This document shows, one piece after another, positions 1 to 32,000 of a DNA stretch of 32,000 bases; the first letter of the stretch is position 1, and the number at the start of each line of letters is the position of its first letter. Source of the stretch: Candidatus Harpocratesius repetitus (GTDB taxonomy: Archaea; Asgardarchaeota; Lokiarchaeia; Sigyniarchaeales; Promethearchaeaceae); assembly GCA_021498095.1 (NCBI GenBank), contig JAIZWK010000001.1, forward strand, positions 3,870,001-3,902,000, written 5' to 3'. Under the pieces are notes generated by a model. The model did not search any database. It was not told where the DNA came from and was given only the letters and a program-made list of their open reading frames with translations. Made by a program: the position numbers and the translations under genes.

Positions 1-493
1 TCTTATAGAACTTTCTCTTGTTGTAATATCATTTTTGGTAAATATTGCATTTAATAATGGAATTAAAATAAAAAAACTAAAAAATATAAACGTTGAAGTC
101 AAAATACATTGGGCTGATTTGAATATGAATAGACCAGTAAATAATTTTGAGCAAGGATTAGCTATAATTATTAAAAATATTGGAGAAACACCTGTAATCA
201 TCTCGAACTGTGGAATTTCTGTCACAGGACAAAGAAATGAGATATATTTCAGAAATGTAAGTCCAATTAAATTACCATTTAGATTATTAGAAGGGGAAAT
301 ACTTACTTTAATGGGGAGATTCGCAGATTTGAATAATTTTCTAAATCATAAAAAATTATTTAATGAAACCGTTCATGTAAAAGGATTTATTTTTACTGAT
401 TTTGGGGAAAAAATCACTACTAGTAATTCCTTGGAATATAATGCTGAAGAAATTCAGAGAATGCATTTAAATGGTAGTGAAATAAACAATTAA
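1..493 (+). CDS. Membrane-anchored hypothetical protein with beta-rich (Ig-like?) domain, 5'-partial
   Basis: The frame is open from base 2 (LIELSLVVISFLVNIAFNN, a hydrophobic helix), so the gene starts left of the window and not at TTG 35. Motifs IIIKNIGETPVIISNCGI / LPFRLLEGE / FIFTDFGEK align by eye with the C-terminal domain of 763..1710. Confidence 0.75.
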   Translation, partial: LIELSLVVISFLVNIAFNNGIKIKKLKNINVEVKIHWADLNMNRPVNNFEQGLAIIIKNIGETPVIISNCGISVTGQRNEIYFRNVSPIKLPFRLLEGEILTLMGRFADLNNFLNHKKLFNETVHVKGFIFTDFGEKITTSNSLEYNAEEIQRMHLNGSEINN

Positions 494-812
494 AGATTTT
501 TTTTCGTATTTCTGTGGGAATCGAACCAAAATCATGATTTCCGTGCATGATATAATCATCTTCAATGCGAATTTGCTCGTCATCATCCTCAATTTCTAAA
601 ATCACATAAATATCAATGAGTTGGATAAATTTCTTCAGATCCGGGGATTTGATACATGAGAGATCAAGAGGGATCTTGACTTCTTTCATGGAATGAAAAT
701 AGGATGACAGTTCAAAAATGGGGATGTGATCGGGGAAGTATAATAAAAAAACAAATAGAATTTCATTTCCATTCTTGAAGTTCAATAAGATCTGAATAGA
801 ACATCTCTTCAT
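420..812 (-). CDS. Hypothetical protein (acidic patch), start uncertain
   Basis: 130-aa ORF with a protein-like core (KKFIQLIDIYVILEIEDDDEQIRIEDD), but it overlaps both neighbours by 50-74 bp. It may be a fragment. Confidence 0.35.
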   Translation of the reverse strand: MKRCSIQILLNFKNGNEILFVFLLYFPDHIPIFELSSYFHSMKEVKIPLDLSCIKSPDLKKFIQLIDIYVILEIEDDDEQIRIEDDYIMHGNHDFGSIPTEIRKKIFNCLFHYHLNAFSEFLQHYIPRNY

Positions 813-1710
813 TTGACCTAAAATATGCTTTAACTTTTAGAGGAAATGTGTATCCATTTTCTTTCGAAAGTTCATCAAATTTTTTTCTAATAATATATGC
901 TGAACAAGATTCTCCATCATTTAGTGTTTTTGGTAAATCCGTTCCCAATATTTTCTGTGGATTTTCCATTTCTAACATATTTTCAGTAAATCCATCATAA
1001 AATAATTTACCAGAAGTAATCCCTTTTGGCGGTGCGATTGTTATTTTAATTTTTTCATCTTCATGCATTATTCCATATTCTTGTATAATTATTGGTCTTG
1101 TGCTAATGTTTACTGCTTGTATTGAAATGATCGCTTCCTTAGTAATCGTTGGTGCTAATGTTACTGGATTCAATGAAACTTTCAATTTTTTTTTCTCAAC
1201 ACCACCTTTCGAAAGAATGATTTCTTCTATATCTTCAATTTTTAACCTACGTTTAGATCCGTCCATACGAACCCAAAATTCATAAGTTAGAAAATTAGGT
1301 GCTGATGGATTATCCCCTTGTCGAATTCCGTAAATTCCATTCTCTTTAGGTATTATTTTTATTGCTACAACATATTTTCCATTTGAAAGTGGAATTGGCT
1401 TAAATATTGGAAAGGGACTTAATATTGGATCAATTTTTTTTGGTAAAACATCATTCAATATCGTTTTTATCGCATCAACCTTAGTCTTTTCAATTCCAAT
1501 TACTTTTATCGGTGAATCTTGAATCCCAAAAAATAAAAATCCAACCAATGATCCATTTGCAAATGCAATAATATCACTTCTTAACTCATTTACATCGTTA
1601 TGAAAATCAATTTTATATTCAATTTGAAATGATTCAAAATTCATAGGATCAGCTTCAATTTTCATTAGTAATGCTTCATCTAATTCGTCAAAACTTGGAA
1701 TGGAAGACAT
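763..1710 (-). CDS. Schlafen/AlbA_2-domain protein with C-terminal beta-rich domain (putative defence RNase)
   Basis: AlbA_2 hallmarks ESFQIEYK, DIIAFANGSLVGFLFFGIQD and VRMDGSKRRL. ATG at 1710 (MSSIPSF) is preferred over TTG at 1725. Confidence 0.85.
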   Translation of the reverse strand: MSSIPSFDELDEALLMKIEADPMNFESFQIEYKIDFHNDVNELRSDIIAFANGSLVGFLFFGIQDSPIKVIGIEKTKVDAIKTILNDVLPKKIDPILSPFPIFKPIPLSNGKYVVAIKIIPKENGIYGIRQGDNPSAPNFLTYEFWVRMDGSKRRLKIEDIEEIILSKGGVEKKKLKVSLNPVTLAPTITKEAIISIQAVNISTRPIIIQEYGIMHEDEKIKITIAPPKGITSGKLFYDGFTENMLEMENPQKILGTDLPKTLNDGESCSAYIIRKKFDELSKENGYTFPLKVKAYFRSNEEMFYSDLIELQEWK

Positions 1711-1806
1711 GTATGATTGAATCAAATTAAATTTTTATTATTTATCACCTTATTAAATTTTTAAAATTTGATTTAGGACTATTTTTTGATTAATAATGAA
1801 ATTTAA

Positions 1807-2289
1807 TCATTAATATTTCTTATTGAAGCTAAAGAGATATTACTCCGATTTAATGAAAAATTTAACAGATTAGAAAAAAACTTATTTATTAATTATTAAA
1901 AAAATAAATCCACAAAAACTCAAGTATAATTGAAGTTTACAAGAAAAGAAAAAGATGTTCAATATGAACAGAAATCTAATCTCCCTGATTCTCGCATAAT
2001 TGATGGTTTCATTCTTATTTTAAGACAATTCGTTCAAAACAACGATCCTATCAGTATTAGGAATATGTAAAAATTATATGATTCTCTCTCAAATAAACTC
2101 ATTGAATAAATAAAAGATTTTTTGGAGTATATTTTAGGATTTAGCAAATCTGAGAAGAATGATATCAAATTTCCGGAATTAAAAGATAGTGAGATTCAAA
2201 TCGAAACCAGTGATATAAAAGAAATTTCTGCAAAAATGAAAGAATTATTGCGATTTATTAAAGAAAAAACCTGTGAAAAATATAATTAG
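1807..2289 (+). pseudogene. Decayed hypothetical gene
   Basis: Frame +1 reads AKEILLRFNEKFNRLEKNLFINY*...LPDSRIIDGFILILRQFVQNNDPISIRNM*KLYDSLSNKLIE*IKDFLEYILGFSKSEKNDIKFPELKDSEIQIETSDIKEISAKMKELLRFIKEKTCEKYN*. This is protein-like text broken by TAA codons, with no clean start. Confidence 0.6.
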
Positions 2290-2384
2290 GTTGCAACTCC
2301 AAAAAAACGATGAAAGATATTGATATTTTTTTGTTTTCACGGAAACTAGAATTATAAACGAATAATTTGAAGGAAAGTTTTACA

Positions 2385-3240
2385 ATGAAACTTCTAAATA
2401 AAACTTTAAAGACAATTACAGTTGAAGATATTCTCGAGATAGATAATCAACCTGAAAATTTTGAATCTTTGCAAATTGAATATATGATAAAATTTGATGG
2501 AAATACTTCTGAATTAAGAAACGATTTTATACAATTTGCTAATAGTCATCAAGATGGCATTCTAATTTTTGGAATACAAGACGATCCAAAAAGAATAATA
2601 GGGATTGAGAAAAATGAAGTCGATGGAATAAAAAAAGTTTTAAATAATGTATTAAAAAAAATGGTCTCCCCAATACTTTCTCCTTTCCCAGAATATAGAG
2701 CAATTAGAATCAATGAAGAAAAATATGTGTTTCTCATCAATATTAAAGCCAAAGAAATAGGTATTTATGCAATTCAAGGGAATGATAACCCAAATCATAA
2801 GGATTATTATAAATATCAATTTTGGATACAATTAGATGGGAATAAACACCGAATGAATATTCATGAATTAGTGGAGTTAATTGAACAAAAGAAAAACGAG
2901 TTATAAAAGAGTTAGATGTGAGTTTACAGACAGTTATTATCCCTAAAATACGAAAAGAACTCCAATTTTATGTGAAAGCGGTAAATAAATCAACTCCTCC
3001 GATAAAAATTACATCGTATGGTTTAAAAATAGTCAATTCTGATTTTGAAATTGTAATCATACCAAACAGTATTCAAAACATATGAGTCTGTTCACCTTTA
3101 CCTAAAATCGATAACGATGGAGATGATTGTATTGCGTTTTATCCTAAATTAAATTTAACCGAAGATTTAAGGAAACATGGATAAATACTAATGATAGAAA
3201 ATTCTATTTAAAAATTAGTGATCTTATTCTAAGTGATTGA
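2385..3240 (+). pseudogene. Second Schlafen/AlbA_2 paralog, C-terminal domain frameshifted and interrupted
   Basis: 2385..2906 aligns closely with 763..1710 (FESLQIEY, FIQFANSHQDGILIFGIQD, PILSPFP, FWIQLDGNKHRM). The homologous C-terminal domain continues in the -1 frame from ~2888 (KELDVSLQTVII...VKAVNKSTPPIKITSYGL...LPKIDNDGDDC), with TGA at 3083 and TAA at 3182, and a last piece in another frame ending at 3240. Confidence 0.8.
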
Positions 3241-3256
3241 AAATATGAAAAAAAAA

Positions 3257-3625
3257 TTATTCTATATCTTCATTATCAAGTGAATTAAACTGTTGTTTAT
3301 TTTTATAGAAAATATCTTTCTCAGGAATTTTTCCATCAGCTTCATATATTTCACAACCATGAATTTTGTTTTCAGCGATAAATAAAAATTCTTCTTTGCA
3401 ATTTTCACATATAGCATCTAATTCTACAATAGAACCACTTTCATCAGAAGTATCGGCACCTAAATCTGGTGGAGAAACCCCAATCCTCAAACCTTTATAA
3501 TTTGAAAAATTACATTTTTTGTGATAAAATCCGATTTCAAAAGATCCTCCTTCTACCATTAACTCAAACATTCCTTCTGCACATTCCCATTTCCCATTTA
3601 AGAAAAAGTCTCGATTATTTACCAT
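3257..3625 (-). CDS. Hypothetical protein, possible metal-binding (CxxC)
   Basis: 122-aa ORF with ATG start and normal composition. Contains CENC plus further Cys/His residues. Confidence 0.7.
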   Translation of the reverse strand: MVNNRDFFLNGKWECAEGMFELMVEGGSFEIGFYHKKCNFSNYKGLRIGVSPPDLGADTSDESGSIVELDAICENCKEEFLFIAENKIHGCEIYEADGKIPEKDIFYKNKQQFNSLDNEDIE

Positions 3626-3759
3626 AAATTATGATAATATTTACATTATTTTAATATTTATTATTCACTTTTCAGACATGCTTACTTTGTAGACATTTAA
3701 GTGACGGTTAAAAGAACTCTAACTTATATTTTTACTTTCGATAGACTCGTTGATTTTTT

Positions 3760-3941
3760 GTATCATAAGTGTGATTACACTTGTATTACAGGAAAAAAGA
3801 TAGAATTCGACACTTCTGATTTGGTATTTAAGGGTATTACAAGTGTGATACTTTTAGTACAACTTCCAAGGGGATCCGTTCTTCACGTATTACAAGTGTA
3901 ATACGTGAATCTGTATCACTAGTGTGATACAATTGTATTAT
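3760..3941. promoter_or_regulatory. Cluster of palindromic GTATYAC-N4-GTRATAC sites (operator- or centromere-like)
   Basis: Sites at 3760-3777 (imperfect), 3834-3851, 3887-3904 (inside a perfect 13-bp inverted repeat at 3882-3909) and 3913-3930, with extra half-sites at 3783-3789 and 3935-3941. The spacer is AAGT/TAGT. The cluster lies between divergent genes. Confidence 0.7.
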
Positions 3942-4075
3942 AAAATTAATATTCAAATCAAAGAATTTATTTTGTTAAATCTATTAAAACATGGATTACG
4001 GTTCACTTTTTAATTCAATTTTTTTATTTATTAGTAAATATACTATTTTATTAATAAAACATAATTGTTAATTAT

Positions 4076-5018
4076 ATGACATCTGAAATAGATTGGTCTA
4101 ATATTATATCTTGGATCTCACTTTTTCTTTCAATTTTTGCTCTACTACTAAACTTTAAACAATTTAGCATTGAAAACAAACCCAAAATTGTTTCTACAGG
4201 AAGCATTAAATATAAAATTGTAAATATAAGAGGCTTTAGTAATTTTTTTTAATTTAATCAAAATCTATCTTTTGAGCCAATTTTCATGACAATACTTCCA
4301 TGCATCCAATTATTATTTGAGTCGGTATTTTTACAATCTTAAATTCGATTAATAATTTCATATTTTTATCATTTTTCTTTGAATTATTGACTTAATCTTA
4401 TTTTTTTTCTTTAACTATCTTTCGACAAATTTAAAATTAGGATAGATTTGGGGATTGTGGAAAATTTAGAGAAGATTTTCGGATTTCCTTCAATTCTTTG
4501 AATTCTGCTATAACCTCATAAAACAATGTAAAAAAAAGCATTTTTTTATGGTAAATAACGAAATTAAAGTTTATATAAGTAATAAGCACAAATCTAATTA
4601 TATTATACAATCTATAATTCTTCGAATTAAATATGCTTATTTTTCAAATAACAGAATCCTTAAATGGTTAACTCTTAAGAAATTAATTTTCAATAAAAAA
4701 GAAATGATTTTTGAAGGAAAAAATTCGCGATTGAACAAATTTCTTATTTCTGAAGGAAATAAAGTACCTTTAAATCTACCATTCAACTTGTCGAATACTC
4801 AAAAAATAATTATTGAAACAGAAAACATCGGTATATTTCTATCTTCATTTACAAAAAATCTTCAAAATGGACAGGTAATTTATAAAAAACCATATAAATT
4901 TCAAATTTGGATCGAAAATAATCATGGAAACAAATTTTCTCTGATAAAACGATTGGGAATTCCAATTTGGATCGGTTTTTATCCAAAAAATTGTAAAAAA
5001 ACTCAAATTAAATTCTAA
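4076..5018 (+). pseudogene. Membrane-anchored beta-rich-domain gene apparently split by a 298-bp insert
   Basis: 4076..4252 encodes 58 aa with an N-terminal hydrophobic helix (NIISWISLFLSIFALLLNF-KQ..KPKI). 4548..5018 encodes the matching domain (IKVYISN..NYIIQSIIL, LPFNLSN, IWIENNHGNKF). Removing 4250..4547, which lies between ATTTTTTT direct repeats, gives one in-frame 214-aa protein. Confidence 0.5.
4548..5018 (+). CDS. Hypothetical beta-rich-domain protein (may be expressed alone, or be the 3' part of the split gene)
   Basis: 156-aa ORF with ATG start. Motifs are shared with 1..493. Confidence 0.55.
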   Translation: MVNNEIKVYISNKHKSNYIIQSIILRIKYAYFSNNRILKWLTLKKLIFNKKEMIFEGKNSRLNKFLISEGNKVPLNLPFNLSNTQKIIIETENIGIFLSSFTKNLQNGQVIYKKPYKFQIWIENNHGNKFSLIKRLGIPIWIGFYPKNCKKTQIKF

Positions 5019-5155
5019 TATTGATGAGAAAAAATGATTTTTCTAAAAAAATTTTTATGATATTTTTTTCTTTACGTGTTTTTGAATATATATTTTTTTT
5101 TCACTTTGATACTCTTATTAAGTTAAGAAATCACGTTGAATATACTATCTACTAA

Positions 5156-8100
5156 TCAATAATTGATCTTTAACTCAATTTCATTAAGTAATTCATCGTT
5201 TACATGATATAATTTTGTAACTATTTTATCGTTCATTTTTAATGTATCATCATGAAATGAAGTATATTCTTCAAATTTATTCCAGAATTGAATTATATTT
5301 GTAAAAACTTCCACATCTTGAATTTTGATTTTACTTTTTTTCATATAATCTAAAAATTCGTCTTTTCCTTGCATTATACGTTGTAATAGTGAGAAATACT
5401 TATTTTTAAGAGAGATTCCTTGATTCATTTCAATATAATCTAAGAAAATTTCAAGATCTTTCTTGAATTTCTTCCCTCTATCAATTAAATCTAAAGTGTT
5501 TTGTTCGAGATTCTTAATTAAATCCTTATTTTCATTACTAATTATAGGAATAGGGAAATTTTTTATATCTCCGGAATTAAGTTTTGGAAATAATTGCTTT
5601 TTCGCATTTGCACTTCTTTTATTGTGAATATATGTCATTATTTTTGAATTTAATAAACCTAAAATATAAATTAAAGAATAATTCATATTCTTTTGCGTTA
5701 GAACCGCACAGGTATTTTTTACAATTGCATCTTCAGGAATATATGATGCCCAAATAGTTGGATTTACAACTTGTCTCACGACTACTTTTTCTTCTTTAAA
5801 AATTTCTTCTTTTCTTGATTCTGCAAGATGATCTCCATAATCAATATAACTGTCCTTTAAACCACTCATCCAATAATAGTTAAACTTATGTATATTAATT
5901 CCATCAATAAACATTCTATTATGTCGTTTAGTTTTTTTTGGACTGAGATAAATATTCTTTTTCTTATCTTCAAGTGTCTGTTTTTTGGTTGGATCACTGA
6001 ATGATCGTCCTTTTCCTGTTTGATATACTTTGACTCCAAAAATTATATTATAGTATTTTTTCATAGGAACTGTAAATTCTTTTAAAAAGTGTAATTCATC
6101 TACTTTTAATCGTAATTTATTATCTAAATCACTAAATTTTAACGATGTAAATGTATTTTTTTCTAATTCAAATATAGACAACTTATTTCTATCTAAATTT
6201 TTTAAATCCTTCAATAATATTCCATGATTTTGTGTTTTATTTAATAACGTAAAAATACAGCAAGGATAATTCACTTCTTCAAAGATATCGTCCCCTAAAT
6301 CTATAATTTTTATATTATGAGATCTATTTAGTAATAATTTTCGAACGTCAACAAAATCAGGCATTTCAATTATTCCGTTTGGAACAATATAACCTAAAAC
6401 ACCATTTTCAGATAATAAATTCAAGCCTTGTTCTATAAACATCTTGAAAGAATTAACTACTCTAAAAGATGATTTCTTATATTTTTCTTTTAAATACTCG
6501 AATGTTTTTGAATCAAATTTTGCACCCCAAGGTGGATTACCAATTACAATGTCAAATTTTTGTTTATTTAATTTACCCTTAAAAGCATTTTCCCAAGAAA
6601 ATGCTTTATTACCTGCAAATTCTGGATCATCAATTAAAGAATTTCCACATTTTATATAATCATTTAAATTTGTTAATTTTTCATTCTTTCTACATATTTT
6701 AAAGAAGATAGACAGTTTTGTAATTTCGACTGATTCTGCGTTCAAGTCTACACCAAAGATATTATTCATTATAATCCATTTAATTTCTTGAATTTCATTA
6801 AATTGAGTCATTTGAACGAATTTTACCTTCTTTTTCCCTTTATACCCTTTTCCACGATCTTTTTTAACAACAGAATATTCTGTTTCAAAATCACCTCTTG
6901 CAATTTTAAAGTCAAGAATTTCACGTTTAATTTCTAACAAAATTTCAATTGATTTCAGCAAAAATGCACCAGATCCACAAGAGATGTCAACAATTTTCAT
7001 TTCTTTTATTTTTCTATCTAATTTTTCAATAGAATCACTATATTCATCAATAAGAGTTAAAATAGAATTGCTTCCAGATTTTGACAAATATGGTATTATT
7101 GTATTTCGACAAATATAATCAGTAATATATTCTGGAGTATAATAGATTCCATCGGTCTTTCTTTTTGTGATTTCTGCTTCTTCTCGTAAAATTTCAATAT
7201 CTGAAATTGATTGCTCGAAAATATGTCCTAATATCTCAACAGAAACTTCAGAATTAAAGTCGAATGATCCCATAATTAATATGTTTTTTATGATGGGATT
7301 GATTTTTCCTTCAAAAACGTTAAAAATTTTTTCAACATCAGAATTTAAAGTAGGATTCTCCTTTAATTTGGAATTTTCATCAAACTCTTTGAAGAATTCT
7401 TCAGATCTTAAATCCCTAAAAGACAGATTCTTTGGGAATATCTCTTTAAAAAGTTCACCATTAAATCCAAATAATTTAATAGGGTGATCTGACCCTTGAT
7501 CTAGTTTCCTAAATAACTCTCCAATTATTTTTGATATAAATATAGATTCTTCATCGAAGATTAAAGGATTTTCTAATAATTTCAGAATAGTCCTCTGAAC
7601 GATTTGTTTTTCCATTTTACCTGTGCTTTCTGCAAAAAATATAAAAATCATTCGATTTAAAAAAAGTTGAGCATATCTAATTGAGGTTTTTCTATCAAAA
7701 CCACATAATTCATATTCTTTGATTAAATATAATCGAGTTTCGTGAAATATTTTATAAAATTCATTAGAAAATTCCTTCTCTTCACTTTTTGTTTCATAAG
7801 TCAATTCATCATGAAAGTTTTCATCAAATATTGATTTCTTTGAGAATAATGCAATAAATTCTTTCAATTGGTTAATATCATCAGCTATTTTTAAAAATTT
7901 AAAATAATAAAATCTTTTTAGACCTGTGTGCAAATTTAATAAAATAAAATCGTTATAATTTGTACATACTCCAAATGGTATTTGATGAAAACTGATATAT
8001 GACCAGAGTTGCTCTATTGGTGTCTTTCTTCCAAATTTCGTTCTATTTTGCTTTTTGAATAAATCTTTTGTTTTTAATCCTTTTACTTCAAAACATACAC

Positions 8101-8365
8101 CATAATGGTTAGTTTTTTGATTAATTATTGCAAATTCCATATTATCTTTCTCATGAGAAAGACTTTCAAGACTTATATCATAATTTAAAATATTTTTCAA
8201 GATAATGTTTGCAAATTCTAAATAAGCATTCTTTTCACTTTCTAGTTTTCCCTCATTAATGTATTCAAGCCATTTCTCCGCATTTTTTATTTGTTTTGTG
8301 TTTAATTCAATGTTATTCAAAATCTTTTTTATTGCTTTATTAGAGTACAGATTAGGTTTCATCAT
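5156..8365 (-). CDS. Type IIG (Eco57I-like) fused restriction endonuclease / N6-adenine methyltransferase
   Basis: N-terminal PD-(D/E)XK region (CFEVKG, TPIEQLWSY, GVCTNY), GIYYTPEYITDYIC, motif I DISCGSGAFL, motif IV IVIGNPPW and a TaqI_C-like target recognition domain (IYILGLLNSK). GAGG lies 5 nt before the ATG. Confidence 0.92.
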   Translation of the reverse strand: MMKPNLYSNKAIKKILNNIELNTKQIKNAEKWLEYINEGKLESEKNAYLEFANIILKNILNYDISLESLSHEKDNMEFAIINQKTNHYGVCFEVKGLKTKDLFKKQNRTKFGRKTPIEQLWSYISFHQIPFGVCTNYNDFILLNLHTGLKRFYYFKFLKIADDINQLKEFIALFSKKSIFDENFHDELTYETKSEEKEFSNEFYKIFHETRLYLIKEYELCGFDRKTSIRYAQLFLNRMIFIFFAESTGKMEKQIVQRTILKLLENPLIFDEESIFISKIIGELFRKLDQGSDHPIKLFGFNGELFKEIFPKNLSFRDLRSEEFFKEFDENSKLKENPTLNSDVEKIFNVFEGKINPIIKNILIMGSFDFNSEVSVEILGHIFEQSISDIEILREEAEITKRKTDGIYYTPEYITDYICRNTIIPYLSKSGSNSILTLIDEYSDSIEKLDRKIKEMKIVDISCGSGAFLLKSIEILLEIKREILDFKIARGDFETEYSVVKKDRGKGYKGKKKVKFVQMTQFNEIQEIKWIIMNNIFGVDLNAESVEITKLSIFFKICRKNEKLTNLNDYIKCGNSLIDDPEFAGNKAFSWENAFKGKLNKQKFDIVIGNPPWGAKFDSKTFEYLKEKYKKSSFRVVNSFKMFIEQGLNLLSENGVLGYIVPNGIIEMPDFVDVRKLLLNRSHNIKIIDLGDDIFEEVNYPCCIFTLLNKTQNHGILLKDLKNLDRNKLSIFELEKNTFTSLKFSDLDNKLRLKVDELHFLKEFTVPMKKYYNIIFGVKVYQTGKGRSFSDPTKKQTLEDKKKNIYLSPKKTKRHNRMFIDGINIHKFNYYWMSGLKDSYIDYGDHLAESRKEEIFKEEKVVVRQVVNPTIWASYIPEDAIVKNTCAVLTQKNMNYSLIYILGLLNSKIMTYIHNKRSANAKKQLFPKLNSGDIKNFPIPIISNENKDLIKNLEQNTLDLIDRGKKFKKDLEIFLDYIEMNQGISLKNKYFSLLQRIMQGKDEFLDYMKKSKIKIQDVEVFTNIIQFWNKFEEYTSFHDDTLKMNDKIVTKLYHVNDELLNEIELKINY

Positions 8366-8519
8366 TTTTCCTCAAGATAACTATAATATATTCTCTATTC
8401 AACATATAATAAAATTTACTTCGATTTTTTTTATGATTCATCAATCTCGGAATACAATTATAATATGGAAAACCTTACTACAGGGAGTTTTTTTCTAGAT
8501 TTTTCATTACAATTTAGTT

Positions 8520-9110
8520 TGTCCCAACTTGCGATTTCCCCTTCTGCACTTTACAATCCTACCCTTTTGGATTTTTTTAAGTAGTAAAAAGAAGTCCTGC
8601 AGCTATTTTTTCATACTTTTTCATTGAAGGATTGTAAACCCTTTTGCGATTTTTGAAGAATTGAAGGTTTTGTAAAAATGCAAAATATATCTACAATCGC
8701 TGTAATGCATTTACAAGCACTACGTCTACAGAATGATTTGAGAGATTTATGAATGATCGTAAACTCTTCTAACTCACATTTTCGTAGAATTGAGCAACCG
8801 AAAGAGAAAAAACGATTTTCTTTTTTTTATCATCCTGTTGTAAAGACCCCCTCTAGATAATTACCCATTTTCGGGTAATGAATATTATAGTATATATTTT
8901 TTAAATAAATTTGCTAACAGAAATATGTTAGTATTCTTTTGGCGATTAAAATTGATTTACGAACGATCGTAAACTCAATCCAAACGTATTTTCATTGATA
9001 ATTTCTATTTATGGTGATGGTTATTAACTAATCTAAAAATCAACAAAAAATTTTGATCTTCAGGTCAAATAAAAAAAAGAATAATGCTATCGTATTTATG
9101 TTAGCATAAG
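8520..9110. repeat. Palindrome- and repeat-dense non-coding segment
   Basis: 11-bp perfect inverted repeat TTTACAATCCT (8550-8560 / 8628-8638). 23-bp palindromic direct repeat GATTTAYGAAYGATCGTAAACTC (8744-8766, 8954-8976). ATTACCC-N6-GGGTAAT (8860-8879). 22-bp imperfect palindrome TGCTA...TATGTTAGYA (8912-8933, 9085-9106). Confidence 0.75.
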
Positions 9111-9123
9111 AAAAAAAGTTAGT

Positions 9124-9507
9124 TTATGGTGTTCGCTTCTTCTTTTTCTTCTTATATCTCTGCTGAAGCCCTGCCTTTCGTGATTTTCCTGCAAAACCAC
9201 CTCTTCCTAATGTATCTACTTCAAGATAGTCATATCGATCGGGTGAATGAAGCCATCTTTCATCTTTAACAACTTGTTTATTCTGTTCAGACATATCTTT
9301 GAGTTTAGCTCGAGTAGATCGTTTCGCTTGTGCTTTTCGAGCTTCAGCTCTCGCGATCTTCCTGTATTTCTTTTTTCTACTTTTATGATTAAGTAGTCTT
9401 ATAGTCTCAGAACTTCTGCTGTAACGAGTTACGAGAACATCTCTAAGTTCTCCTCGAATTTTTCTTTTACATTGATAAACGTGTGGATAGATTGTTTGTT
9501 TACTCAT
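9124..9507 (-). CDS. Highly basic orphan protein (putative nucleic-acid binding)
   Basis: 127 aa with ATG start. Hand count gives 22 K + 18 R against 12 D/E. C-terminal KKKKKKR. Confidence 0.7.
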   Translation of the reverse strand: MSKQTIYPHVYQCKRKIRGELRDVLVTRYSRSSETIRLLNHKSRKKKYRKIARAEARKAQAKRSTRAKLKDMSEQNKQVVKDERWLHSPDRYDYLEVDTLGRGGFAGKSRKAGLQQRYKKKKKKRTP

Positions 9508-9533
9508 AATATAATTATAAAATACGGAGATTT

Positions 9534-9945
9534 AAATGCTTTGAACAAATTACGTGTGTTAAATAAGTAATTTAGTGCGTAATTCACTTATTTTATGCTT
9601 TTAACAAGCTACGTCTATTAAAAAATATTTTTCATCCTGCAGTTCTCTAAATTTGCTAAAAATGTTTCAATATTGCTTTTATTCTCTCGATTCGTTCAAA
9701 ACAGTTTGTAGTTCTCTTAGTTTGTTCAAAGCACACTACTGTTTTCCAAATTTGTTTTAAAACGTTTCTATCCTGCTGTGGTTCTCTAAATTCGTTCAAA
9801 GCATTTGTACTGAACAATTTCAGTCAAAAATTAGTTAAAAAAACTTTTGTTCCTGCTCCTGCAAAAAATCTTATACTTTTTTTTACTATTTTTTGCTATC
9901 TAATACTACTTATTCTTACTTTATACTACTCATTCTTACTCTATA
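9534..9945. repeat. Iteron-like 20-bp direct repeats followed by an AT-rich tract
   Basis: RTTCTCTHRRTTYGYTMAAA at 9642, 9681, 9711 and 9781. A partial inverted copy lies at 9534-9549 (15/16 match to 9791-9806). A T-rich tract at ~9870-9945 includes a 20-bp tandem duplication (ATACTACTYATTCTTACT). Confidence 0.7.
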
Positions 9946-9986
9946 AGAGAATAAGTCAAATTGTAATCCAATTTAATCAAGAACTT

Positions 9987-10229
9987 ATGCTCAAGCAAGG
10001 ATTTTTACAATATTTAAAAAATCATTGGCGCGATCATCACCCGTTTTATCATTATAAAAAATCAGCGTTGGATTTCTTATTGAATAGAAATATTCAGCCA
10101 ACTCGAAAAAACATTAAACAATTTTCGGGTGTTGCAATTAGTTTTACAAGTAGATTGCTCAAAGCAAAAAAAATTAAAAAATATGCACAGACGGTGTATC
10201 TGATCATTGATGAAAAAAAAAGATGGTGA
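9987..10229 (+). CDS. Small basic hypothetical protein, possibly winged-helix DNA-binding
   Basis: 80 aa with ATG start. The helix-helix-strand-like pattern (TRKNIKQFSG..FTSRLLKAKKIKKYAQTVYLI) suggests wHTH; this is inference only. Confidence 0.6.
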   Translation: MLKQGFLQYLKNHWRDHHPFYHYKKSALDFLLNRNIQPTRKNIKQFSGVAISFTSRLLKAKKIKKYAQTVYLIIDEKKRW

Positions 10230-10238
10230 AGTTCGATT

Positions 10239-10517
10239 ATGATTCTGTGTCTAACTAAGCCAAAATCACGAAAATCTGTGATAGTACGCGCTAAATCTCG
10301 AATAATTTTGCCAACTTTTTATCAGATTGGCTTCTTTGAGCTTGAGCGCAAGATAATAATTATGTTGTCTAACGATAGATTGACGAAAGTTCAAGTTCGT
10401 GCATTAGAACATAGTTTAGATGATCTACATAGCATTAAATACTCAATTGCAGAGATTCAACAGCAGATTCATGAGATGTTTAATAATACTTGCAATGTTG
10501 AATTAATGAAAGTATGA
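10239..10517 (+). CDS. Small hypothetical protein with C-terminal coiled coil
   Basis: 92 aa, starting 9 nt after the previous stop. Heptad pattern LEHSLDDLHSIKYSIAEIQQQIHEM. Confidence 0.6.
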   Translation: MILCLTKPKSRKSVIVRAKSRIILPTFYQIGFFELERKIIIMLSNDRLTKVQVRALEHSLDDLHSIKYSIAEIQQQIHEMFNNTCNVELMKV

Positions 10518-10574
10518 TTGTTAATAAATCATCAATATGTATTTTTTAATTTCTTATATATAAAATAAATAGTA

Positions 10575-11540
10575 ATGAATCGTATCCATAATTTACTCGA
10601 TCAACTAGATAAAGAATTACTTAGTGAAGAACCTAAAATACTTAAATGTATGAAAATGGGGCGACTTGTAGCTAAATATTATAATGACACCACTGTTTTA
10701 GAATGGATAAATAAAGAACTAAATGGTTATGTCCAAACTGATAAGTTACTTGAAAAATCTAATTTACCCAAATATAGATTATTAACATGTATGTTAAAAA
10801 CACCTTATTTTGAACAACATCCAATAGGATGGAATCAAGCTCTACAAATCAAAGGAAATAGGTTTGATAAAATGCCCGATTTCAGTTTTTTGGGGAGTTT
10901 ATCGCAGGTAATTGACTTATCAAAAAAAGAAATAATCGATTTTACTCGTGATCTTAATGGAGCTAATTATACTCTTGTAATCAACGGGAGTGAATTTAAA
11001 AATGTAATTATGGGTGTTACATTAAAACTTTTAGATTATGTTAATGAAAAAATGGAATCATTGGGGAATACTCTTGAAGATACTTGTTTAATGAATATTT
11101 TCAATAAGTTTCACGGTATAGCAAAGAGATTAGAGAATAGATATGATAATCGTCCAACAATAATAATTGAAAACGAATACGATGTTCAAGATTTACTTAA
11201 TGCTCTTTTATATGAACATTTTGATTCCATTCAGGTTGAAGAATATGGACACATGTATGCAGGAAAGCGACCCAGAGTTGATTTTTTTTTGAGATATGAT
11301 GAAATTGCTATAGAAGTAAAGTGTGTAAGAGATTCAAATCATGCAAATAGAATCTTAAGAGAAGAAATAATCTTAGATATTGCATATTACTCTAAAAGAA
11401 AGGAATTTAAACACCTATACTTCTTTATTTATGATCCTAAGTCACTTCTATTAAATAGAACTGATTTTATCAAAGATTTAGAAGAAAATGTCCCCGAGAA
11501 TTACTCTTCAATTAAAATTGTAATCAAACCAGATTTATAA
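10575..11540 (+). CDS. AbiTii-like N-terminal domain fused to a PD-(D/E)XK restriction-endonuclease-like domain (DpnII/MboI-type REase)
   Basis: N-terminal LEWINKELNGY...LPKYR is AbiTii-like. C-terminal IENEYDVQDLLNALL, RVDFFL, IAIEVK and LYFFIYDP are REase-like. Confidence 0.8.
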   Translation: MNRIHNLLDQLDKELLSEEPKILKCMKMGRLVAKYYNDTTVLEWINKELNGYVQTDKLLEKSNLPKYRLLTCMLKTPYFEQHPIGWNQALQIKGNRFDKMPDFSFLGSLSQVIDLSKKEIIDFTRDLNGANYTLVINGSEFKNVIMGVTLKLLDYVNEKMESLGNTLEDTCLMNIFNKFHGIAKRLENRYDNRPTIIIENEYDVQDLLNALLYEHFDSIQVEEYGHMYAGKRPRVDFFLRYDEIAIEVKCVRDSNHANRILREEIILDIAYYSKRKEFKHLYFFIYDPKSLLLNRTDFIKDLEENVPENYSSIKIVIKPDL

Positions 11541-11776
11541 CCTATGAAATTGAGATCATGTAATTCTACTCCATTTTTTCTATCTTTAATCCCTTAGAAA
11601 AAAAGCATCTGAGAATTGAAAACTCTGAATTTATTCGTATGTAGATGTATGAGATGCGTTCATCGTATAAAATGATTGAAATTAGGTGCGATGACAGACG
11701 GATATTTAAGATATTCTTACATTATTTATGAATTATAAATATAAGGCAAATAATGTAAAGATTTAGAAACATGTGT

Positions 11777-12148
11777 AATGATTAGAAACTCTGTCATTAA
11801 GGATTTTCAAGAACGGAGAAAAAAATAGCAGAAATAATGAATTTTAACCCCCCTATATTTCAAAAAGAGAATCGTGAAACTGAAAAGATTAGAAATTGGT
11901 TTAGAGAAAAATATAATCTCCAAACCGGGTCAATGCATATTTATCTTGTGTTGTGTTTTTATGATATTTCCTCATATCCCAATAATCAAGCCAACTTTCT
12001 CTTAGATTGTCTTGAAGTCTTTCATAAATTTTCATACTATAATCATTCATTTAATATTGTCAAAAGTTTATTTATGTTATTGTGTCAGAAAGGATCATTA
12101 GCTTCAAATGGATTATTTTTTCACTTCGTCTATTCACATTGCACATGA
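11777..12148 (+). pseudogene. Decayed ORF remnant(s)
   Basis: MIRNSVIKDFQERRKK joins IAEIMNFNPPIFQKENRETEKIRNWFREKYNLQ if one A is added to the 7-A run at 11819-11825. The 3' half of ORF 11837..12148 looks like antisense of another broken minus-strand fragment (MKIYERLQDNLRESWLDYWDMRKY). Confidence 0.35.
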
Positions 12149-12258
12149 TTTAACTTGATCGAATAGAAAAAGCGAACTCGCAAGGAAAAGATTTCTGTCA
12201 AGCCTATTGACTTTAAAAAAAATTATTATCTAAAGAATAATTTGAGAGTTTTAAGAAA

Positions 12259-13989
12259 ATGGAAAAATTAAATAATTCGTTTATAAAAATTGTAGCTTTG
12301 CAATTTGATAGTGGTGATATTTGCATTTTGCATCCTTACTTTAATTTTTTAATAGGTAAAAATGGTATAGGAAAAACCCAAATCATACAATCTTTACAAA
12401 GGATCAAATCTGCTGGATTTGGAAAAAATGAAAAAATAGATCGAAATTTTTTATTAACATTGAACGAATTATTGAAAAAACAATATAAGGAAAAAAAAAG
12501 AATAATTGAGGAAAGTATTTTAAAATTATGGGAAAACTATCTTAAGAAAAATCAATCAATTCAATTTTTTAAAAAGAAAATTATAAAACAGCATCCTTCT
12601 CATTTATCCACAATATATTATATCTCTTTTCAAAAAAAACAAAGACCAATAGGAATATATTTTGGAAATTCAAGACTAAATCCTCAATTTTCAGCAGATG
12701 CACAAGATCATAATGATTCTAGTTTAGACAGAATATTAGGTAAAATGATCAACAATCTTATTCAAAAAGCACTTCAAGAAAAAATAAAACAAGAAAAGAG
12801 ACAAGATTATAATGATGTGTTAATTCCTTTATTTCAAGATTTTAATAAAATAATAAAGAATACTGAATTGGATTCACTAAATAGGACTGAATTTATTTTT
12901 AAATCAAAAAATCCTAATTTTCCAACACCTTATACTGTAAAAAATTTATCAGATGGGGAAAAAAGTATTTTATTTTGGACTCTCTTGTGTAAAAAAGATG
13001 AAATAAATGGATCTCTGATATTATCTGATGAATGGGATAATCATTTACATCCGGATATAATACACGATTTAATTCGTTTTTTAAAAAAACAAGCAGAAAA
13101 ACTAAATTTACAATTCATATTTAGTACTCATTCTCCTCAAGCAATATTATCTTCCGATCCAAGTGAGTTATGTACTTTTGAACAAGATATAAAAACATTT
13201 GATTTGTATGTTCAACCAAAATATTATTTGGAAGGAGCCTATGAGCATCTTGGAGCATTACCTCTAACTACCAAAGCTTATTTTATAATTGAAGGAGAGA
13301 CAGAAATGGAATTTGAATATTATTTACCATTTGTTGATCATGTAAGGGTTCTGAATATGAAAGGATGTTCCCGAATCAAAAATACAGTCAAGTTTTTATC
13401 AAACTGTGGTATAAAAGTGGTTGCTATCAGAGATAGGGATGGTATTTCGGATGAAGAAATTGATAAATTAAAAAAAGATTCCATATATACTTGGCTAATA
13501 AGCGATATAGAATCTGAAGTTCTTCGTAATGATGTTTTTATGCAAAAATGGATTAAGGAGAAGTCTCAATTAGAAATAAATAAAAGCGATTTTATGAGTT
13601 TGAAGGAAAAGGCACTGAATTCCATTCAAAAAATTGAATCATGGAAAAAAGATTATCTCACAAGTAGGTTTAGAAGTGAATTGAATAAAGGAAATACTGA
13701 AGATTGGGATGAATTGATTAAGAGATGGAATAAAAATTGGAATGATAAAACACCTGAAGAAAAAATTCGCGGAAAAGATCATATGAAACAATTATTCAAA
13801 GAAATACGTGAAAAATATAAAGATAAAATAAAGAGACCTGAACAGTTATCGGTTAAAATATGCGTGAAAGATTGGATAAAATATCTTGGTGAATATATTA
13901 AGAAAGAAGAATATACTGAATTGCCATTACCTTTAAAAAAAAGTTTAATTGATTTGCAAAAACAAATAAAGAGTAATAAAAAAAAATAA
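12259..13989 (+). CDS. ABC/AAA_21 ATPase fused to a TOPRIM (OLD / DUF4435-like) nuclease
   Basis: Walker A LIGKNGIGKT, signature LSDGEKS, Walker B/D-loop LILSDEWDNHLHP, H-loop FSTHSP. TOPRIM motifs YFIIEGETE and AIRDRDG, followed by DIESEVL. Confidence 0.85.
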   Translation: MEKLNNSFIKIVALQFDSGDICILHPYFNFLIGKNGIGKTQIIQSLQRIKSAGFGKNEKIDRNFLLTLNELLKKQYKEKKRIIEESILKLWENYLKKNQSIQFFKKKIIKQHPSHLSTIYYISFQKKQRPIGIYFGNSRLNPQFSADAQDHNDSSLDRILGKMINNLIQKALQEKIKQEKRQDYNDVLIPLFQDFNKIIKNTELDSLNRTEFIFKSKNPNFPTPYTVKNLSDGEKSILFWTLLCKKDEINGSLILSDEWDNHLHPDIIHDLIRFLKKQAEKLNLQFIFSTHSPQAILSSDPSELCTFEQDIKTFDLYVQPKYYLEGAYEHLGALPLTTKAYFIIEGETEMEFEYYLPFVDHVRVLNMKGCSRIKNTVKFLSNCGIKVVAIRDRDGISDEEIDKLKKDSIYTWLISDIESEVLRNDVFMQKWIKEKSQLEINKSDFMSLKEKALNSIQKIESWKKDYLTSRFRSELNKGNTEDWDELIKRWNKNWNDKTPEEKIRGKDHMKQLFKEIREKYKDKIKRPEQLSVKICVKDWIKYLGEYIKKEEYTELPLPLKKSLIDLQKQIKSNKKK

Positions 13990-14326
13990 CTAAATATATG
14001 GTAAAGAGTAGGATTAAGCAATCGCTTTAAATATAGCGTAAAGCAAATAGAAAATGTGGTATTTATGCTTTAAATCAGAGTTCACAAAAAAATCAAATAA
14101 ATTTGCTTATTTTCCAATAACTCCAATAGTTTATAATTGTGTGGAGAGTGAATTAAAGGAAAATTGCTTATTTAAAAAAAAGTATGTTCAGTCTTATTTT
14201 CATTGTTCATTATTATGGTTATTTCATAACATGAACTTATCCAAAAAACTAAAAAATATCATGATCAGATTACGTTACATCGTAATGGTCAATTTTGATC
14301 AGTAAAAAATTATCATTATCATTAAG

Positions 14327-14851
14327 CTAATTCAAGAATTCCCATTTTTGAATTAAAACTCTGACGTAATTGTGAATTTGATCTAAAATTTTTTTATATC
14401 CTTCCCAAGAATCACCATAGGGATCATCAATATCACCTTTTAATCCTGCAGCTTCTGACAATGTGAGAATTTGGGGAGCTTCAATAGTTTGGTTTGGAAA
14501 GTATTTTGAAGCATTTTTATAATACATATCCAGAATTTCCTTTTTCTGGTTTTCTTCCATCACAAGGATAAGATCATGTTGATCGAGTAAACATCGCGAG
14601 ATTTTTTTTGGTTGAAATCCATTTGTTTCAATATTCATAAGATGAAGATATTGGGCAGAATGAGGAGACATCTGATTTAATACAGGATTTAACCCAGCAG
14701 AATCAACTTTAATCTTTTGAACGAGTTCATTTTGGCTTTGATTTATATAATATTTAAATAAATACTCCGCTACAGGAGATCGACAAATGTTACCCAGACA
14801 AATAACAAGAATTGATTTTGGAATAGTTTCTTTCGAATTTACACTATACAT
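14327..14851 (-). CDS. Low-molecular-weight protein-tyrosine phosphatase family
   Basis: P-loop ICLGNICRSPVAE, VDSAG and the general-acid loop DIDDPYG. Confidence 0.92.
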   Translation of the reverse strand: MYSVNSKETIPKSILVICLGNICRSPVAEYLFKYYINQSQNELVQKIKVDSAGLNPVLNQMSPHSAQYLHLMNIETNGFQPKKISRCLLDQHDLILVMEENQKKEILDMYYKNASKYFPNQTIEAPQILTLSEAAGLKGDIDDPYGDSWEGYKKILDQIHNYVRVLIQKWEFLN

Positions 14852-14961
14852 TTTTATCTGATTAATTTTAATTATTTAAAATATCAAAAATTTTCACTTT
14901 TTTCAATTAATAGAAAAATGTTAGAAGTGCTTTTTTTAAATCAAAAAACTTGAATTAATTC

Positions 14962-16572
14962 ATGGATGAATTTAGACAAGAATCTACACCAATAAATGTC
15001 TATTTTAAACATGATCGATCAAAAATAAATCTGGATATTCCTAAAATTAAAGAAGATTTAGCAAAAATATTTTCTCACGAAAGAATATCTTCAGAATTAG
15101 CTGATAAAATTGCTTATGGAAAGGATTATTGGTTAATTGGCACATTAATGAATCTTCATGGTCAAATTCCCGCTTACCCTGATATTATTGTATGGCCAAA
15201 AACCACAGATGAAATCGTACAACTTGTAAAATACGCGGCAAATCACAACCCTCCCATTCCAATTATCCCGTATGGTGAAGGATCAGGAGTAGTAGGAGGT
15301 GCAATCCCCGTATTTGGTGGAATTATTGTAGATATGAAGTATTTTGATCAAATTGAGATCAATCCAATAAATATGACAGCCCGAATTGGTGCAGGTGTCA
15401 ATGGAAAGACATTAGAAAGGTATTTAAACGCACATGGATTTCGGATGGGTCATATACCTCAATCATTGTATACTTCAACTATAGGAGGATATTTTGCTCA
15501 TAGAGCAGCAGGTCAATTTAGTGGAAAATATGGAAAATTTGAAGATATTGTGAAATCTTTTGAATTAGTTCTACCTTCTGGAGAAATTTTAAATACAAAA
15601 TTTTATCCCCGAGCAGCTGTAGGTCCAATGATTGACAGAATATTTCTTGGATCTGAAGGTACATTGGGCATAATGACAGCAGTTACATGTAGGATTTGGC
15701 CTTTTCCTGAAAAACAAATAGGAATTTCTTTCGTCTTTAACGATTTAAATCAAAGTTTAGAAGCAATAAGAAAGATCATACAAGGACAGATAAATCCTGC
15801 TGTTATTCGTATTTATGATAAATTGGAAACAAAACGTCATTTTGGAAAAACAGAAAAACGTTCGAAAAATAAATATATGGTGGTGTTTGTATGCGAAGGA
15901 CCATCAGAATTAGTTGAACTTGAAGAAAAGGTTGTTCGTAGGAATTGTTTAGCCCAAGGAGGTTTGGAGTGTGGAGATGGCCCCGTTCAGCATTGGTTTG
16001 ATACAAGATTTGTAGTAAAAGAATCTTCTGAATATGCACCATATGGCTTAGTTTTCGATACAATTGAAGTTGCTATCCCATGGGATCGGGCGAATGACTT
16101 GTATAACGCCGTAATTAAGCAAATTATGAATGTACCCGGTGCAATTATGGCTTCTGGACATGCATCGCATTTTTATACTTCTGGAGTCTGCTTCTACTTT
16201 ACATTTACTGCAGTGCCGCGAGAAAATCAATCTCCGATAGATTTATACAATCAATGTTGGGATGCAACATGCGAAACAACATTAAAATATAATGGAACAA
16301 TCTCACATCATCATGGAATTGGACTCAACCGTACCCGTTGGATGCATTTAGAACATGGAACAGAATTCTCTTTATTAAAAAAGATCAAAAAAATGCTGGA
16401 TCCGAAGAATATTATGAATCCTGGAAAACTTTATGTAGATCTCACTGAAGAAGAAAAAGAAAAAATCGAAAATATGGGCAAAACTAAACTACCAATTAAT
16501 TTAAGTTATTTTGTCACTCAAAAAAACGAATTACAATCAAAGAAAGGAGAAAAAAAACATGGAAGTATTTAA
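14962..16572 (+). CDS. FAD-binding oxidoreductase, alkyl-DHAP synthase (AGPS)-like subgroup of the VAO/GlcD family
   Basis: IIPYGEGSGVVGG, GHIPQS..STIGG...RAAGQFSGKYG, LGSEGTLGIMT, C-terminal ISHHHGIG and LDPKNIMNPGKL. Confidence 0.9.
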   Translation: MDEFRQESTPINVYFKHDRSKINLDIPKIKEDLAKIFSHERISSELADKIAYGKDYWLIGTLMNLHGQIPAYPDIIVWPKTTDEIVQLVKYAANHNPPIPIIPYGEGSGVVGGAIPVFGGIIVDMKYFDQIEINPINMTARIGAGVNGKTLERYLNAHGFRMGHIPQSLYTSTIGGYFAHRAAGQFSGKYGKFEDIVKSFELVLPSGEILNTKFYPRAAVGPMIDRIFLGSEGTLGIMTAVTCRIWPFPEKQIGISFVFNDLNQSLEAIRKIIQGQINPAVIRIYDKLETKRHFGKTEKRSKNKYMVVFVCEGPSELVELEEKVVRRNCLAQGGLECGDGPVQHWFDTRFVVKESSEYAPYGLVFDTIEVAIPWDRANDLYNAVIKQIMNVPGAIMASGHASHFYTSGVCFYFTFTAVPRENQSPIDLYNQCWDATCETTLKYNGTISHHHGIGLNRTRWMHLEHGTEFSLLKKIKKMLDPKNIMNPGKLYVDLTEEEKEKIENMGKTKLPINLSYFVTQKNELQSKKGEKKHGSI

Positions 16573-17824
16573 AAAATTAGCAAAATATTCTTGGATGGTA
16601 GATATTTTTAAAAAGATGGGAAAAGCAGAGCGAAATAATTTCATTACTGGATACAAAAACCGTAAACAGTATTATACCATGGAAGGTATGAAAGCAAATC
16701 TAAAAGATTTACTTAAATGTGCAAACTGTCCTAATATGTGTCGCTTTGATTGCCCAACTCTTCAAATATCTAAACGTGAAACATATTCTCCAGCAAAAAA
16801 GGCTCAAATCGCCTATTTCTTAGGTATGAATTATATTCCATTTGAAGAAAAGAGCGCTCAAAATGCATTATATGCTTGTGTTACATGCGATGCATGCCGT
16901 GAATGGTGTCCAATGGATATTTCAACAGGCGATCTTCTTGTAGAAATGCGCCAAGAATTGGATCAAAAAGGATTAGTCCCTGAATCCGTTCAAGTATTGA
17001 AGAATAGGGCAAACAAAAATGGAACGATCTTTGAAGAAAGTCCATTCTATAATAATTCAGAATTCAATATAAATGACCCAGACCCTGAAGTATTTTATTA
17101 CATTGGCTGCATGGATATCCAAAATCGGCCAGAAACTGTTCGAGCCACTATTCAATTATTACGGCATCTGAAAATTCCCTTTGCAACCAGACTTGATCAA
17201 CGCCAATGTTGTGGTGGACCAATATATAAGGCGGGATTTCGCAAAGAAGCGAAAAAAATTTCGACTCAAAATCAGCGACTCCTTCAAAACTTTTCAGGAA
17301 AAACTGTGATTACCAACTGTCCGGGATGTTTTGCCACTTTAAATAAAATTTATGACAATTTGGAAACACCAATTAAAATAAAAGTGATTCATTCAATTGA
17401 ATTTTTCTTAGAAAAAATACAACAAGGTGTGCTAAAACTAAGTAAACCTGTAAATAAAACCATTTGTTTTCATGATCCATGTTTAATCTCACGCAGCTCA
17501 TCTGTGAAGAATTATGTAGCAGATTTTCGAGAACTTTTCAAACTAATTCCAGGTATAAAATTGCAAGAGCCTCTTTTACATGGAAATGAAACAAGATGCT
17601 GTGGAATGGGAGGAACATATGCGGTATCAAATCCTTCAAATGCATTAAAACTGCATATTGATCGTTTTAGTCAATTACAAGAAACAAATAGTGATTTAAT
17701 TGTTTCAGCTTGTTCTACTTGTGAATATGCATTTAAAAAAGCACAAATCGAGACAAAGTCAAATGATACACAAATTTTGGATTTTATTGAATTATTGGCT
17801 TTAAGTATCGATCAAAATAAATAA
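16559..17824 (+). CDS. (Fe-S)-binding protein, GlpC/GlcF/HdrD-type with CCG domains
   Basis: CANCPNMCRFDCP, CVTCDACREWCP, two CCG motifs (QCCGGP, RCCGMGG), TNCPGC and SACSTC. ATG at 16559 follows AAGGAG and overlaps the upstream stop region, so it is preferred over TTG at 16511. Confidence 0.9.
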   Translation: MEVFKKLAKYSWMVDIFKKMGKAERNNFITGYKNRKQYYTMEGMKANLKDLLKCANCPNMCRFDCPTLQISKRETYSPAKKAQIAYFLGMNYIPFEEKSAQNALYACVTCDACREWCPMDISTGDLLVEMRQELDQKGLVPESVQVLKNRANKNGTIFEESPFYNNSEFNINDPDPEVFYYIGCMDIQNRPETVRATIQLLRHLKIPFATRLDQRQCCGGPIYKAGFRKEAKKISTQNQRLLQNFSGKTVITNCPGCFATLNKIYDNLETPIKIKVIHSIEFFLEKIQQGVLKLSKPVNKTICFHDPCLISRSSSVKNYVADFRELFKLIPGIKLQEPLLHGNETRCCGMGGTYAVSNPSNALKLHIDRFSQLQETNSDLIVSACSTCEYAFKKAQIETKSNDTQILDFIELLALSIDQNK

Positions 17825-17847
17825 AAAATATAGTAAACGAATTTTTT

Positions 17848-18036
17848 TTGTTATTGGTAATAAATAAAGCAAATAGTAACGCAGTTGTTGATAAGGTTCT
17901 GATGCATTTTTTACCTGTATTAAGAAGTATAAAGAATCGCTTTGGGGTAATCTCACAGTCGCAGTATGATTTCTATAAATGGGCCATTGATCAGGAGGAT
18001 ACAAAACATATTTTGCATATATTTGGAAATAACTGA
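17848..18036 (+). CDS. Short hypothetical ORF or gene fragment
   Basis: 62 aa with TTG start and protein-like text, but no recognisable motif. Confidence 0.25.
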   Translation: MLLVINKANSNAVVDKVLMHFLPVLRSIKNRFGVISQSQYDFYKWAIDQEDTKHILHIFGNN

Positions 18037-18157
18037 AATCTGAAGCGGGAGGTCCTTTCTAAACTTTTCTGATTTGAAACTGGTTTTTTATTTTGAATAT
18101 CATTTTGTGAATCATTTTGAGCATTTCCAAATGTATCGTACTCATTTATCAGAAGAT

Positions 18158-19077
18158 TTACATTATCAATTCATAGCCACTTTTCAATTTAAATTTGGGT
18201 CTAAACTTTTTTGCCCACCTTATAAATCGCTCATGCAATTCCTTATCTTTAATCTGTTCAGCAGCAATTATAGCATAGTCCATAAATTTAATCCGCTCAG
18301 CGGTCCATGTGGTTTCAAAGCCATATTCTTCAAAAAATAGCTTTTCCCACTCCTTATAACGCTCGAGATTCTCCTGCTTTCGGGGATGGATGAACGAATC
18401 AAAATCATACATGAATTCCTCACTGTTTTCAAATTGGGTGCAGTCCCAAAACTCAATCGGCAGAAATGAAATATGGGGGATGTGAGGGAGATCCGAAATG
18501 TTAATCCACAGCCTTGGGTTATGGGTAAATTCAATCGGAATCTCCTTAACTTCCCGCAAACCGTCTAAATCCAATTTTTTTAATGAGAGGCAGAAAGCCC
18601 AATTGATGGGAATTTGCTTCATGCGGTGCTTTCCGTCATTTTTCGGCGGCAGCGTAATTTTTTCACCATCGAACATATTTTCGTAACGCTCGTTATAAAA
18701 ATCTTCAACAATTGAAATTTTCCGCAGTCGATAGCAGTGGGCGAAATCTATGTTGTAATCGTCTAAAACGGCAGTTAGAGTTCTGAATTCCCGCAAATAT
18801 TGATATTGGTCGCACTTTAGGGGGATTTTAATATTAGTAAAATCCGAAATTCGAATATATTCTATTTTAGGCGGCCATTTAACCACCCGCAGTTGATTTT
18901 CTCCGGTTATTACGATTTCTCTGCAGTTGGTAAAAGCCGAAAAATTAGCTTCATTATTGGAATAAATACAATCATATGCTTTTAGTTTGTAAATTTTTCA
19001 TATTCTTTCAGCAGATTTTTTAATATTTGTTCAAGTTCATTTACTGTTTTTTTCAGGTATTTTGTCAAATAACTCAT
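18158..19077 (-). pseudogene. LRR-like repeat protein, frameshifted near its 5' end (or a homopolymer sequencing error)
   Basis: The 18158..18886 frame stays open upstream to ~18998. ATG at 19077 gives MSYLTKYLKKTVNELEQILKNLLKEYEK, which joins IYKLKAYDCIYSNNEANFSAFTNCREIVI if one A is added to the run at 18994-18998. LxxLxL-like units: CYRLRKISI, CLSLKKLDLDGLREVKEIP. Confidence 0.6.
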
Positions 19078-19334
19078 GATTATTATCTCTATTAAATGCT
19101 AAATAAAATTTTATTGTTATCTATAAATACATTTCTAAAAAAATCAGATCTCCTTTCCTCAGTTTAACTAACCTATAGAACGTTTTTACGGATTTTTTTG
19201 TCAGTATGTCAAAATTGACAAAAGTTTTACGGTTTTAGGCATTTTACATCATGATAGTAAAGTTATGCTATCTGCAACTCAGTAATCTTGACCTACAGAC
19301 CTACAGTTCTGACATGGTATATGAATTTTTTTTG

Positions 19335-19871
19335 TTATTGTTCTTCTTTTAGTGTAAATCTCCACGCACAATAATACTCTTTGGGATGTGGATCAGGTGG
19401 GCAACAAATACACTCTGTTTCAATGCGTGGATCAATAGTTTTAGCAAAAAAACCATACTCCACAATACCTACAGACTTGCAAGGAAAATCCGGTAAATTC
19501 TTTCGATTTCTTGCTGTTTGAACTCTACAAGCATTCATATGAAACTCACACGAATTTTCGGTGATATTTACTGTTTCTTGTATGTTAATATTTGCATAAA
19601 GACGATATTTCAAAGCTTCAACCAAACCGGGGATTCCAGGATTATCAGGTAGATTAAGAAACTTTTTAATTCTTCGAGCTTCTATTTGAGTAAATTTTTC
19701 CCAAGCAGCAATATCATATTTCATAGCAGTTTCAATATTAGTATCTTTTTCGATAGATTGAAACCACAACCCGTCATGTGCCAACCAATTCTTAGAAAGA
19801 AGTTCACAATAGTCCATTAGTTGTTCTTTTGATAATTTTTCTAAATCATGTCGCATAAGTGGATTATTCAT
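19335..19871 (-). CDS. DUF6125-family protein (ATC hydrolase / V4R-like fold)
   Basis: NWLAHDGLWF, CRVQTAR.RK.LPDFPCK.VG, CICCPPDPHP and CAWRF. Confidence 0.85.
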   Translation of the reverse strand: MNNPLMRHDLEKLSKEQLMDYCELLSKNWLAHDGLWFQSIEKDTNIETAMKYDIAAWEKFTQIEARRIKKFLNLPDNPGIPGLVEALKYRLYANINIQETVNITENSCEFHMNACRVQTARNRKNLPDFPCKSVGIVEYGFFAKTIDPRIETECICCPPDPHPKEYYCAWRFTLKEEQ

Positions 19872-19904
19872 TGTTCTTTCAAAAATTTTTTTGAATATTT
19901 ATCC

Positions 19905-20509
19905 ATTAATGCAAATTTATTCACCAGTAATAAACCAATTTTTGTCTTCAATCATGTTCACCAATTAATACATATTTATTCACCAGATAATAAACCAATT
20001 TTTGTCTTCAATCATGTTCACCAATTAATGCAAATTTATTCACCAGATAATAAACCAATTTTTGTCTTCAATAATGTTCACCAATTAATACATATTTATT
20101 CACCAGAAAATATACCAATTTTTGTCTTCAATAATGTTCACCAATTAATACATATTTATTCACCAGATAATAAACCAATTTTTGTCTTCAATCATGTTCA
20201 CCAGTTAATGCAAATTTATTCACCAGATAATAAACCAATTTTTGTCTTCAATCATGTTCACCAATTAATGCAAATTTATTCACCAGATAATAAACCAATT
20301 TTTGTCTTCAATAATGTTCACCAATTAATACATATTTATTCACCAGAAAATATACCAATTTTTGTCTTCAATAATGTTCACCAATTAATACATATTTATT
20401 CACCAGATAATAAACCAATTTTTGTCTTCAATCATGTTCACCAGTTAATGCAAATTTATTCACCAGATAATAAACCAATTTTTGTCTTCAATCATGTTCA
20501 CCAATTAAT
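19905..20509. repeat. 60-bp tandem repeat array (~10 units) with a 240-bp higher-order repeat
   Basis: Unit CACCAGATAATAAACCAATTTTTGTCTTCAATCATGTTCACCAATTAAT(A/G)CA(T/A)ATTTATT with six variable sites. 19981-20220 is identical to 20221-20460. The first unit has a 1-bp deletion. There are no unique spacers. Confidence 0.97.
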
Positions 20510-20529
20510 TTTTGTTAATTTCATATGAG

Positions 20530-20900
20530 CGATTATTTTTTCCTGATCAAAATTGATCAGTTTTTGATTTGTAGCGATTAAGCCTTTATCAACATTTGAT
20601 AGATTAATAAAAAAATAAAAATCCTGCATAATTTACGCATTTACCAATATTCCATCCAAATTTGAAATTTGTCGATCAAAAATTTAGAACTTTTTTTATC
20701 ATTTTCAACTATAATTTGATTAAAAATAGTCAAAAATCAACCCATAATTATATTTTTTAAAGTTCATCTTTGCCGACTGAAATAATTCTTGGATAAGTTT
20801 GATTATTGTCGGAAAATGAAAGAATAATATGGAAATTCTGTCAAAAATAAAGAAGTTACTAGAACCTCATATATAATAATCAAAAAAAAAACTTCAAAAA
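20530..20900 (-). pseudogene. Decayed gene remnant running into the tandem array
   Basis: Protein-like fragments lie in different frames: FSDNNQTYPRIISVGKDEL*, FLTIFNQIIVENDKKSSKFLIDKFQIWMEYW* and MQDFYFFINLSNVDKGLIATNQKLINFDQEKIIAHMKLTKINW*. Confidence 0.35.
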
Positions 20901-20970
20901 AATCATTCTAAAAAAATTTAGGTTCATTGCACTTATTCGAGATCACTGATTAGTGATTTGGAGTTAAACA

Positions 20971-21600
20971 ATGCCATCGAATTTAGGATTTGTTGTAAAT
21001 TTAGATAATATTTTATTAAATAATTATTGGCGAAAATTTTATTCATATTTAGAATTGGGATGGGATGAAGCATCTATTCAAGATTATTTATCAAAAAAAG
21101 AGAATATTATTCAAATTGCCACTTTTAACACACGATCTGTTTCTTTTGCTGCAAGTTCTAGGAGAAATAGGTTTTATGAAGTTTATAATCGAGAAAATAT
21201 GTTGGAACAAGATGTCGCTTGGGAAGGCGCGATTGAATCAATTAATAAACTTGCAAATTCATATCAAATTTTTGTGATTTCTTCTAGATCTAAATCATTA
21301 GAAAAAAAAACTCGTGAAGTAATGCAGAATTTGGGCTTTCCACTAGATGATATGGTTTTATTTTTCAAAAAACCGACAGATAAATTATATCTTTATAGGA
21401 AAAAAATGATGGAAAAAGTAGTTGAAACATGTCCAAAAGGCGTCGGAATATGTTTAAATCCTAGTGATCGAATGATTTTTGATCGTTTTTCATATTATCC
21501 AATAGCATTTACTTCTCAAAAAAATCCAGACGATTTTCATGATTCATTCGAAATTATATGTAATTCATGGGCAGAAATATTATCAGCTTTAAATGTATAA
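20971..21600 (+). CDS. HAD-superfamily-like protein with degenerate catalytic motifs
   Basis: Motif I FVVNLDNILL (Asn replaces the nucleophilic Asp), motif II IFVISSR, motif IV-like GICLNPSD. Confidence 0.7.
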   Translation: MPSNLGFVVNLDNILLNNYWRKFYSYLELGWDEASIQDYLSKKENIIQIATFNTRSVSFAASSRRNRFYEVYNRENMLEQDVAWEGAIESINKLANSYQIFVISSRSKSLEKKTREVMQNLGFPLDDMVLFFKKPTDKLYLYRKKMMEKVVETCPKGVGICLNPSDRMIFDRFSYYPIAFTSQKNPDDFHDSFEIICNSWAEILSALNV

Positions 21601-21624
21601 AAATTATAAAAAAAATGAGAAAAA

Positions 21625-22224
21625 ATGAGTATGCATCGGCTTTCTAAAGAAGAACGTTTAAAAAAGTTAGCAGAATTAAAGCGTCAAGAAAAAGAAAAGC
21701 AAAAATCTATTGATGCTGCTGAAAAACTATTAGATTTAGCAAAAAAATTTGCAAATCAAAAAAAATTTATTACTGCAAGAGAAAAATACTTAGAAGCAGC
21801 AAATTTCTTTTATAAAATTAAATGGATAGATCAAGCAAAACTTCTTGAAAAAGAAGCAGAGAATATGAAAAAAAAGATGGAAGAATTAAAAAAAATCACT
21901 CATCGACTTAAAGAACAAGAAAAGCAAAAATCACAAGTATATGAACAAAGAGCAGCGAAAATCATTGCAAAAAAAGAAGAAAAGCGAAAATTACAAGAAC
22001 AACAAAAGCATAAGCTAACTCCAGAAATTCAAAGGAAATATGAAGAAGCAGAATTTGTCTTAGCAAAAGCTGAAAGAAAAGAAAAACAAGGAAAATTTAA
22101 AGGGGCAATTCAAAGATACAAATTTTTAATAGAATTATATGATGAACTTCAATTTCCCAACGAAAAAATCGTAAAAATCCAAGAAAAAATTAAAGATCTT
22201 CAATTTAATTTGGAGCAAACATGA
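21625..22224 (+). CDS. TPR/MIT/SNAP-like helical protein with charged coiled coil
   Basis: Two helical hairpins (AEKLLDLAKKFANQKKFITAREKYLEAANFF and AEFVLAKAERKEKQGKFKGAIQRYKFLIELY) flank a K/E/Q-rich coiled coil. Confidence 0.8.
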   Translation: MSMHRLSKEERLKKLAELKRQEKEKQKSIDAAEKLLDLAKKFANQKKFITAREKYLEAANFFYKIKWIDQAKLLEKEAENMKKKMEELKKITHRLKEQEKQKSQVYEQRAAKIIAKKEEKRKLQEQQKHKLTPEIQRKYEEAEFVLAKAERKEKQGKFKGAIQRYKFLIELYDELQFPNEKIVKIQEKIKDLQFNLEQT

Positions 22225-22255
22225 TATTTTCTAATGATTTTTTGATGTTCTTATT

Positions 22256-24253
22256 CTATTTTTCCATTTCATTAAGATCAAATAAATCATTGTTTGGAAT
22301 AGTATATTTATTATGGCAGACTGGACAAGAATTATATTTCTCGATCCACCATACTGCACAAGTATAATGGCTTAATGATCCACAAAACTCACATTTTATA
22401 AAGTGATCTTCAGCAACATTGACAGTTTGATGGCAAATAATACATTTTTTAGATTCTAATCCCGAATCTTTAAGTAATTCTTCAAGTTTTTTAGAAAATT
22501 TCTCTCGCTCTTTAAGATATCGCGATTTTACTTCATCAATTTTCTGTAATTTTTGATCAATTCTTTCGAGTTGTTTTCGTAAATCAATTTCTGACATTTT
22601 TTCTGGTTGAATTAAATCAAGTGATTGAATCATTGAAGAAGAATCAGGGGTCGTATAACCAGATAAATTTTCAAAAAAATCTTGTTCAGATTGCAGAACT
22701 GATTGATATTTGTTGAAAATTGAAGTTAAGGTGTTTCTTATAGTAAAACTAGCTTGATTAATGATACTTTCAAATTTTTTAGTCCAAGTTTCCATTAATG
22801 AGAAAACATTCACATCCTTATCTTGATATTCCTTAAAAGTAGAATTCATCTTTTCTTGGAGATTAAGGAATTTTTCCTTATATTGAGAGATTTCTTGAAC
22901 CATTTTTTCAAAATCTGGTAAATTAGATTCAATAAATGGAATTGTTTGAAGTTGATAATTACGTAATAAAGATTCTAGTTCAATTATAGAATTTTCTATT
23001 TTTTTTTCCAATTCCATCTGATTTTTGTTTTGTCTAAGAGTTTGAGTATATTGATCGAAATCTTCAATAGTACGAGCAATTTCCCCTCGAATTTGCCCAA
23101 TTTGTTTTTTAATCGATTCTACAGACTTGCTACCTTTAAAAAAATATTTCTTGTAATCTGAGATCCAATCTTCTAGTTCATTTATAATAAGAAAAATAGA
23201 ATTAGTAAGAGTCTGAAGTGCTTGGCTTGTTGCGACAAGATCTCCTTCATATTTTTTAAGAAATTCATCTTGTTTTGCCTGTAGGTGGGAATTAATTATA
23301 TGTCGAATTTCTTTTAATCCCAACTCTTTTGGGTTTTCGAAATTAATACCAATCTCATGGATTTTGCATAAATCTTGAAAATATTGACAAGTATAAGAAG
23401 ATATTTTTTGTTCGATCTTCTTTTGAAGCTTTTTCTTTTCTTTTGATGAGATTGAGTTGGTATTATCATCAATAAAAAGAATGTGATTTTGAACTAAAAA
23501 TAAGCAAAACTCACAAAAAAGAGAATTATATTGAAAAGTGGTAATTTCTTCAGGAAAAGAGGAACTAATAAAATCATTCCATGAAATAGGTAATTCTTTT
23601 TGATTTTGTAATTCGTGTATTAATTCTTGCACAAGTTGAAATTCATTAAGAAAGAGAAAAACAGAGTTTTTTTTATCAGATAAAGAAATTAAGGGATTTA
23701 CAACAGAGACAAAATCAAACCAAATAGAAGCAGGATGATTGTAAATTGTTTTTAAATTGCTTAATGAAAATAGATTTGAATCATTATCTTTTTTTGACTT
23801 TTCATCAGAAATATCAATATTCCAAGAATTTTTTAAGACATTTCTTATTTCAGTTGAATATTCAGTCAATAGAAGCAAGATCTGGCTGATTTTTCCAAAA
23901 AGATTAGTTTTTGATAATTTAATATTTATAGATTTGATTTTACGAGAGATATTCGCAAGGATTACTTGCATTCGATACATTTCAACAAAAAGTGCAGTGG
24001 GAATAAAGTAAAATTCATCTGAATTCCTTTTTAATAACTCAATGAATGCTTGAATCGATTTTAGAAATTTTAAATAATATTGCCAATCTTTAGGAAGAGA
24101 ATTTTTTTCAATATTTTTTATTATGGATAGATCTGAGATTATATTCCCTTTCTCATCAATTACTGAATCAATTTTTTTTTCAAATTGTGTAAAGAATGAA
24201 TACTTATTATCAAAAAAATATAATTGCTCACGTTCCTTCATATTAGTTCGCAC
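22256..24253 (-). CDS. Long coiled-coil protein with C-terminal RING-type zinc finger (putative E3 ligase)
   Basis: C-x2-C-x13-C-x2-C-x4-H-x2-C-x10-C-x2-C at 22316-22444, with Trp after ligand 6. Extensive heptad region upstream. Confidence 0.85.
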   Translation of the reverse strand: MRTNMKEREQLYFFDNKYSFFTQFEKKIDSVIDEKGNIISDLSIIKNIEKNSLPKDWQYYLKFLKSIQAFIELLKRNSDEFYFIPTALFVEMYRMQVILANISRKIKSINIKLSKTNLFGKISQILLLLTEYSTEIRNVLKNSWNIDISDEKSKKDNDSNLFSLSNLKTIYNHPASIWFDFVSVVNPLISLSDKKNSVFLFLNEFQLVQELIHELQNQKELPISWNDFISSSFPEEITTFQYNSLFCEFCLFLVQNHILFIDDNTNSISSKEKKKLQKKIEQKISSYTCQYFQDLCKIHEIGINFENPKELGLKEIRHIINSHLQAKQDEFLKKYEGDLVATSQALQTLTNSIFLIINELEDWISDYKKYFFKGSKSVESIKKQIGQIRGEIARTIEDFDQYTQTLRQNKNQMELEKKIENSIIELESLLRNYQLQTIPFIESNLPDFEKMVQEISQYKEKFLNLQEKMNSTFKEYQDKDVNVFSLMETWTKKFESIINQASFTIRNTLTSIFNKYQSVLQSEQDFFENLSGYTTPDSSSMIQSLDLIQPEKMSEIDLRKQLERIDQKLQKIDEVKSRYLKEREKFSKKLEELLKDSGLESKKCIICHQTVNVAEDHFIKCEFCGSLSHYTCAVWWIEKYNSCPVCHNKYTIPNNDLFDLNEMEK

Positions 24254-24400
24254 TAGTGGAAATGATCCATAATAAAAGAACTTTAATGATATAAAGAGGC
24301 AATTTTCACTATTCCTTAAAAAGAGAACATTATCATATTATTGTAACTTATTCATTTTATCTAAATAAATTGAATAATAACATTTGGAAATGCAAAAATA

Positions 24401-25363
24401 ATGAAAAAAGTAAAATTTTCAAAGAAAATTCGTGGCATTTTTTATGCTTTAATTGTGTTAATTGGAAATGGGATACATCCGATTATTAATAACTCACGAC
24501 CGTCCTCATTAGAACCAATTCCATTCGTATTAATGATGACTTTATGGGAATTTTTAATTTGCCTACCTTTCGTTATTTTTGAGAGAAAAAATGAAAAAAT
24601 TACACCCAATATAGATTTTTCAATAAAAAAAATATCAAAAAAGATTAAATTTCAATTAATTTTAAGATTGATACTAATTGGAATTCTTTTTACGGTGGCA
24701 GGTTTTTTCTATGTGGAAGGTATGAAAAAAGCGGGTGCAATTCCCAGTTCAATCGCTTTAAAATCATCTCCAATTTATGCATTAATAATAGGTGCTATTT
24801 TTCTACAAGAAAAAATATCATATTCCCAAATTTTCTTTACAGTATTAATGCTAACAGGTTTATATTACTTAGGAACAGAGGGGACATGGAATATTGGCCA
24901 ATTCTCAATTTGGTTTGGTGTTCTTCTTTTAGTACCACTACTATGGATTATCGGTCATTCGTTAACTAAGCCATTACTTGAATCACAAACAATTTCACCT
25001 TTTCAAATAATATTAATCAGAACAGGTATTATGGTATTTATATTTTTCTTCCTTTCAATAGTAATTTATGGATTTTCAAGCACATTAAATCAATTAATTG
25101 AATTTCCAATGTTAAAATTTAGCTTATTTATGGGGATAACATATTTCTTCATGCATTTCTCTTGGTATAATTCAATTACTACAATTTCAATCTCATATGC
25201 AAGTGCATTGGTGACCCCTTCTCCCATTATAACTGTAGTGTTAGCGACTATGTTTTTGGGAGATTCTTTCGAATTTTATCACCTAGTTGGTTTAATAATT
25301 AGTATAATCTGTCTGTACGGTTTAATAATGGTTAACAATACAAGTAATAAAAAAAAAGAATAG
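24401..25363 (+). CDS. EamA/DMT-family transporter
   Basis: About 10 hydrophobic helices in a duplicated arrangement. Motifs IALKSSPIYALIIGAIFLQEKIS and PSPIITVVLATMFLGD. Confidence 0.88.
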   Translation: MKKVKFSKKIRGIFYALIVLIGNGIHPIINNSRPSSLEPIPFVLMMTLWEFLICLPFVIFERKNEKITPNIDFSIKKISKKIKFQLILRLILIGILFTVAGFFYVEGMKKAGAIPSSIALKSSPIYALIIGAIFLQEKISYSQIFFTVLMLTGLYYLGTEGTWNIGQFSIWFGVLLLVPLLWIIGHSLTKPLLESQTISPFQIILIRTGIMVFIFFFLSIVIYGFSSTLNQLIEFPMLKFSLFMGITYFFMHFSWYNSITTISISYASALVTPSPIITVVLATMFLGDSFEFYHLVGLIISIICLYGLIMVNNTSNKKKE

Positions 25364-25417
25364 GTTTTTTAAATAATAAAGAAAGATTTGGAGGAAGTTG
25401 ATTATTTACAGATGAAA

Positions 25418-28400
25418 TCACAATGCTTCCTTGTTCAAATACTCTTCATGTCTTTTGTAGTGTAACCATTGGCTAAAATAGTCAATAAAAAGAACGATTA
25501 GGAAAATAACACCGTATGAAACAAATATTGTTTCCCAATGACCATAAATTTGAAATAGTGCATCTTTTGGAATGTTGCTGGGTTGATTATTAATCAATAT
25601 CTGAAGATTAACATAACAAATAAACCAAGAATAAAAGTAGCCGATTATAGCCCCGATTATCCCAGATATTAAGAAAACTATAAAAAGTTCCAAAATATTG
25701 ATAAAAATCACTCTATTTCGACCAACACCTCTAAATAATAGCAAATTGGTAAAATATTCGTTTTCACGATTCATAATAATTATTGTTAAAGATAATTCAA
25801 TTGAAAGTAAAATTCCAATTAAAACAAAGTCTAAATTAATCAAACCATAAAATCCACTTGATCCAATAATTAAAGAATATCGAGCAACATCAATATCATT
25901 CCAATTAGGATCAAAAACATGATATTTTACGTTCTCACAATATTGAGTAATAAAAGGTTGAAATTTAAGATGAAGATTATCTAAATCTATTTCTGAATTC
26001 GGTGTTATATCCAATAATTCAATTATATCAGAAGCAAACCACTTAGTCTTTGAAATTTGCAAAGAAGACATGTCGATTATGATTGCAATTAACCCATAAA
26101 CATCAGTTTGATACATTCCAGGAGCATAATCAAGAGAATCCACAATTCGTAAAGAGAAAGTCTGATTAATAAACTGTTTTGTGTTAGAATTATAAATTTG
26201 CAAGGAATAATTAAACAGATCGCCAATCTCTCGGCCTGTAAAAGCGAGGAATTGTGAAGTAGTAATTACGTTTATTTCAGATAGGGAAGAAATATTATTT
26301 GAAGGTTGTTGTAGTAATTTTCGAATTTGCTGAGGATATGAAGGATAAATAAATGGTCTTTTATCTGAAGAAATTACAGAGAGATAATTTATTGGATCAA
26401 TCGCATATGTTTCTATAGGAATTTCTTGCATCTGAGACAAGTTAAGATTCCTAATATCTACCCAAGATCGATTAGAAACGAAAATATGAGAATATGTTTG
26501 AATTTCAAAATTATAATTTGATGAAAATTTAGAGGTTAAATTATCCTCAAAAGCTTGAAATTCATCTTGATTTTGAAAATTACTATTAATCATATGAATA
26601 TTTAAATCTGAACCCCAAAGAAATTGGTTATCAAAAATTTCATATCGATATTGAGAGTTAAATGCAAAATTAGTTATTGTAAGCATGGTACAAAAAATAG
26701 CCAAATAAATTGTTACACGAGCCCATTTCTTTTTTCTGATAATTTCTAAACTAACAATATGATCTAATCTTTTAGTAAATAAATGTGCAATTCGTTTTGC
26801 AAATCTCGCAAATCTTGAAGGTCTTTCGATAAGAAATAATCGTATTAAACCCGTAACAAAGAAACCAATGAAAAATAGTGAGAAAAAATGAAAGTAATAA
26901 ATATTCTCAACAATCTTATCACGATTATCTATAACGACATCTGAAACATTGAATCTGAATGCAATAAAAAGATAAGAATATAGAAAAATTGGAATAACAC
27001 CAACTATTATAAAAAGCCATGTAATTGGTTTGATTGAGTATTTCTCTATTTCAAAAAGATTTTCATAAACAAATTCTGATTTCTTTTTTCTTTTCCAAAT
27101 TTTTAACTTTCTTTTCCCTTTTTTTCCTAATTTAGATAAATTTTCTACTTTTTTTTCTTCAATTTTTTTATAATCTCGAATATATTGCTCAATCAACAGT
27201 TCATCTGCAGTTTTTTTCTTATCTCCTCCTTCAAATAGAACTTGTTCATCATAATTTAATGAAAGTTCTTCTACTTGTTGAATTGAACTAGATACATCTA
27301 AATATTCAATTTTTCCTACCATTATTATTTTTGGAATTAAAGCAATAGCATTAATCAAAATACCTAAAAGCAGAGTATACCAAAAATTATTCCATGTAAT
27401 TTCAGGAATTAGAAAAATCTTTGAAGTATTTAGGAATAAATCACCTAATAATCTGTGATATAAATAAAATGTCCCATATCCAATTATAGAACCTAGGACA
27501 GTACATATTACACCATTAACGACTCCTCCAATAAAGATTTGACTTTGAATTTGCGAAACGGATAAACCACGTAATTTTAATAAGATCAATTCTTCATTTG
27601 CTTTTTTTCCTCTAGCATCATTAATATTTCGACTAACGAGTAATGAAAAGACAATAACAGGAATTGAGAGAATTTGAATAGTTAAAAAGGATCTTCGAAT
27701 ATTTTCTTGAGTTATTTTCAGTTGATAAGAAAGTTTATCGATAACACCGACTTCGAATGGAAGAAAAATCGAAAGATTCCTGCTCTTTTGAGTAAGTGAA
27801 GTGCGATAAAAATATAGATTCTCAAATTGAATATTTTCTCGATTATAGAATAAAAGATAACCAGATTTTATAATTCCACTTTCTAAATAACCTCTATATA
27901 AATTATACTGAGCAACTCGATAATACCATTGTTGAATTGGATGGTTTATCAAATAATTGAAATTGCCGTACCAAAATACCAGATTCTGCTCTAATTGTTC
28001 AGGAAATATATATGTTTTATTATTAAGGTAATCTTCATATGTATAGGAATAAGTATATCGTTGATCCACGATGCGAAACCAATCATTTGTACAAAGATAA
28101 GTTCCAACAATGGTAATATTTTCTATTTTTTCTTGAAGAAAATCTACAACGGGCGGATTTGAATCAAAAGCGTTTCCAATAATTATTGAGATATTTGAAG
28201 TTTGATTAATATGATAATTATATCTTAATGCAAAATTATAATCTACTAATATTTCAGTTTCATTTTTAGGGACATGACCGTCTATTATTTTAAAATATGA
28301 ATTAAATCGTTGAGATCGATAAAAAACATCGTTAAAAATTCCAAATTTTACTCTTGAAGCATTCAATTTATGATAATAATCAAATTCACTTGTACAATTT

Positions 28401-28798
28401 GATGGAAAAACAGAAGAATAATTCTCTATTGTAATATAAGCAGAATCTAACCCAAATATTGCATAAGGTGCATATCCTTGTAAGTCTAAATTTGTAGTTC
28501 TTAATATATTCTCGACTTCTTCATTAGAGTGATTGAAATAATAATTATAATTGATATGAGGAATTGGGTCACCTTCATCATTAAATAAATCATAATGAAC
28601 CAAATCAATATCCGAAAAGAGCCAAAATGAATCTTGAAATTGGTATTTCTGAGCTGCTTCAAAAAAATAATTAAGACCAGATATTAAAGAAAGAGAAAGA
28701 CTAAAACATAACAGAATCATCCATTCGTTTTTCATTCGTTTTGGTGTGTTTTTAATGTAAAAATTAAAGAATTTAAAGGAAAATTTCTTATTCTCCAT
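25418..28798 (-). CDS. FtsX/MacB-like ABC transporter permease (two FtsX domains)
   Basis: ELILLKLRGLSVSQI and FTNLLLFRGVGRNRV FtsX motifs, each followed by TM helices. Large extracytoplasmic domains (GHVPKNETEILV, ITIVG). Confidence 0.88.
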   Translation of the reverse strand: MENKKFSFKFFNFYIKNTPKRMKNEWMILLCFSLSLSLISGLNYFFEAAQKYQFQDSFWLFSDIDLVHYDLFNDEGDPIPHINYNYYFNHSNEEVENILRTTNLDLQGYAPYAIFGLDSAYITIENYSSVFPSNCTSEFDYYHKLNASRVKFGIFNDVFYRSQRFNSYFKIIDGHVPKNETEILVDYNFALRYNYHINQTSNISIIIGNAFDSNPPVVDFLQEKIENITIVGTYLCTNDWFRIVDQRYTYSYTYEDYLNNKTYIFPEQLEQNLVFWYGNFNYLINHPIQQWYYRVAQYNLYRGYLESGIIKSGYLLFYNRENIQFENLYFYRTSLTQKSRNLSIFLPFEVGVIDKLSYQLKITQENIRRSFLTIQILSIPVIVFSLLVSRNINDARGKKANEELILLKLRGLSVSQIQSQIFIGGVVNGVICTVLGSIIGYGTFYLYHRLLGDLFLNTSKIFLIPEITWNNFWYTLLLGILINAIALIPKIIMVGKIEYLDVSSSIQQVEELSLNYDEQVLFEGGDKKKTADELLIEQYIRDYKKIEEKKVENLSKLGKKGKRKLKIWKRKKKSEFVYENLFEIEKYSIKPITWLFIIVGVIPIFLYSYLFIAFRFNVSDVVIDNRDKIVENIYYFHFFSLFFIGFFVTGLIRLFLIERPSRFARFAKRIAHLFTKRLDHIVSLEIIRKKKWARVTIYLAIFCTMLTITNFAFNSQYRYEIFDNQFLWGSDLNIHMINSNFQNQDEFQAFEDNLTSKFSSNYNFEIQTYSHIFVSNRSWVDIRNLNLSQMQEIPIETYAIDPINYLSVISSDKRPFIYPSYPQQIRKLLQQPSNNISSLSEINVITTSQFLAFTGREIGDLFNYSLQIYNSNTKQFINQTFSLRIVDSLDYAPGMYQTDVYGLIAIIIDMSSLQISKTKWFASDIIELLDITPNSEIDLDNLHLKFQPFITQYCENVKYHVFDPNWNDIDVARYSLIIGSSGFYGLINLDFVLIGILLSIELSLTIIIMNRENEYFTNLLLFRGVGRNRVIFINILELFIVFLISGIIGAIIGYFYSWFICYVNLQILINNQPSNIPKDALFQIYGHWETIFVSYGVIFLIVLFIDYFSQWLHYKRHEEYLNKEAL

Positions 28799-28909
28799 GT
28801 TTAATTTCTATATTTTTTTGAAGTATTTGAATTTTAACCGTTTCAATTAATTTTAATTCATTAATTTTAGTATTTCATCGATCTTTTTTTCTAAATTCAA
28901 AATTATTCA

Positions 28910-29146
28910 CTATTCTAAAAATATCACAATTTTTTGAACATTGATAAGGCGATATTTTTGAGAAGATGCATCGATTGTTTCCAATACTCCTACAACACGC
29001 ATTTTTGTCCCTATATAGCGTTCTATATTCTTTATAGAGGTTTTTAACTCGCATTTATAGAGGTTTTTTATAGAGGTTTTATAGAGGTTTTTAACCGAAG
29101 TATAACCAGATGAATTATTTTGGGATTTATCTGACATAAAACTCAT
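28910..29146 (-). CDS. Short OB-fold-like protein resembling the N-terminal part of RPA14/RPA3; possibly truncated
   Basis: SIKNIERYIGTKMRVVGVLETIDASSQKYRLIN matches the RPA14-like pattern I..+..+...V.+VG.+..+D...+.L. After TAG TGA the same frame gives a helix-like IILNLEKKIDEILKLMN*. Confidence 0.45.
   Translation of the reverse strand: MSFMSDKSQNNSSGYTSVKNLYKTSIKNLYKCELKTSIKNIERYIGTKMRVVGVLETIDASSQKYRLINVQKIVIFLE
29031..29095. repeat. Four copies of TATAGAGGTTTT inside the OB-like ORF
   Basis: Copies start at ~29033, ~29056, 29069 and 29080. They encode the KNLY/KTSI repeats in alternating frames. Confidence 0.85.
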
Positions 29147-29171
29147 TTAAAGATTTGATCTTTTAAAAATT

Positions 29172-30557
29172 CTACGATCTTATTACCTTTGATATTTTTT
29201 TTATATCTACATTAAATTCTTTTGCAAAATATTGCCGAATTTCTTTATCTACAGCGGTCAATAATGGAATCCGTGGACGAATCTCTCGCATAATTTCATT
29301 CAATGGTGCCCGGTATAATTTTTGTAAAACCAAAGAAATTTCATCATCTGGAATTGCTCGAATTCTAAAATATTTAGGAGGTTTAATTTTCTTTGTTTTA
29401 TTTGCTTTTATTTTTGAAGTTCTTGATGAGATATTTGAAGAAAGTTTAGCAAAACAAAGACCTCCTGATAAAATATCATAATAATAACTTAAATGTGCAT
29501 AATCTTGCGTTCTGCCAATATAACCTAGTATTTTATCAGCAAAAGCAAAGTTTTGATATCCATAAAAAAGCTCTTCTTTCTTTGTTAAAAAATTAAATAT
29601 ATTTTCATTCAACCATAAACCAATATTATTAAACGAGATATCTTTGCTTTCAATTTTATCTAAAGTTCGTTTTGCATCTTTGATAGTCTCTTGTTGAAAG
29701 AAATTAACCATCATTTCTTGAATATGACCTGCATGATCGCGTCTCATGTTAATTGCATCAAGTTGATCATCTTGAATTTTAAGTGTTCCTTGAACTAAAG
29801 CTTGTAAATCATTTATAGCAGATCGATAATCACCTTGAGATCTTTCTGCAATTTTCTTAATTTGCTCAGAAGAAATTTCTATATGTTCCTTTAATACAAT
29901 TTTCTTTAAAATTAATGAAATATGCTCAGGTTTTGCTGGAGTAAGTTCTAAAAGGGGAGAAGATAATTTATAAAGATCTCCAAATCTTCGATAATCTTTG
30001 AAATTACAAGTCATAATAACAGGGTAACGGGAAATAGATATAATTTTCTTAACTGCAGCGGCACCTCCTCTATCATTTCTTCCATGAATACCGTCTACTT
30101 CATCAATTAAGATCAATTTTCCCTTTACTTTCTGTGATGTAAAAGTCAATAAATTTGTATTTCTTACAGTTTCTCGCAATTTTTCATTAACTGCTTCTTC
30201 TGTTCGCACATCTGATGCATTCAATTCAATAACGCTTAAATTATAATCACGAGCGAGAGCATATACAATGGTTGTTTTTCCAACTCCAGGAGGTCCAATT
30301 AACATCGCAGCAGTTTTATTAGCAAGTTTACTTCTTATTGATTTAAATTTCAAATCTATTTTTCTATCAATTGAACCAGAAGAAGTTGCTCTTAGCTGTT
30401 TTTTGATTTCACGATACTTTTTCTGTAATTCTAAAAAATCATCTAAGAATTTTTGCAGTTTAGAAATTATATCTTCGAAACCAACCATATCTTTAGTTGT
30501 TTGAGGACGATACTTTTCAACCCAAGGGATATTATTTTCTTCCATTTTTTGTGTCAC
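29172..30557 (-). CDS. rfcL: Replication factor C large subunit
   Basis: PWVEKYRP, GPPGVGKTT, IELNASDVRT, LILIDEVDGIHGRNDRGG, PVIMTCN and GDYRSAINDLQ. Confidence 0.93.
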   Translation of the reverse strand: MTQKMEENNIPWVEKYRPQTTKDMVGFEDIISKLQKFLDDFLELQKKYREIKKQLRATSSGSIDRKIDLKFKSIRSKLANKTAAMLIGPPGVGKTTIVYALARDYNLSVIELNASDVRTEEAVNEKLRETVRNTNLLTFTSQKVKGKLILIDEVDGIHGRNDRGGAAAVKKIISISRYPVIMTCNFKDYRRFGDLYKLSSPLLELTPAKPEHISLILKKIVLKEHIEISSEQIKKIAERSQGDYRSAINDLQALVQGTLKIQDDQLDAINMRRDHAGHIQEMMVNFFQQETIKDAKRTLDKIESKDISFNNIGLWLNENIFNFLTKKEELFYGYQNFAFADKILGYIGRTQDYAHLSYYYDILSGGLCFAKLSSNISSRTSKIKANKTKKIKPPKYFRIRAIPDDEISLVLQKLYRAPLNEIMREIRPRIPLLTAVDKEIRQYFAKEFNVDIKKISKVIRS

Positions 30558-30565
30558 TTTTTTTA

Positions 30566-31648
30566 TTAATTAAAATTCATCTTTCCAATCATATTCATTT
30601 GTATTAATAGATTTAATAATTGGATTTCGTCACTTTGAGAATCTAATGCACCAAAATCAGTATTGGCAATCAATTCTAAATACAATGCTTGAACATGCGG
30701 TTCTAATGGCATATCTGCAATTCTCTTACTCATCTCAAATAAAATTTCATCTTTAGAAAGATTTTGATTCTGAAAGATAGAACGCACTTTAGTTCGGAGA
30801 GATTTTACATCACCTTGCATAGTTAAGGAAATCAAATTTAAAATTCCTCTATCTGTAATCATAGAATAAACCTTTGAAAGAGAATCTAGAGAAAGTTCAT
30901 TATATTTAATTTTAGTAATTTGAAGTAGATCAAGTGCTTTCCCAATGTTTTTCTCACTCATATGTCGAATATATTCGATCACATCTAATTTAATCGGTAT
31001 TTTTTCTTGATCACAAATAGTTTTAATCAATTTATTAAATTTAAAATCAGGAAGATATGGAACTAACAACAATTGACAACGGGAAACAATAGGGTCAATA
31101 ATGCTTGAGATCCGATCGGTTATTAAGATCATACGGCAATTACGTGAATATCTTTCCATAATTCTTCTAAATCCTTGTTGTTCGACATCTAAATCATGAA
31201 AGTTTTTAATGATTAAGATCTTAAAGGGTGATTTTCCGAATTTTTTTGTGCTTACAAATGGTCGAACGCGAATTTGGATAAAAGGACGAAAGTTTTTTTG
31301 TGATCCTGCACCTGAGCCAAGCATTTTTGATGAGACTCGCCCCTGTCGTTTTGATTCATTACGTTCTGCTTTCCCAATTGGATCATCTGCATATAAGATT
31401 TTGCTGTTCATTGTAAATTCTTTTCCCAGAATTTCTCGAGCAATTAACTCTCCAATCATTGTTTTTCCACTTCCTGGAGGACCAATTAACATTAAATGAG
31501 GAAAATTGTTAGATTGGATAAAACCCTTTAATTGTTCATATAATTTTGGGAATAAGTTCTTAATTTCACTTAGTTTTTTTGGGCGATATTTAATTCTCCA
31601 TATTGGACTATCTTCTTCAGACATTATATTAATTTTTGATGAACTCAA
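30566..31648 (-). CDS. rfcS: Replication factor C small-subunit paralog with degenerate Walker B
   Basis: PIWRIKYRP, FPHLMLIGPPGSGKT, FRRIME.YS.NCRMIL, PIVSRCQ (SRC arginine finger) and a C-terminal Rep_fac_C collar. KILIIKNFHDL stands where hhhhDEAD is expected. Confidence 0.88.
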   Translation of the reverse strand: MSSSKINIMSEEDSPIWRIKYRPKKLSEIKNLFPKLYEQLKGFIQSNNFPHLMLIGPPGSGKTMIGELIAREILGKEFTMNSKILYADDPIGKAERNESKRQGRVSSKMLGSGAGSQKNFRPFIQIRVRPFVSTKKFGKSPFKILIIKNFHDLDVEQQGFRRIMERYSRNCRMILITDRISSIIDPIVSRCQLLLVPYLPDFKFNKLIKTICDQEKIPIKLDVIEYIRHMSEKNIGKALDLLQITKIKYNELSLDSLSKVYSMITDRGILNLISLTMQGDVKSLRTKVRSIFQNQNLSKDEILFEMSKRIADMPLEPHVQALYLELIANTDFGALDSQSDEIQLLNLLIQMNMIGKMNFN

Positions 31649-32000
31649 TTTATTCCCTCCAATAAAATCATTAATTCTGAAATGAAACCATCAATTTGTA
31701 TTGTAGGATCAGCAGATAATGTCAAACGAAAATCAAATTCTCCGATTTTTGAAATAATCTCTTCTTTTTTGTATTTATCAAATTTTTGTTTTAAGATCCA
31801 ACTTAAAGTTTGCCGAAATAATCCTCGACTTGAATAACTTGGATTCTCTGCTAGAATATTCTTAACTTTTATAATATCTTCTTGATATAAAGCAGTAGAA
31901 AATTCTTTAAATGTTTTTAGAGGAAGAAATCCAGAAATTTGATACACAATATCAGGATGTAAAAATACTCTTTTTTTACTTTGATTTTCTTCAAAAACTA
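31645..32000 (-). CDS. rfcS: Second RFC small-subunit-like protein, C-terminal collar domain (5'-partial)
   Basis: The frame is open to the window edge (VFEENQSKKRVFLHPDIVYQISG...). IISKIGEFDFRLTLSADPTIQIDGFISEL is the Rep_fac_C signature. Its stop overlaps the next ATG. Confidence 0.75.
   Translation of the reverse strand, partial: VFEENQSKKRVFLHPDIVYQISGFLPLKTFKEFSTALYQEDIIKVKNILAENPSYSSRGLFRQTLSWILKQKFDKYKKEEIISKIGEFDFRLTLSADPTIQIDGFISELMILLEGIN

Follow-up and report, generated by a model that had tools for sequence, protein, structure and literature searches.

A portable Ig-like domain on Schlafen-type and membrane proteins in a probable defence island of an Asgard archaeon

Asgard archaea are the closest prokaryotic relatives of eukaryotes, and eukaryotic Schlafens are antiviral tRNases. 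In the window, the whole stretch of 32,000 nucleotides analysed here, the first 5 kb hold four genes (A to D; Table 1) in which an initial annotation, made from the sequence alone, saw one and the same beta-rich domain, twice on a Schlafen nuclease and twice on a membrane anchor. The coordinates and motifs that it quoted are present in the sequence. This raises the question of which genes truly have the domain in common, and whether the soluble and the membrane-bound proteins are co-assembling partners, as was proposed at the time, or work alone. The locus is most likely part of a decaying, low-GC defence island in a Lokiarchaeia-type Asgard genome (G000). On balance we lean, with moderate confidence, towards the reading that it encodes independent single-gene antiviral sensor-effector proteins built on a portable Ig-like domain, here called domain X, within this decaying island. 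The first reading is thereby corrected: the domain is present in three copies rather than four, two of the four genes are no longer alive, and evidence for a two-part system is lacking.

Table 1. Features at the 5' end of the window (positions in nucleotides of the window)
Feature	Position	Strand	Remarks
Gene A	1..493	+	3' 163 codons within window; full gene 202 aa (P0002), start 115 nt upstream of window; intact
Domain X of A	89..421	+	residues ~69-179; A-free family HMM
Gene B	763..1710/1725	-	P0001, ~315 aa; intact
Domain X of B and stop codon	763..1233	-	P0001 residues 160-315; AlphaFold2 model, fold searches
Schlafen/AlbA_2 nuclease domain of B	1234..1710	-	Pfam PF04326
Gene C	2367..~3240	+	decayed paralogue of B
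Schlafen/AlbA_2 part of C	2367..2906	+	PF04326 47.6 bits (cut-off 25.3); frame closes at TAA 2904-2906
Remains of X in C	2876..3240	+	two other frames; TGA 3083-3085 in frame, TAA 3182-3184; last strands shifted again
D, 5' piece	4076..4226	+	short N-terminus, one TM helix, first strand; 52% identity to residues 1-46 of G007 orthologue
MITE-like insertion in D	4227..4521	.	~293 nt + TA duplication
D, 3' piece	4522..5018	+	P0003 from ATG 4548; beta-rich; 39% identity to G007 residues 64-218
Type IIG restriction-modification enzyme (Eco57I/MmeI-like)	5156..8365	-	Pfam Eco57I (5e-34), TaqI_C, N6_Mtase, MmeI domains

Domain X in genes A, B and C

When 1.84 billion proteins were searched in full by HMMER with a profile of the C-terminal region of B, 25 relatives were recovered; these define the domain X family, whose profile was built from 20 of them, with A left out. 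Among 17,986 ORFs of the home genome the A-free profile finds B (E 1e-48), the tail of C (E 2.1e-12; E 8.4e-21 with stops read through) and A (E 9.4e-7, HMM positions 16-128). Single-sequence searches connect B and C only. By hhalign, A matches the family with a probability of 87% (E 3.8e-6), and this alignment pairs exactly the motifs that the initial annotation had picked out. A, B and C have a homologous domain of about 135 aa in common. For D, the family profile gives 4.6 bits (rank 105 of about 18,000 own-genome ORFs) and hhalign a probability of 0.2%, and the intact orthologue of D in G007 gives 1.0 bit (rank 1,596). Domain X is accordingly present three times at the locus and not four, on the Schlafen proteins B and C (the latter decayed) and on one membrane protein, A. 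An AlphaFold model of D is beta-rich, but its pLDDT of 41.9, from a two-sequence alignment, is too low for the model to be of use, and D is best explained as a small membrane protein that is either unrelated to the X proteins or unrecognisably distant from them.

In B, the Schlafen/AlbA_2 domain scores 51.7 bits against PF04326 (Pfam gathering cut-off 25.3), with the motif ESFQIEYK (Ex4ExK) intact at P0001 residues 26-33; Ex4(E/D)xK, the catalytic motif of Schlafens (PMC13056530), is likewise found in six Schlafen-X relatives. The X domain of B, for which no Pfam family was matched, is predicted to form an Ig-like beta-sandwich that includes a single helix and a variable insert (AlphaFold2 model, pLDDT 84.9, pTM 0.77), and its fold matches are of the complement/integrin Ig-like kind; the structure-only neighbours in the fold search include HNH- and TIR_2-fused proteins. 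The most variable stretch of the domain is the loop between strands 4 and 5, which holds an insert of 20-25 aa in B and in its orthologue in G010. In 15 of 21 pairs, conservation is stronger in the Schlafen part than in X (79.9% against 52.6% identity between B and the G010 orthologue).

A consists of two N-terminal hydrophobic, presumed transmembrane (TM) helices (residues ~7-27 and 36-54, with a charge of +3 past the second) followed by domain X. No homologue of A was found by a word-indexed search or in 40 relatives. Since several near-invariant X residues (Arg, Cys, Pro, Ser) are missing from A and its branch on the X tree is very long, A may differ in role from the other X proteins or be decaying.

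Partner modules and neighbourhood

Domain X is rare and mostly Asgard, with a patchy distribution over 12 of 400 Asgard genomes (G000 included), nearly always as one copy per genome, G000 being the exception. A survey of N-terminal fusions, as the initial annotation had proposed, showed that its beta-rich segment is a genuine portable domain. X lies C-terminal to a Schlafen module (B; relatives P0007, P0009, P0013, P0019 and P0023), to Swt1-HEPN (P0017; Pfam 1.2e-9, PADLOC 4.5e-29), to a DUF4145-like module (P0010 and P0014, weak matches), to LRV repeats (P0026) or to one or two TM helices (A and, outside this locus, P0012, P0020, P0024, P0025 and P0027), so that the domain does occur on Schlafen nucleases in some proteins and behind membrane helices in others. 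The HEPN domain of P0017 is that of the Swt1-like HEPN RNases of defence islands (PF18731; PADLOC candidate PDC-M34B), which makes it a second RNase effector on X, although one from an Odinarchaeota MAG and absent from this window. The N-terminal module types are intermixed on the X tree, where starred branches imply at least three changes for Schlafen and at least two for each TM type.

In the two-part arrangement, membrane-anchored A and soluble B would associate through X, and the RNase would either come under the control of a membrane-based sensing event or be brought to the membrane. A and B are indeed adjacent, with their 3' ends 270 bp apart, and have the domain in common, but they are convergent and hence not co-transcribed, and their X domains are only 17% identical and fall on separate branches of the X tree. 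G010 possesses an orthologue of B together with the same upstream HTH_7 gene, but has a different ORF at the place of A. Among the other loci, 13 have 7.8 kb or more of sequence, and at none of these is there a second X gene or a conserved neighbour; X genes are also nearly always single in their genomes. A lack of co-localisation elsewhere is what the initial annotation had named as counting against its proposal, and we regard co-assembly as very improbable.

About as improbable, in our judgement, is that A and the other TM-X proteins are ordinary membrane proteins of small size with no link to defence, and that A lies near B by chance or by hitch-hiking in the island. The singleton status of A, its missing near-invariant residues and the ubiquity of Ig-like folds would fit such an origin, but P0012, P0020 and P0024 are nested in a clade (97/97 support) of X domains that are fused to Schlafen, HEPN and DUF4145-like modules, which implies that N-terminal modules were swapped recently on a single sensor, and A itself is located inside a dense defence island. 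Its neighbours in G000 comprise Mrr_cat-HTH-TPR, a serine recombinase, the type IIG enzyme, AbiTii-DpnII/MboI and AAA_21, and the GC content is 0.23-0.30 within the island against 0.33-0.36 beyond 15 kb. Relatives elsewhere adjoin PLD, DUF6602, a radical-SAM/NYN pair, SIR2-TPR and Eco57I-type enzymes.

Likeness to known systems and a candidate mode of action

The closest known system to B, by architecture, motif, conservation pattern and island context, is bacterial pSlfn5 (RorSlfn5 of Raoultella ornithinolytica), a Schlafen tRNase whose C-terminal Ig-like domain serves as the sensor and binds a phage tail chaperone (Perez Taboada et al., Nat Microbiol 2026, PMC13056530). Both proteins have an N-terminal Schlafen/AlbA_2 domain with Ex4(E/D)xK followed by an Ig-like beta-sandwich that lacks a Pfam family and has complement/integrin-type structural neighbours, both are encoded by a single gene in a defence island, and in both the nuclease shows stronger conservation than the domain behind it (PMC13056530). 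B differs in being archaeal (Asgard) and in its length of about 315 aa against roughly 380 aa, the latter implied by a 261-kDa hexamer; the likeness between the two Ig-like domains is one of fold and architecture. A plasmid tblastn found Bacillus AlbA_2 proteins only, with C-termini other than X. Prokaryotic Schlafens are present in four archaeal phyla (PMC13056530). The pairing of a Schlafen with this kind of domain no longer counts as undescribed: it was published for bacteria, and demonstrated there to work against viruses, in 2026 (PMC13056530), and B places the known Schlafen + Ig-like architecture in Asgard archaea.

By analogy with pSlfn5, B would be a Schlafen tRNase-type effector that stays inactive until its C-terminal X recognises an infection cue, most likely through direct binding of a viral structural or assembly protein; the activated nuclease would then cut tRNA, and translation would stall. 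We know of no virus of this organism that could serve as the source of such a trigger. In A, a more distant version of X is predicted to lie on the cytoplasmic side of the two membrane helices, and the same sensing event might cause these helices to damage the membrane; the TM helices of X proteins may also be anchors only and not effectors. Membrane effectors with a cytosolic C-terminal sensor are known from CBASS (Cap15), Pycsar (PycTM) and type III CRISPR (Cam1), where the sensor binds cyclic nucleotides from a partner cyclase. TM-X proteins resemble these in placing a small cytoplasmic sensor behind one or two TM helices at the N-terminus, and would follow the same logic from sensing to membrane damage, but X loci have no neighbouring cyclase, and X is an Ig-like sandwich, with no protein of the Cap15/PycTM/Cam1 kind among its listed fold matches.

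That X acts as a sensor, one of the two roles suggested in the initial annotation, is the preferred interpretation, drawn from the analogy with pSlfn5, whose Ig-like sensor has been characterised by experiment (PMC13056530). It is unlikely, though less so than co-assembly of A and B, that X is instead a conserved oligomerisation or auto-inhibition scaffold, or a binder of a conserved small ligand or nucleic acid, with the cue sensed in another way. The motifs N-K-S-x-R-P, D-G-E and T-N-D-G are kept in X across all effector types, and such polar and Gly/Pro motifs are retained in fusions to Schlafen, HEPN, TM and LRV modules that are 15-50% identical, a conservation that could reflect a conserved ligand or interface and not a fast-evolving sensor of viral proteins; in addition, whether the nuclease or the sensor drives oligomerisation of pSlfn5 is left open (PMC13056530). 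These motifs are, however, located at predicted beta-turns and hairpin turns, as expected of fold determinants, and X diverges faster than the nuclease. Moreover, a swap of the Ig-like domain transfers trigger specificity in pSlfn5 (PMC13056530), and X genes have no conserved neighbour that would make a signal, for example a cyclase.

Other prokaryotic Schlafen classes (pSlfn1-55, and Cash, a fusion of Schlafen with Csx15 of type III CRISPR; PMC13462974) similarly use a sensor-fused Schlafen tRNase as antiviral effector. In these the effector is constant and the sensor varies, whereas the X proteins keep their C-terminal domain and differ in the N-terminal module, a reverse kind of modularity in which a single Ig-like domain has been joined to RNase, HEPN, repeat and membrane modules. 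In the text of the pSlfn5 paper the terms 'transmembrane' and 'HEPN' do not occur, and an Ig-like domain on TM, HEPN or other modules is unreported there (PMC13056530). Going further than independent sensor-effectors, we tentatively entertain, as possible but on the doubtful side, that X is a portable Asgard infection-sensor cassette which drives at least three unrelated effectors, namely a Schlafen tRNase, a HEPN RNase and bare membrane helices. If so, the TM-X proteins of 140-200 aa, such as A, would be among the smallest one-protein abortive-infection systems, and the pSlfn5-type Ig-like sensor would not be tied to Schlafen. Domain X provides a defined HMM and, with it, a few constructs in which the transfer of an Ig-like sensor from one effector to another could be tried.

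Gene decay and the MITE-like element in D

Two of the four genes at the locus, C and D, are dead. C is a dead duplicate of B, with 49% identity between the Schlafen parts; one frameshift lies near 2890-2905 and a second near 3180, and tblastn aligns B residues 179-291 with 2906..3181 of C, in a different frame, at 31% identity. The catalytic motif reads ESLQIEYM, and this loss of the Lys to Met fits C as a pseudogene. Broken copies of X genes are frequent and, besides C in G000, occur in G079, G114 and G078.

D is a single gene that was split and killed by the recent insertion of a MITE, the ends of which were set by aligning copies with their flanks. The element has the traits of such insertions, being short and non-coding, with a target-site duplication, imperfect terminal inverted repeats (GAGGCTTTAG / GAGGTTATAG) and many copies: besides the one in D, the genome gives 36 blastn matches, of which about 28 cover nearly the whole element and the best is 99.7% identical. 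Presumably it is akin to the Stowaway/IS630-type MITEs with their TA target duplication, which it resembles in that it is about 293 nt long and non-coding, ends in short imperfect inverted repeats flanked by TA, exists in dozens of nearly identical copies and sits inside a gene; the TA duplication is read here from this site and a few aligned copies. Removal of 4227..4521 (295 nt) restores a single open frame that is colinear with the intact orthologue of 219 aa in G007.

Membership and fold of domain X

The initial annotation placed one beta-rich domain in four genes at the start of the window, two encoding Schlafen/AlbA_2 proteins (B and C) and two encoding proteins with transmembrane (TM) helices (A and D). 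Family-level comparison retains A, B and C as carriers of a domain of about 135 aa, here called X, and leaves out D. Comparison of single sequences linked B with the tail of C only, and word-indexed homologue searches returned nothing beyond the query for the C-terminus of B, for A or for the D orthologue of a related genome (G007). A profile built from B and its orthologue in the related genome G010, 53% identical in the C-terminal part, was run with HMMER against 1.84 billion representatives and recovered 25 proteins; 20 of these, with full-length matches and with A left out, formed the X family profile. Run over the full set of 17,986 stop-to-stop ORFs in the genome (G000; one contig of 4.36 Mb, GC 31%, with the window at G000:C1:3870001-3902000), this profile matched B (E 1e-48), the C tail (E 2e-12) and A (E 9.4e-7), with no further match <0.01. 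The alignment of A to the family covers the whole domain and pairs the motifs listed earlier as a shared series, which hold up for A, and hhalign gave 87% (E 3.8e-6). D scored 4.6 bits (rank 105th), its intact G007 orthologue ranked 1,596th and hhalign gave 0.2%; an AlphaFold model of the D family from two sequences (pLDDT 42) was too poor for use. By every sequence test run, D falls outside the family, and a series of motifs like that of D can arise from composition alone in a proteome so rich in Ile, Lys and Asn. Among relatives, a weak match of A to L-aspartate oxidase and one of D to CoiA-like nucleases, through a 'WIxNGHG'-type word, were attributed to chance, and an AlbA_2 'ATP-binding protein' of a Bacillus plasmid, which overlaps X at its start, was examined and is not an X protein. 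Language-model neighbour searches gave unnamed clusters only.

X matches no Pfam family in any of its carriers, and the X profile found nothing below E 0.07 among PDB sequences. An AlphaFold2 model from a 21-row alignment (pLDDT 84.9, pTM 0.77) predicts that X folds as a beta-sandwich with about nine strands, a single helix and an insert that is disordered. Among the matches listed, the solved structures nearest to it are sandwiches of a generic Ig-like or arrestin-like kind (a T6SS effector domain; archaeal pilins; ApaG; FnIII domains; MG domains of alpha2-macroglobulin, C3 and C4; integrin). Matches closer than these come from predicted-structure libraries. They include proteins with the domain fused to HNH or TIR_2 and, at a TM of about 0.7, three unnamed clusters of Bacillota and phage proteins 150-170 aa long; these are best taken as leads rather than homology. 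As the listed fold matches include neither a CBASS Cap15-like protein nor any other sensor of cyclic nucleotides, such an identity for X is unsupported.

Features of the locus, its upstream flank and two related loci
Feature	Sequence	Position	Strand	Remarks
Gene A	window	start 115 nt before window, end 493	+	202 aa
Gene B	window	763..1710/1725	-	Schlafen + X
Gene C	window	from 2367	+	Schlafen, decayed
ORF, 122 aa	window	3257..3625	-	between C and D; CxxC-like pairs
Gene D	window	4076..5018	+	split gene
Type IIG restriction-modification (RM) gene	window	5156..8365		3' of D; Pfam
AbiTii + DpnII/MboI-type nuclease fusion	window	10575-11540	+	intact; Pfam 3e-11 and 4e-39
AAA_21 (AbiEii/OLD-like) ATPase	window	12259-13989	+	
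Serine recombinase	L026 (G000:C1:3855001-3870600)	4399-5052	-	Resolvase, 1.5e-32
Mrr_cat-HTH-TPR protein (Mrr-type nuclease)	L026	7701-9368	+	
HTH_7 remnant, 100 aa	L026	14195-14497	+	directly before gene A; homologous gene before G010 B orthologue
Radical-SAM protein, viperin-like by eye, and Zc3h12a-type NYN RNase	L009 (G010:C1:240000-258000)	13080-13970 and 13971-14450	-	RNase directly after the radical-SAM protein
D orthologue, 219 aa	L019 (G007:C316)	1312-1971	+	one TM helix; only intact orthologue
DUF4238 protein	L019	2084-3442	-	Pfam 1.7e-21; tail-to-tail with D orthologue

Decay of genes C and D

B and C both match PF04326 far over the Pfam cut-off, and B carries the catalytic Ex4ExK as the literature defines it for Schlafen tRNases; its PADLOC match (PDC-S50) is made via the Schlafen part only. 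In C, the Schlafen part is stopped by a TAA after a frame shift in an A-rich run, the tail resumes in a different frame and is interrupted by an in-frame TGA at 3083-3085, a further frame shift lies near 3180, and Met stands in place of the catalytic Lys. These lesions indicate that C is a dead paralogue of B. The 122-aa ORF that follows matches no family significantly (best Pfam E 0.07) and has no PADLOC match.

Residues 1-46 of the G007 orthologue of D match window 4076..4213 and residues 64-218 match 4551..5015, in different frames. The two pieces are separated by a MITE-like element of ~293 nt (4227..4521) with short imperfect terminal inverted repeats and TA flanks, and excision of 4227..4521 (295 nt) brings D into one frame, colinear with G007. 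A blast-type search found 36 further matches to the repeat in the 4.36-Mb genome; ~28 extend over nearly the full length, and several have 97-99.7% identity to the window copy (best 99.7%). The restored frame and the repeat family thus indicate that D was killed by a recently active MITE. D has no PADLOC match; the DUF4238 protein beside its orthologue belongs to a family reported to act as a single-gene antiphage system, so D may also be island cargo.

Recombination of X and the question of partnership

X is C-terminal in every member. Upstream of it lie Schlafen (P0007, P0009, P0013, P0019, P0023 and fragments), a Swt1-type HEPN (P0017, Odinarchaeota), a DUF4145-like helical domain (P0010, P0014; weak match), LRV/HEAT repeats with a propeller (P0026), or 1-2 hydrophobic helices (P0012, P0020, P0024, P0025, P0027, a G013 protein and A). 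For the TM forms, the charge distribution and the positive-inside rule would put X on the cytoplasmic side. N-terminal types are intermixed on the maximum-likelihood tree of X: one clade with 97/97 support unites Schlafen, DUF4145-like, HEPN, LRV, 2TM and 1TM forms, and A, which sits on a very long branch, pairs with P0025, a 1TM protein. P0019 and P0009 are 47% identical in X, as against 33% between their Schlafen parts. Intermixing and identities together indicate that X has repeatedly recombined with varied N-terminal modules, which bears out the earlier description of a portable domain. The X domains of A and B are 17% identical, so that of A is not a local copy of that of B.

Including G000, 12 of the 400 Asgard genomes searched have X, and these fall into two families of one order; records of relatives name Promethearchaeota and Odinarchaeota MAGs. 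G000 has three copies and almost all other positive genomes have one; turnover of the family appears fast. It had been proposed that the TM and Schlafen forms could co-assemble, which would make A and B a two-part module. This is most unlikely, since a second X gene turns up in none of 13 further loci, for which 7.8-18 kb of sequence was covered, no neighbour is conserved among them, and G010 has the B orthologue with a small HTH_7 gene upstream as in G000, but an unrelated ORF where A lies. Complex prediction for the two X domains scored 0.00 and carries no weight either way. Of the earlier sensor-or-partner reading, the partnership finds no support, and what stays is a portable domain that probably acts as a sensor.

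Likeness to pSlfn5 and the defence island

Prokaryotic Schlafens are antiviral effectors joined to many sensors; in 3.9% of these Schlafens the sensor is an Ig-like domain (class pSlfn5) (2026, PMC13056530). RorSlfn5 of Raoultella ornithinolytica, a hexamer when purified, uses its Ig-like domain to bind the T5 tail assembly chaperone, after which it cleaves the anticodon arms of tRNAs; trigger specificity moves along when the domain is swapped, and the sensor of the class is more variable than the nuclease (PMC13056530). B is like pSlfn5 in architecture, catalytic motif, island context and conservation gradient (80% identity to the G010 orthologue in the Schlafen part vs 53% in X; nuclease better conserved than X in 15 of 21 pairs), and by this analogy B may be filed as working in the same way, as a candidate member of the class. 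We lean towards independent sensor-effector fusions as the most likely reading, in which X would sense a viral protein, whereupon B would cut tRNA and A would perturb the membrane. That X is instead a conserved scaffold or ligand binder seems rather unlikely. Fusions of the Ig-like domain to TM or HEPN modules go unmentioned in the pSlfn5 paper (PMC13056530). X stays constant at the C-terminus while the N-terminal modules vary, the reverse of a Schlafen with many sensors. This reverse modularity is the new element at the locus; single-gene Schlafen defence was already known.

The locus is best described as single-gene Schlafen-type defence inside a decaying Asgard defence island. The island reaches about 14 kb and includes the type IIG RM gene, the AbiTii fusion and the AAA_21 ATPase; GC is lower inside it, at about 0.25-0.29, than past 15 kb, and reaches 0.33-0.36 at 15-19 kb with the onset of housekeeping genes. 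Serine recombinases, one of which lies upstream, are listed as markers of defence loci in a 2025 preprint (PMC12632615). In G010 the B orthologue has PLD-like and DUF6602 neighbours and, 4 kb away, the radical-SAM/NYN RNase pair, and P0013 adjoins a SIR2-TPR gene; X-gene neighbours are typical of defence islands. A, P0012 and P0025 have no PADLOC match, and we consider it very doubtful that the TM-X proteins are unconnected with defence.

Broken X genes are common. Other broken or truncated Asgard copies lie at L065 (G079:C34), L066 (G114:C111) and L051 (G078:C32); one of these genes is interrupted by stops, one is reduced to a 78-aa remnant of the C-terminus and one has an in-frame TAA.
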